The position numbers were made by a program, and so were the translations under genes. From an uncultured Actinomycetes bacterium (lineage in GTDB: Bacteria; Actinomycetota; Thermoleophilia; Gaiellales; JAICJC01), in assembly GCA_963797175.1 (NCBI GenBank), contig CAWCOL010000011.1, positions 95,853-159,852 of the forward strand: a DNA stretch of 64,000 nucleotides, read 5' to 3'. Below are positions 1 to 64,000 of this stretch, piece by piece; positions within the stretch are counted from its first letter, which is position 1, and the number at the start of each line of letters is the position of its first letter. The notes below the pieces were generated by a model. It was not told where the DNA came from and did not search any database. It was given only the letters and a program-made list of their open reading frames with translations.

Positions 1-776
1 CCGGCATCCACGGCGCGCTGAGCGTGCTGGAGGCGCTGGGCGCGCGGGGGACGCTGACGCTGAGCGATCTGGCCGCGGAGCTGGGGATGCCCAAGAGCAC
101 CCTGCACCGCGTCTGCGCCGCGCTCGTCGAGCGCGGCTGGGCGCTGCGCCGCCGCGACGGAGGCTACGAGCTCGGCATCCGCGCGCTCGGCGTCGGCGCC
201 CGGGCGGAGGAGCTGCCGGTCGTCACGGCGTTCCGCGGCGTCGCGTCCGACCTGCTCACCCGGCACAACGAGACCGTGTGCCTGGCGGTCGTGGACGGCG
301 ACGAGTCGGTGTTCGTGGCGATCGAGCACACCAGCTACCCGGTCCGTCTGATGACGCACGTGGGCACGCGAACGCCGGCGTTCGCCTCGGCCAGCGGCCG
401 CATCGTGCTGGCCGAGCGGCCGGACGACGCCATCTCCGGCGAGTACGGCGGCCGCGCCCTGGTCACGCCGTCGGGCCGGCGGCTGCGCGGCCTGGCCGAG
501 CTGCGTGAGATCCTGGACGCCGTGCGCCGCGAGGGCTACGCCGAGAACCACGAGGAGACCGCCGTCGGGCTGTACGCCGCGTCCGTCCCGGTGCGCAACC
601 GCCGGGGCAACGTGCTGGCGGCGCTGACGCTGTGCGTGCCCACGTCGCGGATGGGCGGCGATCGCCGGGAGCGGCTGCTGGCCGACCTGGCCGCCGCGGG
701 GCGGCGGCTGTCGGAGGACGTGGCCTGGCTGCCCGCCTACCACGCCCAGCGGGCCGAGCGCGAGGGCCCGGCGTGA
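1..776 (+). CDS. IclR-family transcriptional regulator (5' end probably outside window)
   Basis: ORF 24..776; the frame is open back to base 3. Has an N-terminal wHTH-like segment LSDLAAELGMPKSTLHRVCAALVERGW and an IclR-like effector domain. GC3 is high. Confidence 0.85.
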   Translation, partial: GIHGALSVLEALGARGTLTLSDLAAELGMPKSTLHRVCAALVERGWALRRRDGGYELGIRALGVGARAEELPVVTAFRGVASDLLTRHNETVCLAVVDGDESVFVAIEHTSYPVRLMTHVGTRTPAFASASGRIVLAERPDDAISGEYGGRALVTPSGRRLRGLAELREILDAVRREGYAENHEETAVGLYAASVPVRNRRGNVLAALTLCVPTSRMGGDRRERLLADLAAAGRRLSEDVAWLPAYHAQRAEREGPA

Positions 777-1717
777 GGGCGATCGTCTTCACCGGTGCGG
801 GCGGCGCCGAGGTGATGGCGCTCGAAGAGCGGCCCGACCCCGTGCCGGGAGCGAACGAGGTGGTGGTGGCGGCGACCCATGCCGGCCTGAACCCCGCCGA
901 CCTGGCGCAGCGCGCCGGCCGCTACCCGGCGCCGCCCGGCTCGGTGGCCGACGTCCCGGGGCTCGAGGTGGCCGGCGAGGTGGTCGCGTGCGGCGCGCAG
1001 GTCACGGCCTGGTCGCCGGGCGACCGCGTGTTCGGCGTGGTCGGCGGCGGCGGGCTGGCCGACCGGGTGCTGGTGCACGAGCGCCACGTCGCCCGCGTGC
1101 CTGACCGCCTGTCGGGCGAGCAGGCCGCGGCCGTTCCCGAGGCCTTCATCACCGCGCACGACGCGGTCTTCACCCAGTGCGGCCTGCGGATGGGCGAGAC
1201 GCTGCTGGTCAACGGCGCCAACGGCGGCGTCGGCTCGGCCGGCGTCCAGCTGGGCGTGGCCTGCGGCGCGCGGGTGCTCGCCAATGCCCGCTCCGACGAG
1301 GCCCGCGAGCGGCTGGCGGCGATGGGCGCCGACCCGGTCGCGCTGGACGACGTGCGCGACGAGGCGGATGTCGTGCTCGAGCTGGTGGGGGCGCCCAACC
1401 TGCCCGGCGACCTGCGCGCTGTCGCCTCGAAGGGGCGGATCGTGATCGTCGGCACCGGCGCCGGCGTGGACTCGGAGCTCTCGCTGCGGTCGCTGATGGG
1501 CAAGCGCGCGCACCTGATGGGCACGCTGCTGCGTGCGCGGCCGATGGAGGAGAAGGGTGCCGCCGTGCAGGCGTTCGCCCGCGAGGTGGTGCCGCTGCTG
1601 GCCTCGGGCCGCGTGGCACCGCTGATCGACCGCATCTTCCCGGCGGAGGAGGCGGCCGCGGCATTCGACCACCTGGCGGCTCCGGGCAAGTTCGGCAAGG
1701 TACTCCTCAGCTTTTGA
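773..1717 (+). CDS. NADPH:quinone oxidoreductase / zinc-type alcohol dehydrogenase superfamily (MDR)
   Basis: A GTG at 773 overlaps the upstream TGA (GTGA). The product starts VRAIVFTGAGGAEVMALEERPDP and contains GLNPADL and a GANGGVG Rossmann motif. ORF-track entry 632..1717 is the same frame with an upstream artefactual extension. Confidence 0.85.
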   Translation: MRAIVFTGAGGAEVMALEERPDPVPGANEVVVAATHAGLNPADLAQRAGRYPAPPGSVADVPGLEVAGEVVACGAQVTAWSPGDRVFGVVGGGGLADRVLVHERHVARVPDRLSGEQAAAVPEAFITAHDAVFTQCGLRMGETLLVNGANGGVGSAGVQLGVACGARVLANARSDEARERLAAMGADPVALDDVRDEADVVLELVGAPNLPGDLRAVASKGRIVIVGTGAGVDSELSLRSLMGKRAHLMGTLLRARPMEEKGAAVQAFAREVVPLLASGRVAPLIDRIFPAEEAAAAFDHLAAPGKFGKVLLSF

Positions 1718-2690
1718 TGATCGGGCGGCGGGTCGACCGGCGCACCGTCAGCTGCGGCATCAGCACGATGCTGCCGGCGGCGGGCAGCCCGGCGATCGCG
1801 TGCTCGAGGGCCGCGGCCGCGCCGGTGGCGGCAGCCGGCGTGTCCCAGCCGACCGCGGTCAGCGGTGGGTCGAGCAGCCGCGAGATCGGGTGGTCGTCGA
1901 AGCCGACGACCGACAGGTCGCGCGGCACCCGCAGCCGCAGGTCGCGGCACGCGTCGTAGACGCCGTAGGCAACGGAGTCCGAGAGCGCGAACACGGCCGT
2001 GGGGCGGTCGGGGCGCCCCAGCACGCGCAGCGCGGCCGACCGCGCCTCGCCAACGGCCAGCCCGCAGCGGACGCGGCGCACGCCGCGACGGCGCGGCAGC
2101 CGGTGGGGCGAGGCGCCGAGCACCGCGATCCGCTCGTGGCCGAGCCCGCGCAGGTGGTCGAGCGCCAGCGCGATCCCCGCCTCGGACGCGAATCGCACGG
2201 CGCGGGCGGGAGCGGGGAGGGAGGCGTTCACCGAGACGGTGGGCGTCGCCCGTGCAATCCGCCGCCAGCGCGGCGCGGCGGGGTCGAGCGGCAGCACGAT
2301 CAGTCCGTCCACGCGCTGGTCGGCGAGGTCCTCGGCCAGCTCCAGCTCGGCCGCCGGGTCGCCCGCCGCGTCGGCCAGCAGCAGGTGGAGGCCGCGGTCG
2401 CGCAAGGCGCGGCTCAGGTGGGAGACGAACTCCTGGTGCCAGTAGTCCGCCAGGCTGCCGCCGACGACGCCCACCATCCCCGTGCGGCCTCCGCGGAGGG
2501 CGCGCGCCACCGGGTCGCTGCGGAAGCCGATCCGGTCGGCCTCGCGGCGCACGCGCGCTGCCGTCTCGGGGGACACCCGCTCGCCGCGCAGGGCGTAGGA
2601 GACACCGGCCGGGGAGAGCCCGGTGAGCTCGGAGAGCTCCCGCAGGGTGGGTCGGTTGCGCCGGACGGGCGGTTTCGTCACAATGGCCAT
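1707..2690 (-). CDS. LacI-family transcriptional regulator
   Basis: Start MAIVTKPPVRRNRPTLRELSELTGLSPAGVSYALRG (HTH), followed by a periplasmic-binding-fold-like domain. ATG at 2690; an alternative GTG is at 2681. The ORF-track 1707..2948 extension is R/S-rich junk. Confidence 0.85.
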   Translation of the reverse strand: MAIVTKPPVRRNRPTLRELSELTGLSPAGVSYALRGERVSPETAARVRREADRIGFRSDPVARALRGGRTGMVGVVGGSLADYWHQEFVSHLSRALRDRGLHLLLADAAGDPAAELELAEDLADQRVDGLIVLPLDPAAPRWRRIARATPTVSVNASLPAPARAVRFASEAGIALALDHLRGLGHERIAVLGASPHRLPRRRGVRRVRCGLAVGEARSAALRVLGRPDRPTAVFALSDSVAYGVYDACRDLRLRVPRDLSVVGFDDHPISRLLDPPLTAVGWDTPAAATGAAAALEHAIAGLPAAGSIVLMPQLTVRRSTRRPIIKS

Positions 2691-3675
2691 GTTAAACGAT
2701 TCACCGAATCCGATACCGGGAGCGACCCTGCGCACCGATCTGCACCAGCACCTGTGGCCCGACCGGCTCGTCCACGCGCTGCGGGGGCGCGACCGGTCGC
2801 CGCGGCTGGACGGCGACACCGTCCACGTCGTCCACGAACGGCCGTTCCTGCTCGATCTCGCCGCACAGCGCGTGGCGACGCGCGTTGCCGCGATGGACAC
2901 CGTCGGCATCGACCGCGCCGTGATGTCACTCTCGACACCGGTCGGCATCGAGGCGCTGCCGGCGGCCGAGGCCGTGCCGCTGCTGGACGCCTACCACGAG
3001 GGGATGGTCGAGGCGATGGCCGAGTCGGGCGGCAGGCTGGCCGCCTGGGCCGCCTGCCCGCTGGACATGCCGGATGCGGGCGCGGAGATGATCGGCGAGC
3101 TGGTCGGCGGGGGCGGCTTCGTCGGCGCATCGATCGCCAGCGAGGCGCTCGCCTCCGATCGCGGCCTTGATCGCTGCCGGCCGCTGCTGTCGGTGCTGGA
3201 ACGCCTCGACGCGCCCCTCTTCGTGCACCCCGGCCCGGCGCCGTGGACGCCGCCGTACGGCGAGGAGCCGGACGTGCCGTGGTGGTGGCGCAACCTGGCG
3301 GTGTACCCCGGGCTGATGCTGCGCGCGTTCTACACCTGGCGCATGATCGGCGCCGCGCGGCACCCGAGGCTGCGGGTGCTGTTCACGATCATGGCCGGCG
3401 GAGCGCCGGCGCTGGAAGGCCGCTACCGCACCTTCAGCGGCGAGCCGGGGGAGATCGATCCGCGCGTCTTCCTGGACGCCGCCTCGAGCGACCGCCGCGC
3501 GCTCGAGCTGGCGCTGGCGACGTACGGCATCGAGCAGGTCGTGTACGGCACCGACTTCCCTGTCATCCCGGGCAACGCCTTGATGCTGGCCCTGGAGGAG
3601 ATGGGCCAGCCGGTCGTGGAGGCGGTGCTGGATCGCAACGTGGCGACGTTGCTGGGCGAGACCGAAGGAGGTTGA
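2683..3675 (+). CDS. Amidohydrolase-2 (ACMSD-like metal-dependent hydrolase) family protein
   Basis: MAMLNDS...TDLHQHLWPD has an HxH metal motif near the N-terminus and a later GTDFPV motif. ATG at 2683 or 2689. Confidence 0.75.
   Translation: MAMLNDSPNPIPGATLRTDLHQHLWPDRLVHALRGRDRSPRLDGDTVHVVHERPFLLDLAAQRVATRVAAMDTVGIDRAVMSLSTPVGIEALPAAEAVPLLDAYHEGMVEAMAESGGRLAAWAACPLDMPDAGAEMIGELVGGGGFVGASIASEALASDRGLDRCRPLLSVLERLDAPLFVHPGPAPWTPPYGEEPDVPWWWRNLAVYPGLMLRAFYTWRMIGAARHPRLRVLFTIMAGGAPALEGRYRTFSGEPGEIDPRVFLDAASSDRRALELALATYGIEQVVYGTDFPVIPGNALMLALEEMGQPVVEAVLDRNVATLLGETEGG
2691..2704. promoter_or_regulatory. Candidate LacI-type operator (imperfect palindrome centred on CG)
   Basis: GTTAAACGATTCAC matches its own reverse complement at 10 of 14 positions. 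It has the AAnCGnTT-like core typical of LacI operators and lies directly at the divergent start codons. Confidence 0.4.
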
Positions 3676-3677
3676 CG

Positions 3678-4205
3678 ATGACCGAGCAGGAGCTGAACCG
3701 CGTACGGGCATTCGTGCGCGAGCGGCTCGCCGAGGGGCGGGAGATGGAGCCGGCCGAGCTGGCGGTGCTGGCCGAGGAGCTGGCGGCGCAGCCCGACCTG
3801 TGGCGGCCGTTCGTCCGACACGACGCGGGCGAGCGCGTCTTCACCGAGATCCACCGCGACCACCACATCGACGCCTGGCTGATCTGCTGGTCGGGCGGCC
3901 AGGAGACGGGGCTGCACGACCATGACCTGTCCGGCGGCGCGGTGCGGGTGATCGACGGCAGCCTGGCCGAGGACCGGCTCGTGTTCGGCCGCACCGGCGT
4001 GGAGACCGTGACGTACGGGCCCGGCGAGCGCTTCCTGTTCGACTCGTCCCGGATCCACGACGTCCGCCACGTCGGCGAGGTGCCCGCGGTGTCGCTGCAC
4101 CTGTACTCGCCGCCGCTGTGGCGGATGGGGTACTACGACGTCGCGGAGGACGGCCGCATCTCGCGCCGGTCGGCCAGCTACGCGGAGGAGTTCCAGCTCC
4201 AGTAG
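3678..4205 (+). CDS. Cysteine dioxygenase type I-like cupin protein
   Basis: ATG at 3678 is preceded by GAAGGAGG (3664-3671). Contains the motif GLHDHDLSGGAVRVIDG. ORF-track entry 3243..4205 is the same frame with upstream junk. Confidence 0.7.
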   Translation: MTEQELNRVRAFVRERLAEGREMEPAELAVLAEELAAQPDLWRPFVRHDAGERVFTEIHRDHHIDAWLICWSGGQETGLHDHDLSGGAVRVIDGSLAEDRLVFGRTGVETVTYGPGERFLFDSSRIHDVRHVGEVPAVSLHLYSPPLWRMGYYDVAEDGRISRRSASYAEEFQLQ

Positions 4206-4234
4206 GCACCGTCTGCTGCCGATACGTGTCGTGT

Positions 4235-5498
4235 ATGCGACGGGTCGTGGTGGCGGTGGCGATGGTGATGGTGCTGGCGGCGGGCTGCGGCGGCGGCGGT
4301 GGCGCCGCGCCCTCGGCGGCGCCTGATCCGACGCACCGGCATGACCGCAAAGCAGCGGTACGCCGCCGCGGCGCCGGTGGTGCGCAGGTACCTGACGCGG
4401 CTGGCGGCGAACGACGTCCTCACCGCGCAGCACAGCGCCGACGTCACGTCGCGCTGGCAGGACCAGCAGACGCTCGCCAAGCTCCGCTCCTGGCTCCAGC
4501 GCATCCCGATCGGCCAGCTCAAGCTGACCGAGACGCCGTACCGCAAGACCGAGCCGGGCACGACCGGCGTGCTGGTCACGATGAGCGCGCGGCTGAAGCC
4601 GGCGCCGCTCTCGCAGTGGGTGCAGCTCGGCCGCCGCGTGATCACCGCTCGCTGGGCGGACGGCGGCTGGAAGGTCGTGGCCGACGAGACGGGACGCAAG
4701 GGCGTCAAGGTGAAGCAGGTCGGCCTGTCCCTCTTCCCCGAGCCGTCGGTGCTGTCGGGCAAGCACGCCAGCGTGGTGTCGGAGGAGGTCGAGGCGGGCG
4801 AGGACGCCCGCGAGATCCTGGCCGACGCGGACGACTTCATCCCCTCCCTGGCTCACGCCTACGGCAAGGGCGCGGCGGCGCAGCACCCGGTCATCTTCCT
4901 CGTGCGCGACGTCAGGCAGGGCGAGCAGCTCTCGGGCGTCAAGAACTTCCGCAAGGAGGTGCCGCAGGGGTTCGTCCTCAACGCGACCGCGTACATCGAG
5001 TGGCCGCAATGGGGCACCTCGACGACGCTCGAGCGGGACAGCGTGATCGCACACGAGCTGACGCACGTCGCCAGCTGGGAGTTCCTCGGCAAGTCGCCGC
5101 ACAGCATGTTCGAGGGGCTCGCCATGTACCACCAGGACCGGTTCGTGCGGCAGTTCGGCTACCTGTACCCGCTGCGCAACGTCGTCGCCGCGTACCGGTC
5201 GGGCCAGTTCCCGTCGATCGTGGTGTGGCAGCGGCGGATGACCGACTGGGGGCTGAAGAGCCCGGCCGCGGTCGACCTCTGCTACGAGGACGCCCAGGCG
5301 ATGGTGGCGGCGATCCTCACGCGCCACGGCGGCGCGGCGGGCCTCGGCAGGCTGGCGCGGGCCTTCACCGCGTACCACCTGAAGGGCTTCGTCTACAGCC
5401 AGCAGCAGGTGCGGGACGCGTTCCAGCACGGGCTCGGCGTCTCGTTCGACCAGGTGGTCGCCGAGGCGCACGCGTACGCCGCCGCGCACGCGGGCTGA
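4235..5498 (+). pseudogene. Putative lipoprotein with an HExxH metallopeptidase-like motif, split by an apparent +1 frameshift
   Basis: A signal peptide plus lipobox, MRRVVVAVAMVMVLAAGC, is in frame 2 from 4235. The GC3-supported body (HELTH motif, ORF 4299..5498) is in frame 0. The frames switch somewhere in 4300-4340. Confidence 0.55.
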
Positions 5499-5520
5499 GC
5501 CAGCCGGTAACGTCCGCCGG

Positions 5521-6648
5521 GTGAGCGATCTGCACCGGCTGCTCGCCGATCTCGTCGCCGTCGAGTCCGTCAATCCCGACCTCGTCCCGGGCGGCACCGG
5601 CGAGGCCGCGATGGCACGGTTCGTCGCGTCGTGGCTGGCCGCGGCGGGGCTCGAGGTGCGGGTGGACGAGGTCGCGCCGGGCCGCTGCAACGTCGTCGCC
5701 GTGGCGCGCGGTACGGGCGGCGGCCGCTCGCTGCTCCTGAACGCGCACATGGACACCGTGGCGCTGGACGGCGTCGACCGGCCGCTGGTCGGGCGGATCG
5801 AGGACGGCCGCATGTACGGCCGCGGCGCCTACGACATGAAGGCGGGGCTGGCGGCGATCATGTGGGCCGGGGCCGAGGCCGCCCGCCGGCCGCGGGCCGG
5901 CGACGTGATCGTGACCGGAGTGTGCGACGAGGAGTACGCCAGCATCGGCGCGCAGGCGCTGGTGCAGAGCACATGGGCCGACGCGGCGATCGTGACGGAG
6001 CCGACCGGCGACCGGGTGCGGATCGCGATCGCGCACAAGGGGTTCACCTGGCACCGGATCGAGGTGCGCGGCCGGTCGGCGCACGGCTCGCTGCCGGACG
6101 AGGGCGTCGACGCGATCGCGCACATGGGCCGGGTGCTGGCCGGGATCGAGCGGCTCTCCGGGGAGCTGGCCGACCGCGAGCCGCATCCCCTGCTCGGGCA
6201 CGGGTCGATCCACGCCTCGCTGATCGAGGGCGGCCGCGAGCTCTCCAGCTACCCCGACCGCTGCGTGCTCCAGCTCGAGCGGCGCACGTTGCCCGGAGAG
6301 ACACAGGAGGTGGTGGAGGGCGAGCTGAACGCGATCCTGAGCGAGCTCGCCGCCGCGGACCCGACGTTCCAGGCGGAGCTGCACACGTCGCTGGTGCGCC
6401 CGCCGCTGGGGACGGATGCCGGCGAGCCGATCGTCGAGGCCGCCCGTGCCGCCCTGGGGCCGGACGTCGAGCTGATCGGCGTGCCGTTCTGGGCCGACTC
6501 CGCGCTGATCGCCCAGGCCGGCATCCCCACCATCATCTTCGGCCCCGGCGGGGCCGGCGCGCACGCCGACGTCGAGTGGGTCGACCTTGCCCAGCTCGAC
6601 CGGGTGGCCGAGGCGCTGATCGCGGTCAGCGCCTCGTTCTGCGGCTGA
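5521..6648 (+). CDS. M20-family metallopeptidase (ArgE/DapE/acetylornithine deacetylase-like)
   Basis: LLADLVAVESVNPDL, LLLNAHMDTV and DEEYASIGA are typical M20 motifs. Confidence 0.85.
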   Translation: MSDLHRLLADLVAVESVNPDLVPGGTGEAAMARFVASWLAAAGLEVRVDEVAPGRCNVVAVARGTGGGRSLLLNAHMDTVALDGVDRPLVGRIEDGRMYGRGAYDMKAGLAAIMWAGAEAARRPRAGDVIVTGVCDEEYASIGAQALVQSTWADAAIVTEPTGDRVRIAIAHKGFTWHRIEVRGRSAHGSLPDEGVDAIAHMGRVLAGIERLSGELADREPHPLLGHGSIHASLIEGGRELSSYPDRCVLQLERRTLPGETQEVVEGELNAILSELAAADPTFQAELHTSLVRPPLGTDAGEPIVEAARAALGPDVELIGVPFWADSALIAQAGIPTIIFGPGGAGAHADVEWVDLAQLDRVAEALIAVSASFCG

Positions 6649-6748
6649 CCTCCGGTGCCGGGCACCGAGCCCGGCACGGACTCCGGCACGGAGTCTGGCA
6701 CCGACTCCGGCACCGTGCCCGGCACCAGTTCGGGTCCAGGTGCCAGGG
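6649..6748. repeat. REP-like array, about 7 units with 12-nt phasing (consensus about ACCGACTCCGGC)
   Basis: Units read accgagcccggc / acggactccggc / acggagtctggc / accgactccggc / accgtgcccggc / accagttcgggt. Terminal hairpins are GGTGCC-g-GGCACC (6654-6666) and GGCACC..GGTGCC (6721-6743). It fills the gap between two convergent stop codons. Confidence 0.8.
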
Positions 6749-7312
6749 TCAGCGCCACGGCGCCGGCGCCGGGAGCGGCACCATGCCGTCGCTGACGAAG
6801 CGCTCCAGGGAGGCGATCGAGCTGAACTGGTCGCGGATCCAGTCGAGGTCGAGGAAGGTCGGCGCCGGGTCGAGCCCGATCATCGCCCTGTAGGACGACG
6901 GTCCCCAGTCGGCCGGCGCCATGCACTGGTGCGCGCGCACGGGATTGAGCGCGAGGTAGCGGATCGTCTCCTTGAGGTGCGAGTCCGAGTCGATCATCTC
7001 GGCGTGGTACCGCCGCTCGAACAGGTGGCCGCGAAGGCCGTGGCGACGGTTGAACTTGCGGGCGTACTCCGAGTTCAGCTGCTGCATCCCGGCCGCCAGG
7101 TTGGGCTCGGGCGTGCGCGCCACGAGGTGGTAGTGGTTGGTCATCAGGCAGTAGGCGAACATGCGCCAGCCGTAGCGGGCCTGCACCTTCGCAACTAGCG
7201 CGAGGAAGAGCCGGTGGTCGTGTTCGGTGAAGAACACGACCTGGCCGCCGTTGCCGCGCATGGTCAGGTGGTAGAAGCCGTCGGCGATCTGGATTCTGAG
7301 TGGTCTGGACAT
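6749..7312 (-). CDS. REP-associated tyrosine transposase (RAYT; IS200/IS605-like Y1 HUH transposase domain)
   Basis: Has the HUH motif NHYHLV and the Tyr region ETIRYLALNPVRA. The product is 187 aa. No IS ends are apparent, but it is flanked by palindromic repeats. Confidence 0.8.
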   Translation of the reverse strand: MSRPLRIQIADGFYHLTMRGNGGQVVFFTEHDHRLFLALVAKVQARYGWRMFAYCLMTNHYHLVARTPEPNLAAGMQQLNSEYARKFNRRHGLRGHLFERRYHAEMIDSDSHLKETIRYLALNPVRAHQCMAPADWGPSSYRAMIGLDPAPTFLDLDWIRDQFSSIASLERFVSDGMVPLPAPAPWR

Positions 7313-7395
7313 GCCGCCAGCGTACGGACACCTCGCGTCACGGTGCTCGCACCACCCGTGCCGGATCCGTCACGGTTCGCTCACGTATGTGAAGT

Positions 7396-7470
7396 CCTCC
7401 GGCACCGAGTCTGGCACCGAGCCGGAGTACGTGCCGGAGTCAGTGCCCGGCTCGGTACCGGAGAACGATT
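7396..7470. repeat. REP-like array (2 forward plus about 3 inverted 12-nt units)
   Basis: Sequence ggcaccgagtct ggcaccgagccg gagtacgtgccg gagtcagtgccc ggctcggtaccg. Positions 7401-7417 are complementary to 7431-7447 at 14 of 17 positions. Confidence 0.8.
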
Positions 7471-7473
7471 CGG

Positions 7474-7869
7474 CTACCCGGAGACGGCGTCCGAGATCCA
7501 CTGGCCGAAGGCCTGCGGATCGGCCGTGCTGGAGCCGCCCACGCAGACGATCCGGGTGCCCGGCTCGAGCGCGGCGTAGGAGCGGACGGCGGCCGGATCG
7601 GGTGCCGCGACCACGGTGCCGGGCCCGGCCTCGACGCGGTCGTCGCCGATCTCGAAGGCGGCGCGGCCGGAGACGACGATGTACGCCTCCTGCTGGCCGG
7701 TCTCCTCCTCGGAGTGGCTGATGTCGAAGTCCTCGCCCGGGTCGCACACGATCGCGTTGATCCCGAACCCGGTCACGCCCAGCGGCCCGTTCAGTTGCTG
7801 CCACCGGCCGTACGGCGTCTCGGAGATCGGCTGGTCGTCGAGATTCACAGAGGCCACTGGCCCTCCCAT
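7474..7869 (-). CDS. Cupin-domain protein
   Basis: 131-aa ORF with good GC3 and a single cupin-like beta-barrel sequence (EAYIVVSGRAAFEIGDD...GTVV). Confidence 0.6.
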   Translation of the reverse strand: MGGPVASVNLDDQPISETPYGRWQQLNGPLGVTGFGINAIVCDPGEDFDISHSEEETGQQEAYIVVSGRAAFEIGDDRVEAGPGTVVAAPDPAAVRSYAALEPGTRIVCVGGSSTADPQAFGQWISDAVSG

Positions 7870-7879
7870 TCGTCAGTTC

Positions 7880-8593
7880 CTACCGTTTCGTCCCGCGGAT
7901 GATGACACCGCCGCCGCGTGACAGCACGCGCCACCGGACGCTGCCGATCCCGGCCGCGTCCCACATCGCGAGCACCGTGTCCAGCGGATGCTCGCGCCAG
8001 AACCCCTCGATGCTTCCGGCCAGGAACCGGCCGGTCTCGTACCAGCCGTCGCCGGCGACGCGCCCTGCGGACGGCAGACCGATCCGCGTCCAGGCCCACC
8101 ACGGCGGGTACCAGCCGCCGCCGGGAACGGCGAAGTCGAGCGAGGCGATCGCGCCGCCGGGACGCACGACGCGGGCCAGCTCGCGCAGCGTCGCGGCCGG
8201 ATCGTCCACGTAGCGGAGCAGGTAGGTGTGTGTCAGCGCATCCACCGAGGCGTCCTCCAGCGGCAGCCGCTCCGCCTCGCCCTCGAGCAGCTCGATCCGC
8301 GCGCCCAGCCCGGCGGCGGCGACCCGGCTGCGGCCGCGCTCGAGCATCGCGGCGCTCTGGTCGATCCCGACCACGCGGCAGCCGTAGCGGCGGACGAGGT
8401 CGATGGCGACCGCCGCCGTGCCGGTCGCCACGTCGGCCACCAGATCGTCGCGGCCCACGCCGAGCCCCTCGATCATGCGCCGGTGCCAGCGCGCGTCCTG
8501 GCCGAACGAGAGGATCTGTGCCCAGCGGTCGTAGTCGCCGGCGATCCCCGCGAACAGGCCCAGCGCGTGCTCCTTGCGCGCGGAGGCGGTCAT
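7880..8593 (-). CDS. Class I SAM-dependent methyltransferase (UbiE/MenG-like)
   Basis: The start MTASARKEH at 8593 overlaps the rnhA stop (ATGA). Motif I is VADVATGTAAVA, and ERLPLEDASVDA is also present. Confidence 0.8.
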   Translation of the reverse strand: MTASARKEHALGLFAGIAGDYDRWAQILSFGQDARWHRRMIEGLGVGRDDLVADVATGTAAVAIDLVRRYGCRVVGIDQSAAMLERGRSRVAAAGLGARIELLEGEAERLPLEDASVDALTHTYLLRYVDDPAATLRELARVVRPGGAIASLDFAVPGGGWYPPWWAWTRIGLPSAGRVAGDGWYETGRFLAGSIEGFWREHPLDTVLAMWDAAGIGSVRWRVLSRGGGVIIRGTKR

Positions 8594-9063
8594 GCCGCGT
8601 GCAGGTCCCGCTGCTCGACCGCCATCCGGTCGACGCGCTCGTTCAGCTCGATGCCGGAGTGGCCCTTGACCCGCCGGAACTCGATCGTGTGGCCGTCCAC
8701 CAGCGCCGCCAGCCGCTCCCAGAGATCCTGGTTCTTGACCGCCTTCTTGCCGGCGGTGCGCCAGCCGTTGCGCTGCCAGCCGGCCAGCCATCCCTGCGTG
8801 AACGCCTGCTCCACGTAGGCGCTGTCGGTGTGGACGACGACCCGGGTCGGGCGCGTGAGCGCGGCGAGGCCCTCGATCACCGACTGCAGCTCCATCCGGT
8901 TGTTCGTCGTCTGCGCCTCACCACCGGACAGCTCCCGTTCGTGGCCGTTCCAGCGCAGGATCGCGGCCCAGCCGCCGGGGCCGGGGTTGCCCGAGCACGC
9001 ACCGTCCGTCCACAGCTCGACCGCGTCGCCCATGGCAGCGCAGTCTACGATGTCGCCCGCCAT
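8590..9063 (-). CDS. rnhA: Ribonuclease HI
   Basis: WTDGACSGNPGPGGWAAIL, TNNRMEL and VKGHSGIELNERVD are the RNase H DEDD motifs. The start may be 9033 (MGDAVELW) rather than 9063. Confidence 0.9.
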   Translation of the reverse strand: MAGDIVDCAAMGDAVELWTDGACSGNPGPGGWAAILRWNGHERELSGGEAQTTNNRMELQSVIEGLAALTRPTRVVVHTDSAYVEQAFTQGWLAGWQRNGWRTAGKKAVKNQDLWERLAALVDGHTIEFRRVKGHSGIELNERVDRMAVEQRDLHAA

Positions 9064-9925
9064 GAGCCGTGGACGACCGCTTGCACTGGCCGTGCTCGGG
9101 CACGGCGTCGTCGATCCCGAGCAGCCGCACCTCCACGCGGACGATGAGGCCGTGCTGCGTGGCCGTGCCGCCTTCGAGACGATGCGCGTCTACGGCGGCG
9201 TCCCGTTCCGGCTCGACCGCCACCTCGAGCGGCTGGTCGCCTCGGCCGGCGTGCTCGGCCTTCCGATGCCCGATCCGGCAACGCTCGCGGCGCTGGCGGC
9301 GGACGCGGTGGCGGCGGCCGGCGTCCCGGCGGCGACGCTGCGGGTGGTGTGGACCGCCGGCCGGGAGGGCGAGGAGCGCGGTCAGGGCTTCGCGCTGGTG
9401 ACGCCGCTGCCCGAGGGGCTGGACGATCTGCGCCGGCGCGGGATCCGGCTGGCCGCACTCCAGCTCGCGATCGGCGCCCACGTCCGCCAGACCGCGCCGT
9501 GGCTGTTGCCTGGAGTGAAATCGACCAGCTACGCCGTCAACATGGCCGCGCAGCGCGAGGCGCGGCGACGCGGCGCCGATGACGCGGTCTTCCTCTCGGC
9601 GGAGGGCATCGTGCTGGAGGGGCCGACGTCGAACGTCTGGTTCCGCGAGGGTGGCGTGCTGCTGACGCCGGCGCTCGAGCTGGGCATCCTGGCCGGCGTC
9701 ACCAGGGACACGCTGCTGGACGCCGCCGCCGGCGCCGGCTACGAGGTGCGTGAGGGCGCGTTCCCGCTCGAGCGGCTGGCCGCCGCCGACGAGGCGTTCA
9801 CGTCGTCCAGCATCCGCGAGGTGGTAGGCGTGGTCGAGTTGGACGGCCGCCCGCTTGGCGGCGGCAGCCCGGGCCCCGCGGCCGCTGCCATGCAGGCGGC
9901 GCTTCGGGCCGCCGCGCCGGACTGA
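9062..9925 (+). CDS. Class IV aminotransferase family protein (ADC lyase / branched-chain or D-amino-acid aminotransferase-like)
   Basis: RAAFETMRVYGG, HLERL, VKSTSY and EGPTSNVWF are fold-type IV PLP motifs. Start at 9062 or 9050. Confidence 0.8.
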   Translation: MSRGRPLALAVLGHGVVDPEQPHLHADDEAVLRGRAAFETMRVYGGVPFRLDRHLERLVASAGVLGLPMPDPATLAALAADAVAAAGVPAATLRVVWTAGREGEERGQGFALVTPLPEGLDDLRRRGIRLAALQLAIGAHVRQTAPWLLPGVKSTSYAVNMAAQREARRRGADDAVFLSAEGIVLEGPTSNVWFREGGVLLTPALELGILAGVTRDTLLDAAAGAGYEVREGAFPLERLAAADEAFTSSSIREVVGVVELDGRPLGGGSPGPAAAAMQAALRAAAPD

Positions 9926-9934
9926 CGCCCGGGC

Positions 9935-10462
9935 TCAGAGCGCGCCGGCGGGCACGCGGTGCCAGGCCGCGACGTACTCGCGCTGGAGCGGGTGGGTGAG
10001 CCGCCCGGCCCACACGACCTGCACCATCGTCGGCACCTTCGGCGTCGAGCGCGGGTACATGCCGGCCTCGAACGGGAGCCGGTCGCCCTTGCGGTGGTTG
10101 CAGCGGCGGCAGGCCGCGACGACGTTGTCCCAGGCGTGCTCGCCGCCGCGGGAGAGCGGCTTGACGTGGTCGACCGTCAGGTCGGCGGGGCCGCCGTCAC
10201 GGCCGCAGTAGGCGCAGCGCCAGCTGTCCCGGCAGAAGAGGACGCGCCGCACGACGTTGCGGCGCACGATCGGCCGCAACTCGACGTACGCCGGCACCTG
10301 GAGGATCACCGGCAGCGCGACGGTCAGGCGCTGCGAGCGGTAGAGCACGGACGGCTCCTCCGCGATCACCTGCGCGTGACCGCACACGACCATACCGACG
10401 GCCCGCTCGCGGGAGACGAGCGTCATCGGTCGCATCGTCGCGTCCAGCAGCAGACAGCGCAT
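9935..10462 (-). CDS. HNH endonuclease family protein
   Basis: CAYCG...DHVKPLSRGGEHAWDNVVAACRRCNHRKG. GGAGG lies 5 nt upstream of the ATG at 10462. Confidence 0.85.
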   Translation of the reverse strand: MRCLLLDATMRPMTLVSRERAVGMVVCGHAQVIAEEPSVLYRSQRLTVALPVILQVPAYVELRPIVRRNVVRRVLFCRDSWRCAYCGRDGGPADLTVDHVKPLSRGGEHAWDNVVAACRRCNHRKGDRLPFEAGMYPRSTPKVPTMVQVVWAGRLTHPLQREYVAAWHRVPAGAL

Positions 10463-10516
10463 TGCACCTCCGGTCGTTGCACGGAAGTGTAGATGCCCGC
10501 TCAGGCGGATATCCGG

Positions 10517-11650
10517 TCAAGAAGCGGTGACGAGCCGGTACACGCTGCCATTCAGCGACAGCGCATACAGGTCGCCCGCCGCGTCCTGTGCGAAGGACGA
10601 GAGCTGCGGCACCTGCACCGCCAGGGGCGAGGGGCGGCCGCCGGGTGGCATCGACCACAGCCGGCCGCTGCAGTAGTCGCCGTACACGTACCGGCCGTCG
10701 AGGGAGGCGGCGGCGGGCCCGTGCACGACGGCGCCGCCGACGACCGAGCAGCCCAGCGCGTGCGAGTACTCCGCCACCGGGAACATCAGGCGCCCGCCGC
10801 CCGAGGGCTGCGCCTTGTAGCGGTGGCGGCCCTCCCAGATGCTCCAGCCCAGGTTGACGCCGGGAGGCGTCCCGGCCGGGATCCGGTCGATCTCCTCCCA
10901 CCGATCCTGGCCGACGTCGCCGATCCAGAGGTCGCCGGTCGCCGTGTCGAAGGAGAACCGCCACGGGTTCCGCGCGCCCAGCGCCACCACCTGGGGGGCG
11001 CCGCCGGCGAGGTTGAGCCGGACGATCTTGCCCAGCAGCGTGGAGGGATCCTGGGAGCGGTCGTCCGGGTCGCCCTCGCTGCCGCCGTCGCCGAACCCGG
11101 CGTAGAGGCGGCCGTCCGGCCCGAATGCGATGTCGCCGCCGTTGTGGTTCGCGTGGGGCTGGCGCAGGAACAGCAGCCGCCGGCCGCCGGCCAGGTCGGC
11201 CCTGCCGCCGCGCACGGTCAGCAGCACGATGTTCGAGTTGGCGTCGCGGTCGGTGTAGCTCACGACCAACCGCCCGCCGCCCGATCCGGGCACGAACGCG
11301 ATGCCCAGCAGGCCCTGCTCGGAGCCGCTGGAGACGCTGCCGGTCATGTCGAGCATGGTCGAGCGGACGGTGCCGTCGCGGACGACGACGATGCGGCCGG
11401 TCTTCTCGGCGATGGCCATCGAGCCGTCCGGCAGGAACGCGAGATCGATCGGCTGGACGAGCCCGCCGATGACGCGGCGGAGCACCACCGGGCCGGGCCG
11501 CCCGCCGCCGGTGGACGGCGCGGGGCTCGATGTCGAGGGGCCGGAGGAGGGGGAGGACGACGACGGGGGAGCGGCGCTCGTCCCCGCGCTCCCCGAGCCC
11601 GCGCAGCCCGCCGCGAGCAGCGCCAGCACGGCGACGGCAGCGCATCTCAT
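10517..11650 (-). CDS. PQQ-dependent sugar (glucose/sorbosone) dehydrogenase-like lipoprotein
   Basis: Signal peptide plus lipobox LLAAGC. The beta-propeller motifs SEQGLLGIAF, HNGGDIAFGPDGRLY and RNPWRFSFD are present. Confidence 0.8.
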   Translation of the reverse strand: MRCAAVAVLALLAAGCAGSGSAGTSAAPPSSSSPSSGPSTSSPAPSTGGGRPGPVVLRRVIGGLVQPIDLAFLPDGSMAIAEKTGRIVVVRDGTVRSTMLDMTGSVSSGSEQGLLGIAFVPGSGGGRLVVSYTDRDANSNIVLLTVRGGRADLAGGRRLLFLRQPHANHNGGDIAFGPDGRLYAGFGDGGSEGDPDDRSQDPSTLLGKIVRLNLAGGAPQVVALGARNPWRFSFDTATGDLWIGDVGQDRWEEIDRIPAGTPPGVNLGWSIWEGRHRYKAQPSGGGRLMFPVAEYSHALGCSVVGGAVVHGPAAASLDGRYVYGDYCSGRLWSMPPGGRPSPLAVQVPQLSSFAQDAAGDLYALSLNGSVYRLVTAS

Positions 11651-11666
11651 CTGTCTACGGTAGCCC

Positions 11667-12671
11667 TCAGGCGGAGCGGCGGGCGGTGCGCTTGCCCGCC
11701 CGTTTGGCGTCGAGCAGGGCGCGGTCGGCGCGGTCGATGACGACGGCCGCCTCCTCGTCGCCCGGGCGCGTCAGCGTCACGCCGACCGAGGCGGTGACGC
11801 CCGCCTCCATCGCCAGCAGGCGGGTCAGGCGGTCGGCCACGCGCAGCGGGTCGCCGCTGACGTCCACCAGCAGCACGCAGAACTCGTCGCCGCCCATCCG
11901 CCCGGCCACGTCGGAGTCCCGGCAGACCGCGCGCAAAGCGGACGCGACGCGACGCAGCGTCTCGTCGCCGGCGATGTGGCCGTCGCGGTCGTTGATCGCC
12001 TTGAAGTCGTCGAGGTCGATCGCCAGCACCGCGGCCGGAAGCCCGCCGCGCGCGATCCGGGCCAGCTCCTCCTCGACCCGCCCGTAGAACGCGGCATGGT
12101 TGAGCAGGCCGGTGAGCGCGTCGTGGTCGACCTGCCGGCGCAGGTCCTCGTAGAGCTGGGCGTTCCGCACCGCCAGCGCGGCCTGCGCGCCGACCGTGGC
12201 GCAGAACCGGCGGTCGCTGAGCGACCAGGGCGCGTCGCTGGTGCTGTCCACCAGGTCGATCAGGCCGACGGGCCGGTTCTCGACGATCAGCGGGAAGACC
12301 AGCCAGCTGCACCACTCCCACTCGTCGAACTGCGCCCGCTGGCGCTCGCTGAAGCGGGGGTCGTCGCGGCGGTAGTCGCGCATCTCGGCGCTCTCCAGGA
12401 CGGCCCGGTCCTGAGGCCAGTCGGCCAGGCCGTAGCGGACGCCGCGCCAGGTCTCGTCGATGCCGTTCTGGCGATTCGCCTCGGACAGCACCTGGAGCTC
12501 GTCGGTGGCCTGGTCCCACGAGCAGATGGTGCAGTTGTCGGCGCGGTCGATGACGCGCACCAGCTCGACTGCCAGGTTGTCGGTCACACCCGTCACCGTC
12601 AGCGAGTTCGGCAGCGTCAGGGCGAGCCGGTAGAGCACCTCGAGCTCCCGGCGGTCGCGGTCGTCGCTCAT
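11667..12671 (-). CDS. GAF-GGDEF diguanylate cyclase
   Basis: The start MSDDRDRRELEV at 12671 overlaps the upstream stop (ATGA). Active-site and I-site sequence is RDSDVAGRMGGDEF. The ORF-track extension to 13538 is junk. Confidence 0.85.
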   Translation of the reverse strand: MSDDRDRRELEVLYRLALTLPNSLTVTGVTDNLAVELVRVIDRADNCTICSWDQATDELQVLSEANRQNGIDETWRGVRYGLADWPQDRAVLESAEMRDYRRDDPRFSERQRAQFDEWEWCSWLVFPLIVENRPVGLIDLVDSTSDAPWSLSDRRFCATVGAQAALAVRNAQLYEDLRRQVDHDALTGLLNHAAFYGRVEEELARIARGGLPAAVLAIDLDDFKAINDRDGHIAGDETLRRVASALRAVCRDSDVAGRMGGDEFCVLLVDVSGDPLRVADRLTRLLAMEAGVTASVGVTLTRPGDEEAAVVIDRADRALLDAKRAGKRTARRSA

Positions 12672-13693
12672 GCCGCCAGCCTGACGGTGCGCTTGCCGTC
12701 CCGCTTGGCCTGCATCAGCGAGGCGTCCGCGCGGGCCATCAGCGCCAGCGGGTCGTGTTCCCCCGGCGCCGAGACGGCGACGCCGATCGAGGCCGCCAGC
12801 GAGGCCCGCCGGGCCAGGGCGGCCAGGACGCGGCGCGCGACCAGCTCCGCCTGCACCGCCACGTCCGGCAGCAGCACGGCGAACTCGTCGCCGCCCAGCC
12901 GCCCGGCGACGTCGCAGACGCGGCAGGTGGCGATCAGCACCTCGGCTGCCTCGCGCAGAGCGCGGTCGCCCGCCAGGTGCCCGCGGCTGTCGTTGATCGC
13001 CTTGAAGTCGTCCAGATCGACCAGCAGCACGGCGACCGTCGAGCCGGCACGGCGAGCGCGGGCCAGCTCCTGGCCGAGCCGCTCGTAGAAGGCGCGGTGG
13101 TTGAGCACCTCGGTCAGCGGGTCGCGGTCGGCGCGCCGCTGGAGGTCCTCGTAGAGCCGGGCGTTGCGCACGGCCATCGCCGCCTGGCTGGCGATCGACT
13201 GGACGAAGGAGATGTCGCGCACCGACCAGGACCGCGCCGACCGGTAGTCGGCGACCTCGATCAGGCCCACCGACCGGCTCTCGACGACCAGCGGCAACTC
13301 GATCGACGACCGCCAGCCCCAGTGCTCCAGCACCTCGCGGTCGGCCGGCTTCACGTCCGGGTCGCCGATCCGGAACTCGCGCAGCCCGCGTCCCGCCTCG
13401 AGCAGGCTCCGCGTCTCCGGGTACTCGGCCAGCCCGTTGATCTCCTGGCCGCGGGGCCACGCCGGCGGCCCGTGCACGGTCCAGCACGCGGCGTCCACGA
13501 GCGTGTCCGCGGCTTCGTCCCACAGCGAGATCGCGCACTCGCCGGCGCGCTCGACGCCGAACACGAGCTCGCGCGTCAACGCCGTCAGCACGTCGCCCAG
13601 GGAGAGCGACTGGGAGAGCGTCACCGCCACGCGATGCAGGGTCTCGAGCTCCCGGCGATCGCGGTCGGTCGAACGGACACCGTGACGTGCCAT
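12668..13693 (-). CDS. GAF-GGDEF diguanylate cyclase (paralog of the downstream gene)
   Basis: Start MARHGVRSTDRDRRELET at 13693. Active-site and I-site sequence is RVCDVAGRLGGDEF. Confidence 0.85.
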   Translation of the reverse strand: MARHGVRSTDRDRRELETLHRVAVTLSQSLSLGDVLTALTRELVFGVERAGECAISLWDEAADTLVDAACWTVHGPPAWPRGQEINGLAEYPETRSLLEAGRGLREFRIGDPDVKPADREVLEHWGWRSSIELPLVVESRSVGLIEVADYRSARSWSVRDISFVQSIASQAAMAVRNARLYEDLQRRADRDPLTEVLNHRAFYERLGQELARARRAGSTVAVLLVDLDDFKAINDSRGHLAGDRALREAAEVLIATCRVCDVAGRLGGDEFAVLLPDVAVQAELVARRVLAALARRASLAASIGVAVSAPGEHDPLALMARADASLMQAKRDGKRTVRLAA

Positions 13694-13808
13694 GGTGCGT
13701 GTATCGGCACGAACCGCTGCATTTTCAAGCACCGACTCCCCGTTTTGCGGTAGGGCGGGATCCCGGTTCCGGGGAGGCGAACGGGCGGGGTCGGGTACAG
13801 TCGCCGTC

Positions 13809-14547
13809 GTGGCGGAGCAGCTTGTCCAGATCGAGCCGCACCTCGGCGGCGTCGTGCTCGTCCGGCTCGACCGCGACGCCAAGCTGAACGCCCTGTCCGA
13901 GCAGCTCTGCGGCCAGTTCCTGGAGGCGCTCGCCACCGACGAGGTGCGGAGCGCGCGGGCGCTGGTCGTCGCAGGGTCGCCGGCGCGCGTTCTCGGCGGG
14001 CGCCGACCTGACCGAGTTCGGCGACCCGTCGCCCGAGGAGACCGTCCGCTACTACTCCGGCCCGGGCCGCATCTGGGAGGTGCTGGTCGAGCTGCCGCAG
14101 CCGTCCGTCGCGGCCATCAGCGGCTGGGCCCTGGGAGGCGGCCTCGAGCTGGCGCTGTCCGCCGACCTGCGGGTCGCCGACGAGACGGCCGTGTTCCAGC
14201 TGCCCGAGGTCTCGCTCGGCATCCTGCCCAGCGCCGGCGGCATGACCAGGCTCGTGCGGATGCTGGGGACGGCCCGCGCGAAGGAGCTGATCCTGCTGGG
14301 CGAGCGCTTCGACGCCGCCCGCGCGCTCGAGCTGGGCGTCGTCAACCGCGTCGTCCCCGAGGGCGAGGCCGAGGACGCCGCCCTCGAGTGGGCCGGCATC
14401 CTGGCCGGCCAGCCGCAGCTCTCGCTGGAGCTGACGCGGCGGCTGATCGAGCGCTCGGCGGACAGCCCGCTCGAGGTCTCGATCGAGATGGAGAAGCTTG
14501 CCCAGGGCATGCTCGCCCAGAGCGCGGAGAGCTACCGCCGCCCGTGA
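13809..14547 (+). pseudogene. Enoyl-CoA hydratase/crotonase family gene with an apparent +1 frameshift near 13975
   Basis: The N-terminus VAEQLVQIEPHLGGVVLVRLDRDAKLNAL...ALVVAG is in frame 0. The crotonase motif RAFSAGADL and the rest (ORF 14080..14547) are in frame 1, which is open from 13888 but has no start codon before 14080. Confidence 0.6.
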
Positions 14548-15296
14548 GGCGCGTCGCGATCGTCACCGGCGGCGGCACGGGCATCGGCCGCGCGACCGCG
14601 CTGGCGCTGCATCGCGACGGCTGCGCCGTGGTCATCTGCGGCCGCCGCCCCGAACCGCTGGCCGAGACCCAGGCCGCGATCGGCGCAGACTGCCTGACGG
14701 TCGCGGGCGACATCCGCGAGCCCGAGCTGGCCGACCGGCTGATCGACGTCTGTCTGGAGGCGCACGGCCGCGTTGACGTCCTCGTCAACAACGCCGGCGG
14801 CCAGTTCACGGCGCCGGCGGAGGAGATCACCCCCAACGGCTGGGCTGCCGTCCGCCGCCTCAACCTGGACGCGCCCTGGTACCTGACCCAGCAGGTCGCG
14901 GTGCGCTCGATGATCCCCAACCGGGGCGGCCGGATCGTGTCGGTCGTGCTCTGCCCGCGGCGGGGGATCCCGGGGATGGTGCACAGCTCGGCGGCCCGGT
15001 CGGGCACCGAGGCGGTGGCCCGGGTGCTCTCGGTCGAGTGGGGCCGCTACGACATCGGCGTCGTCTGCGTGGCGCCGGGCTGGATCGAGACCGAGGGGAT
15101 GCGCCAGTACGGCGACGACCTGGACGAGCTTGCGCGACTGGTGCCGATGGGCCGGATGGGCACGGCGGAGGAGGTGGCCGACACGATCGCGTTCCTGGCG
15201 TCGCCGGCGGCCTCCTACATCACGGGCACCACCATCGTGATCGACGGCGGCATCGAGAACACCCACGCCTCCTGGCCCGGCGTCACCGCCGACTAA
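14544..15296 (+). CDS. SDR-family oxidoreductase
   Basis: A GTG at 14544 overlaps the TGA (GTGA). Contains VAIVTGGGTGIGRA, NNAG and the C-terminal ITGTTIVIDGG. Confidence 0.85.
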   Translation: MRRVAIVTGGGTGIGRATALALHRDGCAVVICGRRPEPLAETQAAIGADCLTVAGDIREPELADRLIDVCLEAHGRVDVLVNNAGGQFTAPAEEITPNGWAAVRRLNLDAPWYLTQQVAVRSMIPNRGGRIVSVVLCPRRGIPGMVHSSAARSGTEAVARVLSVEWGRYDIGVVCVAPGWIETEGMRQYGDDLDELARLVPMGRMGTAEEVADTIAFLASPAASYITGTTIVIDGGIENTHASWPGVTAD

Positions 15297-15316
15297 GCCG
15301 CTGATATCGTCACGGC

Positions 15317-16206
<890 letters not shown>

Positions 16207-16210
<4 letters not shown>

Positions 16211-17376
16211 GCCGCGGCGACGCCGTCGCCCGCAAGCTCGTCACGTTCGGCCGCATCCTCCGCGAGGCCGGGCTGGAGGTGGGCCCGGGCCGGCTGCAGG
16301 ACGCGCTGCGCGGCCTCGACTCGATCGACCTCGCCTCCCGCGAGCAGGTGTACCACGCACTGCGCTGCACGCTGGTGTCGCGCCGCGACGACATCGCGCC
16401 GTTCGACGTCGCCTTCGCCGCCTTCTGGGAGCGGGCGCCGGTGACGCCCAGCGAGCGGCGCCCCGACCTCGGGGTCGAGCTGCCCGCCGCGCCGCCCCCG
16501 GTGGTGCCCGCCCACGCGGCGCTGGAGGAGGCGGGCGACGAGGCGCGCGACGAGCAGCCCCAGCAGGCGGCGGCGATGGCCTCGGCCGACGAGCTGTTGC
16601 GCCGCCGCGACTTCGCCGAGATGACCCCGGCCGAGCTGCGCCGCGTCCGCCGGCTGATGAGCGACCTCGCCACCGTGCGCCCGGTGCGGCGCTCGCGGCG
16701 GCTGGCGAGCGCGCCCGGCGGGGGCGTGCTGGACGCGCGGCGGACGCTGCGCCAGGCGATGCGCACCGAGGGGCTGCCGCTGGAACGGTCGTGGCGGCGG
16801 CCCAAGCTCGTCGCCCGCAAGCTTGTGGTGCTGTGCGACGTGTCCGGCTCGATGGAGCCGTACGCGCGTGCGCTGGTGCTGTTCCTGCATGCGCTGACCG
16901 CCGCCGACGGCGCGGCCCGCCACGTCGAGGCGTTCGCGTTCGGCACGCGCCTGACCCGGCTCACCCCGTACCTGGTCGGCGCCGACCCCGGCGCCGTGCT
17001 GGAGCGCGCGGGGGCCGTGCTGCCGGACTGGGGCGGGGGCACGCGGATCGGCGAGTCGCTGCGCGCCTACAACCGTACGTACGGTCGCCGCGGCCTCACC
17101 CGGGGCGCGGTGGTGGTGATCGCCTCCGACGGCTGGGAGCGCGGCGACCTCGACCTGCTCGACCGCGAGCTGGCCACGCTGGCCCGCCAGGCGCACTCGC
17201 TGGTGTGGGTCAACCCGCTCAAGGGGCACAGCGGCTTCGAGCCGCTGGCCGGCGGCATGCGCATCGCGCTCGCGCACGCCGATCGATTCCTGGAGGGCCA
17301 CAACCTGCTGGCGCTCGAGGCCCTGGCGGACGCGATCGCGCCGGCCGGCGCCGGAGGGCTCGCCCGGGCCGTGTGA
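16207..17376 (+). CDS. VWA-domain protein (CoxE-like, MoxR partner)
   Basis: An ATG at 16207 overlaps the TGA (ATGA). A MIDAS-like motif VVLCDVSGSM is present. Confidence 0.8.
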
Positions 17377-17424
17377 CCGGCCGCGGTCGGTCAAGAACCA
17401 CCCGCCGCGGCCGATCAGGGGGGC

Positions 17425-18864
17425 ATGAGCCGTGTCGTACGAGGCGGAGCGGCGCTTCTGGCGGTGGCTCCGATCATCTGGTATGCGATCGTCGGAGCGC
17501 ACCTCACAACCGAGTATGAGCTCCCGACCCTCCACTTCTTCGTGGTCGTCGGCAGCTCCCTTGCCGCGGCCGCCATCAGCGTCCTGATCACACGCGCCGC
17601 GCTGCGCCGAAACGACCTCCGGGCCGGCCTGACCGGCCTCGGTTTCACGGTGATGGCCGGCCTGCTGGCGATCCACGGACTGGCCACTCCCGGCTTCTTC
17701 CTCGAGGAGTACGGGCGCAACGCGACGGTCGGCCTGGCCGGGGCGCTGGCCGTCCCCGCCGGCGGCGTCGTGCTGGCGCTGGCCATCATCGCCCCGCCCA
17801 ACCTGCGCGGCGGCCGGAAGCTGGTGCTGCGCTCCCAGGTCGCCGTGCTGGCGGTGCTGGTCGCCTTCGGCGCCGTGGGCCTGCTGCACCCGGAGCTGGT
17901 CCCGCTCGTCCCCGTCAGCGCCCAGCCCTGGGCGCTGCTCGTGCTCTGCCCGACCGCGGCCCTCTACTGGCTGGTCGCCAACCGCGCCTTCCACATCTAC
18001 CGCCTCACCCGCCGCCGGGCCGATCTCTGGGTCTCCGTGGGCATGGTCTGGCTGGGGAGCTCGATCATCCTCTACCTGCTCTCGGCCGTCTGGACGGCCG
18101 GGTTCTGGGGTGCCCACGCCCTGGAGGCGATCGGGTTCGTCGCCGTGGCCGGCTCGGTCGCCGTCGACCTGGCGCGACAGCGCCCGTCGAACATGCTGTT
18201 CGAGCGCCTCGGCGGCAGCGAGCTGGTGACCAGCGAGGAGACGCTGCTGGGGGGCTACGTGCGGTCGCTGACCGCGTCGCTGGAGGAGCACGACCCCTCG
18301 ACGGGCCGGCACTCCCGTCGCGTCGCGCAGCTGGCCGTGCGCGTCGGCGAGCGGATGGGCCTCGGCCCCGACCGCGTGCGGCGGCTGGCCGTCGCCGGAC
18401 TGGTGCACGACATCGGCAAGCTCCATATCCCCTCCGAGATCCTGAACAAGCCGGGCAAGCTGACGGACGAGGAGTACGCGGAGATCAAGACCCATCCGGG
18501 CCGCGGCGCCGACCTGCTGCGCCGCCTGGGCGGGTTCGCTGAGGAGGTCGGCATCGTCGCCGCCCACCACGAGCGGTTCACCGGCGGCGGCTACCCGAAC
18601 GACCTGAGCGGTGAGCAGATCCCGCTCGAGGCCCGCATCCTGACCGTCTGCGATGTGTACGACGCGCTCACCGAGGACCGGCCCTACCGCGAGGCCTGGA
18701 CGCAGGAGCGCGCACTGCAGCTGATCCGCGACGAGACGGGGACGACGTTCGACCCCGCCTGCTCGGCCGCGCTGCTGGAGGAGCTGGCCCCGCCGGACGT
18801 CCGCGTGCTGCGCCGCGCGCTGGGGGCCGCCGTGCCGCCCCGCGCCACCGCCGAACCTGGATGA
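17425..18864 (+). CDS. Membrane-anchored HD-GYP domain protein (putative c-di-GMP phosphodiesterase)
   Basis: About 8 predicted TM helices in the first 250 aa, followed by HDIGKLHIP and HHERFTGGGYP. Confidence 0.85.
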   Translation: MSRVVRGGAALLAVAPIIWYAIVGAHLTTEYELPTLHFFVVVGSSLAAAAISVLITRAALRRNDLRAGLTGLGFTVMAGLLAIHGLATPGFFLEEYGRNATVGLAGALAVPAGGVVLALAIIAPPNLRGGRKLVLRSQVAVLAVLVAFGAVGLLHPELVPLVPVSAQPWALLVLCPTAALYWLVANRAFHIYRLTRRRADLWVSVGMVWLGSSIILYLLSAVWTAGFWGAHALEAIGFVAVAGSVAVDLARQRPSNMLFERLGGSELVTSEETLLGGYVRSLTASLEEHDPSTGRHSRRVAQLAVRVGERMGLGPDRVRRLAVAGLVHDIGKLHIPSEILNKPGKLTDEEYAEIKTHPGRGADLLRRLGGFAEEVGIVAAHHERFTGGGYPNDLSGEQIPLEARILTVCDVYDALTEDRPYREAWTQERALQLIRDETGTTFDPACSAALLEELAPPDVRVLRRALGAAVPPRATAEPG

Positions 18865-18872
18865 CTAGCTGA

Positions 18873-20003
18873 TCAGCTGATGCAGGGGCCGGTGTCGGCG
18901 TGCGACACCAGGCTGCCCAGCGCATCGACGACGTCCTCGACCGGCACCCCGAAGCCGCCGCCGCGCTGCGCCTTGGCGAACATCATCGCCACCACGCGTC
19001 CCGACGAATCCAACACGGGGCCGCCGGAGTCGCCGTGCTGGAGTGGGCCGCGCAGCGGCACCACGGTGCGCAGCGACAGCCCCTGGCCGTAGGCGTTGGC
19101 CGAGAACACGGGCACCGGCCGCCCGGCGGTGCCCGACGCCGCCTGGAGCGGGCCGCCGCCCGGGTAGCCGGCCAGCACCACGGCCTCGGAGTCAGTGTCG
19201 ATCGGCTTCGTTCGCAGCGGCTTCGTGTCGAGGCCGCGCACCGCCAGCAGGGCGACGTCGCGGTCGGCGTTGACGTACACCGGCGTGGCCGGGAAGGTCT
19301 GCCCGTCGATCTCGACCTCGGTGTCGGACTCGCCGGCGATGACGTGGGCGTTGGTCGCGACCAGGCCGCTGCGCACGACCCAGCCCGATCCGGAGAGCTG
19401 GATGCCGCAGGCGCTGCCCTCGATCTTGGCGACCGTCCGGATCGCGGCGGCGACCCGCGGCTGCTGACCCAGCGTCGGGTCGGGCGGCGGCAGGTCGTTG
19501 CCGACCGCGCCGGCGATGACCGGCAGCCGGTCGAAGCGCTGGAGCGCGTCCATCAGCGGGCCGGCCGGCAGGTCGGCCACCAGCGGCGGCAGGATGGCCG
19601 AGCGCTGCACGACCTGGCGCATGCCCAGGGCCGGCTGGTGGAGCGCGGCCACGGCCAGCATCCACACGGCCAGCAGGCCGAGCAGCGTGCCGGCCAGGAG
19701 CCCGCCCGCGCGGTCGATCATGTCGAGCGGCCCGGTGCGCATCGCGAACCTCGCCCGGTCGGCCAGCGGGGTGCTGGCCGCCTGCACCAGCAGCCCGCAG
19801 ACCACCGCGCCCGCCAGCGACACGATCGGCCGCCAGGGCGAGCGGTCGCCGCCGTGCAGCAGCAGCGGAGCGAGCCGCGAGCCGATCACCGCGCCCACGG
19901 CGAACCCCGCCAGGGCGACGAGCTGACCGGCCAGGCCGCGGCGCAGCCCGACCAGCGCGGTGGTCACCAGCCAGGCGATGACGAGCAGATCGACGGCTCC
20001 CAT
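18873..20003 (-). CDS. CvpA-domain / trypsin-like serine protease (MarP-like membrane protease)
   Basis: Start MGAVDLLVIAWLV at 20003. The N-terminus is TM-rich. Catalytic-triad contexts are TNAHVIAG, DVALLAV and HGDSGGPVLD. Confidence 0.8.
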   Translation of the reverse strand: MGAVDLLVIAWLVTTALVGLRRGLAGQLVALAGFAVGAVIGSRLAPLLLHGGDRSPWRPIVSLAGAVVCGLLVQAASTPLADRARFAMRTGPLDMIDRAGGLLAGTLLGLLAVWMLAVAALHQPALGMRQVVQRSAILPPLVADLPAGPLMDALQRFDRLPVIAGAVGNDLPPPDPTLGQQPRVAAAIRTVAKIEGSACGIQLSGSGWVVRSGLVATNAHVIAGESDTEVEIDGQTFPATPVYVNADRDVALLAVRGLDTKPLRTKPIDTDSEAVVLAGYPGGGPLQAASGTAGRPVPVFSANAYGQGLSLRTVVPLRGPLQHGDSGGPVLDSSGRVVAMMFAKAQRGGGFGVPVEDVVDALGSLVSHADTGPCIS

Positions 20004-20030
20004 GTCCGTAGTATCGGTCGAGCCTCCGCT

Positions 20031-20906
20031 GTGTGTCAGACTGCGGTCGTGGACACGCCCGACTTCGTCGAGATCGAGCGTCTGCCGAAGCTGCGGTCGC
20101 CGACCGTGATCGCCGCGTTCCGCGGCTGGAACGACGCCGGCGCCTCGGCCAGCCTTGCCTGCACCTTCCTGCGCGACGCCACCGCGGCCGAGCGGTTCGC
20201 GGTGATCGACTGCGACCCGTTCGTCGACTACCAGCAGACACGGCCGCAGGTGTCGCTCGACGACGGGTACGTTCGCCAGATCGAGTGGCCGGTGACGGAG
20301 CTGTATGCGGACGAGGAGAGCGACGTGGTGCTCGTGCTCGGCACCGAGCCCAACCTCCGGTGGCGCGCGTTCTCGGACGCGATCGCCCAGATCTCCGTCG
20401 ACCTGGGCGCCGAGCTGACGATCACGCTGGGCGCGCTGCTGGCCGACACGCCCCACACCCGCCCGGTGCCGGTCTCCTCGACCGGCTCGGACGAGGAGCT
20501 GATTGCGCGCTTCGGCCTGACGCGGTCGAACTACGCCGGCCCGACCGGCATCGTCGGCGTGCTGCATGACGCCTGCGCGCGCCGCGGGATCCGCTCGGCC
20601 AGCCTGTGGGCGGCGACGCCGCATTACATCTCGGCCACCCCCAACCCGAGCGCCGCGGTGGCGCTGCTCGACCGGCTGCACGAGCTGGTGGGCACGCCCG
20701 AGGCGAACGAGGGGCTGCGGCGGATGTCCGGCGAGTACCAGGTGCGCGTGGCCGCGGCCATCGCCGACGACGAGGATGTGCTCGCGTACGTGGCCCAGCT
20801 CGAGGAGCAGGCCGACGAGGACGAGACGCCGAGTGGGGAGGAGTTGGCCGAACAGTTCGAGCGGTACCTGCGCGAGCAGGGGCCGGACGAGCCGGGGCCG
20901 GCGTGA
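20031..20906 (+). CDS. PAC2 (proteasome assembly chaperone 2-like) family protein
   Basis: LRSPTVIAAFRGWNDAGASAS...GTEPNLRWR...GPTGIVGVLHDA with an acidic C-terminal tail. Start at GTG 20031 or 20049. Confidence 0.7.
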   Translation: MCQTAVVDTPDFVEIERLPKLRSPTVIAAFRGWNDAGASASLACTFLRDATAAERFAVIDCDPFVDYQQTRPQVSLDDGYVRQIEWPVTELYADEESDVVLVLGTEPNLRWRAFSDAIAQISVDLGAELTITLGALLADTPHTRPVPVSSTGSDEELIARFGLTRSNYAGPTGIVGVLHDACARRGIRSASLWAATPHYISATPNPSAAVALLDRLHELVGTPEANEGLRRMSGEYQVRVAAAIADDEDVLAYVAQLEEQADEDETPSGEELAEQFERYLREQGPDEPGPA

Positions 20907-21556
20907 GCGCCGCCCGCGCGGTGACCGACGCGACGTTCGACGCCGAGGTGGTCGAGCGGTCGCGGACGGTGCCGGTGGTCGTGGACTTCTGGGCGGAGTG
21001 GTGCGGCCCCTGCCGGCAGCTCGGCCCTGTGCTGGAGGCGTCGGTCGAGGAGACGGCCGGCGCCGTCGAGCTGGTGACCGTGGACGTGGACGCGAACCCG
21101 CAGGTGGCGATGCGCTTCCGCGTCCAGTCGATCCCGGCGGTCAAGGCGTTCCGCGACGGCAGGATGGTGGACGAGTTCACCGGCGCGCTGCCGCGGCCGA
21201 TGGTGGACTCCTTCGTCCGCCTGCTGCTGCCCTCCGAGGCCGACCGGCTGGTCGAGCTGGGGGACGAGGAGTCGGTGCGCAAGGCGCTCGAGCTCGACCC
21301 GGCGCACCCGGGTGCGTTGGCCGCGCTGGCCCGGCTGGAGCTGGACGGCGACGACGACGTCGCCGACGGCCTGGCGGCGATCGAGGCGGGCGACCCCGAG
21401 CGCGGGCTCCAGCTGCTGCTCGACGCGCTGCGGGCGGCGCAGGGCGAGGGCCGCGACCGCATCCGCCGCGTCATGCTCGGCGTCTTCGCCGACCTCGGCC
21501 AGGACGATCCGCTGGCCACGCGCTTCCGGCGCGAGCTGGCCCAGGCGCTCTACTAG
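20903..21556 (+). CDS. Thioredoxin-domain protein with a C-terminal TPR-like domain (YbbN/CnoX-like)
   Basis: A GTG at 20903 overlaps the TGA. Active-site sequence is FWAEWCGPCRQL. Confidence 0.85.
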   Translation: MSAARAVTDATFDAEVVERSRTVPVVVDFWAEWCGPCRQLGPVLEASVEETAGAVELVTVDVDANPQVAMRFRVQSIPAVKAFRDGRMVDEFTGALPRPMVDSFVRLLLPSEADRLVELGDEESVRKALELDPAHPGALAALARLELDGDDDVADGLAAIEAGDPERGLQLLLDALRAAQGEGRDRIRRVMLGVFADLGQDDPLATRFRRELAQALY

Positions 21557-21575
21557 CCGATCGGGTGACCCCGCG

Positions 21576-21590
21576 CCCCCCGCCGGGGGG
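21576..21590 (+). terminator. GC hairpin CCCCCC-gcc-GGGGGG, 20 nt after the stop codon (no U-tract)
   Basis: Seen directly in the sequence. It lies between the thioredoxin-like gene and the next RBS (GAAGGAG at 21666-21672). Confidence 0.25.
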
Positions 21591-21682
21591 ATGCCCGCCT
21601 GCCCGGGGCCGGGCCATCTTGTGACGAGGACCGCTTCACCACGCCTGCGCAGCCACCCGTCCCAGAAGGAGTACCGCTCCCC

Positions 21683-24605
21683 GTGCATCGCCGTCACCGC
21701 ATCGTCATGGTCGCCGCCCTGTTGGGTGTTCTGTCGCTCGTCGCCGCCGCTCCCAGCGCGGCGTCGCTCGCCGCCCCGACCCCGGACACGACCAGCAACG
21801 GCGTGCCGCTGCCGGCGTTCCACTGGACCTCGGTCGCGGGTGCGGCCCAGTACCAGTTCCAGCTCTCGGCCGCGTCCGACTTCAGCGGGACGCTGATGGA
21901 CGCCTCCACGAAGAACACGTACTACACGATGCTGAAGACCGTCCCCGACTGCTCGTGCTTCTGGCGCGTGCGGGCGGTCACCACGGCCGGCGCCGCCGGC
22001 CCCTGGTCGAGCGTTGTCGAGTGGGACAAGTCCTCGAGCCGCGCCGGTACAGGCCAGCCCGGCCGACGGCGACACGGTGACGTATCCCGATCCGGTCGTG
22101 CTCCACTGGCAGCCGCTGGACGGCGCCGCCAAGTACGAGATCGTGATCGGCGACGACGCCAGCCTGTCGGGTGCGACCCCGCTCGAGACCTCGGCCACCA
22201 GCTACAGCCCGCCGGCCTGGCTCTCGCCCGGCCAGCACTGGTGGGCCGTCGCCGCGAAGGACGCCGAGGGCGCCTTCACGCCGTACTCGACGCCGATCTC
22301 GTTCACCTGGGACTGGCCCAGCACGGTCAGCGGGCTGACGGTCACCGACGGCGTGGACGGCACCGGCGACCCGGTCGCCGATGACGCGATCTTCGAGCCG
22401 CGCTTCTCGTGGGACACGGTCCCCGGCGCGGCCAAGTACGACCTCGACGTCAGCACCGACACCAACTTCGCGAGCGGCTCGACCACGCACTACACGACGA
22501 TCGCCACGACCTACTCACCGCTGGTGCTGCTGGCCAACGCCGACTACTACTGGCGCGTCCGGGCGACCGACCCGAACAACGACAGCGGCGACTGGACGTA
22601 CGGCGACGACCAGGCCGCTCCCGGTGACAGCTTCTCCGAGACGTTCGACACCAACGCACCGCTCTCCGTGAGCAACCTGCGGATGACGGACAACAACAGC
22701 GATCCGGGTGCCGACGAGGACGGCGATCCCAACAACGGCTACCAGACATCGGAGCCGATCGTGCAGTGGGATCCGGTGCCGGGAGCCGGCGGCTATGTCG
22801 TCGACGTCCGCCTGTACGGCGACACGCTGGGCTGCGACTGGTCGAGCAGCGGAATCCGCTGGACGAACACGACCGAGGACACGGCCTGGACGCCGCTGGG
22901 CACGGGCCTGGGGTCCGGCGCGACGGTGATCCCGGGCAAGACGCCGACCAACGACGGCGGCACGAAGAAGCTGTACAGCCTGAACGACCCGAACCTGGGC
23001 CGCTACTGCGTCCGCGTCAAGCCGGTCCGCGCGACGGGCTTCGAGGCGCCATGGACCTACCTCGACCCGAACGACGACGGCAGCACCTGGGCCTTCCAGT
23101 ACGCGGGCCCGCCGGTCGGCAACCCCTGCTCGCCCAGCTGCCAGACCGACGACTACCTCGGCGACGACGACTACCTGACGCCGCAGAGCGGCTCCACCTC
23201 GACCGCGATGCCGCTGTTCACGTGGAACCCGATCGACGGCAAGGCCAGCTACTACGTCGTGGTCGCGACCGACGCGGCGATGACGCACGTCGTCGACTAC
23301 GCCTGGACGCAGCTGCCGGCGTACGCGCCGCGGGTGACAACGCTGAACTCGTACGTCTCCTACCCGGACTCGACCACCAACTACTACTGGCAGGTCTTCC
23401 CGGCCGTGGGTTCGAACGGCTCCGGTGCCAACGGCGTGCCCGGCAACGGCACCCGTCCGGCGTTCCTCAAGGAGACGATCCCGCCGGTGCCGGTGGCGCC
23501 GCTGACGGGCGACACGGTGGACGGTGATGTCACGTTCAAGTGGCTGCCGGTCTCGGGCGCGACCAGGTACCAGTTCCAGGTCTCCGACGACGTCAACTTC
23601 CCGACGACGGGTGGCCACATCCTGGAGACGGCGGCCCTGACGTACGCGACGTCGTACACGAGCCCGATCAACAGCTTCAAGACCGGGACGCTGTACTGGC
23701 GCGTCCAGGCGATCGACGCGAAGGGGACGGGCCTCTCCTGGTCGGTGCCGCAGACGTTCACGCAGACCTACGATCCGCCCAGCTTCGACACGATCACGAA
23801 CCCGACGCAGGGCGCGATGATCCCGGTGCTCAAGTGGAACCCGGTGCCCAACGCGATCTCCTACGACGTCGATCTGATCTGCTCGATGCAGGGCGCCGTC
23901 TGCAACGATGGCAACGGCATGGAGACCACGGCCGCGACGATGACCCGGCTGACCGGCATCGGCGTCGTCGGCTGGCGCGTGCGGGCCAACTTCGCCAAGC
24001 AGTTCGGCGTGCAGCCCAGCCAGTGGTCGGCGACGCAGAGCTTCACGCGCACGATCCCCGACCCGACGGGCCCGTACACGCTGCACACCGGCACCGGCGT
24101 CCTGCTCGGCTGGAACCCGATGCCCGGGGCCCAGAAGTACAAGGTCGAGATCTCGCGCGCGAACAGCTTCAGCACGCTGATCGGCGGCGGCTCGTTCACC
24201 ACCGACAACACGAGCTGGGCGCCGACGCTGACCACGACCGACTACCTCAACGGCGGCACGTTCTACTGGCGCGTACGGACGCTGGACGGCGACAGCAACT
24301 ACGGCCAGCCCTCGCCGGCCCAGCTGATGACGCTCCCGGCCAAGCTGGCCGAGACGACCAGCGTCAGCTTCCTGCACCGGGGCAAGGTGAACACGGTGAC
24401 GGTCACCGTCAAGGACTTCGCCGGCCACGTCATCCCGGGCGCCCGGGTGACGGCCTCCGGCGCGGGCCTGCGGGCGGTCGCTCACCTGACCGGCCCCAAG
24501 GGCGGCGCGGTGTTCAAGATCAAGCCGACCAAGACCGGCTACGTCAACTTCGTCGCCACCAAGACCGGCTACCAGTCGGTCACCAAGCAGCTGCACGTCA
24601 TGTAG
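21683..24605 (+). pseudogene. Large secreted protein of eight tandem FN3-like modules, with an apparent +1 frameshift near 22040
   Basis: The signal peptide MHRRHRIVMVAALLGVLSLVAAAPSAAS and module 1 are in frame 2 (ORF 21683..). Modules 2-8 and a C-terminal beta-sandwich-like domain are in frame 0 (ORF 22014..24605). The recurring signature is W-x-P-[VL]-x-GA-x-x-Y ... YYWRV[RQ]A.D. Confidence 0.65.
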
Positions 24606-24612
24606 CCCATCT

Positions 24613-26517
24613 GTGACGGTCGCCGTTGCCCGCGGGCGGCGGCGGCCGTACACTCGCTGCGTGGCGATGCTCGCTCCGCCTCCGGTTGCTCCGCCCGCGG
24701 TGGTGTCCGCACCATGCCCGCGGTCGGCCGCGCACCTCTCCTGCGGCTACGTCAGCGTCCCGCTCGACCGGCAGATGCCGGACGGCCGCAAGATCCGCAT
24801 CTTCTTCGAGCACTGGCGGCACACCGACCGCAGCGTGCCCGCGGCGTCCACGGTGCTCTCGATCGAGGGCGGCCCGGGCTTCGCGACGACATCCGCCCCG
24901 GGCGAGCGGGTGGCGGTCTGGCGGCCCGTCTCGGCCACCCGCGACCTGCTGCTTGTCGACCTGCGCGGCACCGGCCGCTCGGGCGCCCTCACCTGCCCGG
25001 CGTTCCACCGCCACATCCTCGACTACATCGTGCGGGCGGCCGCGTGTGCCCATCAGCTCGGGCCCGACCGCGATCTCTACTCGACCTCGCAGGCCGTCCA
25101 GGACCTGCCGGTCGTGCTGGACGCGCTGCACCTCGGCAAGGTCGACCTCTACGGCGACTCCTACGGCACCTACGCGGCGCAGGCCTTCGCGCTGCGCTAT
25201 CCGGGCCGGCTGCGCTCGCTGGTGCTCGACAGCACCTATCCGCTGCCCGGCACCGACCCGGCCTGGGCCGACCTCGCCCAGGCGACGCGGCTTGCTCTGC
25301 GGCACGTCTGCGACCGGCGGCCCGACTGTCCCACGAACGACCCGGTCGGCCTGGTCGCGCGGGCGTTCGCCCGGATCAAGCAGCACCCGATCACCGGACG
25401 GGCGCCGGACGGCGACGGCACGTTCAGCAACGTCACGGTGAACCCGGACACCTTCACCCAGACGCTGCAGGACGGCTACTCCGACATCGGCGTCTACCGC
25501 GACATCCTCGCCGCCTCGGACTCGGCGCTGGCCGGCGACGATGCGCCGCTGCTGCGCCTGGTGGCCGAGAACCAGACGGTCGACGGCCCCAACGGCAACC
25601 CCGTCGTGTGGTCGGAGGCGGCCTATCTGGCCGTGATCTGCCACGACTACCCACAGCTGTGGGATCCGGATACGCCGATCGCCCAGCGCGCCGCAGTGGC
25701 GCAGGCGCGGATCGCCGCCTACCCGCCCGGCACCTTCGTGCCGCTCGACGCGGCGTCCTGGAACGGCACCGACTACGAGGGCGTCCTGGCCTGCCTGCGC
25801 TGGCCCGCCAGCACCACCGACGACCCGCCCGACCCGCCGGGCGCGGTCTACCCGGACGTGCCCACGCTGGTGCTGAGCGGCGACCTGGACAACATCACGT
25901 CGCAGTCCGGCGCCCGGGTGGTCGCATCGCGCTTCCCCGACAGCACGTTCGTGGACGTCCACAACTCCGTGCACGTGACCGTCCTCGGTGATCGTGACCG
26001 GTGCGCGTCGCTGATCTACCTGCACTTCGTGAACACGCTGACGGCCGGCGACACCTCGTGCGCCGCCCGCGTGGCCGAGGTGCGGGTCGTGCCGCGGTTC
26101 CCGCTCTCGCTCGACCAGGTCGCGCCGGCCCAGCCGGCGGCGGGCGACGGCTCGACGGTACGCGACCGCCGGCTGGCGTCCGCGGGCGCCCAGACCGCGG
26201 CCGACGCCATCGAGCGCTGGATCGTCAACTACGACGGCACCAGCGTCGGGCTGCGCGGCGGCAAGTGGTCATACGACGCGGCGCCGCCCACCTACGACCC
26301 GTCCGTCTTCACCCTGAAGGCCGACGAGTTCGTGCCCGGCGTGCCCGTGTCCGGGACGTTCACGTGGCACGTCACGACCGGCGGCGTCGCCGGCACGCTC
26401 ACGGTGCCCGGCGGCTCGTTCCACATCGCCTGGACGATGCAGGGGCCGCTGGCGAAGGCGCACCTGGACGGGCAGATCGGCGGCCGGCCGCTGCACGCCA
26501 CCATGCTCGCGCCTTAG
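24613..26517 (+). CDS. Alpha/beta hydrolase (S33 prolyl/tripeptidyl aminopeptidase-like) with a C-terminal extension
   Basis: Has EGGPGF and the nucleophile elbow GDSYGT. The start is uncertain (24613 GTG or 24667 ATG). No clear signal peptide is visible. Confidence 0.75.
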   Translation: MTVAVARGRRRPYTRCVAMLAPPPVAPPAVVSAPCPRSAAHLSCGYVSVPLDRQMPDGRKIRIFFEHWRHTDRSVPAASTVLSIEGGPGFATTSAPGERVAVWRPVSATRDLLLVDLRGTGRSGALTCPAFHRHILDYIVRAAACAHQLGPDRDLYSTSQAVQDLPVVLDALHLGKVDLYGDSYGTYAAQAFALRYPGRLRSLVLDSTYPLPGTDPAWADLAQATRLALRHVCDRRPDCPTNDPVGLVARAFARIKQHPITGRAPDGDGTFSNVTVNPDTFTQTLQDGYSDIGVYRDILAASDSALAGDDAPLLRLVAENQTVDGPNGNPVVWSEAAYLAVICHDYPQLWDPDTPIAQRAAVAQARIAAYPPGTFVPLDAASWNGTDYEGVLACLRWPASTTDDPPDPPGAVYPDVPTLVLSGDLDNITSQSGARVVASRFPDSTFVDVHNSVHVTVLGDRDRCASLIYLHFVNTLTAGDTSCAARVAEVRVVPRFPLSLDQVAPAQPAAGDGSTVRDRRLASAGAQTAADAIERWIVNYDGTSVGLRGGKWSYDAAPPTYDPSVFTLKADEFVPGVPVSGTFTWHVTTGGVAGTLTVPGGSFHIAWTMQGPLAKAHLDGQIGGRPLHATMLAP

Positions 26518-27431
26518 AGCGTTTCGCCGTCCCAGTAGTCGAGCTGCTGGATGCGGCCGATCACGCCGACGCCGCTCCATGCGATCTTGCCGGAGCGCGG
26601 GTAGTAGCAGATGTCGTTGGGGTCGCGGGTGCCGTAGGCGAGCAGGCGCATGCCTTCCGGGCCGGCCCGGAAGGTGTGGGCGACGCCCGTGCCCGCCCGG
26701 CGCGCGACGACGCTGCCGGCCCGCACCGGCAGCTCCTCGTCACCCAGCAGCAGGTGGCCGTCGCCCGTCAGGACGACGAACAGCTCCTCCTCGGCCGAGT
26801 GGCAGTGCGGCGGCGCGGCCAGCCGGCCTGGCTCGATGGCGACGTGCTTCAGTCCCGTGCGGTGCGAGCCCGCGGCCTTGCCTGGAGCCACCCGCACGCG
26901 CCCCTCGCGCGGCGCGGGGTCGTCCAGCCCCGCCAGCGCGACGACGTTCGCGGGCCGCTCGCCCGGCGCCGGGAAGTCGAGCGGCCCGGCGGCGTCGTCG
27001 AGCGGGAACAGGTCGTACGGGTCGGGGGAGGGGAGAACCGTGGGGCCGGCCCACGAGTGGGCGGCGCGGGGCAGATAGCAGAGCTCGATCGGCACCCGCG
27101 TGCCGAACGCGAGCACGTCCAGACCCTCCGGGCCGGCACGCAGCGTGTGGGTCCCGCCGTTGGGCAGGTGGACGATGCAGTCGTCCGGGCCGACCGTCGC
27201 CGTCGTTCCCTTCTGCCACAGCAGCCCGGAGCCGCCGAGCACCCAGAAGATCTCCTCCTCGGCGCCGTGGACGTGCACCGGCGTCGAGCGCTTGCCCGGG
27301 TGCAGCCGGATCCGCTGTAGGCCGACCGTGTCCGAGCCCGCGGCGCTGCCCAGGTCGAACCAGTCGGCGGCGATGTCGGTGTGGACGCGCTTGCGCACCC
27401 GCACGTTGTCCCAGTGGACGACGTCGCTCAC
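26514..27431 (-). CDS. Bicupin protein
   Basis: Two cupin motifs: PVHVHGAEEEIFWVLGGSG and PPHCHSAEEELFVVLTGDG. A GTG at 27431 overlaps the upstream TGA. Confidence 0.75.
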   Translation of the reverse strand: MSDVVHWDNVRVRKRVHTDIAADWFDLGSAAGSDTVGLQRIRLHPGKRSTPVHVHGAEEEIFWVLGGSGLLWQKGTTATVGPDDCIVHLPNGGTHTLRAGPEGLDVLAFGTRVPIELCYLPRAAHSWAGPTVLPSPDPYDLFPLDDAAGPLDFPAPGERPANVVALAGLDDPAPREGRVRVAPGKAAGSHRTGLKHVAIEPGRLAAPPHCHSAEEELFVVLTGDGHLLLGDEELPVRAGSVVARRAGTGVAHTFRAGPEGMRLLAYGTRDPNDICYYPRSGKIAWSGVGVIGRIQQLDYWDGETL

Positions 27432-28354
27432 CGCTCACCGTCCCAGTAGTCGAGCTTCTCGATGCGCGCGATCAGGTTGACGCCGAAGAACGCGATCTTG
27501 TTCGACCGCGGGTAGTAGCAGATGTCGTTGGCGTCGCGGGTGCCGTAGGCGAGGTAGAGGATGCCGCCGGGCCCGCCGCGGAACGCGTGCGCGACGCCGG
27601 TGCCGGCCGGGCGCGCCAGCACGTGGCCCGCGCGGACGGGCAGCTCGTCGTCGCCCAGCAGCAGCGTGCCCTCGCCCTCGAGCACGACGAACAGCTCCTC
27701 CTCGGCGCCGTGGCAGTGCGGCGGGCAGCCGAGCATGCCCTCAGGCACGCGCTCGTGGCGGAGCCCGGTGCGCACCGACCCCGCGGCCTCGCCCAGGTTG
27801 CGGTTGGCCCAGCGGCAGTCGCCCTCGCCGCCCTCGTCCAGCGTGGCGTCGCCCAGCGCGGCCACGTTGGCCGGCCGGGGCCCGGGCTCGGGCCACTCCA
27901 TCGGCCCCGCTGCTGCGTCCAGCTCGTACAGGTTCTGCGGCCCCAGCGCCTCGACGACGGTGGCGCCCGCCCACGCCCGGTGGGAGCGCGGGTGGTAGCT
28001 GGTCTCGGTGTCCATGCGCTGGCCGTAGGCGAGCACCTCGAGCCCATCCGGCCCCGCCCGCAGGGTGTGCGCCTCGGCGTCCGCCAAGTGGACGATCGTG
28101 TCGCCCGCGGCCACCTCGCACGTCTCGCCGTCCTGCCAGAGCAGGCCCGAGCCGGACAGGACGTGGAAGATCTCCTCCTCGCCGCCGTGAGCGTGGGGCG
28201 GCGTCGAGCGCATCCCCGGGCGCACCCGGAAGCGCCGCAGCCCGACCGTGACCGAGCCGGCGGCCTCACCCAGCCGCTGCTGGCCGGCGCCGATCTCGCC
28301 GACCGAGTCGTCGCGCCACTCCACGTCGTCCCAGTGCACCAGGTGGCGGCTCAC
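27428..28354 (-). CDS. Bicupin protein (tandem paralog)
   Basis: PPHAHGGEEEIFHVLSGSG and PPHCHGAEEELFVVLEGEG. By eye, the C-terminal half is about 70% identical to the downstream paralog. Confidence 0.75.
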   Translation of the reverse strand: MSRHLVHWDDVEWRDDSVGEIGAGQQRLGEAAGSVTVGLRRFRVRPGMRSTPPHAHGGEEEIFHVLSGSGLLWQDGETCEVAAGDTIVHLADAEAHTLRAGPDGLEVLAYGQRMDTETSYHPRSHRAWAGATVVEALGPQNLYELDAAAGPMEWPEPGPRPANVAALGDATLDEGGEGDCRWANRNLGEAAGSVRTGLRHERVPEGMLGCPPHCHGAEEELFVVLEGEGTLLLGDDELPVRAGHVLARPAGTGVAHAFRGGPGGILYLAYGTRDANDICYYPRSNKIAFFGVNLIARIEKLDYWDGER

Positions 28355-28767
28355 GCTGAGACCTCCTCGAGCAGCCGACGCGCCTCCTCGGGGAGCGGTG
28401 CGGGGCGTTCGCGACCGGCGTCGCAGTGCACCATCACGGACTCCGCCCGGGCGCTGACGCGCCCGTCGGAGAGGGCGGTGATCAGCTCGCGCGTGGTCAC
28501 GCTCGACGTGCCGATGCGGATCACCTCGAGGCTCACCTCGACCTCGTCGTCGGCCTGGGTGAGACCGCTCTCGAACTCGATCTCGACGCGTCGGGCGACG
28601 CAGCGCCCGACCGTGTCGTGGCCGAGGAGCTGCGTGTAGAACTCATCGCGGGCCTCCTCCAGGTACGTCAGGTACACGCTGTTGTTGACGTGGCCGAACC
28701 CGTCCATGTCACGCCAGCGGATCTCGATCCGTTTGGTGTATGCCACGGGAGCAGTCTCGCAGAGCAT
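28351..28767 (-). CDS. 4HBT (hotdog-fold) acyl-CoA thioesterase
   Basis: YTKRIEIRWRDMDGFGHVNNSVYLTYLEEAR. The start is ATG 28767 or, more plausibly, GTG 28746. The stop overlaps the bicupin GTG. Confidence 0.75.
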   Translation of the reverse strand: MLCETAPVAYTKRIEIRWRDMDGFGHVNNSVYLTYLEEARDEFYTQLLGHDTVGRCVARRVEIEFESGLTQADDEVEVSLEVIRIGTSSVTTRELITALSDGRVSARAESVMVHCDAGRERPAPLPEEARRLLEEVSA

Positions 28768-29737
28768 GACACCAGCACGCGCACACATCATCCTGGCCCT
28801 GATCGTCGTTGCCTGGGGCGGCGCGTTCGCCGCGATCAAGCACCTGCTCGGCGCCGGCATGACCGGGCCCGAAGTCGCCCTGGCCCGCTACCTGGTGGCC
28901 GCCCCCGGGTTCGCGATCGCGCTTTGGGCGACCGGCGGGCTGCCCGGCATCGGCCGGCGCGGGCTGCTGCGGATCGCCGTCTGCGGCCTGCTGGTGGTGA
29001 CGACGTACCACGTGGCGCTGAACGAGGGCGAGCGGTTCACCACGTCGGGCACGGGCGCGGTGATCATCGGCACGGCCCCGGGCATGACGCTCGGGCTCTC
29101 GCTGGCGCTGGGCCTGGAGCGGTTCTCGCCCGCCCGGCTGGCGGGGCTGGCGGTCGCATTCGCCGGCGTGCTGGTGGTCGTCCTGCTCGGCTCGGGCGAG
29201 CAGCTCTCGCCGTCCGGCGCAAAGGGGCCGCTGCTCGTGCTGATCGCGCCGCTCGCGTTCGCGCTCTACAACGTCATCGCCAAGCCGCTGCTCGAGCGCC
29301 ATGACCCGATCGCCGTCAGCGCCGCCGCGTCGCTGATCGGCACCGTCGGGCTGCTGCCGCTGCTCTCCGCCCACCCCGTCGCCACCGCCCGCGGGCTGGG
29401 CGCCGAGGAGTGGGTGCTGATCCTCTACCTGGGCCTGGCCTGCACGCTGGCCGCGTACATCGGGTGGACGCTGGCGCTGCGGCAGCTCGACCCCTCGCGC
29501 GCGGTCGCCTACCTGTACTGCGTTCCCGTGCTGGGCGTCGTCACCGGCGCGGTCGCGCTGGACGAGCCGGTCACCGGCTGGCTGGTGCTGGGCGCCGGGC
29601 TGGTCGTCGCCGGGGTCGCCGTCGCCCAGTTCGGCTCGCTGCGGCGGACGCGCCCGGAGCCGGTCGATACACTGTCGCACCATGGGCAAGGGGTACGCAG
29701 AGGGGCCGGCGGCCGAGGAGGCCGAGGCCGCGCGTGA
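28766..29737 (+). CDS. EamA/DMT-family transporter
   Basis: MTPARAHIILALIVVAWGGAFAAIK, about 10 TM helices, and two EamA-like halves. Confidence 0.8.
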   Translation: MTPARAHIILALIVVAWGGAFAAIKHLLGAGMTGPEVALARYLVAAPGFAIALWATGGLPGIGRRGLLRIAVCGLLVVTTYHVALNEGERFTTSGTGAVIIGTAPGMTLGLSLALGLERFSPARLAGLAVAFAGVLVVVLLGSGEQLSPSGAKGPLLVLIAPLAFALYNVIAKPLLERHDPIAVSAAASLIGTVGLLPLLSAHPVATARGLGAEEWVLILYLGLACTLAAYIGWTLALRQLDPSRAVAYLYCVPVLGVVTGAVALDEPVTGWLVLGAGLVVAGVAVAQFGSLRRTRPEPVDTLSHHGQGVRRGAGGRGGRGRA

Positions 29738-29902
29738 GCGCGGCGACCACCTCGCGACCGGGCCCAAGCACGAGCCTCGCGCGGCCGTGTGGGGCGCGAC
29801 CGCGGACGAGCCTTCGCAGCACTTCCTGGGCTGGGCCGACGAGGTCGATCCGGACGAGCTGTTCGCGTCCGGCGCGGCGTGGGGGATCAAGGTCGTGCAG
29901 CA

Positions 29903-29906
<4 letters not shown>
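29682..29906 (+). CDS. Small acidic hypothetical protein (74 aa)
   Basis: ORF with strong GC3 bias and protein-like composition (W, F, K, D, E). Its TGA overlaps the ilvD GTG (GTGA). Confidence 0.5.
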
Positions 29907-31596
<1,690 letters not shown>

Positions 31597-31600
<4 letters not shown>

Positions 31601-32088
31601 GGGTGCTCGTCCTCGCCGACACGCACGTGCCCGACCACGCACGCGCGCTGCCGGCGTCGCTCGCGCCGCACCTGGAGTGGGCCGAGCTGATCCTGCACGC
31701 GGGCGACGCGACCTCCGCCGACGTGTTGGTCGAGCTGTCGGCGTCCGCCCCGGTGCGGGCGGTCGTGGGCAACATGGACGGCTGGGACGTGCCGGGGTGG
31801 GGCGCCGCCGAGCAGCTCGAGCTTGAGCTCGAGGGCGTCCGGGTGGCGATGCTGCACGACTCCGGCGCCCGCCACGGACGCGAAGCACGGCTCCGTCGCC
31901 GGTTCCCCGATGCCGGCGTGATCGTCTTCGCCCACTCCCACCAGCCGGTCAACGAGGTTGCGGACGGCGTGCGGTTCCTCAACCCCGGCAGCCCAACCTG
32001 GAAGCGGCGGGCGCCCGAGCCGACGGTCGCCCGGCTGACGCTGGCCGGAGGCCGCGCGGAGGCCGAGCTCGTGCCGCTCGCGGGCTGA
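31597..32088 (+). CDS. YfcE/MJ0936-family metallophosphoesterase
   Basis: Contains [21 protein letters not shown] and AHSHQP. The ATG overlaps the ilvD TGA. Confidence 0.85.
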
Positions 32089-32378
32089 CCGGTGCCGGGC
32101 ACCGACCCCGGCACCGAGTCTGGCTCCGACTGCGGTACCTAGCCCGGCACCGACTCCGGCACGAACTCTGGCTCGGTGCCAGAGTCGGTGCCGGAGGACT
32201 TCCAATGCGTGGTGAGGAACGGCGGGTGCCGTGACACGTCGTCGCGGATCTGGCACGAACGACGGCCTGGTTGAGCCGAACCGTCGAACGTGACGGCCGG
32301 CGTGACGGTGGCCCGAAATGTCACAGAGGTGCCGGGTTCCGTGCCGGAGTCGGTACCGAGAGTCCGTGCCGGAGTAGT
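32089..32378. repeat. REP-like arrays flanking a roughly 130-bp core; transposase-less counterpart of 6649-7470
   Basis: 32089-32195 has six forward plus two inverted 12-nt units. 32328-32378 has about four inverted units. 32173-32202 matches the reverse complement of 7391-7420 at 29 of 30 positions. Confidence 0.8.
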
Positions 32379-32399
32379 CAGGTCGGCGCGGCCCGCCGC

Positions 32400-33893
32400 T
32401 CAGCCGGACTCGGTGACGGGCTCGAGGTCGGCCAGGTCGTTCTCGCGCGCGACCTGGAGGTCGCCGTGGCGGGCATGGCCGCCGGACGAGCCGCCGCCCA
32501 GCCGCAGCGCCGGCGGCCGGGCCACGACGAGCGTGGCCGCCGGTGCGGCGACGTGCGCGATGCCGGGCAGCGCGGCCGGGCCGGCCGGAGCCGGGACGAC
32601 CGGGCCGCCCAGGGTGGTGGCGGGATGGGCGCCGACCGCCGGCACCGTGATGCGCAGGTCGTGCGCCGCCTGCCAGGCCAGCAGGTAGCGGTACGGGTCG
32701 ATCACGCCGTCGTACCCCTGCCAGAGCAGCCCTTTCGGGTGCAGCTCGAAGTGCAGGTGGCAGGGGGTGCCCTCGGCGTCGCCGGTGTTGCCCATGAACC
32801 CGAGCACCGTGCCCGCCTTGACATGGTGGCCGCTGACCGCGGCCGGGGCGTAGTCGCGCAGGTGCGCGTAGTAGAACTCGTTGCCGTCGGCGTCGCGCAG
32901 CCACAGCCGGTTGCCGCCCAGCGTGTTCCACCCGACCATGTAGACCATCGAGTCGGTCACCGCCACCAGCGGCGCGCCGCAGCGCGAGAAGATGTCCACG
33001 CCGTGGTGCCAGATCGTGTCGGCGCGGGGCGCGCCGAAGCTGTCGGTGAAGTCGGCGGGCGCGGCCACCGGGAACACGTACCGGCCGGGGGACAGGTGGA
33101 CGTGCACGCGCGGCGCGGGCCGCACCGCGGCGTGGTGGTGCTTCGCCTGGCGTGAGCCGTGGTGCACGACCGGGTGCGCCGGGCGCGTGCCGCCGCCGTG
33201 CGTCCCGCCGCCCTGGTCGCCACCCTGCGGGTGGATTCCGCCCGACCCGTGGTGCGTGCCCTGCCCGCCCGGAAGCGTTCCACCGCCGTGGCCGGGGTCA
33301 GGCGGCGGCGCCGCCTCGGCGCGCCCGACGAGGATCACCGAGCCGGCCGGGAGCCCGCCGTGCGGGCGCATCACGTCGATGCGAAGCGCCGTCGCGGTCG
33401 CGCCGCGGCCGTCCGCGGCGGCGGCGGAGCCGAGCACGGTTGCGCGTCCCCACGTGCTCAGCTGGAAGGTCGCTCCCGGCGTGGCGTCGGTGGCCGTCCC
33501 GTACAGCGCGAGGCCGTCCAGCGTCACCTGCGGCGCGCCGGTGTCGTCCAGCCGCGCCGTCGCGGCGTCCGCCGTCACGCGGCCGTGGAAGAGCGAGACG
33601 TGGGTGGCCGAGGCGGAGCCGTCGCCCAGCGCCGTGCCGCCCAGCTGCACGATCTCGCCGGCGGGCCCGTAGATCCAGCCCGGATGGTCGGGATCGGGAG
33701 CGGGGGCGTCCACCACCTTCGCCGGCCCGTCCGGCTGCGGGATGATCACTCGCGCGATCAGCGGCGCCGGCGCCGGAGCGTCCGCCGCGTGCGCCGGCGC
33801 AACCGCCAGCAGCCCGATCGCAAGCCCCGCGATCAGGCGCGCACAGGCGCCACCGTTGGGACGGCAGCGCGGGATGTCAGCCCGTGCCCCCAC
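32400..33893 (-). CDS. Secreted M23-family metallopeptidase
   Basis: Signal-like N-terminus LIAGLAIGLLAVAPAHA. The M23 motifs HHGVDIF and GNTGDAEGTPCHLHFELH are present. Confidence 0.85.
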   Translation of the reverse strand: MGARADIPRCRPNGGACARLIAGLAIGLLAVAPAHAADAPAPAPLIARVIIPQPDGPAKVVDAPAPDPDHPGWIYGPAGEIVQLGGTALGDGSASATHVSLFHGRVTADAATARLDDTGAPQVTLDGLALYGTATDATPGATFQLSTWGRATVLGSAAAADGRGATATALRIDVMRPHGGLPAGSVILVGRAEAAPPPDPGHGGGTLPGGQGTHHGSGGIHPQGGDQGGGTHGGGTRPAHPVVHHGSRQAKHHHAAVRPAPRVHVHLSPGRYVFPVAAPADFTDSFGAPRADTIWHHGVDIFSRCGAPLVAVTDSMVYMVGWNTLGGNRLWLRDADGNEFYYAHLRDYAPAAVSGHHVKAGTVLGFMGNTGDAEGTPCHLHFELHPKGLLWQGYDGVIDPYRYLLAWQAAHDLRITVPAVGAHPATTLGGPVVPAPAGPAALPGIAHVAAPAATLVVARPPALRLGGGSSGGHARHGDLQVARENDLADLEPVTESG

Positions 33894-33933
33894 CGGAATC
33901 TGCCAACCAGGGTACCCCAGGTGACGGATTCCG

Positions 33934-34815
33934 TCACTTCGTGGGCGCGACGCGCTCGCGGGCCGAGCCCGCCAATCCCTGCAGCAGACGGCGTTTCCAG
34001 GCCGTCATCTCGAGGCCGGGGAGTCCCGCCAGCGGGTCGTCCGGATCGAGCACGCGGGGCAGGTTGCTGACCCCGATCGCGGCCATCCGCACCCTGTCAC
34101 CGGTGCGGGCGGCGGCGACGCCGACCAGCGCGAACGTCCAGGCCGCGCGCTCGCCGGCACGCTCGTAGGCGCTCGCGTCCGGGATCGCCGGCACGACCAC
34201 CTGCGTCAGGTACTCGCCGGAGGGCAGGTCGACGGTCTCGCGGCGGTCGTCGGTCGCCTTGCGGTAGAGGTCGGCCAGCGGGAAGGCCTCGCGCAGGTTG
34301 GTGGCGACGCGGGCGTCCAGCGCGAGCAGCGCGGCCGCCAGATCGCTGGGGGCGACCGAGATGCAGTCCCCCGGCTCCAGACCGTGCTTGCGGTGGTCGC
34401 CGATCTGCGCGTAGCAGGTGTCCCCGCCGCGCAGCCAGCAGGTCAGGTCGGGGTGCCGGTAGTACCAACAGCGCACCGCCTGGCAGAGGTTGCCGCCCAC
34501 GGTGCCCATCTCGCGCAGCTGCGGCGAGGCGACCTGCGAGGCCGCCTCGGACAGCACCGTCAGGTGCTCGGCGATCGCGGGGTGCCGCGCGACATCGGCG
34601 ACGGTCGTGGTGGCACCGATCCGAAACGCCTCGCCGTCGCGCTCGATGCCGTCCAGCCCCAGCCCGCGCAGGTCGACGACCGTTCCGGCCGGGCGGATGC
34701 CACGCTCGAGCTGCGGCAGCAGGTCGGTGCCGCCACCCATCGCGCGGGCGTCGCCGGCCAGCGCCTCGGCGGCGCGCTCCGCGCCGTCCGGCCTCAGGTA
34801 GGCGAAGGTCTTCAT
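33934..34815 (-). CDS. Molybdo-hydroxylase FAD-binding medium subunit (CoxM/XdhB-like)
   Basis: MKTFAYLRP...AMGGGTDLLPQL...GTVGGNL. The ATG at 34815 overlaps the large-subunit TGA. Confidence 0.85.
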   Translation of the reverse strand: MKTFAYLRPDGAERAAEALAGDARAMGGGTDLLPQLERGIRPAGTVVDLRGLGLDGIERDGEAFRIGATTTVADVARHPAIAEHLTVLSEAASQVASPQLREMGTVGGNLCQAVRCWYYRHPDLTCWLRGGDTCYAQIGDHRKHGLEPGDCISVAPSDLAAALLALDARVATNLREAFPLADLYRKATDDRRETVDLPSGEYLTQVVVPAIPDASAYERAGERAAWTFALVGVAAARTGDRVRMAAIGVSNLPRVLDPDDPLAGLPGLEMTAWKRRLLQGLAGSARERVAPTK

Positions 34816-37058
34816 GCCTCCAGCGCCTCCAGCACGCGGCGCGGCGTGATCGGCGCCTCGCGGATGCGCATGCCCAGGGCGTGCGAGACGGCGTTGCCGA
34901 TCGCGCCGGCGGTGGGCACGATCGGCGGCTCGCCCAGGCCCTTGATGCCCATTGCCAGGCGCGGGTCGGGGCTGTCCACGAACTCGCAGACGATCTCCGG
35001 CAGGTCGGCGATGGTCGGCACCTTGTAGTCCTCCAGGTTCGCGTTGACGACGGTGCCGGTGGTCGGGTCGACCACGCGCTCCTCCATCAGGGCAAACCCG
35101 ATGCCCTGGAGGATCCCGCCGATCGCCTGGCTGCGAGCGCCCATCGGGTTGACGACCCGGCCGATGTCGTGCACCGCGGTGACCCGCTCGACCGTGACCC
35201 GGCCGGTCAGCGTGTCCACGGCGACCTGTGCGATCTGGCAGCCGAACGTGTTGACGCTGACGTCGCTCGGGTTCGGCCCGCGCGAGCCCCGCCCGGTCAC
35301 CCAGGCGCTGCCCAGCTTGCCGGTGACCTCGGTCAGCGGCTCGTGCAGCGTGCCGTCCACGGAGCGCACCTCGCCGCCCTCCAGCACGAGGTCCTCGGCG
35401 GCGATCTCGAACATCTCCGCCGCCAGGTCGAGCAGCTGGCTGCGGACGTGGTGGGCCGCGCCCCGCACGGCGGGGGCGATCGAGGCCAGCGTCATCGAGC
35501 CGCCCGAGAACGGCCCGTGGCCGGCCAGGGAGGTGTCGCCGGCCTGCACCGTGACGCTGTCCACCTCCAGCCCCAGCCGCTCGGCGGCGACCATGGCGCA
35601 GGCGGTGATCGTGCCCGTGCCCAGGTCCTGCATGCCGACCGAGACGACCGGCCGCGCGGAGCGGCCGATCCGCACCTCGGCGTAGGCGGGCGGACCACCG
35701 CCGCCCCACCAGATCTGGCTGGCCAGGCCCATCCCGCGGCGGATCCGGCCCTCGCCGCGAAGCCCGGCGCGGCCGTTCCAGCCGGACAGCTCGGCGGCGC
35801 GGTCGTAGCAGTCGAGCAGCCGCTTGGAGCTGTACGGCCGGTCGCCGCCCTGGTCGGCCTCGGCGTGGTTGCGGCGGCGCAGCTCGAGCGGGTCCATCCC
35901 CAGCGCCTCCGCCAGCTCGTCCAGCAGGCCCTCCAGCATGAAGGTGCCCTCCATCACGCCCGGCGCCCGGAACGCCGCCGACGGGCCCAGGTGCTGCTTC
36001 GCCGGCATCACGATGCCGTGGACGTTGGGGCACTGGTACACGTTCTTGAACGGCTCCAGGATCGGGAACGTCCAGCCCTCGCTGCCCATCCCCATCACGA
36101 CCGACGCCTCCAGCGCCTGGAGCCGGCCCTCGGGGTCGGCGCCGGCGCGCAGCTCGCCCCGGGCGGGGGTGCGGAACCCGGCGGCCAGGTTCTCGTCGCG
36201 GCGGGAGAAGACCAGCCGCACGGCGTGGCCGCTGCGGCGCGCCAGGTCGGCGGCGAGGATGCCCTCCGGGCCGCAGCCCACCTTCGAGCCGAATCCGCCG
36301 CCCATGTACTCGCAGATCACTCGGATCCGCTCCTCATCGGTATCGAACGAGCGGGCCAGCTGCGAGCGGGCCTCATAGATCCCCTGCGTCGAGCTCCAGA
36401 CGGTGAGGTCGTCGCCGCTCCACTCGGCCACCGCGCAGTGCGGCTCCATCGAGTTGTGCAGCTGGGCCGCCACGGCGTACTCGGCCTCGACCACGACGAC
36501 GTCGGCGGCCGCCAACGCCGCGTCGGCGTCGCCACGCTCGTACTCGGTGGGGTCCTCGACGAGCTGCTGCGCGTCCAGCGCCTGGTCCATGTCCACCAGG
36601 AACGGCAGCTGCTCGTAGACGGGCGCCAGCGCCTCCAGGCCGAGCGCTGCCGCGCGCGGCGAGTCGGCGGCCAGCGCGGCGATCGCGGCGCCGGCATAGC
36701 CCGGCTCGGCGGTGAGCACGGCGGCGCCCTCGAACTGCGGCGCCTCGTCGGGGCCGACGACGACGCGGACGCCGTCCACGGCGCGCGCGGCGTCCAGGTC
36801 GATCGATGTCACACGGGCGTGGGCGTGGGGGCTGCGCAGCACCAGCGCCTGGAGGGTGCCGGGCGGCGCGATGTCGGACGTGTAGCGGGCGCTGCCGGAG
36901 AGGCGGGCGGCGGCCGTGAGCCGGGTGGCGGGATGCCCGACGACGGCGGGCGGGTGCTCGGGGTCGTACTCGGGGGTGTCGTCGTCCTCGACCAGCGTCC
37001 AGCGCTGCTCGACGCGGCCTTCGACCACCGCCTCGGTGCGCACCAGCCGCGGCGTCAC
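34812..37058 (-). CDS. Xanthine dehydrogenase-family molybdopterin-binding large subunit
   Basis: A GTG at 37058 overlaps the small-subunit TGA. Contains GGGFGSK and AAFRAPG. No AYxCSFR CO-dehydrogenase signature was seen. Confidence 0.85.
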   Translation of the reverse strand: MTPRLVRTEAVVEGRVEQRWTLVEDDDTPEYDPEHPPAVVGHPATRLTAAARLSGSARYTSDIAPPGTLQALVLRSPHAHARVTSIDLDAARAVDGVRVVVGPDEAPQFEGAAVLTAEPGYAGAAIAALAADSPRAAALGLEALAPVYEQLPFLVDMDQALDAQQLVEDPTEYERGDADAALAAADVVVVEAEYAVAAQLHNSMEPHCAVAEWSGDDLTVWSSTQGIYEARSQLARSFDTDEERIRVICEYMGGGFGSKVGCGPEGILAADLARRSGHAVRLVFSRRDENLAAGFRTPARGELRAGADPEGRLQALEASVVMGMGSEGWTFPILEPFKNVYQCPNVHGIVMPAKQHLGPSAAFRAPGVMEGTFMLEGLLDELAEALGMDPLELRRRNHAEADQGGDRPYSSKRLLDCYDRAAELSGWNGRAGLRGEGRIRRGMGLASQIWWGGGGPPAYAEVRIGRSARPVVSVGMQDLGTGTITACAMVAAERLGLEVDSVTVQAGDTSLAGHGPFSGGSMTLASIAPAVRGAAHHVRSQLLDLAAEMFEIAAEDLVLEGGEVRSVDGTLHEPLTEVTGKLGSAWVTGRGSRGPNPSDVSVNTFGCQIAQVAVDTLTGRVTVERVTAVHDIGRVVNPMGARSQAIGGILQGIGFALMEERVVDPTTGTVVNANLEDYKVPTIADLPEIVCEFVDSPDPRLAMGIKGLGEPPIVPTAGAIGNAVSHALGMRIREAPITPRRVLEALEA

Positions 37059-37510
37059 GCCGCGCCTCCGGCCGCGCGCGCGACGGCGCGGCCGATGCCC
37101 TCGTAGGCACCGCAGCGGCACAGGTTGCCGCTCATCGCCTGGACGATCGCCTCGCGGGACGGGGCGGGGTCGCGCTCCAGCAGCGCGAGCGCCGACATCA
37201 GCTGGCCGGGCGTGCAGAAGCCGCACTGGAAGCCATCCTCGGCGACGAATGCCGCCCGCAGGCGGTCGAGCAGGTCGCCGCCGCCCTCGACCGTCCGCAC
37301 CTGCGCTCCGTCGCAGGCGGCGACTAGCGTCAAGCATGACAACACCGGGCGGTCGCCGACCAGGACGGTGCACGAGCCGCACGTGCCCTCGCCGCAGGCG
37401 GTCTTCGTGCCGGTCAGGCCGAGGTGCTCGCGCAGCAGTTCCACGAGCGTGCAGCCGTCCTCCGCATCGACCGTGTGCGCAGCGCCGTTCACCTGCAGCC
37501 GGACCTCCAT
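37055..37510 (-). CDS. (2Fe-2S)-binding small subunit (CoxS/XdhC-type)
   Basis: CGEGTCGSCTV and GFQCGFCTPG...CRCG are the two [2Fe-2S] motifs. Confidence 0.9.
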   Translation of the reverse strand: MEVRLQVNGAAHTVDAEDGCTLVELLREHLGLTGTKTACGEGTCGSCTVLVGDRPVLSCLTLVAACDGAQVRTVEGGGDLLDRLRAAFVAEDGFQCGFCTPGQLMSALALLERDPAPSREAIVQAMSGNLCRCGAYEGIGRAVARAAGGAA

Positions 37511-37576
37511 CGCGCGGCAACCTAGCACGGGAGGAACCGAGGCACGAATGCGCGCGGCTGGGCTAGCTTTCGCTGT

Positions 37577-40267
37577 TTGTCTCTTCCCTCCACATCCACG
37601 GCACGGCGGGCGCCGCTCGAGCTGACCTTCGTCCCGCGGGGCGCCGAGGAGCCGCTGATGGGCTTCTACTCGCTGACGCCGCTGACGCCCGGCGGGTGGC
37701 TCGATCTGCTGGACGCCGCCGAACTCCCGCACGCGCTGCGGCGGCTGCCGCTGCGGCTCGACTTTGCCGGTGTGCAGCGCGACCTGGAGGCGCGATGTCT
37801 GCCCATGCTGCCGGCGCTGGCGTACCTGCTGGGGCCGAACGGCATCCCGGAGAGCGCGTCGGTACGGGCCTGGCGGCTCGCGGCGCGGCTGGTCGAGCGC
37901 GTGGTCGAGGCCGGCGGCGAGCCGCCTGACCTGGCCCGCTTCGCCGGGGCGTTCCCGATCCAGGCGCACGCGGCGCTGCTGGAGACGGTGGACGAGCCCG
38001 AGCCGCTGGACGCCCAGCAGGCGGTGGAGGCGTTCGTCCAGGCGGCGATGCGTGCGCTGGCCGGCGCGGTGCGCGAGCCGCGGGTGCTCTCGGCGCCGGA
38101 CAGCCACGCCGACCGGATCGACCTGACCGTGCTCGAGCCCGCCCTGCGCGTGGTGGCGCCCGACATGGGCGCGGTGGCGCCCGCCGTGACGCTGCGCGAC
38201 GGCCTGTCCAAGCTGGAGCTGACGCTGGAGCTGCCGCCGTCGCCCGACCTGCCCTGGCCGCTGCGCGTTCACCCACCCGACCTGCCGGCGCTACCCCGTG
38301 CGGCGCACGTGTTCCCGCCGCTGGCGCGAGTGCGCGACGGGCTGGTCGAGCTGAGCCTGGACGAGGTCGGCACGCTGCGCTCCGCCGCGGCCGCGCTCGC
38401 CTTCTCGGGCGCCACGGTGACGCTGCCGCGGCCGCTGCGCGAGGAGTCCGACCTCGACCTCGATCCGGCCACGCTCTCGTTCCGCTCGGGCCCGCTCTCG
38501 CTGGACGGCGCCGTCCGCTACGACCTGACCGCCGCGCTGGGCGGCATCCAGATCTCGGACGAGGAGTTCCAGGCGCTGGCCGCAGCGACGGAGCCGCTGG
38601 TGCGGATCGGCGGCGAGTGGCGGCTGCTCGGCACCAAGGCGCTGCGCCGGGCCCGGCAGCTGGCACAGCTCGCCCTGCACGGCAGCAGCGTCCCCGCCCT
38701 GACCGCGCTGGGGGCGACCCTGTCCGGCGCCGCGGAGGTGCGCGGGTTCGCCGTCGAGGTCAGCGAGGAGGGCGACGACGAGCTGCGCCGCCTGGCCGAC
38801 CGTCTGCGCGACGACGCGATGCGCGACCCGCTCGAGCCGGAGGCCGGCTTCAACGGCGTGCTCCGCCCCTACCAGCTGGTCGGGCTGGGGTGGCTGGTGC
38901 GCATGCGCGACCTGAGCCTGGGCGCGCTGCTGGCCGACGACATGGGGCTGGGCAAGACGGTGCAGCTGATCGCCCACCTGCTGGCGCGGCCCGCGTCGGA
39001 GGACGCGACCTCCCTGATCCTGTGCCCCGCCTCGGTGCTCGGCAACTGGAGCCGCGAGTTGCACCGGTTCGCGCCGCACCTCTCCTGCGTCATCCACCAC
39101 GGCCCTGACCGCACCCGCTCGATCGAGGAGCTGACGTCCCACGACGTCGTGCTGACCAGCTACTCGCTGCTGCCCCGTGACCGGCGGCTGCTCAGCGAGA
39201 ACGAGTGGGGGACTGTCGTGCTGGACGAGGCGCAGCAGGTGAAGAACCCGCTCACGCGCGGGGCGCAGGCGGCCCGGGCCCTGCGCTGCCGCCACCGCAT
39301 CGCGCTGACCGGCACCCCGATCGAGAACCGGCTGGACGAGCTGTGGTCGATCATGCACTTCCTCAACCCGGGGCTGCTGGACACCCGCACCGCGTTCCGG
39401 CGGGTCTACGCCAGCCCGATCGAGCGGCGCGGCGACGAGCTGGCGGCCGAGCGGCTGCGGCGCGTCACCCAGCCGTTCATCCTGCGCCGCCGCAAGACCG
39501 ACCCGGCCATCCTGCCCGACCTGCCGCCCCGTCAGGAGTCGAACGAGTACTGCACGTTGACCGTCGAGCAGGCGGCGCTCTACCAGGCGACGATCGACGC
39601 GATGCTGGGCCAGGTGCATGGCAGCGCCGGGATCGAGCGGCGCGGGCACGTGCTGGCGCTGCTGACGCGGCTGAAGCAGGTCTGCAACCACCCGGTGCAG
39701 GCGACCGGCCGGCCGGGGCCGCTGGCGGGGCGGTCGGGCAAGCTCGACCGGCTGGAGGAGATGCTGGCCGAGGCGCTGGACGAGGGCGACAGCTCGCTGG
39801 TCTTCACCCAGTACGCGGTGATGGGGCGGCTGCTGGTCGATCACCTGACGCGCACGTACGGCGTCGAGCGGCTGCTGCTGGACGGCTCCACGCCGATCCC
39901 GGAGCGCCAGCGGATCGTCGATCGCTTCCAGGAGGGCGGCGAGCCGCGCGTGCTGGTGCTGTCGCTGCGCGCCGGCGGCCTCGGCCTCAACCTGACGCAG
40001 GCCAACCACGTCTTCCACTTCGACCGCTGGTGGAACCCGGCCGTCGAGGACCAGGCCTCCGACCGCGCCCACCGGATCGGCCAGACCCGGGTGGTGCAGG
40101 TGCACCGGATGATCTGCGCGGGCACCATCGAGGAGCGGATCGACGAGCTGATCACCGCCAAGCGCGGCCTCTCCGAGCGCATCGTCGACCGCGGCGTCGA
40201 GACGGCGCTCTCGGAGCTGACCGACGGCGAGCTGGCCGAGCTGGTCGCGCTCCGCGCCGAGGCCTAG
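37577..40267 (+). CDS. SNF2-family helicase with a long N-terminal SNF2-associated region
   Basis: LRPYQLVGLGWL, DDMGLGKT, DEAQQVKN and helicase-C motifs (SLRAGGLGLNLT, QASDRAHRIGQ). The start is uncertain: TTG at 37577 or ATG at 37658. Confidence 0.85.
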   Translation: MSLPSTSTARRAPLELTFVPRGAEEPLMGFYSLTPLTPGGWLDLLDAAELPHALRRLPLRLDFAGVQRDLEARCLPMLPALAYLLGPNGIPESASVRAWRLAARLVERVVEAGGEPPDLARFAGAFPIQAHAALLETVDEPEPLDAQQAVEAFVQAAMRALAGAVREPRVLSAPDSHADRIDLTVLEPALRVVAPDMGAVAPAVTLRDGLSKLELTLELPPSPDLPWPLRVHPPDLPALPRAAHVFPPLARVRDGLVELSLDEVGTLRSAAAALAFSGATVTLPRPLREESDLDLDPATLSFRSGPLSLDGAVRYDLTAALGGIQISDEEFQALAAATEPLVRIGGEWRLLGTKALRRARQLAQLALHGSSVPALTALGATLSGAAEVRGFAVEVSEEGDDELRRLADRLRDDAMRDPLEPEAGFNGVLRPYQLVGLGWLVRMRDLSLGALLADDMGLGKTVQLIAHLLARPASEDATSLILCPASVLGNWSRELHRFAPHLSCVIHHGPDRTRSIEELTSHDVVLTSYSLLPRDRRLLSENEWGTVVLDEAQQVKNPLTRGAQAARALRCRHRIALTGTPIENRLDELWSIMHFLNPGLLDTRTAFRRVYASPIERRGDELAAERLRRVTQPFILRRRKTDPAILPDLPPRQESNEYCTLTVEQAALYQATIDAMLGQVHGSAGIERRGHVLALLTRLKQVCNHPVQATGRPGPLAGRSGKLDRLEEMLAEALDEGDSSLVFTQYAVMGRLLVDHLTRTYGVERLLLDGSTPIPERQRIVDRFQEGGEPRVLVLSLRAGGLGLNLTQANHVFHFDRWWNPAVEDQASDRAHRIGQTRVVQVHRMICAGTIEERIDELITAKRGLSERIVDRGVETALSELTDGELAELVALRAEA

Positions 40268-40276
40268 CCCACGCTC

Positions 40277-41008
40277 TCAGCCGGGCCGCAGGCGGCCGAG
40301 GCGGAGGCCGACGATCCAGTCGTGCGTCGCCTCGACGTGCCGCTCCAGCGCGGCGCGCGCCGCCATGGCATCGCCGGCGACCAGCGCGGCGACCAGCGGC
40401 TCGTGTCCGGCGGAGGAGACGCGGCGGGCCAGCTCGGGCCCGGGGACGGCCGCCAGGATCTCGCCCAGTTCCGCCTGGACGGTGGTCTCGGCCGCCACCA
40501 GCCGGGCGCTCTCCGACGCCTCGGCGACCGCGACGTGGAAGCCGCTGTCCGCCAGCCGGTAGGCGTCGAACGAGCCGCTTGCCTCCTCGACCGCCGCCGC
40601 CGCGGATGCGATGGCGGTGTGGCTCCGCGCCGACGCGCGGACGGCCGCAAGCGCCGCGGCCTCGCCCGAGACGGCACGCCGCCAATCGGTCAGCTCGCGC
40701 AGCTCGGCGGCGCCGGGCACGCGCCCGGCGGTGCTGAGCGATCGCGCGGCGCCCAGCGAGACGAACGAGCCGCCGCCGCGGCCGCGCCGGGTCTCCAGCA
40801 CGCCCGCCTCGCGCAGCACGGCCAGCGCCTGGCGCAGCGTCATCGGCGCCACCTCGAGCATCGCCGCCAGCTCGCTCTCGGGCGGGAGCCGCTCGCCCGG
40901 CGCCAGCACGCCCGATCCGACGGCCTCGCCGATGCGCCGGACGATGCCCTCGACGGCGCCCTCGACCTGGAGCGGGGCGAACACGGCGCGGCGGGCGATG
41001 GTGTCCAC
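40277..41008 (-). CDS. GntR/FadR-family transcriptional regulator (FCD domain)
   Basis: LPPESELAAMLEVAPMTLRQALAVLREAGVLETRRGRGGGSFV. Confidence 0.88.
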   Translation of the reverse strand: MDTIARRAVFAPLQVEGAVEGIVRRIGEAVGSGVLAPGERLPPESELAAMLEVAPMTLRQALAVLREAGVLETRRGRGGGSFVSLGAARSLSTAGRVPGAAELRELTDWRRAVSGEAAALAAVRASARSHTAIASAAAAVEEASGSFDAYRLADSGFHVAVAEASESARLVAAETTVQAELGEILAAVPGPELARRVSSAGHEPLVAALVAGDAMAARAALERHVEATHDWIVGLRLGRLRPG

Positions 41009-41017
41009 GGTTTGATA

Positions 41018-41039
41018 TTCTAACCGATAGATGTTAGAA
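41018..41039. promoter_or_regulatory. Candidate GntR operator: perfect 7-bp inverted repeat TTCTAAC-n8-GTTAGAA in an AT-rich divergent intergenic region
   Basis: Seen directly. It lies between the GntR start (41008) and the PhyH start (41073). Confidence 0.45.
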
Positions 41040-41072
41040 GTTTAGACAGACCGCGAGACGAGGAGCCACGCC

Positions 41073-41927
41073 GTGCAGCCCACCCAGGACCAGATCGACC
41101 GCTACCGCGAGGACGGGTTCGTGGTGGTCGAGCAGTTCGTGCCGATCGACGAGGTGGAGCGCGTGCGCGAGCACTTCGCCCGCTGCTTCGACCACGAGTG
41201 GGAGACCGGGCTGCGCCCCGACGAGGTCAACTACGAGCCGGGCATCACGCCGCCGGACAGGACGCGGCAGATGTGCAACCTGTGGAAGTCCGACCGGACG
41301 ATCGCCGCGACCACGCTGGCGGCGCGCCACGCCGAGTTCGCCGCGCGGCTGGACGGGGCGCCGGGTATGCGGCTCTTCATCGACAACGCGGTCTGGAAGC
41401 CGGGCGGCGGCAAGGCGGTGCTCGCCCATCAGGACGCGGCGTATCAGGGCGCGTTCGCCCCTGCGAACCTGACCACGTGCTGGATGGCGCTGGACGAGAC
41501 GCACGCCGACAGCGGCACCATCTACTACGCCCGCGGCTCCCACCTCTGGGGCCGGATGCCGATGGGCGGCCAGTTCCACGCGCCCGACGACTGGACGGCC
41601 TACATGCGCGACGTGGCGCCGACGGAGGTGGTGGACAGCGTGGAGTGGGTGCCGATCGAGGTGCCGCCCGGCGGCGTCGCCTTCCACGCCGGGTGGACGT
41701 TCCACGGCTCGCCCCCGAACGAGCGGGCCGACCGCGAGCGGCGGGCGATCATCAGCCACATGATGACGACCGAGACCACCTGGAGCCCGGACGTCGTGCA
41801 CGACGTCTACAGCCGCTACCGGCGGCCGGGGGAGGACGAGATCGACGAGGCCTTCTTCCCGGTGCTGTGGCGCGAGGACGGCTACCGCACGCCGTTCCTG
41901 GACGGCTACGCCGCCGCAGCCGTCTGA
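41073..41927 (+). CDS. Phytanoyl-CoA dioxygenase (PhyH) family Fe(II)/2-oxoglutarate oxygenase
   Basis: YREDGFVVVEQF..., HQDAAY, and a later H in GVAFHAGWTFHGS. RBS GACGAGGAG is upstream. Confidence 0.8.
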   Translation: MQPTQDQIDRYREDGFVVVEQFVPIDEVERVREHFARCFDHEWETGLRPDEVNYEPGITPPDRTRQMCNLWKSDRTIAATTLAARHAEFAARLDGAPGMRLFIDNAVWKPGGGKAVLAHQDAAYQGAFAPANLTTCWMALDETHADSGTIYYARGSHLWGRMPMGGQFHAPDDWTAYMRDVAPTEVVDSVEWVPIEVPPGGVAFHAGWTFHGSPPNERADRERRAIISHMMTTETTWSPDVVHDVYSRYRRPGEDEIDEAFFPVLWREDGYRTPFLDGYAAAAV

Positions 41928-41928
41928 C

Positions 41929-42639
41929 GTGATGGCGGGCGCGCTCACCCTGTGCTGCGCCGACATGGATGCGATGCCGCTGTTCCGCACGTTGCCCGGC
42001 GGCGGGCGTGACGGCTACGAGCCGGCCGCCGCCGTCCTGGTCGCCGAGCGGCTCGGCCTCGAGCTGCGCTGGGCCTTTCACCGCTGGGACCGGTTCCGGC
42101 CGGCGCTCGAGGCGGGCGCGGTGGATGCGATCTGGTGCGGGTCGGCCATCACCGAGGAGCGGCGGGCCGTGTTCGCCTACTCGCAGCCCTACGGCGCGTT
42201 CGACGAGGCGGTGCTGGTGCGGGCGGACTCGGGTATCGGCTCGGCGCGGGCGCTGGCCGGCCGCAGGATCGGCGCCATCGCCGGCAGCACCAACATGCGG
42301 TTGGCCCAGTCGCTCGACGCCGGCGAGCTGGTCGGCTTCGACGGCACGTCGGACGACGTCTTCGCCGAGATGGTCGAGGCCGTCCGCAGCGGGCGGCTGG
42401 ACGCGATGGTGGACGACGAGCCCGCATTCGGCAGCGTGACCGCGGATGGCGAGCTGGCGATCGCCCACGTCGTGCCCACCCAGAACCCGTGGGGCGCGGC
42501 GTGCCGGCTCGGCGACGACCGGACGGTCGCGCTGATCGACCGCGGCATCGGGCTGGCGCGGGCCGACGGATCGCTGGCGGGGGCGTGGCGCTGCTTCATG
42601 GGCGCGCGCCCCGTCCCGGCGGCGATACTGCCCGCATGA
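41929..42639 (+). CDS. Family-3 solute-binding-protein-like protein without a signal peptide
   Basis: GYEPAAAVLVAERLGLELRW...LEAGAVDAIWCGSAITEERRAVFAYSQPY is an SBP_bac_3-like pattern. The ORF starts 2 nt after the PhyH stop. Confidence 0.65.
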   Translation: MMAGALTLCCADMDAMPLFRTLPGGGRDGYEPAAAVLVAERLGLELRWAFHRWDRFRPALEAGAVDAIWCGSAITEERRAVFAYSQPYGAFDEAVLVRADSGIGSARALAGRRIGAIAGSTNMRLAQSLDAGELVGFDGTSDDVFAEMVEAVRSGRLDAMVDDEPAFGSVTADGELAIAHVVPTQNPWGAACRLGDDRTVALIDRGIGLARADGSLAGAWRCFMGARPVPAAILPA

Positions 42640-43703
42640 GCAACGCTGTCGACCTGCTCCGCCGGCTGGTGGAGCTGGAGAGCCCGACCGGCGACTCGGA
42701 GCGCATCCGCCGCGTCGGCGAGGCGATCGCCGTCGAGCTGGCCGGGCTGGGCGGCACCGTCCACCACGAGGGCGAGCCGGTGCGGGCGACGTTCGGGCCG
42801 CCCGCCGGCGGCGCGGGCCTGCTGCTGATCGCCCACATGGACACGGTCTGGCCGGCCGGGACGCTGGAGACGATGCCGTTTCGCGTCGACGGCGACCTCG
42901 CCCACGGCCCCGGCGCACTGGACATGAAGGGCGGCATCGTCGTCATCGCCGAGGCCCTGCGGATGCTCGGCCCACCGCGGCGGAGGATCACGGTGCTGGT
43001 GACGGCCGACGAGGAGATCGGCAGCCCCGCCGGGCGCCCGCTGGTCGAGGAGCTGGCCCGCACCGCCGAGGCGGCACTGGTGCTGGAGCCGCCGGTGCGC
43101 GACGGCACGATGACGACCAGCCGCTCGGGTCTGGCCCGTTACCAGCTGCGGATCGACGGCGAGGCGGCGCACGCGGGCCATGGCGGCCAGGGCATCTCGG
43201 CCATCGAGGAGCTCGCGCACCAGACGCTGGCGCTGCTCGAGCTGCGCGACCGCGAGCGCGGCATCCGCGTCAACGTCGGGCAGGTCGGCGGCGGCACCGG
43301 CGACAACGTGGTCGCCGCCGCCGCGTGGGCACGCATCGACGCCCGGGCCTGGACCGTGCCCGAGCAGGTCGAGCTCGAGCGGGCGATCCGCGGGCTGCGG
43401 CCCCGCGCCGGCGCTCGGCTGACGGTCACGGGCGGCGTCACCCGGCCGCCGATGCCGCGCAGCGACGCCACCGCCCGGCTGGCCGAGCGGGCCGTCGCGA
43501 TCGCCCGCGGGCTCGGCGAGGAGCTGTCCGAGAACGCCTCCGGCGGCGGCTCCGACGGCAACTTCGCCGCGGCGGTGGGCACGCCTGTGCTGGACGGGCT
43601 GGGACCGCGCGGCGCGGGCGCCCACGCCGACGACGAGCGCGTCTCGATCAGCTCGATCGGGCGCCGGGCGGAGCTGCTGGCCGCGCTGGTCGAGGGGCTC
43701 TAG
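42636..43703 (+). CDS. M20-family peptidase (carboxypeptidase G2-like)
   Basis: An ATG overlaps the TGA. Contains LVELESPTGD, IAHMDTV, DMKGG and TADEEIGS. Confidence 0.85.
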   Translation: MSNAVDLLRRLVELESPTGDSERIRRVGEAIAVELAGLGGTVHHEGEPVRATFGPPAGGAGLLLIAHMDTVWPAGTLETMPFRVDGDLAHGPGALDMKGGIVVIAEALRMLGPPRRRITVLVTADEEIGSPAGRPLVEELARTAEAALVLEPPVRDGTMTTSRSGLARYQLRIDGEAAHAGHGGQGISAIEELAHQTLALLELRDRERGIRVNVGQVGGGTGDNVVAAAAWARIDARAWTVPEQVELERAIRGLRPRAGARLTVTGGVTRPPMPRSDATARLAERAVAIARGLGEELSENASGGGSDGNFAAAVGTPVLDGLGPRGAGAHADDERVSISSIGRRAELLAALVEGL

Positions 43704-43710
43704 ACGTCCG

Positions 43711-45105
43711 TCAGACGTTCTTGACGGAGGTGACCAGGTTGACCAGCGACTCCTTGGCGTCGCCGAACAGCATGGTCGTCTTCTCGTCGTAGAACAGCTC
43801 GTTCTCGATGCCGGCGAAGCCGGTGCTCATCCCGCGCTTGAGCACGACCACGGCCGCCGACTCCTCCACGTTCAGCACCGGCATGCCGTAGATCGGGCTG
43901 CCCGGCGTCTTCTTCGCGGCCGGGTTGACCACGTCGTTGGCGCCGACCACCAGCGAGACGTCGGTGCGGGAGAACTCGCCGTTGATCTCGTCCATCTCGT
44001 AGAGCTGGGTGTACGGCACGTCGGCCTCGGCCAGCAGCACGTTCATGTGCCCCGGCATCCGGCCTGCGACCGGGTGGATCGCGTAGCGCACGTCCACGCC
44101 CTTGCGCTCGAGCTGGTCGGCCAGCTCGCGGACGACGTGCTGGGCCTGGGCGACGGCGAGGCCGTAGCCGGGGACGACGACGACGCGACGGGCGTAGGCC
44201 AGCATCACCGCGACGTCGTCCGCCGAGGCGGAGCGGACGGTGCCCGTCGCCCCGGCCATCGCCGCCGCGGGGCCGCCACCGCCCGTGCCGAACGCGCCGA
44301 AGACGACGTTGGCCAGCGACCGGTTCATCGCCCGGCCCATCATCTGGGTGAGCAGCGTGCCCGAGGCGCCGACCAGCGTGCCGGCGATGATCAGCATGTT
44401 GTTGTGCAGCACGAAGCCGGTCGCCGCGGCCGCCAGGCCGGTGAACGAGTTGAGCAGCGAGATCACGACCGGCATGTCGGCGCCGCCGATGGCCATCACC
44501 ATCACCACGCCCAGCAGCAGCGCCAGCGCGACCGCGATCGCCAGCACCGCCTCGCTGTTGTGGCCGGTCAGCAGGTACGCCGCCAGGGCCAGGATCGCGA
44601 CGAAGTTGACCGCGTTCAGCACCTTCTGGCCGGGCAGCGTGACGGGGCTGCCCGAGATCAGCTCCTGGAGCTTGCCGAACGCGATCATCGAGCCGGCGAA
44701 GCTGATGGCGCCGACGATCGCCGAGAACAGCGTCGAGATCAGGAAGCTCTTGCTGAGGTCGCCGCCAAACGCGATCCGGTCGTGGTACTCGGAGATGCTG
44801 ATCAGTGCGGCCGCGCCGCCGCCGACGCCGTTGAACAGCGCCACCATCTGCGGCATCGCGGTCATCTTGACGGCGCGCGCGGAGTAGGCGCCGATCGCGC
44901 CGCCGACGATCATGCCGATCAGGATCCAGCCCAGGTTGTGCGAGCCCGACTGCTTCAGCGTGACCAGGATCGCGACGGCCATGCCGGCCGCCGCGACGCG
45001 GTTGCCGCTGACGGCCGTGCGCGGCGATGAGAGCCGCTTGAGGCCGATGATGAAGGTGGCCGCACAGGCCAGGTAGGCGAGGTCGTACGCCTGCTGGCTA
45101 TCCAT
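43711..45105 (-). CDS. pntB: NAD(P) transhydrogenase subunit beta
   Basis: The N-terminal half is TM-rich. The C-terminal dIII domain has VPGYGLAVAQAQ and HPVAGRMPGHMNVLLAEA. Confidence 0.93.
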   Translation of the reverse strand: MDSQQAYDLAYLACAATFIIGLKRLSSPRTAVSGNRVAAAGMAVAILVTLKQSGSHNLGWILIGMIVGGAIGAYSARAVKMTAMPQMVALFNGVGGGAAALISISEYHDRIAFGGDLSKSFLISTLFSAIVGAISFAGSMIAFGKLQELISGSPVTLPGQKVLNAVNFVAILALAAYLLTGHNSEAVLAIAVALALLLGVVMVMAIGGADMPVVISLLNSFTGLAAAATGFVLHNNMLIIAGTLVGASGTLLTQMMGRAMNRSLANVVFGAFGTGGGGPAAAMAGATGTVRSASADDVAVMLAYARRVVVVPGYGLAVAQAQHVVRELADQLERKGVDVRYAIHPVAGRMPGHMNVLLAEADVPYTQLYEMDEINGEFSRTDVSLVVGANDVVNPAAKKTPGSPIYGMPVLNVEESAAVVVLKRGMSTGFAGIENELFYDEKTTMLFGDAKESLVNLVTSVKNV

Positions 45106-45403
45106 CCGCGTCCCGGTCTCCCGGCCGTCGCTTGAACATGTGCAGCATCCGGTCGGTGACCAGGAAGCCGCCCACCACGTTGATCGCGCCGAACGCGATC
45201 GCGATCGTCCCCAGCAGCTTGACCAGGTCGGAGTCGGATGACCCGGTGACGAGGATCGCGCCGACGATGACGATGCCGTGGATCGCGTTGGTGCCGCTCA
45301 TCAGCGGCGTGTGCAGCGTGGTCGGCACCTTCGAGATCAGCTCGATGCCGACGAACGCGGCGAGCACCAGCACCGTGATCTGGGTGACCAGCTCGGCGCT
45401 CAC
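45098..45403 (-). CDS. pntAB: NAD(P) transhydrogenase subunit alpha part 2
   Basis: 101-aa membrane protein, VLAAFVGIELISKVPTTLHTPLMSGTNAIHG. Confidence 0.9.
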   Translation of the reverse strand: MSAELVTQITVLVLAAFVGIELISKVPTTLHTPLMSGTNAIHGIVIVGAILVTGSSDSDLVKLLGTIAIAFGAINVVGGFLVTDRMLHMFKRRPGDRDADG

Positions 45404-46530
45404 GCGGGGGCCCCCTGCAGCAGGCGGGAGACGATCCGGCCGCCGTGCGTGATGCAGGCGTCGGCCACGATCTCGTCCTCGAAGTCGATCGCGAGCTCGC
45501 CCTCGGGGGCGATCAGGTCGAGCAGGCTGGTGATGTTGCGGGCGAACATCTGGCTGGCGTGCAGCGGCATGGTGGAGGGCAGGTTGAGCGTGCCGACGAT
45601 GGTGACGCCCTCGCGGACGACGACCTGGCCCGGCTCCGTCAGCTCGCAGTTGCCGCCGGTCTCGGCCGCGAGGTCGACGATCACCGAGCCGGTGCGCATG
45701 CCGGCGACGGCGTCGGCGGTGATCAGGCGCGGGGCGGGCCGGCCGGGGATGAGGGCGGTGGTGACGACGACGTCGCTGTCCATCACGTGCCGCTTGACCA
45801 GATCCTGCTCCAGGGCGTGCTGGGCCTCGGTCAGCTCGGTCGCGTAGCCGCGCGAGTCCTCGCCCTCCTCGACGTCCAGCTCGAGCTCGACGAAGGTCGC
45901 GCCCAGGCTCTGCACCTGCTCCTTGACGACCGGGCGGGTGTCGAACGCGGAGACGACGGCGCCCAGCCGGCGGGCCGTCGCGATGGCCTGGAGGCCGGCG
46001 ACGCCGGCGCCGAGGATCAGCACCTTGGCGGGCGGGATCGTGCCGGCCGCGGTCATCAGCATCGGATAGAACTTGGGCAGCTCGCCCGCGGCGATCAGCA
46101 CCGCCTTGTAGCCGGACACGGTTGCCTGTGAGGACAGCGCGTCCATCGACTGTGAGCGGGTGATGCGGGGGATCGCGTCCAGGCTGAACGCGGTCAGCTC
46201 GGCCGCCGCGAGCCGATCGACCAGGTCGCGGTTGGAGAGCGGCTGGAAGAGGCCGATCAGCGCGCTGCCTGGGCGGAGCCCGGCGATCCAGCGCTCGTCC
46301 GGCGCGCCGACGGTGACCAGCGCGTCGGCGGCGGCCAGCAGGTCGGGCTCGGTCGCGGCGACCTGGGCGCCCGCGTCGGTGTAGAGCGCGTCCGGCAGCG
46401 CGGCGCGGTCGCCGGCGCCGGACTGGAGCAGCACCTCGACGCCGCGGCCGGTCAGCCGGCCGGTCGCGTCCGGCGTGAGGGCCACGCGCCGCTCGTTCTC
46501 GCGGAGCTCGGTGGGGACGGCGACCTTCAT
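45400..46530 (-). CDS. pntAA: NAD(P) transhydrogenase subunit alpha part 1
   Basis: MKVAVPTELRENERRVALTPD and GAGVAGLQAIATARRLGA. Confidence 0.93.
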   Translation of the reverse strand: MKVAVPTELRENERRVALTPDATGRLTGRGVEVLLQSGAGDRAALPDALYTDAGAQVAATEPDLLAAADALVTVGAPDERWIAGLRPGSALIGLFQPLSNRDLVDRLAAAELTAFSLDAIPRITRSQSMDALSSQATVSGYKAVLIAAGELPKFYPMLMTAAGTIPPAKVLILGAGVAGLQAIATARRLGAVVSAFDTRPVVKEQVQSLGATFVELELDVEEGEDSRGYATELTEAQHALEQDLVKRHVMDSDVVVTTALIPGRPAPRLITADAVAGMRTGSVIVDLAAETGGNCELTEPGQVVVREGVTIVGTLNLPSTMPLHASQMFARNITSLLDLIAPEGELAIDFEDEIVADACITHGGRIVSRLLQGAPA

Positions 46531-46592
46531 TGGCGCGCCATCCTACCCGGAGCGTCCGCCGGGGCAGCGGCGAACCGTCCGGCCCGATCGGG

Positions 46593-47177
46593 TCAGAGGG
46601 CCAGCGTGTTCGGGCCGGCGCGCTCGCGGTCGGCCTCGTAGCGATCGATCTCGGCCATCCGCAGCTCGGTCAGCGCGATCTCGTCCCACCCGTTCAGCAG
46701 CCGCTCGCGCACCGCGTCGTCCATCGCGAAGGCCACCTCGCGGCCGGAGGGCAGCGTCACCATCAGCCGCTCCAGATCGACGGTCGCCGGCTCCGGCGCG
46801 CGGTCGAACAGCTCGCGCACGTCGGCCTCGCCCAGCTCGACCGGCAGCAGCCCGACCTTCGTGCAGTTGGTGCGGAAGATGTCCGAGAAGCTGGGGGCGA
46901 TCACCGCCTCGAAGCCGTAGTCCTGGATCGCCCAGGCGGCATGCTCGCGCGACGACCCCGAGCCGAAGTTGCGCCCGGCGGCGAGGATCGGTGCGCCCGC
47001 GAACTCCGGCCGCCGCAGCGCGAAGCCGTCATCCTTCATCCAGTCCCAGAACAGGAACTCGCCGTAGCCGGTGCGCTCGATCCGCTTCAGGAACTGCTTG
47101 GGGATGATCTGGTCGGTGTCCACGTCGGCGCGGTCGAGCGCCGCGACCGGCCCGGACACGATGCGCACCGGCTTCAT
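46593..47177 (-). CDS. leuD: 3-isopropylmalate dehydratase small subunit
   Basis: [20 protein letters not shown] and [13 protein letters not shown]. The ATG at 47177 overlaps the leuC TGA. Confidence 0.93.
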
Positions 47178-48529
47178 CCCGCCATCAGCTCCCGCACGTC
47201 GGTCAGATGCCCGGTCACCGCGGCTGCCGCGGCCATCTCGGGAGAGAGCAGGTGCGTGCGGCCGCCCCGGCCCTGTCGGCCCTCGAAGTTGCGGTTCGAC
47301 GTCGAGGCGCAGCGCTGGCCCGGCTCCAGCACGTCCGGGTTCATCCCCAGGCACATCGAGCAGCCGGCGCCGCGCCACTCGAACCCGGCGGCGCGGAACA
47401 CCTCGTCCAGACCCTCAGCCTCAGCCTGAGCCTTAACCTGGGCGGATCCGGGGACGACCATCGCCCGCACGCCGCCCGCCACGGAACGGCCGCGCACGAC
47501 GCCGGCCGCCGCCCGCAGATCCTCGATCCTGCCGTTCGTGCACGAACCGAGGAAGACCCGGTCGATGGCGATCTCCTGCATCGGCGTGCCCGGCCGCAGG
47601 TCCATGTAGGCCAGCGCGCGCTCGTCGGTCTCGCCGGCCGGCTCGGGCACGGCGGCCGTGACCGGCACCACCTGGCCCGGGTTGGTGCCCCACGAGACCT
47701 GCGGGGCCAACGCCGCCACGTCCACGGTGACCGTGCGGTCGAACGAGGCGCCCTCGTCGGTGGCCAGCCCGCGCCACCCCTCGACGGCGGCGTCGAAGTC
47801 CTCGGGCAGGCCCGGCCTGCCCTCCAGGTACGCGTACGTCGTCTCGTCGGGCGCGATCATCCCGGCCCGGCCGCCGGCCTCGATCGACATGTTCGCGATC
47901 GTCATGCGGCCTTCCATCGAAAGCGCGCGCACCGCGGCGCCGGCGTACTCGATCACGTGCCCGGCCGCGCCGGCGGTGCCGATCTGGGCGATCGTGCCCA
48001 GGATCAGGTCCTTGGCGGTGCAGCCGACGCCCAGATCGCCCTCGTAGGCGACCAGCATCGTCCTCGGTCGGCTCTGCGGCAGCGTCTGCGTCGCCAGCAC
48101 GTGCTCGACCTCGCTGGTGCCGATGCCGAACGCCAACGCGCCGAACGCGCCGTGCGTGGACGTGTGGGAGTCGCCGCAGACGATCGTCATGCCCGGCTGG
48201 GTGACGCCCAACTCCGGCCCGATGACGTGCACGATGCCCTGCCGGGCATGCCCCAGCGGGTAGAGCGGCACGCCGAAGGCGGCGCAGTTGTCCACCAGGG
48301 CAGCGAGCTGCTGGCGGGAGAGCTCGTCAGGCCGTCCCGGCCCGGTCGCGACGTTGTGGTCCTCGGTCGCCAGCGTCCGGTCGGGGCGGCGCACCGGGCG
48401 CCCGGCCAGCCGGAGGCCCTCGAACGCCTGCGCGCTGGTCACCTCGTGCACCAGGTGCAGGTCGACGTAGAGCAGATCGTCGCCGATCGCGTGGGCACTC
48501 CACACCTTGTCGAACATCGTCCGCGGCAT
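47174..48529 (-). CDS. leuC: 3-isopropylmalate dehydratase large subunit
   Basis: [13 protein letters not shown]...[20 protein letters not shown] and GSCTNGR. Confidence 0.93.
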
Positions 48530-48590
48530 GCCTCCGATTCTAGGCGAGCACCCGCCGGCGGCGGGCGGGGCGGCGGCTATGGTCCGATAG

Positions 48591-49754
48591 ATGAGCGACT
48601 CCCCCCACTTCCGCCAGCAGACGGGGGAGGAGCACAAGGCGACCTGGCTCGAGCTGTTCCTCGACCTGGTCTTCGTGTTCGCGGTCACCCAGCTCAGCCA
48701 CCTGCTGCTCGCGCACCTCACGTTCCACGGCGCGGCCCAGACGCTGTTCCTGCTGCTGGTCGTGTGGTGGGCGTGGATCTACACGGCCTGGATGACGAAC
48801 TGGTTCGACCCGGACGCGGTGCCCGTGCGCCTCGTCCTGCTCGGCGTGATGGCCGCCAGCCTGCTGATGTCGGTCGCGATCCCGCAGGCGTTCGGCGACC
48901 ACGGGATGCTGTTCGCCGCCGCCTACGTGGTGCTCCAGGTCTCGCGCAACGCGTTCAACGTGTGGGCAACAGGAGCCGGCACGCCGTTCCACCGCCTGTT
49001 CCTCCTGATCCTGGTCTGGAGCCTCGCGTCCAGCGTCTTCTGGATCGGCGGCGGCCTCGCGTCGGAGCGGCTGCGGGTGGTGCTGTGGGTTGCTGCGCTG
49101 GCGATCGACTACGCCGCTCCCACGCTGAGCTATCGCGTGCCGGGGCTGGGACGGTCGGGCAGCGCCGAGTGGGAGATCGAGGGCGCCCACTTCGCCGAGC
49201 GGTTCCAGCTCTTCATCATCATCGCCCTGGGCGAGTCGATCGTCGTCACCGGGGCGACCGCCTCCTCGCACGAGTTGTCCGCCGCGACGATGGCGGCACT
49301 GGCGTACGCCTTCGTAGTCACGGCGGCGCTCTGGTGGCTCTACTTCGACGAGGTCGGCTGGCGCGGCCAGCGCCGCCTGCGCCACTCCGAGGAGTCCGCG
49401 GCGCTCGCCCGCGACGCCTACACGTACCTGCACATCCCGATCGTCGCCGGCATCATCGTCGCCGCCGTGGGCAACGAGCTCGTGATCGCCCATCCCGACG
49501 ATGCGGCGGGCTGGGCGGGCACGGCGGTGATCGTGGGCGGCCCCGTCCTCTACCTGCTCGGCCACCTCGTCTTCCGGCTGCGCATGATCCACAACGTCAC
49601 CCGCAAGCGGGTCGCCGCGACGGCCGCGCTGGTCGCCGTCGCGCCGCTGGGCGCGATCTCCGACCTCGTCCTCGGTGCGGCCGTCGCCGCGATCCTGGTC
49701 GTGCTGGCCGTGGCGGAGACGCGCGGGCGCCTGGCCGCCGCCGCCGCGGCGTGA
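48591..49754 (+). CDS. LtrA (low-temperature-requirement A) family membrane protein
   Basis: [27 protein letters not shown] and [16 protein letters not shown]. Confidence 0.85.
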
Positions 49755-49763
49755 GCGCCGCGT

Positions 49764-50504
49764 CCTGGCGTTGCGCGACAGGATCGCCGTCCACGGCCTC
49801 ACCGGCACCAGCCGCGTCGCCTTCATCAGCAGCATCATCGGCAGCGGGAAGACGATCTCGGCCTTCTCACGGGCGATGCCGTCGGCGATCCGCCGGGCCG
49901 CGTCGTCGGCCTCCAGCATGAACGGCATGCGGAAGGTGTTCGCCTCGGTCAGCCCGCTGCGGACGAAGGCGGGGCAGACGGTGATCGCCGTGATGCCCAG
50001 CGGCATCAGGTCGATGCGCAGCGACTCCAGCAGGTGGATCTCGGCGGCCTTGGTCGCGCCGTAGGCCTCGGAGCTGGGCCAGCCCCGGTAGCCGGCGACG
50101 CTGGCCACGCCGGCGATCACGCCACGCCGCCGGCGGCGCATGCCCGGCAGCACGGCCTCGATGCCGTGCACCATGCCCATCAGGTTCGTGTCCACGTGCC
50201 GGCGGAACACGGCCGAGTCCCAGGCCGTCACGTCCATCTGCTGCCAGACCCCGGCGTTCAGCACCGCCAGGTCGATGGGGCCGAGCTCCTGCTCGATCCG
50301 CGCCGCCGCGGCCAGCATCGCGTCGCGCTCGGAGACGTCGGCCGGCACGACCAGCATCCTCCCGCCGGCGATCTCGTCGAGCCGGTCGCGGCGGCGTGCC
50401 GAGATCGCCACCCGGGCGCCGCGCGCGGCGAGCTCGCGAGCCAGAGCCTCGCCGATGCCGCTCGACCCGCCGGTGATCCAGCAGACCGCGCCGTCGAACC
50501 TCAC
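49764..50504 (-). CDS. SDR-family oxidoreductase with an undefined 3' end (no in-frame stop until 48540)
   Basis: A GTG at 50504 overlaps the cfa TGA. Contains ITGGSSGIG, NAG and YGATKAA. The lower coordinate is only where SDR-like sequence fades. The frame then runs codon-aligned antisense through ltrA. Confidence 0.6.
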
Positions 50505-51694
50505 AGCCGCTCCAGGCGCAGCTGCGCGTCGCCGATCGCGCCGGTCCGGAAGCCCGCCTCGCAGTAGGCCAGGTACAGCTCCCACATGCGGATGAACCCA
50601 CGGCCGAAGCCCAGCCGCTGCACCTCGTCGGCCCGCTCGCCGAAACGCTCGCGCCAGTGCCGCAGCGTCTCGGCGTAGTGGTGCCCGATCTCCCGCTCGG
50701 CGGTCACGCGCAGCGCGGAGCTTCGCTCGAGGGCGTGGTCGAGCGCGTCGCGGGAGGGGATCAGCCCGCCCGGAAAGATGTACTTCTTGACCCAGGTGTA
50801 GGCGTGGCGGGTCGCCAGGTAGCGCTCGTGCGGCATCGTGATCGTCTGCAGGCCGACGGCGCCGGCCGGGTCGAGCAGCCCCTGGCAGCTCGCGAAGAAG
50901 GCGGGCCAGTACTCCTCGCCGACGGCCTCGAACATCTCGATCGACACGATCGCGTCGTAGCGGCCGCGCAGGTCGCGGTAGTCCGAGAGCACCACGTCGA
51001 CGCTGGCCTCGTGGCCCGCCTCGGCCACCCGCCGTCGGGCCAGCCCGGCCTGCGCGGCGGAGATGGTCGCGGTGGTCACCCGCGCGCCGCGCTCGGCGAG
51101 GTGTACCGCCATCCCGCCCCAGCCGGTGCCGATCTCGAGCACGTGCATGCCCGGCCGTACCGCCGCCATGTCGGCGACCAGGTCGTACTTCCGGCGCTGC
51201 GCGGCGGCCAGCGGATCGCCCGGCTCGAACACCGCGCAGGAGTACGTCATCGTCTCGTCCAGGAACAGCGCGAACAGCTCGTTGGACAGGTCGTAGTGGC
51301 GGGAGATGTTGCGCGCGGCGCCGTCCGGCGTGTTGCGCTCGTGGCCCGGCTCGCGGCGCTCGAACATGCGCCGGAAGCGGCGCAGCGCGGCGGGCACCAG
51401 GCCATTGAGGTCGGCGGCGAAGGCCGTCAGCACCCCCGCCAGGTCGTCCGAGCGCCACTCGCCGGCGATGTACGACTCGGCGAAGCCGATGTTGCCGTCG
51501 GCGGCGATGCGGTGGAAGAAGGCGCCGTCGATGATCGTCATCCGCGGCGCTCCGGGGCATTCGCGGAGCAGGGCGCCGTTGGGGCCGATCACCTCGATCG
51601 GGCCCAGCCGGTGCAGCGCGTGCTCGAACAGCGACCGGGCCACGCGGGCGCGGGCCGGCACGCGGCGGGCGGGAGGGACGACGGGCTCGCTCAT
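50501..51694 (-). CDS. cfa: Cyclopropane-fatty-acyl-phospholipid synthase family methyltransferase
   Basis: HYDLSNELFALFLDETMTYSCAVF, VLEIGTGWGG and IVSIEMFEAVG. The ATG at 51694 overlaps the upstream TGA. Confidence 0.88.
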   Translation of the reverse strand: MSEPVVPPARRVPARARVARSLFEHALHRLGPIEVIGPNGALLRECPGAPRMTIIDGAFFHRIAADGNIGFAESYIAGEWRSDDLAGVLTAFAADLNGLVPAALRRFRRMFERREPGHERNTPDGAARNISRHYDLSNELFALFLDETMTYSCAVFEPGDPLAAAQRRKYDLVADMAAVRPGMHVLEIGTGWGGMAVHLAERGARVTTATISAAQAGLARRRVAEAGHEASVDVVLSDYRDLRGRYDAIVSIEMFEAVGEEYWPAFFASCQGLLDPAGAVGLQTITMPHERYLATRHAYTWVKKYIFPGGLIPSRDALDHALERSSALRVTAEREIGHHYAETLRHWRERFGERADEVQRLGFGRGFIRMWELYLAYCEAGFRTGAIGDAQLRLERL

Positions 51695-52431
51695 CCCACG
51701 CCCTCCTGGCGGGGCCGCGCCGGCCGCCGCACGTGGGGTACGCCGCGCAGGTGCATGCGCACGCCGTGGAGGTGGATCAGCGCGGTCACGCGCAGCGTCA
51801 TCAGCGGGTAGCGGGCCGCCATCCGCGACAGCGCCCGCGGCGACAGCGGCACCCGGCGCCCGGTCAGCGACGCCTGGAAGACGCGGCCGCCGTCCTGGTG
51901 CAGCTCCATCTGGATGGAGAGCCGCTCGCCCGGCTCCGCCAGCGCCATCCGATAGCGCCCGTCCACGGTCAGGAAGGGCGAGACGTAGAACGCCTTGTCC
52001 GTCTCGCAGCGGCCGCGCTCGCCGGGGTGGAGGAGGTAGCAGTGGCGCTCGCCGGAGGTGTTGTGCACCTCGGCGACGACGCAGCGCAGCTCGCCGGCCG
52101 GCCCGTGGCACCAGAACACCGTCAGCGGGTTGAAGACGTAGCCGAGCACCCGGGCGTTGGTCAGCATCAGCGCCCGGCCGCCCTCGAGGTCGATCCCGTG
52201 CAGCGCCAGGAAGCCGTCCAGGTTGGCGCGGATCGAGCGGGCCGGGTCGCCGAGGTGGTCGCGGGAGCGGATCCCCGCGAACGGCCGCAGCCAGGCCGGC
52301 ATCCGCGGCAGCCGGTCGAGATCGACCAGCCACATGTAGACGCCGTGGCGGAACAGGTAGCGGGCGCCGGACGGGCGGGTGTGCATCACCTGCCCCTCGT
52401 ACAGAGCGGCGCCCCCGCTCACCATGCGCAC
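51691..52431 (-). CDS. DUF1365-family protein
   Basis: ALYEGQVMHTRP...YLFRHGVYMWLVDLDRL. Found in the usual cfa-cluster context. Start at GTG 52431 or ATG 52425. Confidence 0.75.
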   Translation of the reverse strand: MRMVSGGAALYEGQVMHTRPSGARYLFRHGVYMWLVDLDRLPRMPAWLRPFAGIRSRDHLGDPARSIRANLDGFLALHGIDLEGGRALMLTNARVLGYVFNPLTVFWCHGPAGELRCVVAEVHNTSGERHCYLLHPGERGRCETDKAFYVSPFLTVDGRYRMALAEPGERLSIQMELHQDGGRVFQASLTGRRVPLSPRALSRMAARYPLMTLRVTALIHLHGVRMHLRGVPHVRRPARPRQEGVG

Positions 52432-53678
52432 CCCAGCGCGAGCGCTGCGCGCAGCCCGGAGACGCAGCCGTCCTCGTGGAAGCCCCAGCCGTGGTAGGCG
52501 CCGCAGAACGCGGTGCGGCGGCGGCCGGACAGCGCGGGCAGCAGCCGCTGCGCGGCGAGCACGTCCCGCGTGTAGACCGGGTGCTCGTAGCTGAACCGGC
52601 GCAGCTCGGAGGCGGCCGCGATCCGGGCGGTCTGGTTGAGCGTCACGCAGTAGTCCACCGGCTCGTCGAGTGCCTGGAGCCGGTTCATGTGGTACGTGAC
52701 GTTCACCTCGGGGCGGCTGACCGAGCAGGCCTCCAGCAGGTAGTTCCAGGACGCACGGGCCCCGGCCGCGCGGGGCAGGATCGAGCCGTCCGTGTGCAGC
52801 ACCGTCTCGTTGACGGCATACGGGAACCGCGACAGGACGTTCCGCTCGCGCTCGTCGGCGTCGGCCAGCAGCGCCAGGGCCTGGTCGGCGTGGGTGGCGA
52901 TCACCACGGCGTCGAAGCGCCGCTCCGCGCCCGCGGCGTCGCCGACGACGACGCCGTCGGCGGTGCGCCGCACCATCACCACCGGCGTCTCGCCCAGCAC
53001 GTTGCCGCCGAGCCGGTCGAGGATGCGGCCGACGTACACCTGGCTGCCGCCGGTGACGGTGCGCCAGCTGGGGGCGTGCCTGACGGTCAGCATCCCGTGG
53101 TTGGCGAAGAAGCGGATCAGGTACCGGGCGGGGAAGTCGCGCATGCTGGAGGGGGACGACGACCAGATCGCGCTGGTCAGCGGCAGGATGAAGTGGCTGC
53201 GGCAGAAGTCCGAGTACCCACCCTGGTCGATGAACTCACCCAGGGAGAGGCCGTCCGCCGCCGGGTCGAGCAGCACGCGCCGGGCGTGGCGGTGGAAGCG
53301 CCGCACCTCGCCCAGCATCCGCAGGTAGCGGGGCCGGCCGAGGCTGCCCGCGCTGGCGACCACGCCGCGCAGGCCGCGCGCCCCGGCGTACTCCAGGCCG
53401 CAGTCGTCGCAGCGGACGCCGAACGACATGTCGCTCTCCTGCGTGGCCACCTCGAGCTCGTCGAACAGGCGGATCAGGTGCGGGTACGTGCGCCGGTTGT
53501 GCACGATGAAGCCGGTGTCCACGCCGACGGCGCCGTGGCGGCCCTCGACGGCCACCGTGTTGGAGTGGCCGCCGAACCGGCCGTCCCGCTCGTAGAGGGT
53601 GACCGCGTTGCCGCGCCGGGCGATGACGTGGGCGGCCGTCAGCCCGGAGATCCCGCTGCCCACCACCGCGACCCTCAT
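52419..53678 (-). CDS. FAD-dependent (amine oxidase-like) oxidoreductase
   Basis: MRVAVVGSGISGLTAAH...LYERDGRFGGH. Confidence 0.85.
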   Translation of the reverse strand: MRVAVVGSGISGLTAAHVIARRGNAVTLYERDGRFGGHSNTVAVEGRHGAVGVDTGFIVHNRRTYPHLIRLFDELEVATQESDMSFGVRCDDCGLEYAGARGLRGVVASAGSLGRPRYLRMLGEVRRFHRHARRVLLDPAADGLSLGEFIDQGGYSDFCRSHFILPLTSAIWSSSPSSMRDFPARYLIRFFANHGMLTVRHAPSWRTVTGGSQVYVGRILDRLGGNVLGETPVVMVRRTADGVVVGDAAGAERRFDAVVIATHADQALALLADADERERNVLSRFPYAVNETVLHTDGSILPRAAGARASWNYLLEACSVSRPEVNVTYHMNRLQALDEPVDYCVTLNQTARIAAASELRRFSYEHPVYTRDVLAAQRLLPALSGRRRTAFCGAYHGWGFHEDGCVSGLRAALALGCAW

Positions 53679-54025
53679 GTGCGGGCGTGGGGGAGGGTGG
53701 CCGCGCAGAGCCCGGCCCAGGCAAGCGCCACAGCGCCGATCGTGCGCCGGGCCCGGCGTGTCGGCAGCAGCGTGCCGAACGTCACGGCGTCGCCCAGGTC
53801 GAATGCGACGCGGAGCGCCACGGCGGTCGTCAGCGGGCGCCCCCGCGGGGCGGTCAGAATCAACGCGCCGGACGCGATGTCGCGCACGCCGACCAGGGTG
53901 GAGAGCAGCGTCGTCGCATCCCCCGCGGGCAGGTCGCCGTGCCGCCGGATGACGTCGGGGCGGGCGACGGCGGACACGCCGTAGAGCAGCGTCAGCGCGC
54001 CCATCGTCCGCGGCAGCAACGTCAC
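53675..54025 (-). CDS. Small hydrophobic hypothetical protein
   Basis: A GTG at 54025 overlaps the upstream TGA, and its own stop overlaps the oxidase ATG. About 3-4 hydrophobic segments. Confidence 0.5.
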   Translation of the reverse strand: MTLLPRTMGALTLLYGVSAVARPDVIRRHGDLPAGDATTLLSTLVGVRDIASGALILTAPRGRPLTTAVALRVAFDLGDAVTFGTLLPTRRARRTIGAVALAWAGLCAATLPHART

Positions 54026-54717
54026 AGGGAGATCCTCGCAGCCACTGCGGCCGGAGCGGACAACGCCGACGCGAGCTCGCCGTCCAGCGGCGCCAGCCCC
54101 AGCGTGCCGAGCGCGAACCGCCGCACCAGCGACGTCCACAGGGACGGCCGCTGGAGCATCGCGTGGCCGGCGCCGCGCACCTCGAACCGGCACAGCCGTC
54201 CCGCGACGCCCTGCGCCTGGAGCGTCCAGGCCAGCGAGCCGGCGGGGTCAGTCACCCGGTCGCCGTCGCCGTGGACGAGCATCAGGGTGCGCCCGGCGAC
54301 CTGCTCGATCGGCTCCGCCGGCGGCAGCCAGGGCGCCAGGGCGGCCACCGACACGACGCCCGGCGCGTCGGCCGCGCGCAGGCAGGCCCGGCCGCCCATC
54401 GAGTGGCCGACCAGGCACACCGGCACCTCGCCGAACCGCTCCCGCAGCCGATCGACCGCCCAGCGCACGTCGTGCACCGGGTCGCCGTCGTTGTAGCCCG
54501 CGACCCGATAGCGGAGCTGGGCGACCGCCAGCCCGGCCCGGCGCCCGCCGCGGCGCAGGCCGAACGTGAACGGGTACATGCGAAGCGCCGGGCGGCCCAC
54601 CCGCGAGCAGGGCGCCGTCGAGCGGGAGCGGCCGCCGTGTGTGACGAGGGCGACCGCCCGTGCCTCGCCGCGCGGGGCAAGCGTCAGCAGCGACGGCAAC
54701 GTGCCGGTCTCTGTCAC
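54022..54717 (-). CDS. Alpha/beta hydrolase
   Basis: Nucleophile elbow VGHSMGG and C-terminal GAGHAM. Confidence 0.75.
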   Translation of the reverse strand: MTETGTLPSLLTLAPRGEARAVALVTHGGRSRSTAPCSRVGRPALRMYPFTFGLRRGGRRAGLAVAQLRYRVAGYNDGDPVHDVRWAVDRLRERFGEVPVCLVGHSMGGRACLRAADAPGVVSVAALAPWLPPAEPIEQVAGRTLMLVHGDGDRVTDPAGSLAWTLQAQGVAGRLCRFEVRGAGHAMLQRPSLWTSLVRRFALGTLGLAPLDGELASALSAPAAVAARISL

Positions 54718-54848
54718 GAAGGGGAAGCGTATCCTGGCGACGGTCGGTGCGATGCCGGGTCTTCGTCGCGGACGCCCGGCTGGTTCGCTGCGCTCCCCCG
54801 TTTCGGGGGGTGGCGGAAGGCCGGGTCAGGCCGTACCCTCGAATCAGG

Positions 54849-55259
54849 ATGACCCCCGATCCCGACGCTCTGCGCGAGCTCTGTCCCGAGCCGCTGCTGC
54901 TCCCGGCGCTGATCGACGTCCACAGCGGCAATGCCGCGGGCGACGGCGCGATCCTGAGCATCGTGCGCGGCTTGATGGACTCGCCCCGCACCGACGCCGA
55001 GCGCGCCGGCGAGCGGCTCGCCGTCTTCGGCTGGCAGGTGGACGGGCCGGAAGGAACGCTGCGCTGGCTCTACCGCGTGGTCGGCGAGGAGACGGGCCGC
55101 GAGCATGCCTCGTTCACGTTGGTCGTGCCCTGGGCGCCCAGCGACCTGCCCTGCCGGTTGCTCGGCCTGCAGCTGCAGATCACCCTGAACGGCGTCGAAA
55201 ACGCCGCTGCCGAGGAGCTCGACGCCTACCTCGAGCTCGCTCAGGCCGCCCGCGGCTAA
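54849..55259 (+). CDS. Hypothetical protein (136 aa)
   Basis: ATG at 54849. GC3 bias is strong and the composition is protein-like. No motif was recognised. Confidence 0.55.
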   Translation: MTPDPDALRELCPEPLLLPALIDVHSGNAAGDGAILSIVRGLMDSPRTDAERAGERLAVFGWQVDGPEGTLRWLYRVVGEETGREHASFTLVVPWAPSDLPCRLLGLQLQITLNGVENAAAEELDAYLELAQAARG

Positions 55260-56665
55260 TTCTTCTCGGCGGCATCCGTCGCGAGATGGAACTCGAGCGA
55301 CCGCGAGACCGGGTCTGCCCGCACCAGCCGGACCGCCACGGGCTCGGCCAGCGGCGGCGCCGGATCGGCGTGCAGGCGCGCCCGCACCGGCGGGTCGTCG
55401 ATCTGGATGATCGTGCCGCGCGCGTCCGTCCCCAGCGGCACCGCCCGGAACACCTCGCCCACCCGCGTCTCCAGCAGGCGCGTCTCCATCAGGTCGATGA
55501 TCGCGCGCTCGACACGGCCCGACCGGGAGTCGCCCTCGGCCATCGCGTGGGGCAGCCCCTCCAGCTTCGCCCGGTCGCCGGCCCCGACCAGCAGATCGAG
55601 CACGTAGCGGTCCTGGAGCCGGCGGAGCGGCGCGGTGGCGTGCGCGTAGCGCGTGGCCAGCCCGGCGTGCTCCGATCCGGCCGGCGGCGCCCCGTCGAAG
55701 AACAGGTACGACGCGTGGCCCATCACGCCGCGCGCCTCCTGGAGCAGCGCCGCCTCCCGCGGCCGTGACGGGTCGAGCCGCGGGGCGAACGACCGGAACG
55801 GCTCGTCCGCGGGCCACGCGACGTCCAGCGCGGCCGCGGCCCGGCGCAGCTGCGCCACGCGGTAGTCGTCCACCCCACCCATCACCCGTAGCAGCCCCAT
55901 GCCGCCCCGCACCATCCGGTCGGCGGCCGTCATCCCCGCCAGCAGCGAGATCTCGGCGTTCCAGTCCTCGACCGGCAGCCGCGGCTCGAGCTCCAGCCGG
56001 TAGCCGCACGGTGAGGCCGCATCGGCCACGACCTCCTGGGCCGGCGCCTCCAGGCTGACGGCCCCGCGGGCCACGGCCAGCGCGCGCCGCAATGTCCCGA
56101 TCTGCTCCAGGCAGGGGATCGACCCGTCGCCGTACGCCAGCTTCTGCCGGCTGCGGACGGTCGCCCGCTCGACGCCCGCCGACCGGCGCTCGCCATGGGC
56201 GTCCAGCTCGATCGTGAACACGATCGCCGGCCGCAGCTCGCCGGGCAGGAGGCTGGCCGCGCCCTCGGACAGGGCCGTCGGGTAGAGCGGCGCCCGAACG
56301 TCCGGGCAGTAGACCGTGCACCCGCGCCGCCACGCCTCCTGCTCGAGCGCCGAGCCCGGCCGCACGAAGGCGCCGACGTCGGCGATCGCGTAGCGCACCC
56401 GAAAGCCGTCGCCGTCGCGCTCGAGGTGCATCGCCTGGTCGAGGTCCATGCTGCCCGGCGGGTCGATCGTGACGAACTCGACGCCGGTCAGGTCGGTGCG
56501 GCCCGCGCCGGACGGGTGCGCGGCGGCCGCCGCCTCGGCCTCGCGCTCGACCTCGTCGGGGAAGTCGACCGCAACGTCGAACTGCTCGCGGATGCGCGCG
56601 AAGTCCTCCCGCAGCGTCTGGGGCGGCGCGGACGGACGGTGGTAGACGGACGGGGCGGGCGTGCG
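55256..56665 (-). CDS. RNB-domain ribonuclease (RNase II/R family) with an unresolved start codon
   Basis: The listed ORF starts at M 56449, inside catalytic motif I (FVTIDPPGS-M-DLDQA). The frame is open and protein-like up to the ilvC TAG (56666-56668) but has no ATG, GTG or TTG. Confidence 0.7.
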   Translation of the reverse strand, partial: RTPAPSVYHRPSAPPQTLREDFARIREQFDVAVDFPDEVEREAEAAAAAHPSGAGRTDLTGVEFVTIDPPGSMDLDQAMHLERDGDGFRVRYAIADVGAFVRPGSALEQEAWRRGCTVYCPDVRAPLYPTALSEGAASLLPGELRPAIVFTIELDAHGERRSAGVERATVRSRQKLAYGDGSIPCLEQIGTLRRALAVARGAVSLEAPAQEVVADAASPCGYRLELEPRLPVEDWNAEISLLAGMTAADRMVRGGMGLLRVMGGVDDYRVAQLRRAAAALDVAWPADEPFRSFAPRLDPSRPREAALLQEARGVMGHASYLFFDGAPPAGSEHAGLATRYAHATAPLRRLQDRYVLDLLVGAGDRAKLEGLPHAMAEGDSRSGRVERAIIDLMETRLLETRVGEVFRAVPLGTDARGTIIQIDDPPVRARLHADPAPPLAEPVAVRLVRADPVSRSLEFHLATDAAEKN

Positions 56666-57684
<1,019 letters not shown>

Positions 57685-57685
<1 letters not shown>

Positions 57686-58209
57686 TAGGCCACCACCCTC
57701 ATTCGTTTTCGCGTTCCCAGCTCGCCGTCACGGTCGAGCGCGATCCGTCCTGTCCGCACGAGGTCGCGGATGCCGTAGGGCGCCAGCAGCTCCTCCAGCG
57801 CCTGCAGCCGGTCGGGCTGCGCGACGCACGAGAAGGTGATCGCCTCCGGCCCCACGTCCATCACCCGGGCCTCGAACACGTCCGCCAGCGCGATGATCTC
57901 GGCGCGCCGGTCAGGCGCGCTGGTCACCTTCACCAGCATCAGCTCGAGCTGCACCGCGGTGGCGCCCAGCTCCTGCACCTTGAGCACGTCGATCAGCTTG
58001 TAGAGCTGCTTGGTCACCTGGTCGACCGAGTGCTGCGCGCAGTCCACCCGGATCGTGATCCGGCTGCGGGTCGGATCCTCGGTGGGCCCGACCGCCAGCG
58101 ACTCGATGTTGAACCCGCGGCGGGCGAACAGCCCCGCGCAGCGGGTGAGGATGCCCGGCCGGTTGTGCACCAGGACGCTCAGCGTGTGCATGCTGCTGCG
58201 CTCGCTCAT
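57685..58209 (-). CDS. ilvN: Acetolactate synthase small (regulatory) subunit
   Basis: [34 protein letters not shown] is an ACT domain. The ATG overlaps the ilvB TGA. Confidence 0.93.
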
Positions 58210-59939
58210 ACTCCCTCCTCGACCCAGGCGTTGTCGTCCTCGGCCCACTCGACGTCGATCATCTCGGCGCTCGCCCCGCCGGCCGGCACCATCGGGTAGA
58301 CCTTCTCCTCGTGGTCGACGCGGGCGTCGATCACGCACGGCCCGCCGCACTCGAGGGCGGCCGTGATGGCGGCGTCCACCTCGTCCGGCGTCTCGCAGCG
58401 GAAGCCGGCGACGCCGAACGCCTCGGCCAGCTTGACGTAGTCGGGCAGGTCGGTCTCGAACAGCGTCTCGGAGAAGCGCTCGCCGTGGAACAGCTCCTGC
58501 CACTGGCGCACCATCCCCAGCCAGCCGTTGTTGACGACCACGTGGATCGCTGCGATGCCGTACATGCGGGCGGTCGCCAGCTCCTGCATCGTCATCTGGA
58601 AGCAGCCGTCGCCGTCGATGTTGATCACCACCGCGTCCGGCCGGCCGACCTTGGCGCCGATCGCCGCGGGGACGCCGAAGCCCATCGTGCCGGCGCCGCC
58701 CGACGTCAGCCATCGCCGCGGCTTCTCGATCTGGAGGTACTGCGCCGCCCACATCTGGTGCTGCCCGACGCCGGTCGCCCAGATCACGTCCCGGTCGCGG
58801 GTCAGGTCGCGCAGCCGCTCGATCACGTACTCGGGCTTGAGCGGCAGGCTGTTGCGATAGCGGAACGGGTGGTCGCGCCGCCATCCCTGCACGGTGGCCA
58901 GCCACTCGGCGGCGTTCGGCGGCCCGCCGTTGGTGCGCGACTCCAGGGCCTCGGCCAGCTTCGGGATGACGTGCTCGAGCGACCCCACGATCGGGATCTG
59001 GGCCTCGCGGTTCTTGCCGATCTCGGCCGGGTCGACGTCCATGTGGATGACCTTCGCGCCGGGGGCGAACGCGTCCAGCCGGCCGGTCACCCGGTCGTCG
59101 AAGCGGGCGCCGCAGGCGACCAGCAGGTCGCAGCGGTTCATCGCCCAGTTCGCCGCCTTCGAGCCGTGCATGCCGGGCAGCCCGACGCAGAGCGGGTGCG
59201 AGTCGGGGAAGGCGCCCTTCGCCTGCAGCGTCGTCACCACCGGCATCTGCGCCGCGGCCGCCACCCGGATCAGGTCCTCCTGGGCGACGTCCGAGGAGAC
59301 GGCGCCGCCGCCCACGTAGAACGTCGGCCGCTCCGCGGCCAGGATCGCCTCGGCGGCCGTGATCACCTGGCGCGGGTGGCCGTGCTTGGACGGCTTGTAG
59401 CCGGGGATGTCCACCTGGCGCGGATACGTGAAGTCCAGCTCGGCCAGCTGGAGGTCCTTGGGCACGTCCACCAGCACGGGGCCGGGCCGGCCGGTGCGGG
59501 CGATGTGGAACGCCTCCTTCATCACGCGCGGGATGTCGTTCACGTCGTCCACCAGCCACGAGTGCTTGACGATCGGCATCGTGATGCCCTGGATGTCGGC
59601 CTCCTGGAACGCGTCGGTGCCGATCAGGTGCGTCGGCACCTGGCCGGTGATGCACACGATCGGGGTCGAGTCGAGGTAGGCGTCGGCGATCGGCGTGACC
59701 AGGTTGGTCGCGCCGGGGCCGGAGGTGGCGATCGCGACGCCGACCCTTCCGGTGGCCCGGGCGTAGCCCTGCGCCATGTGACCCGCGCCCTGCTCGTGCC
59801 GCACCAGGTAGTGGCGGATCGTGTGCTCGCACGACGCCCACGCGTCGTACAGCGGCAGGATCGCGCCGCCCGGCAGGCCGAAGACGTCGGTGACGCCCTC
59901 CGCCTCGAGCGAGCGGATGATCGCCTCGGCGCCGGTCAT
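58206..59939 (-). CDS. ilvB: Acetolactate synthase large subunit
   Basis: MTGAEAIIRSLEAEGV, GPGATNLVT, and the ThDP motif GDGCFQM...NNG. Confidence 0.95.
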   Translation of the reverse strand: MTGAEAIIRSLEAEGVTDVFGLPGGAILPLYDAWASCEHTIRHYLVRHEQGAGHMAQGYARATGRVGVAIATSGPGATNLVTPIADAYLDSTPIVCITGQVPTHLIGTDAFQEADIQGITMPIVKHSWLVDDVNDIPRVMKEAFHIARTGRPGPVLVDVPKDLQLAELDFTYPRQVDIPGYKPSKHGHPRQVITAAEAILAAERPTFYVGGGAVSSDVAQEDLIRVAAAAQMPVVTTLQAKGAFPDSHPLCVGLPGMHGSKAANWAMNRCDLLVACGARFDDRVTGRLDAFAPGAKVIHMDVDPAEIGKNREAQIPIVGSLEHVIPKLAEALESRTNGGPPNAAEWLATVQGWRRDHPFRYRNSLPLKPEYVIERLRDLTRDRDVIWATGVGQHQMWAAQYLQIEKPRRWLTSGGAGTMGFGVPAAIGAKVGRPDAVVINIDGDGCFQMTMQELATARMYGIAAIHVVVNNGWLGMVRQWQELFHGERFSETLFETDLPDYVKLAEAFGVAGFRCETPDEVDAAITAALECGGPCVIDARVDHEEKVYPMVPAGGASAEMIDVEWAEDDNAWVEEGV

Positions 59940-59949
59940 TCGTCGGGGA

Positions 59950-61035
59950 CTATCCACGGGCGGCCACCTCACGGTAAGGGTTTCGTTCGAACTCCGCGTC
60001 GCCGCTGGAGTGGTGCGACAGCGCCTCGCACACGGCCTGGCCGACCTCCCAGGTCGCGTACGCCCGTCCGCCGGCGACCTGGTCGGCGGTCGCGGTGCCC
60101 GCGGCCAGCACCTGGTCGACGGCCGCGGTGATCGCCCGCCCGACGTCGCGCCGGCCCAGGCCGTACGTGAACATCAGGCCGACCGAGAGGATCATCGCGA
60201 TCGGATTCGCCTCGCCCTGGCCGGCGATGTCCGGCGCCGAGCCGTGCACCGGCTCGAAGATGCCGGGCGGCTCGCTGCTGAGCGACGCCGACGGGGCCAG
60301 CCCCAGCCCGCCGCCGACGGCGGCGGCCAGGTCGGAGAGGATGTCGCCGAACAGGTTCTCGGTCAGGATCACGTCGTAGTCCTGCGGCCGGGTGGCCAGG
60401 TTCATCGCGAACGAGTCCACCAGCTCGTGGGTCAGCTGGAGCTCCGTGCCCTCGGCCTCGTGCAGCTCGGTGACGACGCGGCGCCACAGCTTGGAGGTCG
60501 CCAGCACGTTGGCCTTGTCCACCGAGACGACACGTCCCTCGCGCCGGCGGGCGAGGCGGAACGCCCAGCGGGCCACCCGCTCGATCTGCTCGCGCGTGTA
60601 CGTGCAGGTGTCGCTGGCGCGGTCGTCCTCGAGCTCCTTCGCCCCGAAGTAGAGGCCGCCGGTGAGCTCGCGCACGACCATCAGGTCGATCTGCCCGTGG
60701 CGCACCGGGCGGAGGTTGGCGTAGGCGTCCAGCTCACGCCGCAGCTCGAGCAGGCCCTGCTCCGGCCGGCGCCGGGAGCTCTCCCAGCGCGGGCCGCCGA
60801 CGGCGCCCAGCAGGACGGCGTCGGACGCCTTCACCGCCGCCCGGACGTGCGGCGGGAAGGGGTCTCCGTGCTTGTCGATGGCGTCGCCGCCGAAGGGCAG
60901 GTGCACCTGGCGCACCTTGACGCCGAACAGCTCGCCGGCGGCGTCGATCACGCGGCCGGCCTCGGCCATCACCTCGGGGCCGATGCCGTCGCCGGCGAGG
61001 CATGCGACGATCGGGACTGGGCGGGTTGGTGTCAT
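59950..61035 (-). CDS. leuB: 3-isopropylmalate dehydrogenase
   Basis: LAGDGIGPEV, NLRP, ENLFGDILSD and HGSAPDIAG. Confidence 0.93.
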   Translation of the reverse strand: MTPTRPVPIVACLAGDGIGPEVMAEAGRVIDAAGELFGVKVRQVHLPFGGDAIDKHGDPFPPHVRAAVKASDAVLLGAVGGPRWESSRRRPEQGLLELRRELDAYANLRPVRHGQIDLMVVRELTGGLYFGAKELEDDRASDTCTYTREQIERVARWAFRLARRREGRVVSVDKANVLATSKLWRRVVTELHEAEGTELQLTHELVDSFAMNLATRPQDYDVILTENLFGDILSDLAAAVGGGLGLAPSASLSSEPPGIFEPVHGSAPDIAGQGEANPIAMILSVGLMFTYGLGRRDVGRAITAAVDQVLAAGTATADQVAGGRAYATWEVGQAVCEALSHHSSGDAEFERNPYREVAARG

Positions 61036-61051
61036 GCGGGCTCCAATCTCA

Positions 61052-62593
61052 TCAGACTCCGGCCAGCTCCTGCTCCGGTTCGGTCGCGGTCTTGGCGTGC
61101 GCGCAGGCGCGCAGGTAGGCCTCGGCTGAGGCCTCGGTGATATCGGTGGACACTGCCTGGCTGGCAAACGTCGCGCCGCCGCACTCGACGACGACCCGCA
61201 CTTCTCCCAGCGCGTCCGCACCGCCCGAGACGGCCCCGATCGTGTACTCGACGAGCGTGGCGGGCACGCCCATCACCTGGTCGATGGCGCGGAACACCGC
61301 GTCCACCGGGCCGTCGCCCTCCGCCTCGCCCGTGCGCTCCGTGTCCGAGTGGGCAACCGTGATCTCGGCCCGCGCGGGATCGCCCGTGCGGGTCGTGATC
61401 GCCAGCGACACCAGCCGGTGGGTCTCCTCACGCTCACGCAGGGAGTCGGACGCGATGGCCTCCAGGTCGAGTGAGGTGATCTTCTGCTTGCGGTCGGCGA
61501 TCTCCTTGAACCGGGCGAACGCCCGGCGCAGGTCGTCGCCCTCGATGGTGAAGCCCAGGTCGGCGAAGGCCTGGCGCAGCGCGTGCCGGCCCGAGTGCTT
61601 TCCGAGCACGATGTCCGACCCGGCCAGGCCGACGGACTCGGCGTCCATGATCTCGTATGTCCGGCGGTTGGCCAGCACACCGTGGGCGTGGATGCCCGCC
61701 TCATGGGCGAACGCGTTGCGGCCCACGATCGCCTTGTTGGGCTGGACGACGTAGCCGGTCAGGCGCGAGACCATCCGCGACGTGCGCACGATCTCGGGCG
61801 TGACGATGGTCGTGTCCAGGCCCAGCCGCGGGCGGCGGGTGCGGAGCAGCATCACGATCTCCTCGAGCGAGGCGTTGCCCGCCCGCTCGCCGATGCCGTT
61901 GATCGTGCACTCCACCTGCCGCGCGCCGGCCATGACGCCCGCCATCGAGTTGGCCACGGCCAGCCCCAGGTCGTCGTGGCAGTGCACGGAGAGGACGACG
62001 CCGTGCAGCTCGGGCACCCGCTCGTACAGGTCGGTGAGGATCTCGACGTACTCCTCCGGCACGGTGTAGCCGACGGTGTCGGGGATGTTGATGGTGGTGG
62101 CTCCGGCGGCGATCGCCGTGCGCACGACCTGCGCCATGAACGCGGCGTCGGTGCGGGTCGCGTCCTCGCACGAGAACTCGACGTCGGCGGTGAACGCGCG
62201 GGCGCGGCGGACGGCCCGGTCGGCGGCGGCGACCACCTCGTCGCGCGTCATCCGCAGCTTGTGCTCCATGTGGATGTCCGACGTCGCGATGAACGTGTGG
62301 ATGCGCGGAGTGTTGACGCCGTGCAGCGAGTCGATGGCGGCGTCGATGTCCTCGTCGTTGCACCGCGCCAGCGACGCGACGACGCACTCGACCGCCTTGC
62401 CGACGGCGCGGATGCCCTCGATCTCACCCGGCGAGCTGATGGCGAAGCCGGCCTCGATCACGTTCACGCCCAGCCGCTCGAGCTGGCGGGCGATCTCGAC
62501 CTTCTCGCCGGCGTTCAGGGCGATGCCGGGCGACTGCTCGCCGTCTCTCAGCGTGGTGTCGAAGATCCGGACGGTGTCCGTGGTTGATCCCAT
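61052..62593 (-). CDS. leuA: 2-isopropylmalate synthase (short LeuA/CimA-type)
   Basis: IFDTTLRDGEQSPG, HCHDDLGLAVANS and a C-terminal LeuA dimerisation-like domain. RBS GAGGAGGAA is upstream. Confidence 0.88.
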   Translation of the reverse strand: MGSTTDTVRIFDTTLRDGEQSPGIALNAGEKVEIARQLERLGVNVIEAGFAISSPGEIEGIRAVGKAVECVVASLARCNDEDIDAAIDSLHGVNTPRIHTFIATSDIHMEHKLRMTRDEVVAAADRAVRRARAFTADVEFSCEDATRTDAAFMAQVVRTAIAAGATTINIPDTVGYTVPEEYVEILTDLYERVPELHGVVLSVHCHDDLGLAVANSMAGVMAGARQVECTINGIGERAGNASLEEIVMLLRTRRPRLGLDTTIVTPEIVRTSRMVSRLTGYVVQPNKAIVGRNAFAHEAGIHAHGVLANRRTYEIMDAESVGLAGSDIVLGKHSGRHALRQAFADLGFTIEGDDLRRAFARFKEIADRKQKITSLDLEAIASDSLREREETHRLVSLAITTRTGDPARAEITVAHSDTERTGEAEGDGPVDAVFRAIDQVMGVPATLVEYTIGAVSGGADALGEVRVVVECGGATFASQAVSTDITEASAEAYLRACAHAKTATEPEQELAGV

Positions 62594-62693
62594 GCGCAGG
62601 TTCCTCCTCGAAATCGGGGATGCGGACGCACCTCTCCCGTTGACTCGTGTGCGTGTGCGCCGGTCGCCGGCGCGTGTGCAGAAGTCGCTCGCC

Positions 62694-62816
62694 CTACCGG
62701 GCGAGGAGGAGGAGCAGGCCGAGGAGGCTGAGCGCGAAGAGCGAGGTGAACCCGACAGGACGCCCGCTCAGCGCGGAGCGGGCAGGGTTCTCCTTGGTGA
62801 TCGCGGTGCTCGGCAT
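62694..62816 (-). promoter_or_regulatory. Candidate leucine leader peptide ORF (40 codons) upstream of leuA
   Basis: MPSTAITKENPARSALSGRPVGFTSLFALSLLGLLLLLAR-stop, translated by hand (it is below the ORF-track size cut-off). There are 7 Leu codons in the 8 codons before Ala-Arg-stop. A TATTCT -10-like hexamer ends 10 nt upstream of the ATG. Confidence 0.5.
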
Positions 62817-63015
62817 GGTGACGCACAGAATAGGGTGCCGATCGCCCCGGGTCAAATCGCACCCGCGGCCGGACCGTCCGATCCGGCCGCGGCCGGCACC
62901 GGATCGGTGTTAGCGAACATGTGAAGTACAGCGTATGTGTGATGCATCATCTGACGCAGCGTGTAGAGTCTTACGAAGTCCAGTACGAAAGTCCCTGTTA
63001 CACGAGAGGTGAAAC

Positions 63016-63408
63016 ATGCCGCGCAGCGGTGAGATAGGTGAGAAGATCTTCGACGACGTCGAGAAGCTCGTGGCCGGCGGCATGAACCGGAGCCAGGCGT
63101 TCGCCAAGATCTCCGCGGACACCGGCCGCCGTGCGGGCACCGTGGCAGCCAACTATTACCGTGTCGCCCGCAAGCGCGCGGGTGGCTCGCTGCGGCCGCG
63201 CACCACGCGTGCCGCGCGGAAGCCGCGGTCGACCGCACCCGCGACGCGCGGCCGCCGGGCCGCGAGCAGCTCGGGGCGCGATATCGATGCGATCGCCGAC
63301 GAGCTCGTTCGCAACATCCAGGACCTCGCCGCCGCGGTCAAGGCGAACAGCGCCGAGACCAGCGAGCTGCGCGCCCGGCTGGACGGCGTCAAGAAGATGC
63401 TGGGGTAA
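63016..63408 (+). CDS. Small hypothetical protein with a basic linker (130 aa)
   Basis: RBS GAGAGGTGA is upstream. Has a helical N-terminus, an R/K/S/T-rich middle and a coiled-coil-like C-terminus. No family was recognised. Confidence 0.6.
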   Translation: MPRSGEIGEKIFDDVEKLVAGGMNRSQAFAKISADTGRRAGTVAANYYRVARKRAGGSLRPRTTRAARKPRSTAPATRGRRAASSSGRDIDAIADELVRNIQDLAAAVKANSAETSELRARLDGVKKMLG

Positions 63409-64000
63409 CGAGCGACGCTGCCACGGCGGGAGGGTCGTCCTCCCGCCGGCGGCGCAGCTCGTGTGCGCGCAGCGCCAGCCACAGCTCCAGCCGGTCGCCG
63501 GCGTCGGTCAGGTCGCGGCCGGTCAGCTCCTCGATCTTGCGCACCCGGTAGCGCAGCGTGTGGCGGTGCACGGACAGCGCCGCCGCCGCCTCGGCCCACC
63601 GGCCGTTGGCCTCGATGTAGGCGCGCAGCGACTCGACCAGCGCCGAGCCGTGCCGCCGGTCGTGGGCGACCAGCGGTCCCAGCAGCGAGTCACAGAAGAG
63701 CTCCATGCCGCGATCGCCCTGGAGCGAGAGCAGCAGCTGCATCGATCCCAGGTCGCGGAACGTTGCCAGAACAGGCGTGCCGTTGGGCGGTCGCGCCTCG
63801 ATCGCATACAGCGCCTCCTCGTAGCTGCGCGGCAGCTCGGCCGGTGAGCGGCGCAGCCGGCCGACGCCTGCCGCTCCGGCACCGGTCTCCAGCAGCATGC
63901 GGCCCGCCGCCTGCTCGGCGTCGGCATCGGCCGCGGCCTCGAACAGCACGGCCACGCCGCCGTCGCGGATGGTCGCCGGGCCGTAGGCCGCAGCCCGCTC
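63389..64000 (-). CDS. PucR/CdaR-family transcriptional regulator (C-terminal part; 5' end outside window)
   Basis: C-terminal HTH AAAALSVHRHTLRYRVRKIEELTGRDL. The frame is open to the window edge. Confidence 0.8.
   Translation of the reverse strand, partial: ERAAAYGPATIRDGGVAVLFEAAADADAEQAAGRMLLETGAGAAGVGRLRRSPAELPRSYEEALYAIEARPPNGTPVLATFRDLGSMQLLLSLQGDRGMELFCDSLLGPLVAHDRRHGSALVESLRAYIEANGRWAEAAAALSVHRHTLRYRVRKIEELTGRDLTDAGDRLELWLALRAHELRRRREDDPPAVAASLVTPASS

Follow-up and report, generated by a model that had tools for sequence, protein, structure and literature searches.

A RAYT-like HUH/Y1 gene of a Gaiellales lineage lies between 12-nt-phased repeat arrays that also occur as a gene-less copy

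Introduction

What is known of the biology of REP-associated tyrosine transposases (RAYTs) and REPINs comes almost wholly from Proteobacteria and from enzymes with GTAG-footed hairpin repeats. A further group, the TIRYTs, corresponds to TnpAY1 subclass 2.1 and to Bertels group 1; for subclass 2.1 enzymes we know of no biochemical evidence and of no DNA substrate. Elsewhere among HUH proteins the binding of tandem short repeats is familiar, from AAV Rep with its GCTC Rep-binding element to the iterons of geminivirus and plasmid Rep proteins.

TnpAY1 class 2 is distinguished by the signature Y---NP, as against the Y---Q of IS200 (PMC6006769). Canonical REPtrons (subclasses 2.2, 2.4, 2.5, 2.7 and 2.8) carry imperfect palindromes of 20-40 nt with a 5' GT[AG]G foot, and subclass 2.1, the second largest TnpAY1 group, has as its key motifs NH[YF]H or NHVH, W[EQ] or FQ, and Y[IV]HLNP or YIELNP (PMC6006769). 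Quentin et al. (2018) saw no REP-like sequences in the neighbourhood of genes of this subclass (PMC6006769), and the survey of TIRYT genes and "TIRtrons" by Di Nocera et al. (2013) lists assorted TIRs only, with GGGGWSAS as the published motif (PMC3733652). Actinobacteria are absent from both papers. Literature searches gave no paper pairing "REP-associated tyrosine transposase" with Actinobacteria, and broader terms gave no link between RAYTs and this group.

Here we describe a RAYT that has a fixed chromosomal position in a Gaiellales lineage and lies inside a composite repeat element. The analysis covered a stretch of 64 kb, hereafter the window.

Results

The RAYT-like protein and its gene

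The original prediction had pointed to a minus-strand reading frame with an HUH motif (NHYHLV) and a Tyr region (IRYLALNPVRA), and this was borne out (Table 1). The protein matches Pfam PF01797 (Y1_Tnp) with E 8.8e-11, and its sole NCBIfam match is the RAYT model REP_Tyr_transpos (NF047646), at 77.2 bits and thus below the cut-off of 80; its 89% ortholog P0001 scores 83.8 against the same model. Rather than grouping with canonical IS200 TnpA, the protein has Y---NP, and its AlphaFold2 model (pLDDT 93.7) finds E. coli TnpAREP (4ER8) as the top Foldseek match (E 1.8e-8, TM 0.67/0.75), ahead of ISDra2, IS200 and IS608 in a set of matches spanning E 1e-8 to 1e-4. The same structure is the single match in a sequence search of the PDB. 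The HUH and Tyr residues align with those of TnpAREP, and N59, H60, H62, Y119, N123 and P124 are invariant in an alignment of 40 homologous sequences.

Apart from PF01797, Pfam detects no domain in the 187 residues and no C-terminal HTH (Bac_DnaA_C, HTH_23, HTH_28); longer homologs have PF13384 or PF13936. The gene occurs once in the window and has no tnpB next to it. It is an intact, single-copy gene for a RAYT-like Y1-HUH enzyme of TnpAY1 class 2. Its motifs NHYH (in MTNHYHLVA), F-E (LFERRY) and YLALNP (in IRYLALNPVRA) place the protein closest to subclass 2.1 (TIRYT), as a short form lacking the HTH domain, a placement made by motif comparison with Table 1 of PMC6006769 and not by phylogeny.

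The -10-like hexamer of the upstream region lies 6 nt ahead of the ATG, and its position is kept in six related RAYT loci. No Shine-Dalgarno sequence precedes the ATG, a leaderless start is predicted, and a sigma-70 consensus promoter scan gave no match at the RAYT locus. GTGACR motifs are enriched (Poisson p ~7e-7).

Table 1. Features of the RAYT locus and of the RAYT-less copy (window coordinates)
Feature	Position	Strand	Details
Left array A	6652-6756	+	palindrome, six forward 12-nt units, turn, degenerate inverted units
RAYT-like HUH/Y1 gene	6749-7312	-	187 aa; HUH = H60-Y-H62; Tyr = Y119 in YLALNP
RAYT upstream region	7313-7396	-	-10-like TACGCT (7319-7324); two GTGACG motifs (7336-7341, 7368-7373)
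Right array B	7397-7463	-	imperfect hairpin, ~67 nt
Left module C	32089-32196	+	palindrome CCGGTGCCGGGCACC, ~six forward units, turn, two inverted units
Internal non-repeated segment	32197-32327	+	four GTGACR motifs
Right array D	32328-32385	+	~four inverted units

The flanking arrays

The ends of the element are built from 12-nt-phased units (GGCACC + GAsTCy), and each flank contains a forward-to-inverted turn. Array A begins 4 nt past the stop of an M20/ArgE-DapE deacylase gene (5521-6648) and includes the palindrome GGTGCCgGGCACC at 6654-6666, which had been noted beforehand as GGTGCC-g-GGCACC. Tandem Repeats Finder reports a 12-nt period at 6661-6726 (5.5 copies, consensus GGCACCGAGTCC), outscored by a 24-nt super-period because GAGTC and GACTC units alternate. 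A unit scan recovers six forward units at 6661-6732, so that the array is real and the earlier count of about seven same-orientation units a slight overcount; as read from the sequence, they are followed by a turn and by one or two degenerate inverted units overlapping the RAYT stop. Only 10 nt separate the end of array B from the stop of the gene next to it (7474-7869, minus strand). On the plus strand array B has two units in forward (7401-7424) and three in inverted orientation (7419-7459), as originally described; in RAYT sense these are three forward-type units, a turn and two inverted-type units (GGTGCCAGACTCGGTGCCGGAG). The proposed pairing of 7401-7417 with 7431-7447 also stands (14/17 positions). 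A single module underlies arrays A and B, which are copies of it in opposite orientation.

Folded as single-stranded DNA and compared with dinucleotide shuffles, the arrays form significant hairpins (z -3.2/-3.5 on the left and -3.9/-5.4 on the right, the last value being that of the minus strand). The claim that the units pair into hairpins is narrowed: the arrays are mainly direct repeats, and palindromy arises only at junctions of forward with inverted units. No GT[AG]G foot (GTAG/GTGG) is present at the hairpin base of the RAYT flanks, which consist of 12-nt-phased units, and comparison of the two window copies by eye showed no compensatory changes in the hairpin. Rfam reports no family at threshold anywhere in the 64 kb. 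GC skew is flat in the window and gives no guide to strand bias relative to replication.

The window contains 22 sites that fit a 17-nt pattern with up to three mismatches; shuffles give 3.3 +/- 1.8, and none of the 100 reaches 22. Two loci, 6661-7459 and 32098-32417, account for all but two of these matches (20/22).

A RAYT-less copy of the element

The repeat is thus not restricted to the two flanks of the gene. The second locus (32089-32399), a non-autonomous version of the RAYT-bearing composite element, fills a convergent intergenic space 25 kb from the RAYT gene. Its module C begins directly past the stop of a yfcE-family gene (31597-32088), and its array D ends ~15 nt before the stop (32400-32402) of an M23-type peptidase gene (32400-33893, minus strand). 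Array A is 75% identical to 32089-32196 over 105 nt, and the array B module is 88% identical to 32130-32211 (72/82 nt). Folding as single-stranded DNA is again significant for 32085-32215 (z -6.2/-7.1 against dinucleotide shuffles) and not for array D by itself; array D pairs with the outer forward units of module C into a panhandle, and the fold of the whole locus (z = -5.96) includes this pairing.

The internal segment has GGAGGACTTCmmATrCGTG in common with the RAYT upstream region, and past its first ~20 nt it aligns with neither the RAYT gene nor the upstream region. Two related Gaiellales MAGs (IlvD 88-89% identical) have no 12-nt arrays in 43 kb, and since they lack both genes that flank the RAYT-less copy, they offer no empty site for comparison.

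Related loci and their repeats

Synteny and repeat type were followed across related loci. L246 encodes an ortholog 58% identical to the RAYT of the window, and the gene next to it is the orthologous M20 gene (83% over 59 aa). A 12-nt array of 4.8 copies lies upstream of this RAYT gene and one of 2.8 copies downstream, and ~33 nt of the two flanks read as near-perfect inverted repeats. Three mutually 76-84% identical relatives (P0003, P0004, P0006) occupy one site in the order GT4 / RAYT / upp / glyA, and P0005, present on 14 contigs, has the neighbourhood mreB / RAYT / maf in 4/4 places shown. Together with the single copy in 64 kb, these arrangements describe a low-copy gene that is inherited vertically at a fixed locus.

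More distant loci have repeats at the gene as well. On the soil contig L222 (RAYT 36% identical) a 20.5-copy array of CTCCGGCACCGA, the same 12-mer as in the window, lies directly 3' of the gene. Both flanks carry arrays in its relatives L255 (GGTACCGGAGTY; 7 matches against 0.11 expected, all adjoining the gene) and in L253 (13-nt arrays). Arrays of the L222 clade are pure direct repeats, in the same orientation on both flanks where two are present; unable to form hairpins alone, they cannot be explained by hairpin-only recognition. Relatives of ~50% identity have lineage-specific 13-nt palindromes in place of 12-nt arrays, confined to the RAYT flanks in L001, L003 and L247. No fewer than seven independently fetched RAYT loci have a lineage-specific unit at each flank of the gene and at no other place in 11-20 kb.

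Beyond the one further locus in the window, related elements or arrays occur on many soil contigs, and RAYT-less elements of the window-type architecture were found on five distinct ones. Most metagenomic arrays have no RAYT on their contig. Two permissive unit definitions gave noise in the classification of these arrays, and a stricter GC3-frame test was then used; it left 55/69 arrays "unclear" or at a contig edge and identified 3 as clearly coding-through. An open-frame test is powerless in DNA of 70% GC, scoring even the intergenic arrays of the window as "open". In a scan of genome contigs with the 17-nt pattern, most of the matches listed are single chance matches; the few arrays in the list lie in frame within coding sequences of Streptomyces, Cellulomonas and Promicromonospora.

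Discussion

The locus is a variant of REP/RAYT systems in which phased tandem units take the place of the usual discrete hairpins. With TIRYT/TIRtrons it has in common a low-copy gene set between inverted repeats that are not GTAG-footed REPs, TIRs that can be self-complementary and may form moderately abundant dispersed families, and the motifs NH[YF]H, F/W-[EQ] and Y-x-x-L-N-P. Flank motifs of the relatives (GGGGTCAGACCC, GGGGCCAGGCCCC) and GGTGCCAGAs of the window resemble the TIRYT motif GGGGWSAS, which is approximate only in the window and exact in L247. Unlike TIRYTs, the window protein lacks a C-terminal HTH, its TIRs are 12-nt-phased tandem units, related clades have direct arrays of up to 20 units on one or both flanks, and the host, a soil actinobacterium, belongs to Gaiellales, which agrees with the Actinomycetota-like origin first proposed.

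The REPtron or REPIN-RAYT systems, as far as the accounts of Bertels and Rainey (2011) and Ton-Hoang (2012) are relayed in PMC6006769, offer a second set of likenesses: a single-copy, vertically inherited class-2 Y1 gene, flanked in inverted orientation by a repeat family of its own, with gene-less hairpin-forming copies that are extragenic and lie at gene 3' ends. There too repeats co-vary with the protein between lineages, and 4ER8 is the best structural match of the window protein. On the other hand, the repeats of the window have no GT[AG]G foot and form a phased 12-nt array, not a discrete 20-40-nt palindrome, a departure from classical REPs that the original prediction had stressed, and the NCBIfam RAYT score is under the cut-off. 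The initial reading as REPtron-like is supported, with the refinement that the nearest described class is TIRYT/TIRtron (subclass 2.1), not the canonical REPtron. The searchable literature contains no description of the short tandem-unit architecture, and the 12-mer turns up there only in unrelated primer lists.

The locus is probably best explained by a vertically inherited RAYT-like enzyme and co-evolving cognate repeats, of the REPtron/TIRtron type, with the repeats being presumed targets of processing. On single-stranded DNA exposed at replication forks, such an enzyme would bind the modules that carry a hairpin or turn, and perhaps the unit arrays as well; its HUH/Tyr centre would cut and rejoin the DNA. 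Cognate repeats may be maintained, spread and resized in trans, as proposed for RAYT/REPIN systems, and arrays would change in whole multiples of 12 nt where identical units slip or are cut and rejoined out of register. The arrays would settle at the 3' ends of convergent genes, and there they may act as structural or terminator-like punctuation. Several observations speak against this reading: the window shows a single further copy in 64 kb, the direct repeats of the L222 clade form no hairpins by themselves, the 43 kb of the two related Gaiellales MAGs contain no arrays, the NCBIfam score is just short of the RAYT cut-off, and array D alone has no significant fold.

It is tempting to go further and to suppose that one RAYT branch, instead of copying discrete hairpins, extends and resizes arrays of 12-13-nt iterons one unit at a time, cutting and ligating at corresponding positions of adjacent units. 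To the host such arrays would offer programmable punctuation or sites of recombination where genes end, in two or more soil phyla (Gaiellales and probably Acidobacteriota). We regard this as a tentative and rather unlikely extension.

It is unlikely that the arrays are instead iterons in double-stranded DNA, bound cooperatively, by this protein or by some other factor, in autoregulation or in structuring the chromosome, with no transposition of the repeats. Binding of this kind would suit the pure direct repeats of the L222 clade, the position of array B ~85 nt upstream of the RAYT start codon and next to the -10-like hexamer, and the shift of unit sequences between lineages along with the protein. 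HUH Rep systems, with phased short direct repeats beside a hairpin at the HUH gene or origin, provide a model by analogy only, as the window protein is of another HUH family and its context is not a replication origin. Against such binding, there is no recognisable dsDNA-binding domain outside the HUH core, the forward-to-inverted turns are conserved as hairpins, and gene-less copies 25 kb away and on other contigs make autoregulation alone insufficient.

Quite improbable, in our estimate, is an autonomous IS200/IS605-type insertion sequence in which gene and inverted array ends are mobile together and 32089-32399 is a MITE-like deletion derivative. The HUH/Y1 fold and structured ends are common to both, and the inverted copies of one module at the flanks, the gene-less copy with the same ends and a panhandle fold, and the ~20 nt common to its internal segment and the RAYT upstream region are what such an element would show. 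However, the remainder of that segment is unalignable with the gene or upstream region, the RAYT is single-copy in 64 kb, and its site beside the M20 gene is kept in a relative whose RAYT is just 58% identical, as is synteny in other members of the clade. Y---NP in place of the IS200 Y---Q (PMC6006769), the lack of an adjacent tnpB, and ends formed by inverted arrays, not by same-strand subterminal hairpins, point the same way.

Least credible is a gene-independent origin of the arrays by replication slippage or terminator selection, the adjacency being coincidental or the gene having inserted into an array: the 12-mer is indeed easily tolerated, given its 12-nt period and the lack of a stop in any of six frames, is an in-frame coding repeat in unrelated actinobacteria and forms metagenomic arrays mostly without a RAYT on the contig, but the adjacency recurs at the seven or more fetched loci with lineage-specific units, an 82-nt module far longer than the unit is common to both window loci, and the RAYT locus (6500-7600) has no match to an intrinsic-terminator consensus.

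Across divergent lineages, genes of the subclass 2.1 type consistently lie between short repeats that are particular to the lineage; in several lineages these repeats are phased 12-13-nt arrays, found as gene-less copies too. This extends RAYT-type systems to Thermoleophilia (Gaiellales) and suggests a possible source of short tandem arrays in high-GC soil genomes. Concrete candidate substrates for biochemistry are 7397-7463, 32130-32211, 6652-6756, an (GGCACCGACTCC)4 array and the leader with its GTGACG motifs. If the enzyme acts on the arrays, RAYT activity could be followed simply by scoring changes in unit number, a kind of read-out that the field at present lacks; and if arrays were built unit by unit, domesticated transposases would gain a new mode of action, and TnpAY1 subclass 2.1 its first assigned function.

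Results

RAYT gene and its host

The predicted ORF with HUH and Tyr motifs is present and encodes a 187-aa protein containing MTNHYHLVA and IRYLALNPVRA, for which an exact-sequence look-up returned no identical protein. Y1_Tnp is its sole Pfam match (E 8.8e-11). In NCBIfam it matches only the RAYT equivalog NF047646, where its 77.2 bits fall short of the cut-off of 80; P0001, an 89% ortholog, reaches 83.8, and the scores of other relatives are 50-78. A PDB sequence search matched only E. coli TnpAREP 4ER8 (E 0.0018), to which the HUH and Tyr residues align, and N59, H60, H62, R118, Y119, N123, P124 and V125 are invariant in a 40-sequence alignment, so that the proposed motif assignment stands. 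AlphaFold2 gave a high-confidence model (pLDDT 93.7, pTM 0.87), whose top structural match is likewise 4ER8 (E 1.8e-8, TM 0.67/0.75, 163 columns), followed by the ISDra2, IS200 and IS608 transposases, with only about 124 columns matched.

Judged by its Y---NP signature against Table 1 of PMC6006769, the predicted protein belongs to class 2 (TnpAREP-like); IS200 identity, marked by Y---Q under the same criteria, was rejected. Subclass 2.1 fits best with NHYH, F-E and YLALNP, a placement made from motifs and not from a tree; Quentin et al. (PMC6006769) equate this subclass with the TIRYTs described by Di Nocera et al. (PMC3733652) and with Bertels' group 1. The protein is a short form without the HTH domain (PF13384, PF13936) carried by many longer homologs found. 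The gene, of the class-2 Y1-HUH type, is intact and single-copy within the window, where tblastn detected no other RAYT-like sequence. Exactly 6 nt before the RAYT start, here and in the related loci L001, L002, L003, L246 and L247, lies a -10-like TANNNT hexamer (TACGCT, TACCGT, TAGCGT, TACGGT or TACGTT), and a Shine-Dalgarno sequence is absent at these starts, which together suggests leaderless mRNAs.

The window IlvD shares 86-90% identity with proteins recorded under 'Gaiellales bacterium', which makes the host a member of Thermoleophilia (Actinomycetota) and bears out the Actinomycetota-like host of the original prediction. On L246, P0002 (58% identical to the window RAYT) has after it, in convergent orientation, the C-terminus of an M20/ArgE-DapE deacylase 83% identical to that of the window over 59 aa; since it adjoins the same deacylase, the RAYT gene has kept one locus while diverging. 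P0003, P0004 and P0006 (76-84% identical mutually) share a position between a glycosyltransferase-4 gene and upp-glyA, and the four places listed for P0005, of 14 contigs carrying it, all have mreB on one side and maf on the other. This conserved chromosomal position in related genomes argues for vertical descent, a fixed-locus pattern that resembles the domesticated RAYTs of Bertels et al. (PMC5581495) and differs from that of an insertion sequence. In L256, a related Gaiellales MAG, about 115 nt of unrelated sequence are directly duplicated in tandem in the intergenic space after an M20 peptidase gene.

Structured repeat element and its gene-less copy

The RAYT gene sits within a copy of a structured repeat element, and 25 kb away there is a copy that lacks the gene. 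The palindrome and the forward and inverted right-flank units anticipated around the gene were located (see table). In the left array a 24-nt super-period outscores the 12-nt period in Tandem Repeats Finder, because GAGTC and GACTC units alternate. A 17-nt pattern with up to 3 mismatches matched 22 times in the window versus 3.3 +/- 1.8 in shuffles, 20 of these matches being confined to two loci. The repeat thus extends beyond the RAYT flanks: pattern search found the gene-less locus, which occupies the entire gap between the stops of a yfcE-family phosphodiesterase gene and an M23-type peptidase gene. Its 82-nt module is 88% identical, ungapped, to the reverse complement of 7382-7463, and its left part aligns with the left RAYT array at 75% over 105 nt. 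Both bracketing genes are missing from the ilvD-to-coxM interval of two related Gaiellales MAGs (L256, L257), so the gene-less element lies in a variable region.

Read in the RAYT sense, both loci have one layout: forward-type units, a turn, two inverted-type units (GGTGCCAGAsTCGGTGCCGGAG), a short common stretch (GGAGGACTTCmmATrCGTG), a non-repeated, GTGACR-rich segment of 85-130 nt, the RAYT gene or nothing, and an array of inverted-type units. GTGACR is enriched about 20-fold in the inner segments (6 sites versus 0.29 expected), with five of the six in the element's sense orientation (strands read by eye). Compared with dinucleotide shuffles, the arrays fold more stably as ssDNA (z -3.2 to -7.1), as had been proposed, except for the short right-hand array of the gene-less locus; that locus as a whole forms a panhandle (z = -5.96) in which outer forward units pair with far inverted units. 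Across the 64-kb window, no Rfam match attained its family's gathering score.

Features of the RAYT locus, the gene-less copy and compared loci
Feature	Position	Strand	Detail
RAYT gene	6749-7312	-	
-10-like hexamer	7319-7324	-	
Left 12-nt array	6661-6726		5.5 copies, GGCACCGAGTCC (Tandem Repeats Finder)
Palindrome	6654-6666		GGTGCCgGGCACC, left flank of RAYT gene
Right array, two forward units	7401-7424		other side of gene
Right array, three inverted units	7419-7459		follow forward units
Gene-less copy	32089-32399		
82-nt module	32130-32211		
yfcE-family phosphodiesterase gene	31597-32088	+	stop borders gene-less copy
M23-type peptidase gene	32400-33893	-	stop borders gene-less copy
GTGACR sites	7336-7341, 7368-7373, 32231-32236, 32290-32295, 32302-32307, 32319-32324		
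Tandem duplication	L256:19339-19712		
Coding 12-mer repeat	L059:368-486		Promicromonospora sp. AC04
Coding 12-mer repeat	L107:2857-2940		Cellulomonas marina
Coding 12-mer repeat	L228:692-967		
ADOP-family permease	L253:11637-14087		TIGR03434, 778 bits

Repeats in other genomes

A metagenome scan with a 22-nt pattern derived from the arrays found gene-less elements built like that of the window, GTGACG included, on five distinct soil contigs (L163/L197, L180, L201, L199, L236), together with many unidirectional arrays; GTGACR also directly follows the turn module in L163, L180 and L201. The arrays of L126, L155 and L228 are clearly coding; on inspection, several others occupy the gap from a stop codon to the following gene, and the majority gave no clear class. 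L180:1880-2330 and L201:1800-2240 (reverse strand) have in common both the gene-less element and its left flank, differing by exactly one clean 12-nt unit; their homology stops inside the right-hand array, so arrays may be rearrangement breakpoints. Genes of cultured actinobacteria also contain this 12-mer, repeated in frame and encoding, for instance, GTDS repeats at the termini of proteins. All six frames of the unit GGCACCGACTCC are free of stop codons, and arrays would therefore be tolerated inside genes.

Beside related RAYT genes the repeats are lineage-specific. Each side of the L246 gene carries a 12-nt array, 4.8 copies of GGTGCCGGGCAC upstream and 2.8 of GCCCGGCACCGA downstream; read by eye, about 33 nt of the two flanks are near-perfect inverted repeats. 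Relatives of about 50% identity carry 13-nt palindromes in place of 12-nt arrays: GGGGCCAGGCCCC in L001 (one upstream, three downstream; 8 matches versus 0.14 expected, all at the gene), GGTGCCTGGCACC in L003 and GGGGTCAGACCC in L247. L222, found in the metagenome scan, encodes a RAYT 36% identical to that of the window (THFH, IWNERY, YVELNA), with 20.5 copies of CTCCGGCACCGA directly after it, between its stop and that of a convergent gene. Its clade is large: P0131 has GGTACCGGAGTY arrays in the same orientation on both flanks (7 matches versus 0.11 expected), and P0182 is bracketed by arrays with a 13-nt period. The ADOP-family duplicated permease neighbouring a 13-nt-array RAYT in L253 suggests an acidobacterial host for this clade.

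Discussion

The REPtron reading of the original prediction is supported, and the protein has the class-2 features. The repeats differ from canonical REPs in having neither a GT[AG]G foot nor a discrete 20-40-nt palindrome. The TIRYT/TIRtron description fits better: GGGGTCAGACCC of L247 matches the GGGGWSAS motif of Di Nocera's TIRYTs, and GGTGCCAGAs of the window is similar. Quentin et al. (PMC6006769) explicitly report having found no REP-like sequences for subclass 2.1, and the literature searched contains no counterpart of the 12-13-nt phased tandem architecture, of gene-less composite copies or of a Gaiellales host for such a system.

The element probably works like a REPtron. If TnpAREP and REPINs are a guide, the enzyme would recognise turn/hairpin modules, and perhaps the units themselves, on ssDNA. 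The pure direct arrays of the L222 clade, unable to fold alone, do not fit a pure hairpin model and keep alive two alternatives, binding of the units as iterons and unit-by-unit array building. Synteny, copy number and the Y motif make an autonomous IS unlikely. Chance adjacency of gene and repeats is also unlikely, because the association recurs often: the link of such genes with lineage-specific short flanking repeats is found again in independently fetched loci. On the TnpAREP-like reading, the enzyme would cut and rejoin the modules, and the repeat family would thereby be maintained and spread in trans.

Follow-up and report, generated by a model that had tools for sequence, protein, structure and literature searches.

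Among described repeat systems, those closest to the element analyzed here are the REPIN-RAYT systems of Pseudomonas and E. coli, in which REP doublets that form hairpins occur together with a single-copy RAYT gene (PMC3116915; PMC3337134; PMC3333891). A classical REP is a discrete imperfect palindrome of 20-40 nt that carries a 5' GTAG tag. In the BIMEs of E. coli, a few module types are combined in a fixed order and joined by linker motifs of ~10-35 nt, some of which bind IHF. Outside the world of GTAG-tagged REPs, RAYT-like genes known as TIRYTs (the 'TIRtrons' of Di Nocera et al., 2013; PMC3733652), which correspond to TnpA-Y1 subclass 2.1 (Quentin et al., 2018; PMC6006769), are associated with inverted repeats that share the motif GGGGWSAS. 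Lastly, the PATEs and MITEs of the IS200/IS605 group are gene-less elements that retain the hairpin ends of an element with a Y1 transposase and that could be mobilized in trans.

The locus compared with these systems, referred to below as locus B, lies in the window analyzed here (64,000 nucleotides, C11:95853-159852), which comes from a draft metagenome-assembled genome (MAG) of a soil actinobacterium, with 3.84 Mb in 11 contigs (72% G+C, 88% complete), so the copy numbers given for this genome are lower bounds. In a search for relatives of the RAYT gene described below, the closest named record to this genome was an uncultured Actinomycetes MAG, with one close RAYT fragment only. Locus B (290 nt) takes up nearly all of the 311-nt gap between the stop codons of two converging genes, and the minus strand is used as its canonical reading direction. 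Its parts and borders, in window positions, are as follows.

31597-32088, plus strand: Metallophos_2 phosphoesterase gene, with its TGA stop at 32086-32088, bordering locus B.
32089-32104, plus strand: terminal palindrome CCGGTGCC-G-GGCACCG, directly after the phosphoesterase TGA, forming the outer tip of the locus B element.
32098-32172, plus strand: array of about six 12-nt units (GGCACCGACCCC, GGCACCGAGTCT, GGCTCCGACTGC, GGTACCTAGCCC, GGCACCGACTCC, GGCACGAACTCT), with a repeat-finding spacing of 12 and a TRF period of 12 (5.4-6.2 copies).
32173-32202, minus strand: junction module, consisting of GAAGTCCTCC and then two forward units, GGCACCGACTCT GGCACCGA, in the minus-strand reading; predicted to form a local hairpin with the adjoining units.
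32203-32327, minus strand: conserved core (HMM region 32197-32330; alignment of class I cores).
32230-32235, minus strand: GTCACG box at -40 from the junction (CGTGAC on the plus strand), the most conserved box position in the family.
32266-32273, minus strand: CAACCAGG box (CCTGGTTG on the plus strand), from the class I core alignment.
32289-32307, minus strand: two heptamers CGTGACG, at 32289-32295 and 32301-32307, read on the canonical strand as GTCACG boxes at positions -99 and -111.
32328-32378, plus strand: distal array of four units (GGTGCCGGGTTCC GTGCCGGAGTC GGTACCGAGAGTCC GTGCCGGAGTAG), in inverted reading on the plus strand and complementary to the array at 32098-32172.
32400-33893, minus strand: M23 peptidase gene, the other border of locus B.

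In the minus-strand reading, the parts of locus B are, in order, a short array of GGCACCGAsTCy units (12 nt each), the core, the junction GGAAGTCCTCC, two forward units, a longer inverted run (the units at 32098-32172, which appear inverted in this reading) and the terminal palindrome. Phased 12-nt units were also called at 32173-32196 by both the repeat search and TRF, and the tip follows a consensus, CCGGTGTCC GGCAC CGTACC G GGCAC, that closes most family members. The core is 133-134 nt long if its ends are set at the final unit of the distal array and at the TCC in the junction. Four inverted-repeat pairs (I1-I4, 26-30 nt, 77-82% complementary) connect the two arrays of locus B, and the predicted single-stranded DNA fold of the whole element has energies of -84.9 and -92 kcal/mol for the two strands (z=-5.3 and -5.7). 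In this fold, a local hairpin adjoins the junction and the two outer arrays pair around the core; the local hairpin, which is predicted for single-stranded DNA or RNA, is built from the forward and inverted units beside the junction.

The only gene-bearing member of this scaffold is the RAYT locus (locus A) near the start of the window, which contains the following features.

6649-6731, plus strand: left forward array, beginning 3 nt past the stop of an M20 peptidase gene (repeat search and TRF).
6749-7312, minus strand: RAYT gene, 187 aa.
7313-7463, plus strand: 83-nt RAYT 5' flank, in which GTCACG boxes are at -61 and -29, followed by the junction GAAGTCCTCC, a pair of forward units and the inverted units.

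The product of this gene is a RAYT-type Y1/HUH tyrosine transposase, as its reading frame matches the Pfam family Y1_Tnp (E=8.8e-11) and the NCBIfam model REP_Tyr_transpos (E=1.2e-21, 77.2 bits, slightly under the 80-bit cut-off), and shows a weak match to the E. coli TnpA-REP structure (PDB 4ER8, E=0.0018) in which the HxH motif (NHYHL) and the tyrosine (RYLALNP) are aligned. Phased GGCACCGAsTCy arrays were found by repeat search and TRF at 6661-6726 and 7421-7447, so this gene is flanked on both sides by repeats that are dispersed through the genome. There are three RAYT-like genes in the genome, and only the one at 6749-7312 (RAYT-A) is flanked by units of the repeat family considered here (family 1). 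In two other genomes of the genus (G001 and G003), the RAYT gene lies between the same M20-peptidase and cupin genes as it does here; the genes flanking it are ~78% identical in nucleotide sequence, the RAYT proteins are 58-60% identical, and 12-nt GGCAC units, differently arranged, border the gene there as well. The RAYT gene is thus inherited vertically, together with repeats that are lineage-specific. RAYT-A is a single-copy gene that is syntenic across the genus, so its behavior is that of a domesticated gene and not of an active insertion sequence.

The relationship between the two loci had been described in an initial annotation of the window, and much of that description holds. As it had claimed, the order of array, spacer, GAAGTCCTCC, two forward units and inverted units is identical at loci A and B, and a check of the window confirmed that, once 7391-7420 is reverse-complemented, 29 of its 30 positions agree with 32173-32202 (TCGGTGCCAGAGTCGGTGCCGGAGGACTTC). 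The heptamers were likewise found where they had been placed, with the two CGTGACG copies of locus B matched by CGTCACG at 7336-7342 and 7368-7374. The pairwise alignment that had been proposed (blastn, the reverse complement of 32050-32400 against 6600-7500) yielded one colinear match of 110 nt (80%, E=1.5e-23), which pairs window positions 7382-7491 with the reverse complement of 32104-32211 and spans the junction and hairpin, while the remaining matches are cross-matches between individual units. The terminal palindrome CGGTGCC-G/C-GGCACCG is located at the outer end of the forward array at locus A versus the outer end of the inverted array at locus B, so the two scaffolds are colinear but their tips are not identical.

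A search of the rest of the genome, which had also been suggested, shows that locus B is far from a simple second copy. The junction and hairpin module (CCTCC directly followed by GGCACCGAsTCTGGCAC, then inverted units) occurs at 21 places, which represent 20 distinct loci once C7:6.6k and C10:34.6k are merged on account of a 10-kb contig-end overlap that is 97.4% identical. One locus contains the RAYT gene and the other 19 are gene-less. As a control for chance, the genome was found to contain 45 occurrences of the pattern GGCAC-N7-GGCAC-N7-GGCAC and none of its reversed control. Locus B is one of seven loci that have the full scaffold of array, core and hairpin (class I: B, C6:60.6k, C7:6.4k, C9:1634k, C5:932k, C8:191k and C9:535k), and in all seven exactly 133-134 nt separate the end of the distal array from the junction. 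The other 13 loci are without a distal array close to the junction; they include the RAYT locus, whose forward array is beyond the gene, and 12 gene-less loci that consist of just a proximal core, the hairpin and the terminal palindrome.

When the locus B core (32197-32330) was used as a query, blastn and nhmmer recovered six more full-length copies with 71-96% identity; nhmmer placed the core at seven sites with E=2e-37 to 4e-24 and at a diverged eighth with E=8e-06, and merging C7 and C10 leaves seven distinct loci. The closest copy, at 60.6 kb of contig C6, is 94-96% identical to locus B over 224 nt, from the last forward units through the core into the third distal unit. The flanks of these two copies are unrelated and they contain different numbers of units, six in locus B versus three in the C6 copy, so a recent duplication to an unrelated site and a change in unit number are both visible in this one pair. 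Closest-partner comparisons reveal several subfamilies with at least two copies each, for example locus B and this C6 copy (94% over 224 nt), C7 and C9:1634k (93%), C8:191k and C9:535k (81%), and C6:8197 and C9:19851 (76% over 233 nt). Another copy, C5:121381, contains three tandem 24-nt double units, which indicates that arrays change by gain or loss of units. In at least nine copies the element begins 0-20 nt past a stop codon, as judged by reading the junction sequences by eye; a crude GC3-based gene caller had missed known genes. Such a placement would be expected if insertions at other sites are selected against, or if the element has a secondary role as a 3'-end hairpin for the upstream gene.

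The cores have conserved features of their own. The GTCACG box is found 31 times in 2.67 kb of core sequence (11.6 per kb), compared to 0.93 per kb genome-wide, a 12.5-fold enrichment, and 27 of the 31 boxes are on the canonical strand. Its position relative to the junction is also shared, since a box is located at -40 in 11 of the 20 copies and at -109 or -111 in eight, while the positions in the RAYT flank (-61 and -29) are common to three other copies. The proposal that the heptamers are conserved elements is therefore well supported by this enrichment, strand bias and positioning. For the promoter role that had also been suggested for them, a consensus scan revealed no sigma-70-type match. 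Within the class I cores, the CAACCA and the final G of the CAACCAGG box are invariant (positions C62-A67 and G69 in B_C11 numbering); at the seventh base, all of the eight aligned rows have G except C8:191k, which has A there and reads CAACCAAG in place of CAACCAGG. These cores also keep a hairpin of the form GTGACA-N10-TGTCAC at their distal end.

A box of the CAACCAGG type is also present in a second repeat family (family 2) of the same genome. Family 2 is tied to a paralogous RAYT gene (C9:28182-28739) and has hairpins of the form GGGGCCCGGCAC...GGGCCCC. A family 2 core HMM matched the family 1 cores weakly and at the CAACCAKG-box region only (E=0.04-0.7 in a small search space), which is suggestive of homology between the two cores.

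The initial annotation had noted a patchy similarity between the locus B core and the 5' flank of RAYT. For locus B itself this similarity is at the level of shuffled sequence (Smith-Waterman with dinucleotide shuffles, proximal core, z=1.1, p=0.15), but other members of the family do match the flank, as its comparison with the proximal cores of C5:24034, C6:8197 and C9:19851 gave z=5.9, 4.3 and 3.5, respectively. The class I core HMM produced one colinear match to the interior of the RAYT locus, of 1.7 bits, in the last 40 nt of the 5' flank. In addition, a 61-column profile was made from a 21-row alignment, with C7 and C10 still as separate rows, after removal of the RAYT row; this profile found the flank at the correct place and on the correct strand with E=1.3 genome-wide, where it ranked 23rd behind the 20 training sequences and two unrelated sites. 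By these comparisons, the RAYT 5' flank belongs to the family as a diverged form of its proximal core, the scaffold common to the RAYT locus and the family is real, and the link of locus B to the flank runs through the family. A simple origin of the gene-less copies by internal deletion from the RAYT locus was also considered and is unsupported, as the distal half of the core resembles the DNA at the RAYT 3' end no more than shuffled sequence does (Smith-Waterman with dinucleotide shuffles, p=0.10-0.76).

Comparative genomics places limits on the age of these parts. Triple-unit GGCAC arrays number 22-58 per genome in all four genomes of the genus, versus 0-4, about the level of the reversed control, in 37 genomes of other genera, so the 12-nt GGCAC arrays are confined to this genus. 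The 134-nt core was not found in the whole genomes of the other three members of the genus, which implies that the arrays are old within the genus and that the core is younger or fast-evolving. The comparison of the locus across related genomes, another proposal of the initial annotation, succeeded in part. In G006, a member of the same family but of a different genus, the phosphoesterase and M23 peptidase genes are likewise convergent neighbors, and the homologous C-terminal frame of the peptidase (…RENALTDL…*) ends 13 nt from the phosphoesterase stop, versus 311 nt between the stops here, a difference that would give locus B an insertion-like status in a comparison that crosses genera. Within the genus, synteny is broken at locus B, as a different gene follows the phosphoesterase in G001 and G003. 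Among metagenome contigs scanned with the flanking phosphoesterase, the best relative was 70% identical and no empty or filled site from a close strain was found.

Several explanations for locus B can be weighed against these observations. One of the two offered initially was that it is a decayed or deleted second REPtron, whose own RAYT was deleted in place to leave the flanking repeats and a remnant spacer. The matching order of parts at the RAYT locus and the presence of GTCACG boxes in both spacers are in keeping with this history, but deletion in situ would leave a unique scar and the 133-134-nt core instead recurs at seven loci. Moreover, no RAYT coding remnant was detected when the RAYT protein was compared by tblastn with the DNA from 1 kb upstream to 200 nt past the junction at all 19 gene-less copies, locus B included (best E=0.28); the distal core is unlike the DNA at the RAYT 3' end, and none of the three RAYT-like genes in the genome is near locus B. 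This explanation is largely refuted, and we assign it almost no probability. We also consider a third possibility, in which the repeats spread a gene for a small RNA or small protein as cargo in the form of the core, to be very unlikely. A core length that is constant within 1 nt, its invariant blocks and the conserved distal hairpin speak for such a gene, but the search for a structured RNA found neither an Rfam family nor a structure backed by covariation. Specifically, an Rfam scan of 31900-32600 at E<=10 returned only micro-RNA and lncRNA models, driven by the hairpins and far under their gathering scores; RNAalifold detected no covariation in the core across eight rows that represent seven distinct loci (covariation term +1.22), and a consensus scan found no sigma-70-type promoter and no intrinsic terminator. 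One-base differences in length among the copies also argue against a reading frame.

A different type of explanation is that locus B is a host-functional and presently immobile intergenic element, such as a bidirectional terminator without a U-tract, a stabilizer of RNA 3' ends, or a docking array for a protein that binds the GGCAC units or GTCACG boxes, and that its link to RAYT is historical. The proximity of at least nine copies to stop codons, the location of locus B between convergent genes, the strong predicted fold, the conserved position and strand of the boxes and the fixed core length all speak for a function of this kind. Against it are the lack of covariation in the core, the lack of an intrinsic-terminator consensus, and the absence of the 134-nt core from both the orthologous regions and the whole genomes of relatives in the same genus, where a needed regulator should persist; a sister copy of 94-96% identity at an unrelated site also requires recent copying. 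We therefore consider it unlikely as the principal explanation, and note that host function is compatible with the main reading as a secondary, exapted role.

The main reading assigns locus B to a family of non-coding interspersed repeats that is restricted to the genus, associated with RAYT and similar to REPINs and BIMEs, with spread driven by RAYT, slippage of the arrays and a role at gene 3' ends. Membership of locus B in the family is near certain, and we consider this reading as a whole to be likely. By analogy with known systems, mobilization of the family in a RAYT-dependent manner is moderately favored, and locus B is probably a non-autonomous element handled in trans by the RAYT protein. 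This agrees with the second of the initial proposals, a non-autonomous, MITE-like element, which fits a dispersed family in which 19 of 20 loci are gene-less and a near-identical sister copy is found at an unrelated site. The building blocks common to the family and to the RAYT flanks also argue for a variant of the known REP/REPIN repeats and not for a broken second gene locus.

Knowledge of Y1/HUH enzymes and of REP-RAYT systems (PMC3333891; PMC3479197; PMC8266576) suggests how such a family could spread. The HUH/Y1 enzyme would recognize the junction and adjoining hairpin on single-stranded DNA, where it would cut and rejoin the strand, and when performed in trans this activity could copy gene-less elements to new positions between genes, for the most part shortly after stop codons. 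The number of units could be altered by slippage or unequal exchange. Since the element immediately follows a stop codon and has converging genes on its two sides, a further role of its hairpin is probably that of a 3'-end structure for these neighbors, either a terminator or an RNA stabilizer.

Some observations count against the main reading. The RAYT protein scores slightly below the NCBIfam cut-off, its match to E. coli TnpA-REP is weak, the units differ from classical REPs in lacking a GTAG tag and a palindrome within the 12-nt unit itself, and the pairwise similarity of the locus B core to the RAYT flank is not significant. The absence of the 134-nt core from the other genomes of the genus means that the core may be a young passenger and not a part of the enzyme substrate. 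Finally, the family is provisionally assigned to RAYT-A by their common flanking repeats, in a genome that contains two further RAYT-like genes.

Comparison to the systems introduced above shows a mixture of shared and distinct properties. Like REPIN-RAYT systems, this one has a single Y1/HUH RAYT gene flanked by repeats that are dispersed without a gene in intergenic DNA, long hairpins formed from opposed repeat copies, tens of copies with graded divergence, a RAYT gene that is vertical at a fixed locus alongside lineage-specific repeats, and elements that prefer positions behind gene ends. It differs in its repeat, which is a 12-nt non-palindromic module in phased arrays of variable number and not a discrete palindrome of 20-40 nt; in having the GGAAGTCCTCC junction in place of the GTAG tag; and in its host, which is a Gaiellales-type actinobacterium and not a proteobacterium. 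The repeats thus fall outside the classical definition of a REP, since they contain no discrete palindrome and no GTAG tag and the hairpins arise from opposed arrays only. The form of a REPIN is approached in the predicted fold, where opposed arrays pair around the core, but the 'spacer' between them is a conserved core of 133-134 nt with its own boxes, and 13 of the 20 loci have no distal array.

The likeness to BIMEs lies in the mosaic of a few module types in a fixed order, in subfamilies that differ in their internal modules, and in the extragenic position of the elements after gene ends, whereas the internal module here (133-134 nt) is much longer than a BIME linker. TIRYT systems offer a parallel for a RAYT-like gene outside the GTAG-REP world whose inverted repeats form moderately abundant gene-less families, some of them as dimers or clusters. 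Their TIRs are not phased 12-nt units, however, and subclass 2.1 proteins have a C-terminal HTH, while Pfam found none in RAYT-A at E<=0.001. PATEs and MITEs are similar in being gene-less with the hairpin ends of a Y1-transposase element. Their autonomous partner is a multi-copy mobile insertion sequence, whereas the gene-bearing element here is single-copy, is conserved at one locus across the genus and does not behave as an active insertion sequence. In addition, internal deletion of the RAYT locus with retention of both ends does not account for the core of the gene-less copies; the hairpin end is shared, the similarity of the core to the 5' flank is marginal, and the copies contain no coding remnants.

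Almost everything that has been worked out on REPIN-RAYT systems comes from Proteobacteria, where the substrates are discrete palindromes. The family described here provides a clean actinobacterial case, with one syntenic RAYT gene and about 20 gene-less elements composed of countable 12-nt modules and a fixed-length core with positioned boxes. A bolder proposal, which we regard as possible but doubtful, is that it represents a distinct modular RAYT-driven replicator of deep-branching actinobacteria, in which the substrate would be an expandable 12-nt array and not a fixed palindrome, the GTCACG and CAACCAKG boxes of the core would be common to family 2 of the paralogous RAYT, and two enzyme-repeat pairs would have co-diverged from one ancestor. 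If this is true, the core would be a functional part, for example a cleavage or guide region or a site for a host factor, and not filler.

The presence of a second RAYT gene and a related repeat family in the same genome would also offer a natural pair of enzyme-substrate specificities to compare, and the short modules could be supplied as defined oligonucleotides for binding and cleavage assays, which would make it possible to study how arrays, as opposed to single hairpins, are read by a Y1 enzyme. For the annotation of Gaiellales-type genomes, these gaps of 150-300 nt behind stop codons are to be read as repeat insertions, and not as missed genes or lost gene loci.

Both arrays, that of the RAYT-A locus (window 6643-6677) and that of the gene-less locus B (window 32083-32114), open with the sequence GGC TGA CC, in which the CC forms part of the family 1 terminal consensus CCGGTG(T)CCGGCAC. 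Since this CC belongs to the terminal consensus, and since other family 1 copies start 0-20 nt from the stop, behind genes whose last codon varies (gcc, gac, ctc, ttc), the GGC common to the two array starts is probably a coincidence. A clear case of array expansion is found in another family 1 member of the source genome (C5:121381-121526), where the 24-nt double unit GTGCCGGGTTCCGTCCCGGAGTCG is present in three exact tandem copies.

In the orthologous region from a different genus of the same taxonomic family (L023, G006:C5), the M23 peptidase orthologue is interrupted at 1333-1335 by an in-frame stop that lies about 80 codons short of the homologous C-terminal end (…RENALTDL…*). Either the gene is truncated or a pseudogene, or the stop is a sequencing error.

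A contig of an uncultured Actinomycetes MAG binned in another genus (L003; G008:C9, MFD09368.bin.1.228) matches window 7195-10324 (C11:103046-106176) at 96% identity, a stretch that takes in the RAYT 5' flank and hairpin and reaches past the end of the first query at 9000. The RAYT in this contig ends after about 40 codons and runs on into sequence 79% identical to C9:1145049-1145594 of the source genome; the segments concerned are L003 positions 1-3119 and 3106-3651. Either the RAYT has genuinely been rearranged internally, or the contig or bin is chimeric.

Within the source genome, the contig ends C10:28025-37990 and C7:1-9966 share a 10 kb overlap at 97.4% identity. Either the assembly is redundant here or the MAG contains two variants of the strain, and repeat copies inside the overlap count double unless it is taken into account. 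The genome also contains a second repeat family (family 2) of about 23 loci, all outside the window and separate from family 1, to which locus B belongs, plus two further RAYT-like genes:

Additional RAYT-like genes and example family 2 loci of the source genome, all outside the window
C9:28182-28739 (L006): paralogous RAYT, 62% identical to RAYT-A
C9:54420-54866 (L007): third RAYT-like gene, 43% identical; NCBIfam 77.6 bits
C5:605250-605396: family 2 locus
C9:38211-38357: family 2 locus
C6:70687-70833: family 2 locus

No repeat arrays were seen in the immediate flanks of the third RAYT-like gene. Family 2 loci are built on the hairpin GGGGCCCGGCACGGGGTCTGGCACCGTGCCAGACCCC, behind which lies a conserved module about 95 nt long that contains a CAACCAKG box as well as GTGACG boxes. 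Many copies carry an additional second hairpin and more modules. Box motifs are common to the family 1 and family 2 cores. The 5' flank of the paralogous RAYT contains a family 2 doublet, and this is therefore one genome with two enzyme-repeat pairs, RAYT-A with family 1 and the paralogous RAYT with family 2.

What the first reader, a model, noticed from the sequence alone, without database searches (positions are those of the whole stretch)
62594..62832. Unlisted 40-codon ORF ending in LLGLLLLLAR about 100 nt upstream of leuA: candidate Leu attenuation leader
Hand translation of the minus strand from ATG 62816 gives MPSTAITKENPARSALSGRPVGFTSLFALSLLGLLLLLAR, with the stop at 62694-62696. That is 10 Leu in 40 codons, and 7 Leu (six CTC, one CTG) in the 8 codons just before Ala-Arg-stop.

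The ORF lies on the same strand as leuA, 97 nt upstream of its RBS and ATG (62593). A TATTCT -10-like hexamer ends 10 nt upstream of its ATG, and no SD is visible. That fits a leaderless or near-leaderless leader transcript.

Leu-codon-rich leader peptides controlling leu and ilv operons are established in enterobacteria (leuL) and reported for corynebacterial ilvBNC and leuA. Here the leader would sit in front of a leuA-leuB-ilvB-ilvN-ilvC string, yet it contains essentially only a Leu run, not Val or Ile.

A perfect hairpin GCGCCGG-cga-CCGGCGC (62657-62673) follows the stop. I could not identify an unambiguous terminator/antiterminator pair or a U-tract.
Basis: partly seen in the sequence, partly recalled or inferred. 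Interest (0 to 1): 0.62.

Follow-up and report, generated by a model that had tools for sequence, protein, structure and literature searches.

The report
Leucine-sensing leader before leuA
A tiny leucine-rich reading frame in front of the leucine-synthesis operon of an uncultured soil actinobacterium (order Gaiellales) is real and conserved, and it most likely switches the operon on when leucine runs short by freeing the gene's ribosome-binding site, a known principle in a form not yet described.

Summary
The 40-codon ORF (62816..62694, minus strand), its 10 Leu, the TATTCT box 10 nt upstream and the hairpin at 62657-62673 are all there.

It is not chance. This is the only place in the 64-kb window, in six frames, with at least 7 Leu in 8 codons. 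The ORF and the RNA behind it are kept in all 27 relatives that have this leuA, and in 128 of 201 genomes of the order (Gaiellales). They are also kept in 98 of 251 genomes of the class (Thermoleophilia), but not in other Actinomycetota.

Folding shows the Leu-codon run (CUCCUCCUC) pairing with the leuA Shine-Dalgarno sequence (GAGGAGG). The stop codon sits in the loop of a covarying hairpin. No terminator is present.

In sister lineages the same RNA chassis carries Leu-only, Ile-only or mixed Leu/Ile/Val codons, depending on the gene it precedes.

The best reading is a near-leaderless leader-peptide translational attenuator. It works like the "LEU element" predicted in 2005 and the mycobacterial poly-Cys leaderless sORFs. 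It has no detectable similarity to the former and no Rfam family. No transcript data could be obtained.

The parts
62850..62855 (-). -35-like hexamer TTGACC
   Evidence: Promoter scan. TTGAC is conserved in all 22 sequences of the window's family checked.
62827..62832 (-). -10-like hexamer TATTCT, 10 nt before the leader ATG. The predicted 5' UTR is only about 1-4 nt.
   Evidence: TAnnnT lies 8-10 nt before the leader ATG in family members. The transcription start itself has not been measured.
62694..62816 (-). Leader ORF of 40 codons plus TAG: MPSTAITKENPARSALSGRPVGFTSLFALSLLGLLLLLAR*
   Evidence: The frame is open in all homologues. Leu+Ile+Val make up 60% of the last 13 codons in this frame, against 3-4% in the other two frames.
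62789..62795 (-). SD-like box AAGGAGA inside the leader (codons 8-9). Its role is unknown; it may compete for the anti-SD tract.
   Evidence: Conserved as AAGGAG, CAGGAG or GAGAGG in the family, and as GAAGGG in the sister family whose leuA SD is GGAAGGGGG. Not tested further.
62762..62783 (-). Hairpin H1 inside the leader ORF (GCCCGCUC-cgcgcu-GAGCGGGC)
   Evidence: Compensatory variants are GCGCGCUC/GAGCGCGC (L016), GCCCGCUG/CAGCGGGC (L008) and GGCCGCU/AGCGGCC (L022-24), all.
62718..62728 (-). Upstream anti-SD copy GCCUCCUCGGC (codons 30-33)
   Evidence: It pairs with the SD when the ribosome is modelled at codon 38 or at the stop codon.
62702..62714 (-). Main Leu run and anti-SD tract CUCCUCCUCCUCG (part of codon 34, codons 35-38, start of codon 39)
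   Evidence: It pairs with GAGGAGG in the minimum-free-energy fold. In 73 of 93 homologues more than half of the SD pairing probability goes to the last 15 leader codons.
62688..62705 (-). Hairpin CUCGCCC-ggua-GGGCGAG, with the UA of the stop codon UAG in its loop
   Evidence: Pair 22-33 is C-G in 40 sequences and G-C in 18. Pair 21-34 is C-G, U-G or U-A. No sequence is unpaired at either position.
62657..62673 (-).
   Evidence: ACGCGCC...GGCGCA is invariant in all 27 relatives found through LeuA alone. Because it never varies there is no covariation, so the sequence itself seems constrained.
62619..62638 (-). Conserved box GGGAGAGGUGCG with a small hairpin (GGUGC-gucc-GCAUC)
   Evidence: The box is kept across the order, but its pairing partner differs between lineages.
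62603..62609 (-). leuA Shine-Dalgarno sequence GAGGAGG
   Evidence: Mean unpaired probability is 0.001 in the free RNA. It rises to 0.27-0.52 with a ribosome footprint placed on codons 33-37.
61052..62593 (-). leuA (513 aa, short 'bacterial' type 2-isopropylmalate synthase), first gene of leuA-leuB-ilvB-ilvN-ilvC
   Evidence: It is the only isopropylmalate synthase found in this genome.

Best explanation
The region is a leucine-sensing leader-peptide attenuator that acts on translation initiation.

Transcription starts a few bases before the leader AUG (inferred). Ribosomes translate the 40-codon leader.

When leucyl-tRNA is plentiful, they run through the Leu codons, terminate at the UAG and leave. 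The CU-rich Leu-codon tract then pairs with the leuA Shine-Dalgarno sequence, so leuA is poorly translated. The tightly packed leuB-ilvBNC genes behind it would suffer with it, through lost coupling or polarity.

When leucyl-tRNA is scarce, a ribosome stalls on the run of Leu codons (34-38). It covers both anti-SD copies and leaves the Shine-Dalgarno sequence free for a new ribosome.

Shown here:
- the ORF and its conservation;
- the codon bias;
- the predicted pairing;
- the covarying stop-codon hairpin;
- leader codon content that follows the downstream gene.

Inferred only:
- the transcription start;
- actual translation of the leader;
- stalling;
- the regulatory outcome.
For: Sequence and fold of this copy:
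- The ORF is as described, behind a promoter-like site with near-leaderless spacing.
- The fold is unusually stable, -119.8 kcal/mol with z = -3.45, and the Leu run is paired to GAGGAGG.
- With a modelled ribosome footprint on codons 33-37, the SD unpaired probability rises from 0.001 to 0.27-0.52. It falls back to 0.002 at codon 38 or at the stop.

Homologues:
- In 93 non-redundant homologues, 65% of the SD pairing probability goes to the last 15 leader codons. It is 34% after shuffling those codons.
- Contiguous Watson-Crick complementarity between leader tail and SD averages 7.2 nt. It is 4.7-5.0 nt for control windows and 6.5 nt for non-cognate pairs.
- Leu codons are kept through synonymous changes. 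CTC is over-used, 8 of 10 against 28% in the operon genes.
- The element is conserved in 27 of 27 relatives with this leuA, 128 of 201 genomes of the order and 98 of 251 of the class.

Leader codon content tracks the gene served:
- Leaders before leuA of this family average 6.7 Leu, 0.5 Ile and 0.1 Val in the last 15 codons.
- Leaders directly before ilvBNC average 3.0 Leu, 2.3 Ile and 3.4 Val.
- Within single genomes, a Leu-only leader (..ALLLPR*) precedes the long-type leuA. A mixed Leu/Ile/Val leader, or an Ile-only one (AIIAIAIIPR*), precedes a short LeuA-family gene or leuB.

Precedent: the same logic was shown experimentally for poly-Cys leaderless sORFs in Mycobacterium smegmatis (bioRxiv 10.1101/834739).
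Against:
- The pairing evidence is thermodynamic prediction. Part of it follows simply from CU-rich Leu codons facing a GA-rich SD: shuffled tails still take 34% of the pairing.
- For the classical LEU element, Seliverstov et al. cite an experiment in Streptomyces in which mutating the Leu codons did not change regulation. They favoured a protein-binding model (PMC1262725).
- The invariant P3 hairpin and the GGGAGAGGUGCG box have no role in this model.
- A Leu-only sensor in front of ilvBNC, which are also needed for Val and Ile, is not obviously optimal.
Confidence: 0.68

Rival explanations
1. The leader peptide senses leucine, but the output is premature transcription termination, either Rho-dependent or at a non-canonical terminator, rather than SD masking. 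The roughly 100-nt untranslated, C-rich spacer after the leader stop would let Rho or a U-less hairpin stop RNA polymerase unless a stalled ribosome interferes.
For: - Leader peptides classically act through termination.
- Other Actinomycetota do have a Leu leader followed by a hairpin and a U tract before leuA, for example MTHSALLLLM* followed by GCCCCCGG..CCGGGGGCUUUUU.
- Canonical terminators are almost absent from this high-GC region, 4 found against 2.1 expected and all inside genes. Their absence in the leader therefore says little.
- A strong GC hairpin (P3) follows the leader.
Against: - No hairpin with a U tract anywhere in 62400-63200, nor in any of the homologues inspected.
- No mutually exclusive terminator/antiterminator pair was found.
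- The spacer is heavily structured, which makes it a poor Rho loading site.
- Direct complementarity between the Leu run and the SD is conserved, and a termination model does not need it.
Confidence: 0.2
2. The conserved RNA (P3 hairpin, GGGAGAGGUGCG box and base stem) is the binding site of a protein or small ligand that controls the SD. Translation of the short ORF would be irrelevant. This is the model Seliverstov et al. preferred for the classical LEU element.
For: - P3 and the box are invariant in sequence rather than covarying. That suggests recognition of the sequence itself.
- The literature reports that Leu-codon mutations did not affect regulation in Streptomyces (cited in PMC1262725).
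Against: - The ORF frame is always open and always reads Leu/Ile/Val.
- Leu positions drift synonymously.
- Leader codon content switches with the downstream gene while the RNA chassis stays. A pure protein- or ligand-binding site does not predict this.
- The second subfamily, before long-type leuA, lacks P3 altogether but keeps the Leu leader and the stop-codon hairpin.
Confidence: 0.08
3. The ORF encodes a functional small hydrophobic (membrane) peptide, or it is a chance open frame in GC-rich DNA.
For: The C-terminal LLGLLLLL stretch is hydrophobic, and GC-rich genomes contain many spurious ORFs.
Against: - Leader length ranges from 15 to 45 or more codons, and the N-terminal sequence is not conserved between lineages.
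- The conserved stretches coincide with RNA helices.
- The position is always 85-106 nt before a branched-chain amino-acid gene.
- This is the only run of at least 7 Leu in 8 codons in 64 kb.
Confidence: 0.03

Closest known systems
LEU element upstream of leuA in Actinobacteria (Seliverstov, Putzer, Gelfand, Lyubetsky 2005, BMC Microbiol 5:54, PMC1262725); a computational prediction
   Same: It lies upstream of leuA in an actinobacterium. It has an upstream ORF with a run of Leu codons, a base stem formed by the Leu codons and the leuA Shine-Dalgarno sequence, and no terminator.
   Different: - No detectable sequence or structure similarity. A covariance model of the present family finds nothing in other classes of the phylum, nor in 12 loci with classical leaders even with filters off.
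- Classical leaders are 10-15 codons long (MQRALLLSRRDGV*, MRFGLLLLSCRGEGL*), with the Leu run in the middle.
- Here the leader is 15-45 codons long, and the Leu run abuts a hairpin that holds the stop codon in its loop.
- The defining pseudoknot could not be established here.
- Here the leuA is the short type and heads a leuA-leuB-ilvBNC operon.
Poly-cysteine leaderless short ORFs of Mycobacterium smegmatis (Canestrari et al., bioRxiv 10.1101/834739); shown experimentally
   Same: A leaderless short ORF carries its regulatory codon tract at the 3' end. The tract is predicted to pair with the SD region of the next gene, and the structure is exceptionally stable. A stalled ribosome unmasks the ribosome-binding site. 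Termination is not involved.
   Different: It senses Cys rather than Leu, in a different lineage and with different RNA. In the present case nothing has been tested experimentally.
Enterobacterial leu operon leader (leuL; Rfam RF00512) and corynebacterial leuA/ilvBNC leader peptides (PMC4046766)
   Same: A short leader peptide with consecutive Leu codons senses charged tRNA-Leu (established knowledge).
   Different: Those act through a terminator/antiterminator switch with a U tract. Here there is no terminator and no Rfam match.
ermC/cat-type translational attenuation (established knowledge, not checked here)
   Same: A ribosome stalled in a leader ORF opens a hairpin that masks the SD of the downstream gene.
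   Different: In those systems an antibiotic induces the stall, not shortage of a charged tRNA.

Membership tests
LEU element (Seliverstov et al. 2005) | Located upstream of leuA in an actinobacterium | tested here: met
   leuA is identified by NF002086. Relatives carry record titles naming Gaiellales, Gaiellaceae or Thermoleophilia, all Actinomycetota.
LEU element (Seliverstov et al. 2005) | [quoted passage not shown] | tested here: met
LEU element (Seliverstov et al. 2005) | Base stem formed by the Leu codon run and the leuA Shine-Dalgarno box | tested here: met
   Met in silico only, by the minimum-free-energy fold and partition function and the complementarity test.
LEU element (Seliverstov et al. 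2005) | Conserved pseudoknot, or alternative hairpin, enclosed by the base stem | tested here: inconclusive
   Nested hairpins are found (stop-codon hairpin, P3, a small P4). RNAalifold and a scan of all column pairs gave no supported pseudoknot.
LEU element (Seliverstov et al. 2005) | Sequence or structure similarity to the described elements before long-type leuA of Mycobacterium-, Streptomyces- and Corynebacterium-like genomes | tested here: not met
   Model R1 gave 2 doubtful hits among about 367 genomes outside the class. Against 12 classical loci with filters off, the best score was 14 bits at E = 0.08. The sequences look different by eye.
Classical leader-peptide transcription attenuator (leuL, Rfam RF00512) | Intrinsic terminator (hairpin plus U tract) between the leader ORF and the gene, with a competing antiterminator | tested here: not met
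   No terminator-like site in 62400-63200. Caveat: such sites are rare throughout this genome region.
Classical leader-peptide transcription attenuator (leuL, Rfam RF00512) | Match to the Rfam covariance model | tested here: not met
   No Rfam family matches the leader even at E <= 10.
Leaderless-sORF translational attenuators (mycobacterial poly-Cys type) | The sORF starts at or within a few nt of the transcription start | tested here: inconclusive
   A conserved -10 box lies 8-10 nt before the AUG, and there is no SD.
Leaderless-sORF translational attenuators (mycobacterial poly-Cys type) | The regulatory codon tract at the 3' end of the sORF pairs with the SD region of the next gene | tested here: met
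   (prediction only).
Leaderless-sORF translational attenuators (mycobacterial poly-Cys type) | The response to amino-acid limitation is translational and independent of termination | not testable with these tools
   Needs reporter fusions or Ribo-seq.

The most novel reading that the evidence does not exclude
The element may integrate two inputs. Besides reading leucyl-tRNA supply through the leader ORF, its core may be recognised by a trans-acting protein or small molecule that sets how tightly the ribosome-binding site is closed. That core is the P3 hairpin ACGCGCC..GGCGCA plus the GGGAGAGGUGCG box. It never varies and has no role in the simple stalling model. The element would then be a hybrid of leader-peptide attenuator and riboswitch or protein-binding switch. 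Across Thermoleophilia it is reused as a codon-programmable chassis for Leu, Ile and Val genes.
Probability: 0.12. Interest if true: 0.65.

Novelty: new variant of a known kind. Interest (0 to 1): 0.4.

Why it matters
The result gives a concrete regulatory mechanism for branched-chain amino-acid synthesis in Thermoleophilia, an abundant and almost uncultured group of soil actinobacteria. I found no paper on such leaders in this group and no Rfam family.

The family also offers a natural experiment. The same RNA chassis carries Leu-only, Ile-only or mixed Leu/Ile/Val codons depending on the gene behind it, sometimes within one genome. This is comparative support for the view that the codons are the sensor, a point left open for the 2005 LEU element. 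The principle itself is known, so the gain is in breadth and in testability, not in a new mechanism.

In practice, the leader ORF and RNA should be annotated in these genomes. The covariance model could seed an Rfam family.

Tried and rejected
- **Rfam** (E <= 10) over 61500-64000 gave only three chance-level matches elsewhere and nothing on the leader.
- **RNAalifold** on the MAFFT alignment recovered only the stop-codon hairpin and P3, plus a doubtful 3-bp long-range helix.
- **A scan of all column pairs** for covariation gave mostly lineage-level noise beyond the stop-codon hairpin. No pseudoknot or P4 consensus could be supported.
- **Unconstrained duplex folding** of leader tail against SD was noisy in this GC-rich RNA. 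It was replaced by the contiguous-complementarity and partition-function tests.
- **A pairing of GUGCG with the ACGC after P3** was considered by eye. It was dropped because several sequences break it.
- **A search of the whole genome** for other short ORFs with amino-acid runs and a stop-in-loop hairpin found only this one. A candidate 'SSTTT*' ORF on contig C5 looked like the antisense strand of coding sequence and was rejected.
- **The covariance model** found no second copy in this genome; the next best hits scored 17 bits at E about 0.6-0.9.
- **My first Leu-codon count** included leuB out of frame. It was redone in frame.
- **Two hits outside the class**, L161 and L167, lie in what looks like coding sequence and were treated as false.

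Full report
**What is there.** On the minus strand, ATG 62816 opens a 40-codon frame, MPSTAITKENPARSALSGRPVGFTSLFALSLLGLLLLLAR, that stops at 62696-62694.
- 10 Leu in all, and 7 Leu in codons 31-38 (six CTC, one CTG);
- the perfect hairpin GCGCCGG-cga-CCGGCGC at 62673-62657.

The TATTCT hexamer is part of a promoter-like site, TTGACC-17-TATTCT. That site is the only such match in the 20 kb scanned, against 0.4 expected. The 10 nt between it and the ATG hold no Shine-Dalgarno (SD) sequence.

One hundred nt after the stop comes leuA, 513 aa, the short 'bacterial' type (NF002086, 710.8 bits against a cut-off of 532). It is followed by leuB, ilvB, ilvN and ilvC. No terminator-like site and no Rfam family lie in the region.

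**Not chance.**
- In all six frames of the 64-kb window (73% G+C) this is the only 8-codon stretch with at least 7 Leu.
- The leader uses CTC for 8 of its 10 Leu. In the five operon genes CTC is 43 of 153 Leu codons and CTG is 109, giving a binomial P of about 0.001 (which corrects).

**Who carries it.** Record titles of near relatives name Gaiellales, Gaiellaceae and Thermoleophilia, all Actinomycetota, mostly soil MAGs.
- I took relatives through the LeuA protein alone, so with no bias towards the leader. All 27 genomes with an orthologous leuA (58-88% identity) have a short ORF ending in a Leu-rich tail about 100 nt upstream.
- Those of the window's family that were checked also share the TTGAC/TAnnnT promoter, 8-10 nt before the ATG.
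One was a chance match, and two carry a doubtful 'Bifidobacterium' label.
- A covariance model (R1) matches once in the window's own genome, at 108 bits.
- R1 also matches in 128 of 201 genomes of the order, including 41 of the window's family, and in 98 of 251 genomes of the class.
- Outside the class, R1 hit only two places among about 367 genomes. Both look like coding sequence.

**Anatomy of the RNA.** The 256-nt transcript region folds to -119.8 kcal/mol, with z = -3.45 and 0 of 200 shuffles as stable. Four features recur.
- **H1.** A hairpin inside the ORF at 62783-62762, with compensatory variants in three lineages.
- **Stop-codon hairpin.** It is built from the last sense codons and the bases just after the stop (CUCGCCC-ggua-GGGCGAG, 62705-62688), so the UA of UAG lies in the loop. 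Its central pair is C-G in 40 sequences and G-C in 18, and none is unpaired. The next pair is C-G, U-G or U-A. Neither 5' column was fixed by my search pattern.
- **P3.** It is invariant even in the 27 relatives found through protein alone, so it offers no covariation either way.
- **The box GGGAGAGGUGCG.** Its pairing partner differs between lineages.

I could not establish a pseudoknot.

**The Leu run is an anti-Shine-Dalgarno sequence.** In the minimum-free-energy fold, CUCCUCCUC pairs with the leuA SD GAGGAGG. The SD has an unpaired probability of 0.001.

Across 93 non-redundant homologues:
- 65% of the SD pairing probability goes to the last 15 leader codons;
- the share is more than half in 73 of the 93;
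- it falls to 34% when those codons are shuffled.

The longest perfect complementarity between leader tail and SD region averages 7.2 nt. It is 4.7-5.0 nt for control windows and 6.5 nt for non-cognate pairs. In a permutation test, 0 of 2000 shuffles reached the observed value, but the sequences are related, so this is not a clean P value.

Flanking bases change together, as seen:
- CUCCUGCUC with GAGCAGGAG;
- GCAUCCUCCUCG with CGAGGAGGAUGC;
- CUCCUGAU with AUCAGGAG;
- GCCUCCUUCC with GGAAGGGGGC.

I then placed a 29-nt ribosome footprint on the window's RNA. With codons 33-37 in the A site, the SD opens to 0.27-0.52. With codon 38 or the stop codon in the A site, it closes again to 0.002, because a second anti-SD copy (GCCUCCUCGGC, 62728-62718) is released behind the ribosome. 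Only a stall inside the Leu run is therefore predicted to free the SD. This is a thermodynamic sketch, not a measurement.

**The codons behave as a sensor.**
- Within the window's family the Leu positions vary mainly by synonymous CTC/CTG/CTT changes. At the fifth codon before the stop there are 17 synonymous changes against 7 non-synonymous, and those 7 are Val or Ile.
- In the leader frame, 60% of the last 13 codons are Leu, Ile or Val and none is a stop. The other two frames read 3-4% Leu/Ile/Val, mostly Ser and Pro, and contain stops.
- Composition follows the gene served:

| Leader tail | n | Leu / Ile / Val in last 15 codons | First genes downstream |
|---|---|---|---|
| ..LLLAR* (window's family) | 39 | 6.7 / 0.5 / 0.1 | leuA-leuB-ilvBNC |
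| ..GLLPR* | 15 | 5.9 / 0.2 / 1.6 | same operon |
| ..ILP[LHR]* | 60 | 4.5 / 2.5 / 1.6 | same operon |
| ..[IV][IV]P[RH]* | 7 | 3.0 / 2.3 / 3.4 | mostly ilvBNC directly (six of seven) |

- Many genomes of a sister family hold two or three copies. A Leu-only leader (..ALLLPR*) always precedes the long-type leuA (TIGR00970, 775.7 bits against 697.4). In the same genomes, a mixed leader (..FSIVLILPR*) or an Ile-only one (..AIIAIAIIPR*) precedes leuB or a short LeuA-family gene that lacks the C-terminal regulatory domain.
- The window's genome has only the short, full-length LeuA, and its leader is Leu-only.

This pattern is what a tRNA-charging sensor predicts. A pure protein-binding site does not predict it.

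**Most likely mechanism.** The element is a near-leaderless leader-peptide attenuator acting on translation initiation.
- With ample leucyl-tRNA, the leader is translated to its stop, the ribosome leaves, and the Leu tract closes the leuA ribosome-binding site.
- With scarce leucyl-tRNA, a ribosome stalled on codons 34-38 keeps the tract occupied and the site open.
- Repression of the downstream genes would follow through loss of coupling or polarity. Both of these are inferred.

The closest proven case is the poly-Cys leaderless sORFs of Mycobacterium smegmatis, in which stalled ribosomes block the structures that sequester the next gene's ribosome-binding site and termination is not involved (bioRxiv 10.1101/834739).

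**Relation to the LEU element.** Seliverstov et al. (2005) defined the LEU element upstream of actinobacterial leuA as:
- a leader ORF with a Leu run;
- a pseudoknot;
- a base stem between the Leu codons and the SD (PMC1262725).

The present element meets the first and third features, and the second is unresolved. It is not detectably similar to the classical elements. I fetched 12 long-type leuA loci from other classes of the phylum. They carry short leaders such as MQRALLLSRRDGV*, MRFGLLLLSCRGEGL* or MTHSALLLLM*, the last followed by a true terminator with a U tract. R1 scores them at no more than 14 bits, even with filters off.

I therefore file the element as working like a LEU element, in a distinct lineage-specific form. 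It is not a demonstrated member of that family.

An earlier agent of this scan reached the same reading on another Thermoleophilia genome (e1-4261700). That is not independent evidence.

**Weak points.**
- Canonical terminators are rare throughout this region, so their absence does not exclude Rho-dependent or non-canonical termination.
- CU-rich Leu codons and a GA-rich SD pair partly by composition alone.
- The invariant P3 hairpin and the box are unexplained.
- Seliverstov et al. cite an experiment in Streptomyces in which Leu-codon mutations did not alter regulation of the classical element.
- A Leu-only sensor in front of ilvBNC remains odd. Sister lineages with the same operon use mixed Leu/Ile/Val leaders.

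**Verdict.** The principle is known, but this architecture is new and undescribed: a long leader, the stop codon in a hairpin loop, two anti-SD copies, and a codon-swappable chassis across Thermoleophilia. Interest is moderate.

Noticed in passing
L191:4580-4710 (+), genome G553: A copy of the same RNA chassis has an Ile-only leader tail, ..RSRAIIAIAIIPR*. It precedes a LeuA-family gene that scores below every NCBIfam cut-off and may be a citramalate synthase. The same contig also holds a Leu-only copy before long-type leuA.
   Followed up: partly
L183:2897-3015 (-) and L183:3208-3324 (+); the same arrangement in L184 and L185: In a sister family, two elements sit back to back about 200 nt apart. 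They drive divergent genes: a mixed Leu/Ile/Val leader before leuB and a Leu-only leader before long-type leuA. The second subfamily lacks the ACGCGCC..GGCGCA hairpin and has a conserved GACAUACCCGUC motif instead.
   Followed up: partly
L040, L104, L086, L131, L142 (elements before ilvB): When the element precedes ilvB, the ilvB start lies 143-206 nt after the leader stop instead of about 100 nt. An SD plus GTG sits at the usual distance, so a second small ORF or a longer ilvB N-terminus may lie in between.
   Followed up: no
window 63016-63408 (+): A divergent 130-aa gene beside the control region matches no NCBIfam family. It has a basic, Arg/Ala/Ser-rich middle part. Whether it is kept next to the leader in relatives was not checked.
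   Followed up: no
window 55256-56449 (-): The ORF after ilvC matches RNase R / RNase II models only from model position about 212-265 onward, starting at its residue 1. The listed ATG therefore cannot be the true start. The enzyme is either truncated or begins upstream at a non-listed start.
   Followed up: no
L084 (CAZPQP010000030.1) and L149 (CAMDVX010000070.1): Two public MAG records labelled Bifidobacterium carry a typical Gaiellales-type leader-leuA locus. L084's element is near-identical to those of the sister family's freshwater MAGs. The taxonomic labels are probably wrong.
   Followed up: partly
window 62789-62795 (-): An SD-like box inside the leader ORF (AAGGAGA, codons 8-9) changes in step with the leuA SD between families: AGGAG with GGAGG, and GAAGGG with GGAAGGGGG. 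It might compete for the anti-SD tract or pause ribosomes.
   Followed up: no
L174, L178, L179 (other Actinomycetota classes): Long-type leuA in these genomes has a 10-codon Leu leader (for example MTHSALLLLM*) followed by a canonical hairpin and U-tract terminator. Both classical termination attenuators and SD-masking leaders therefore exist for leuA within one phylum.
   Followed up: partly
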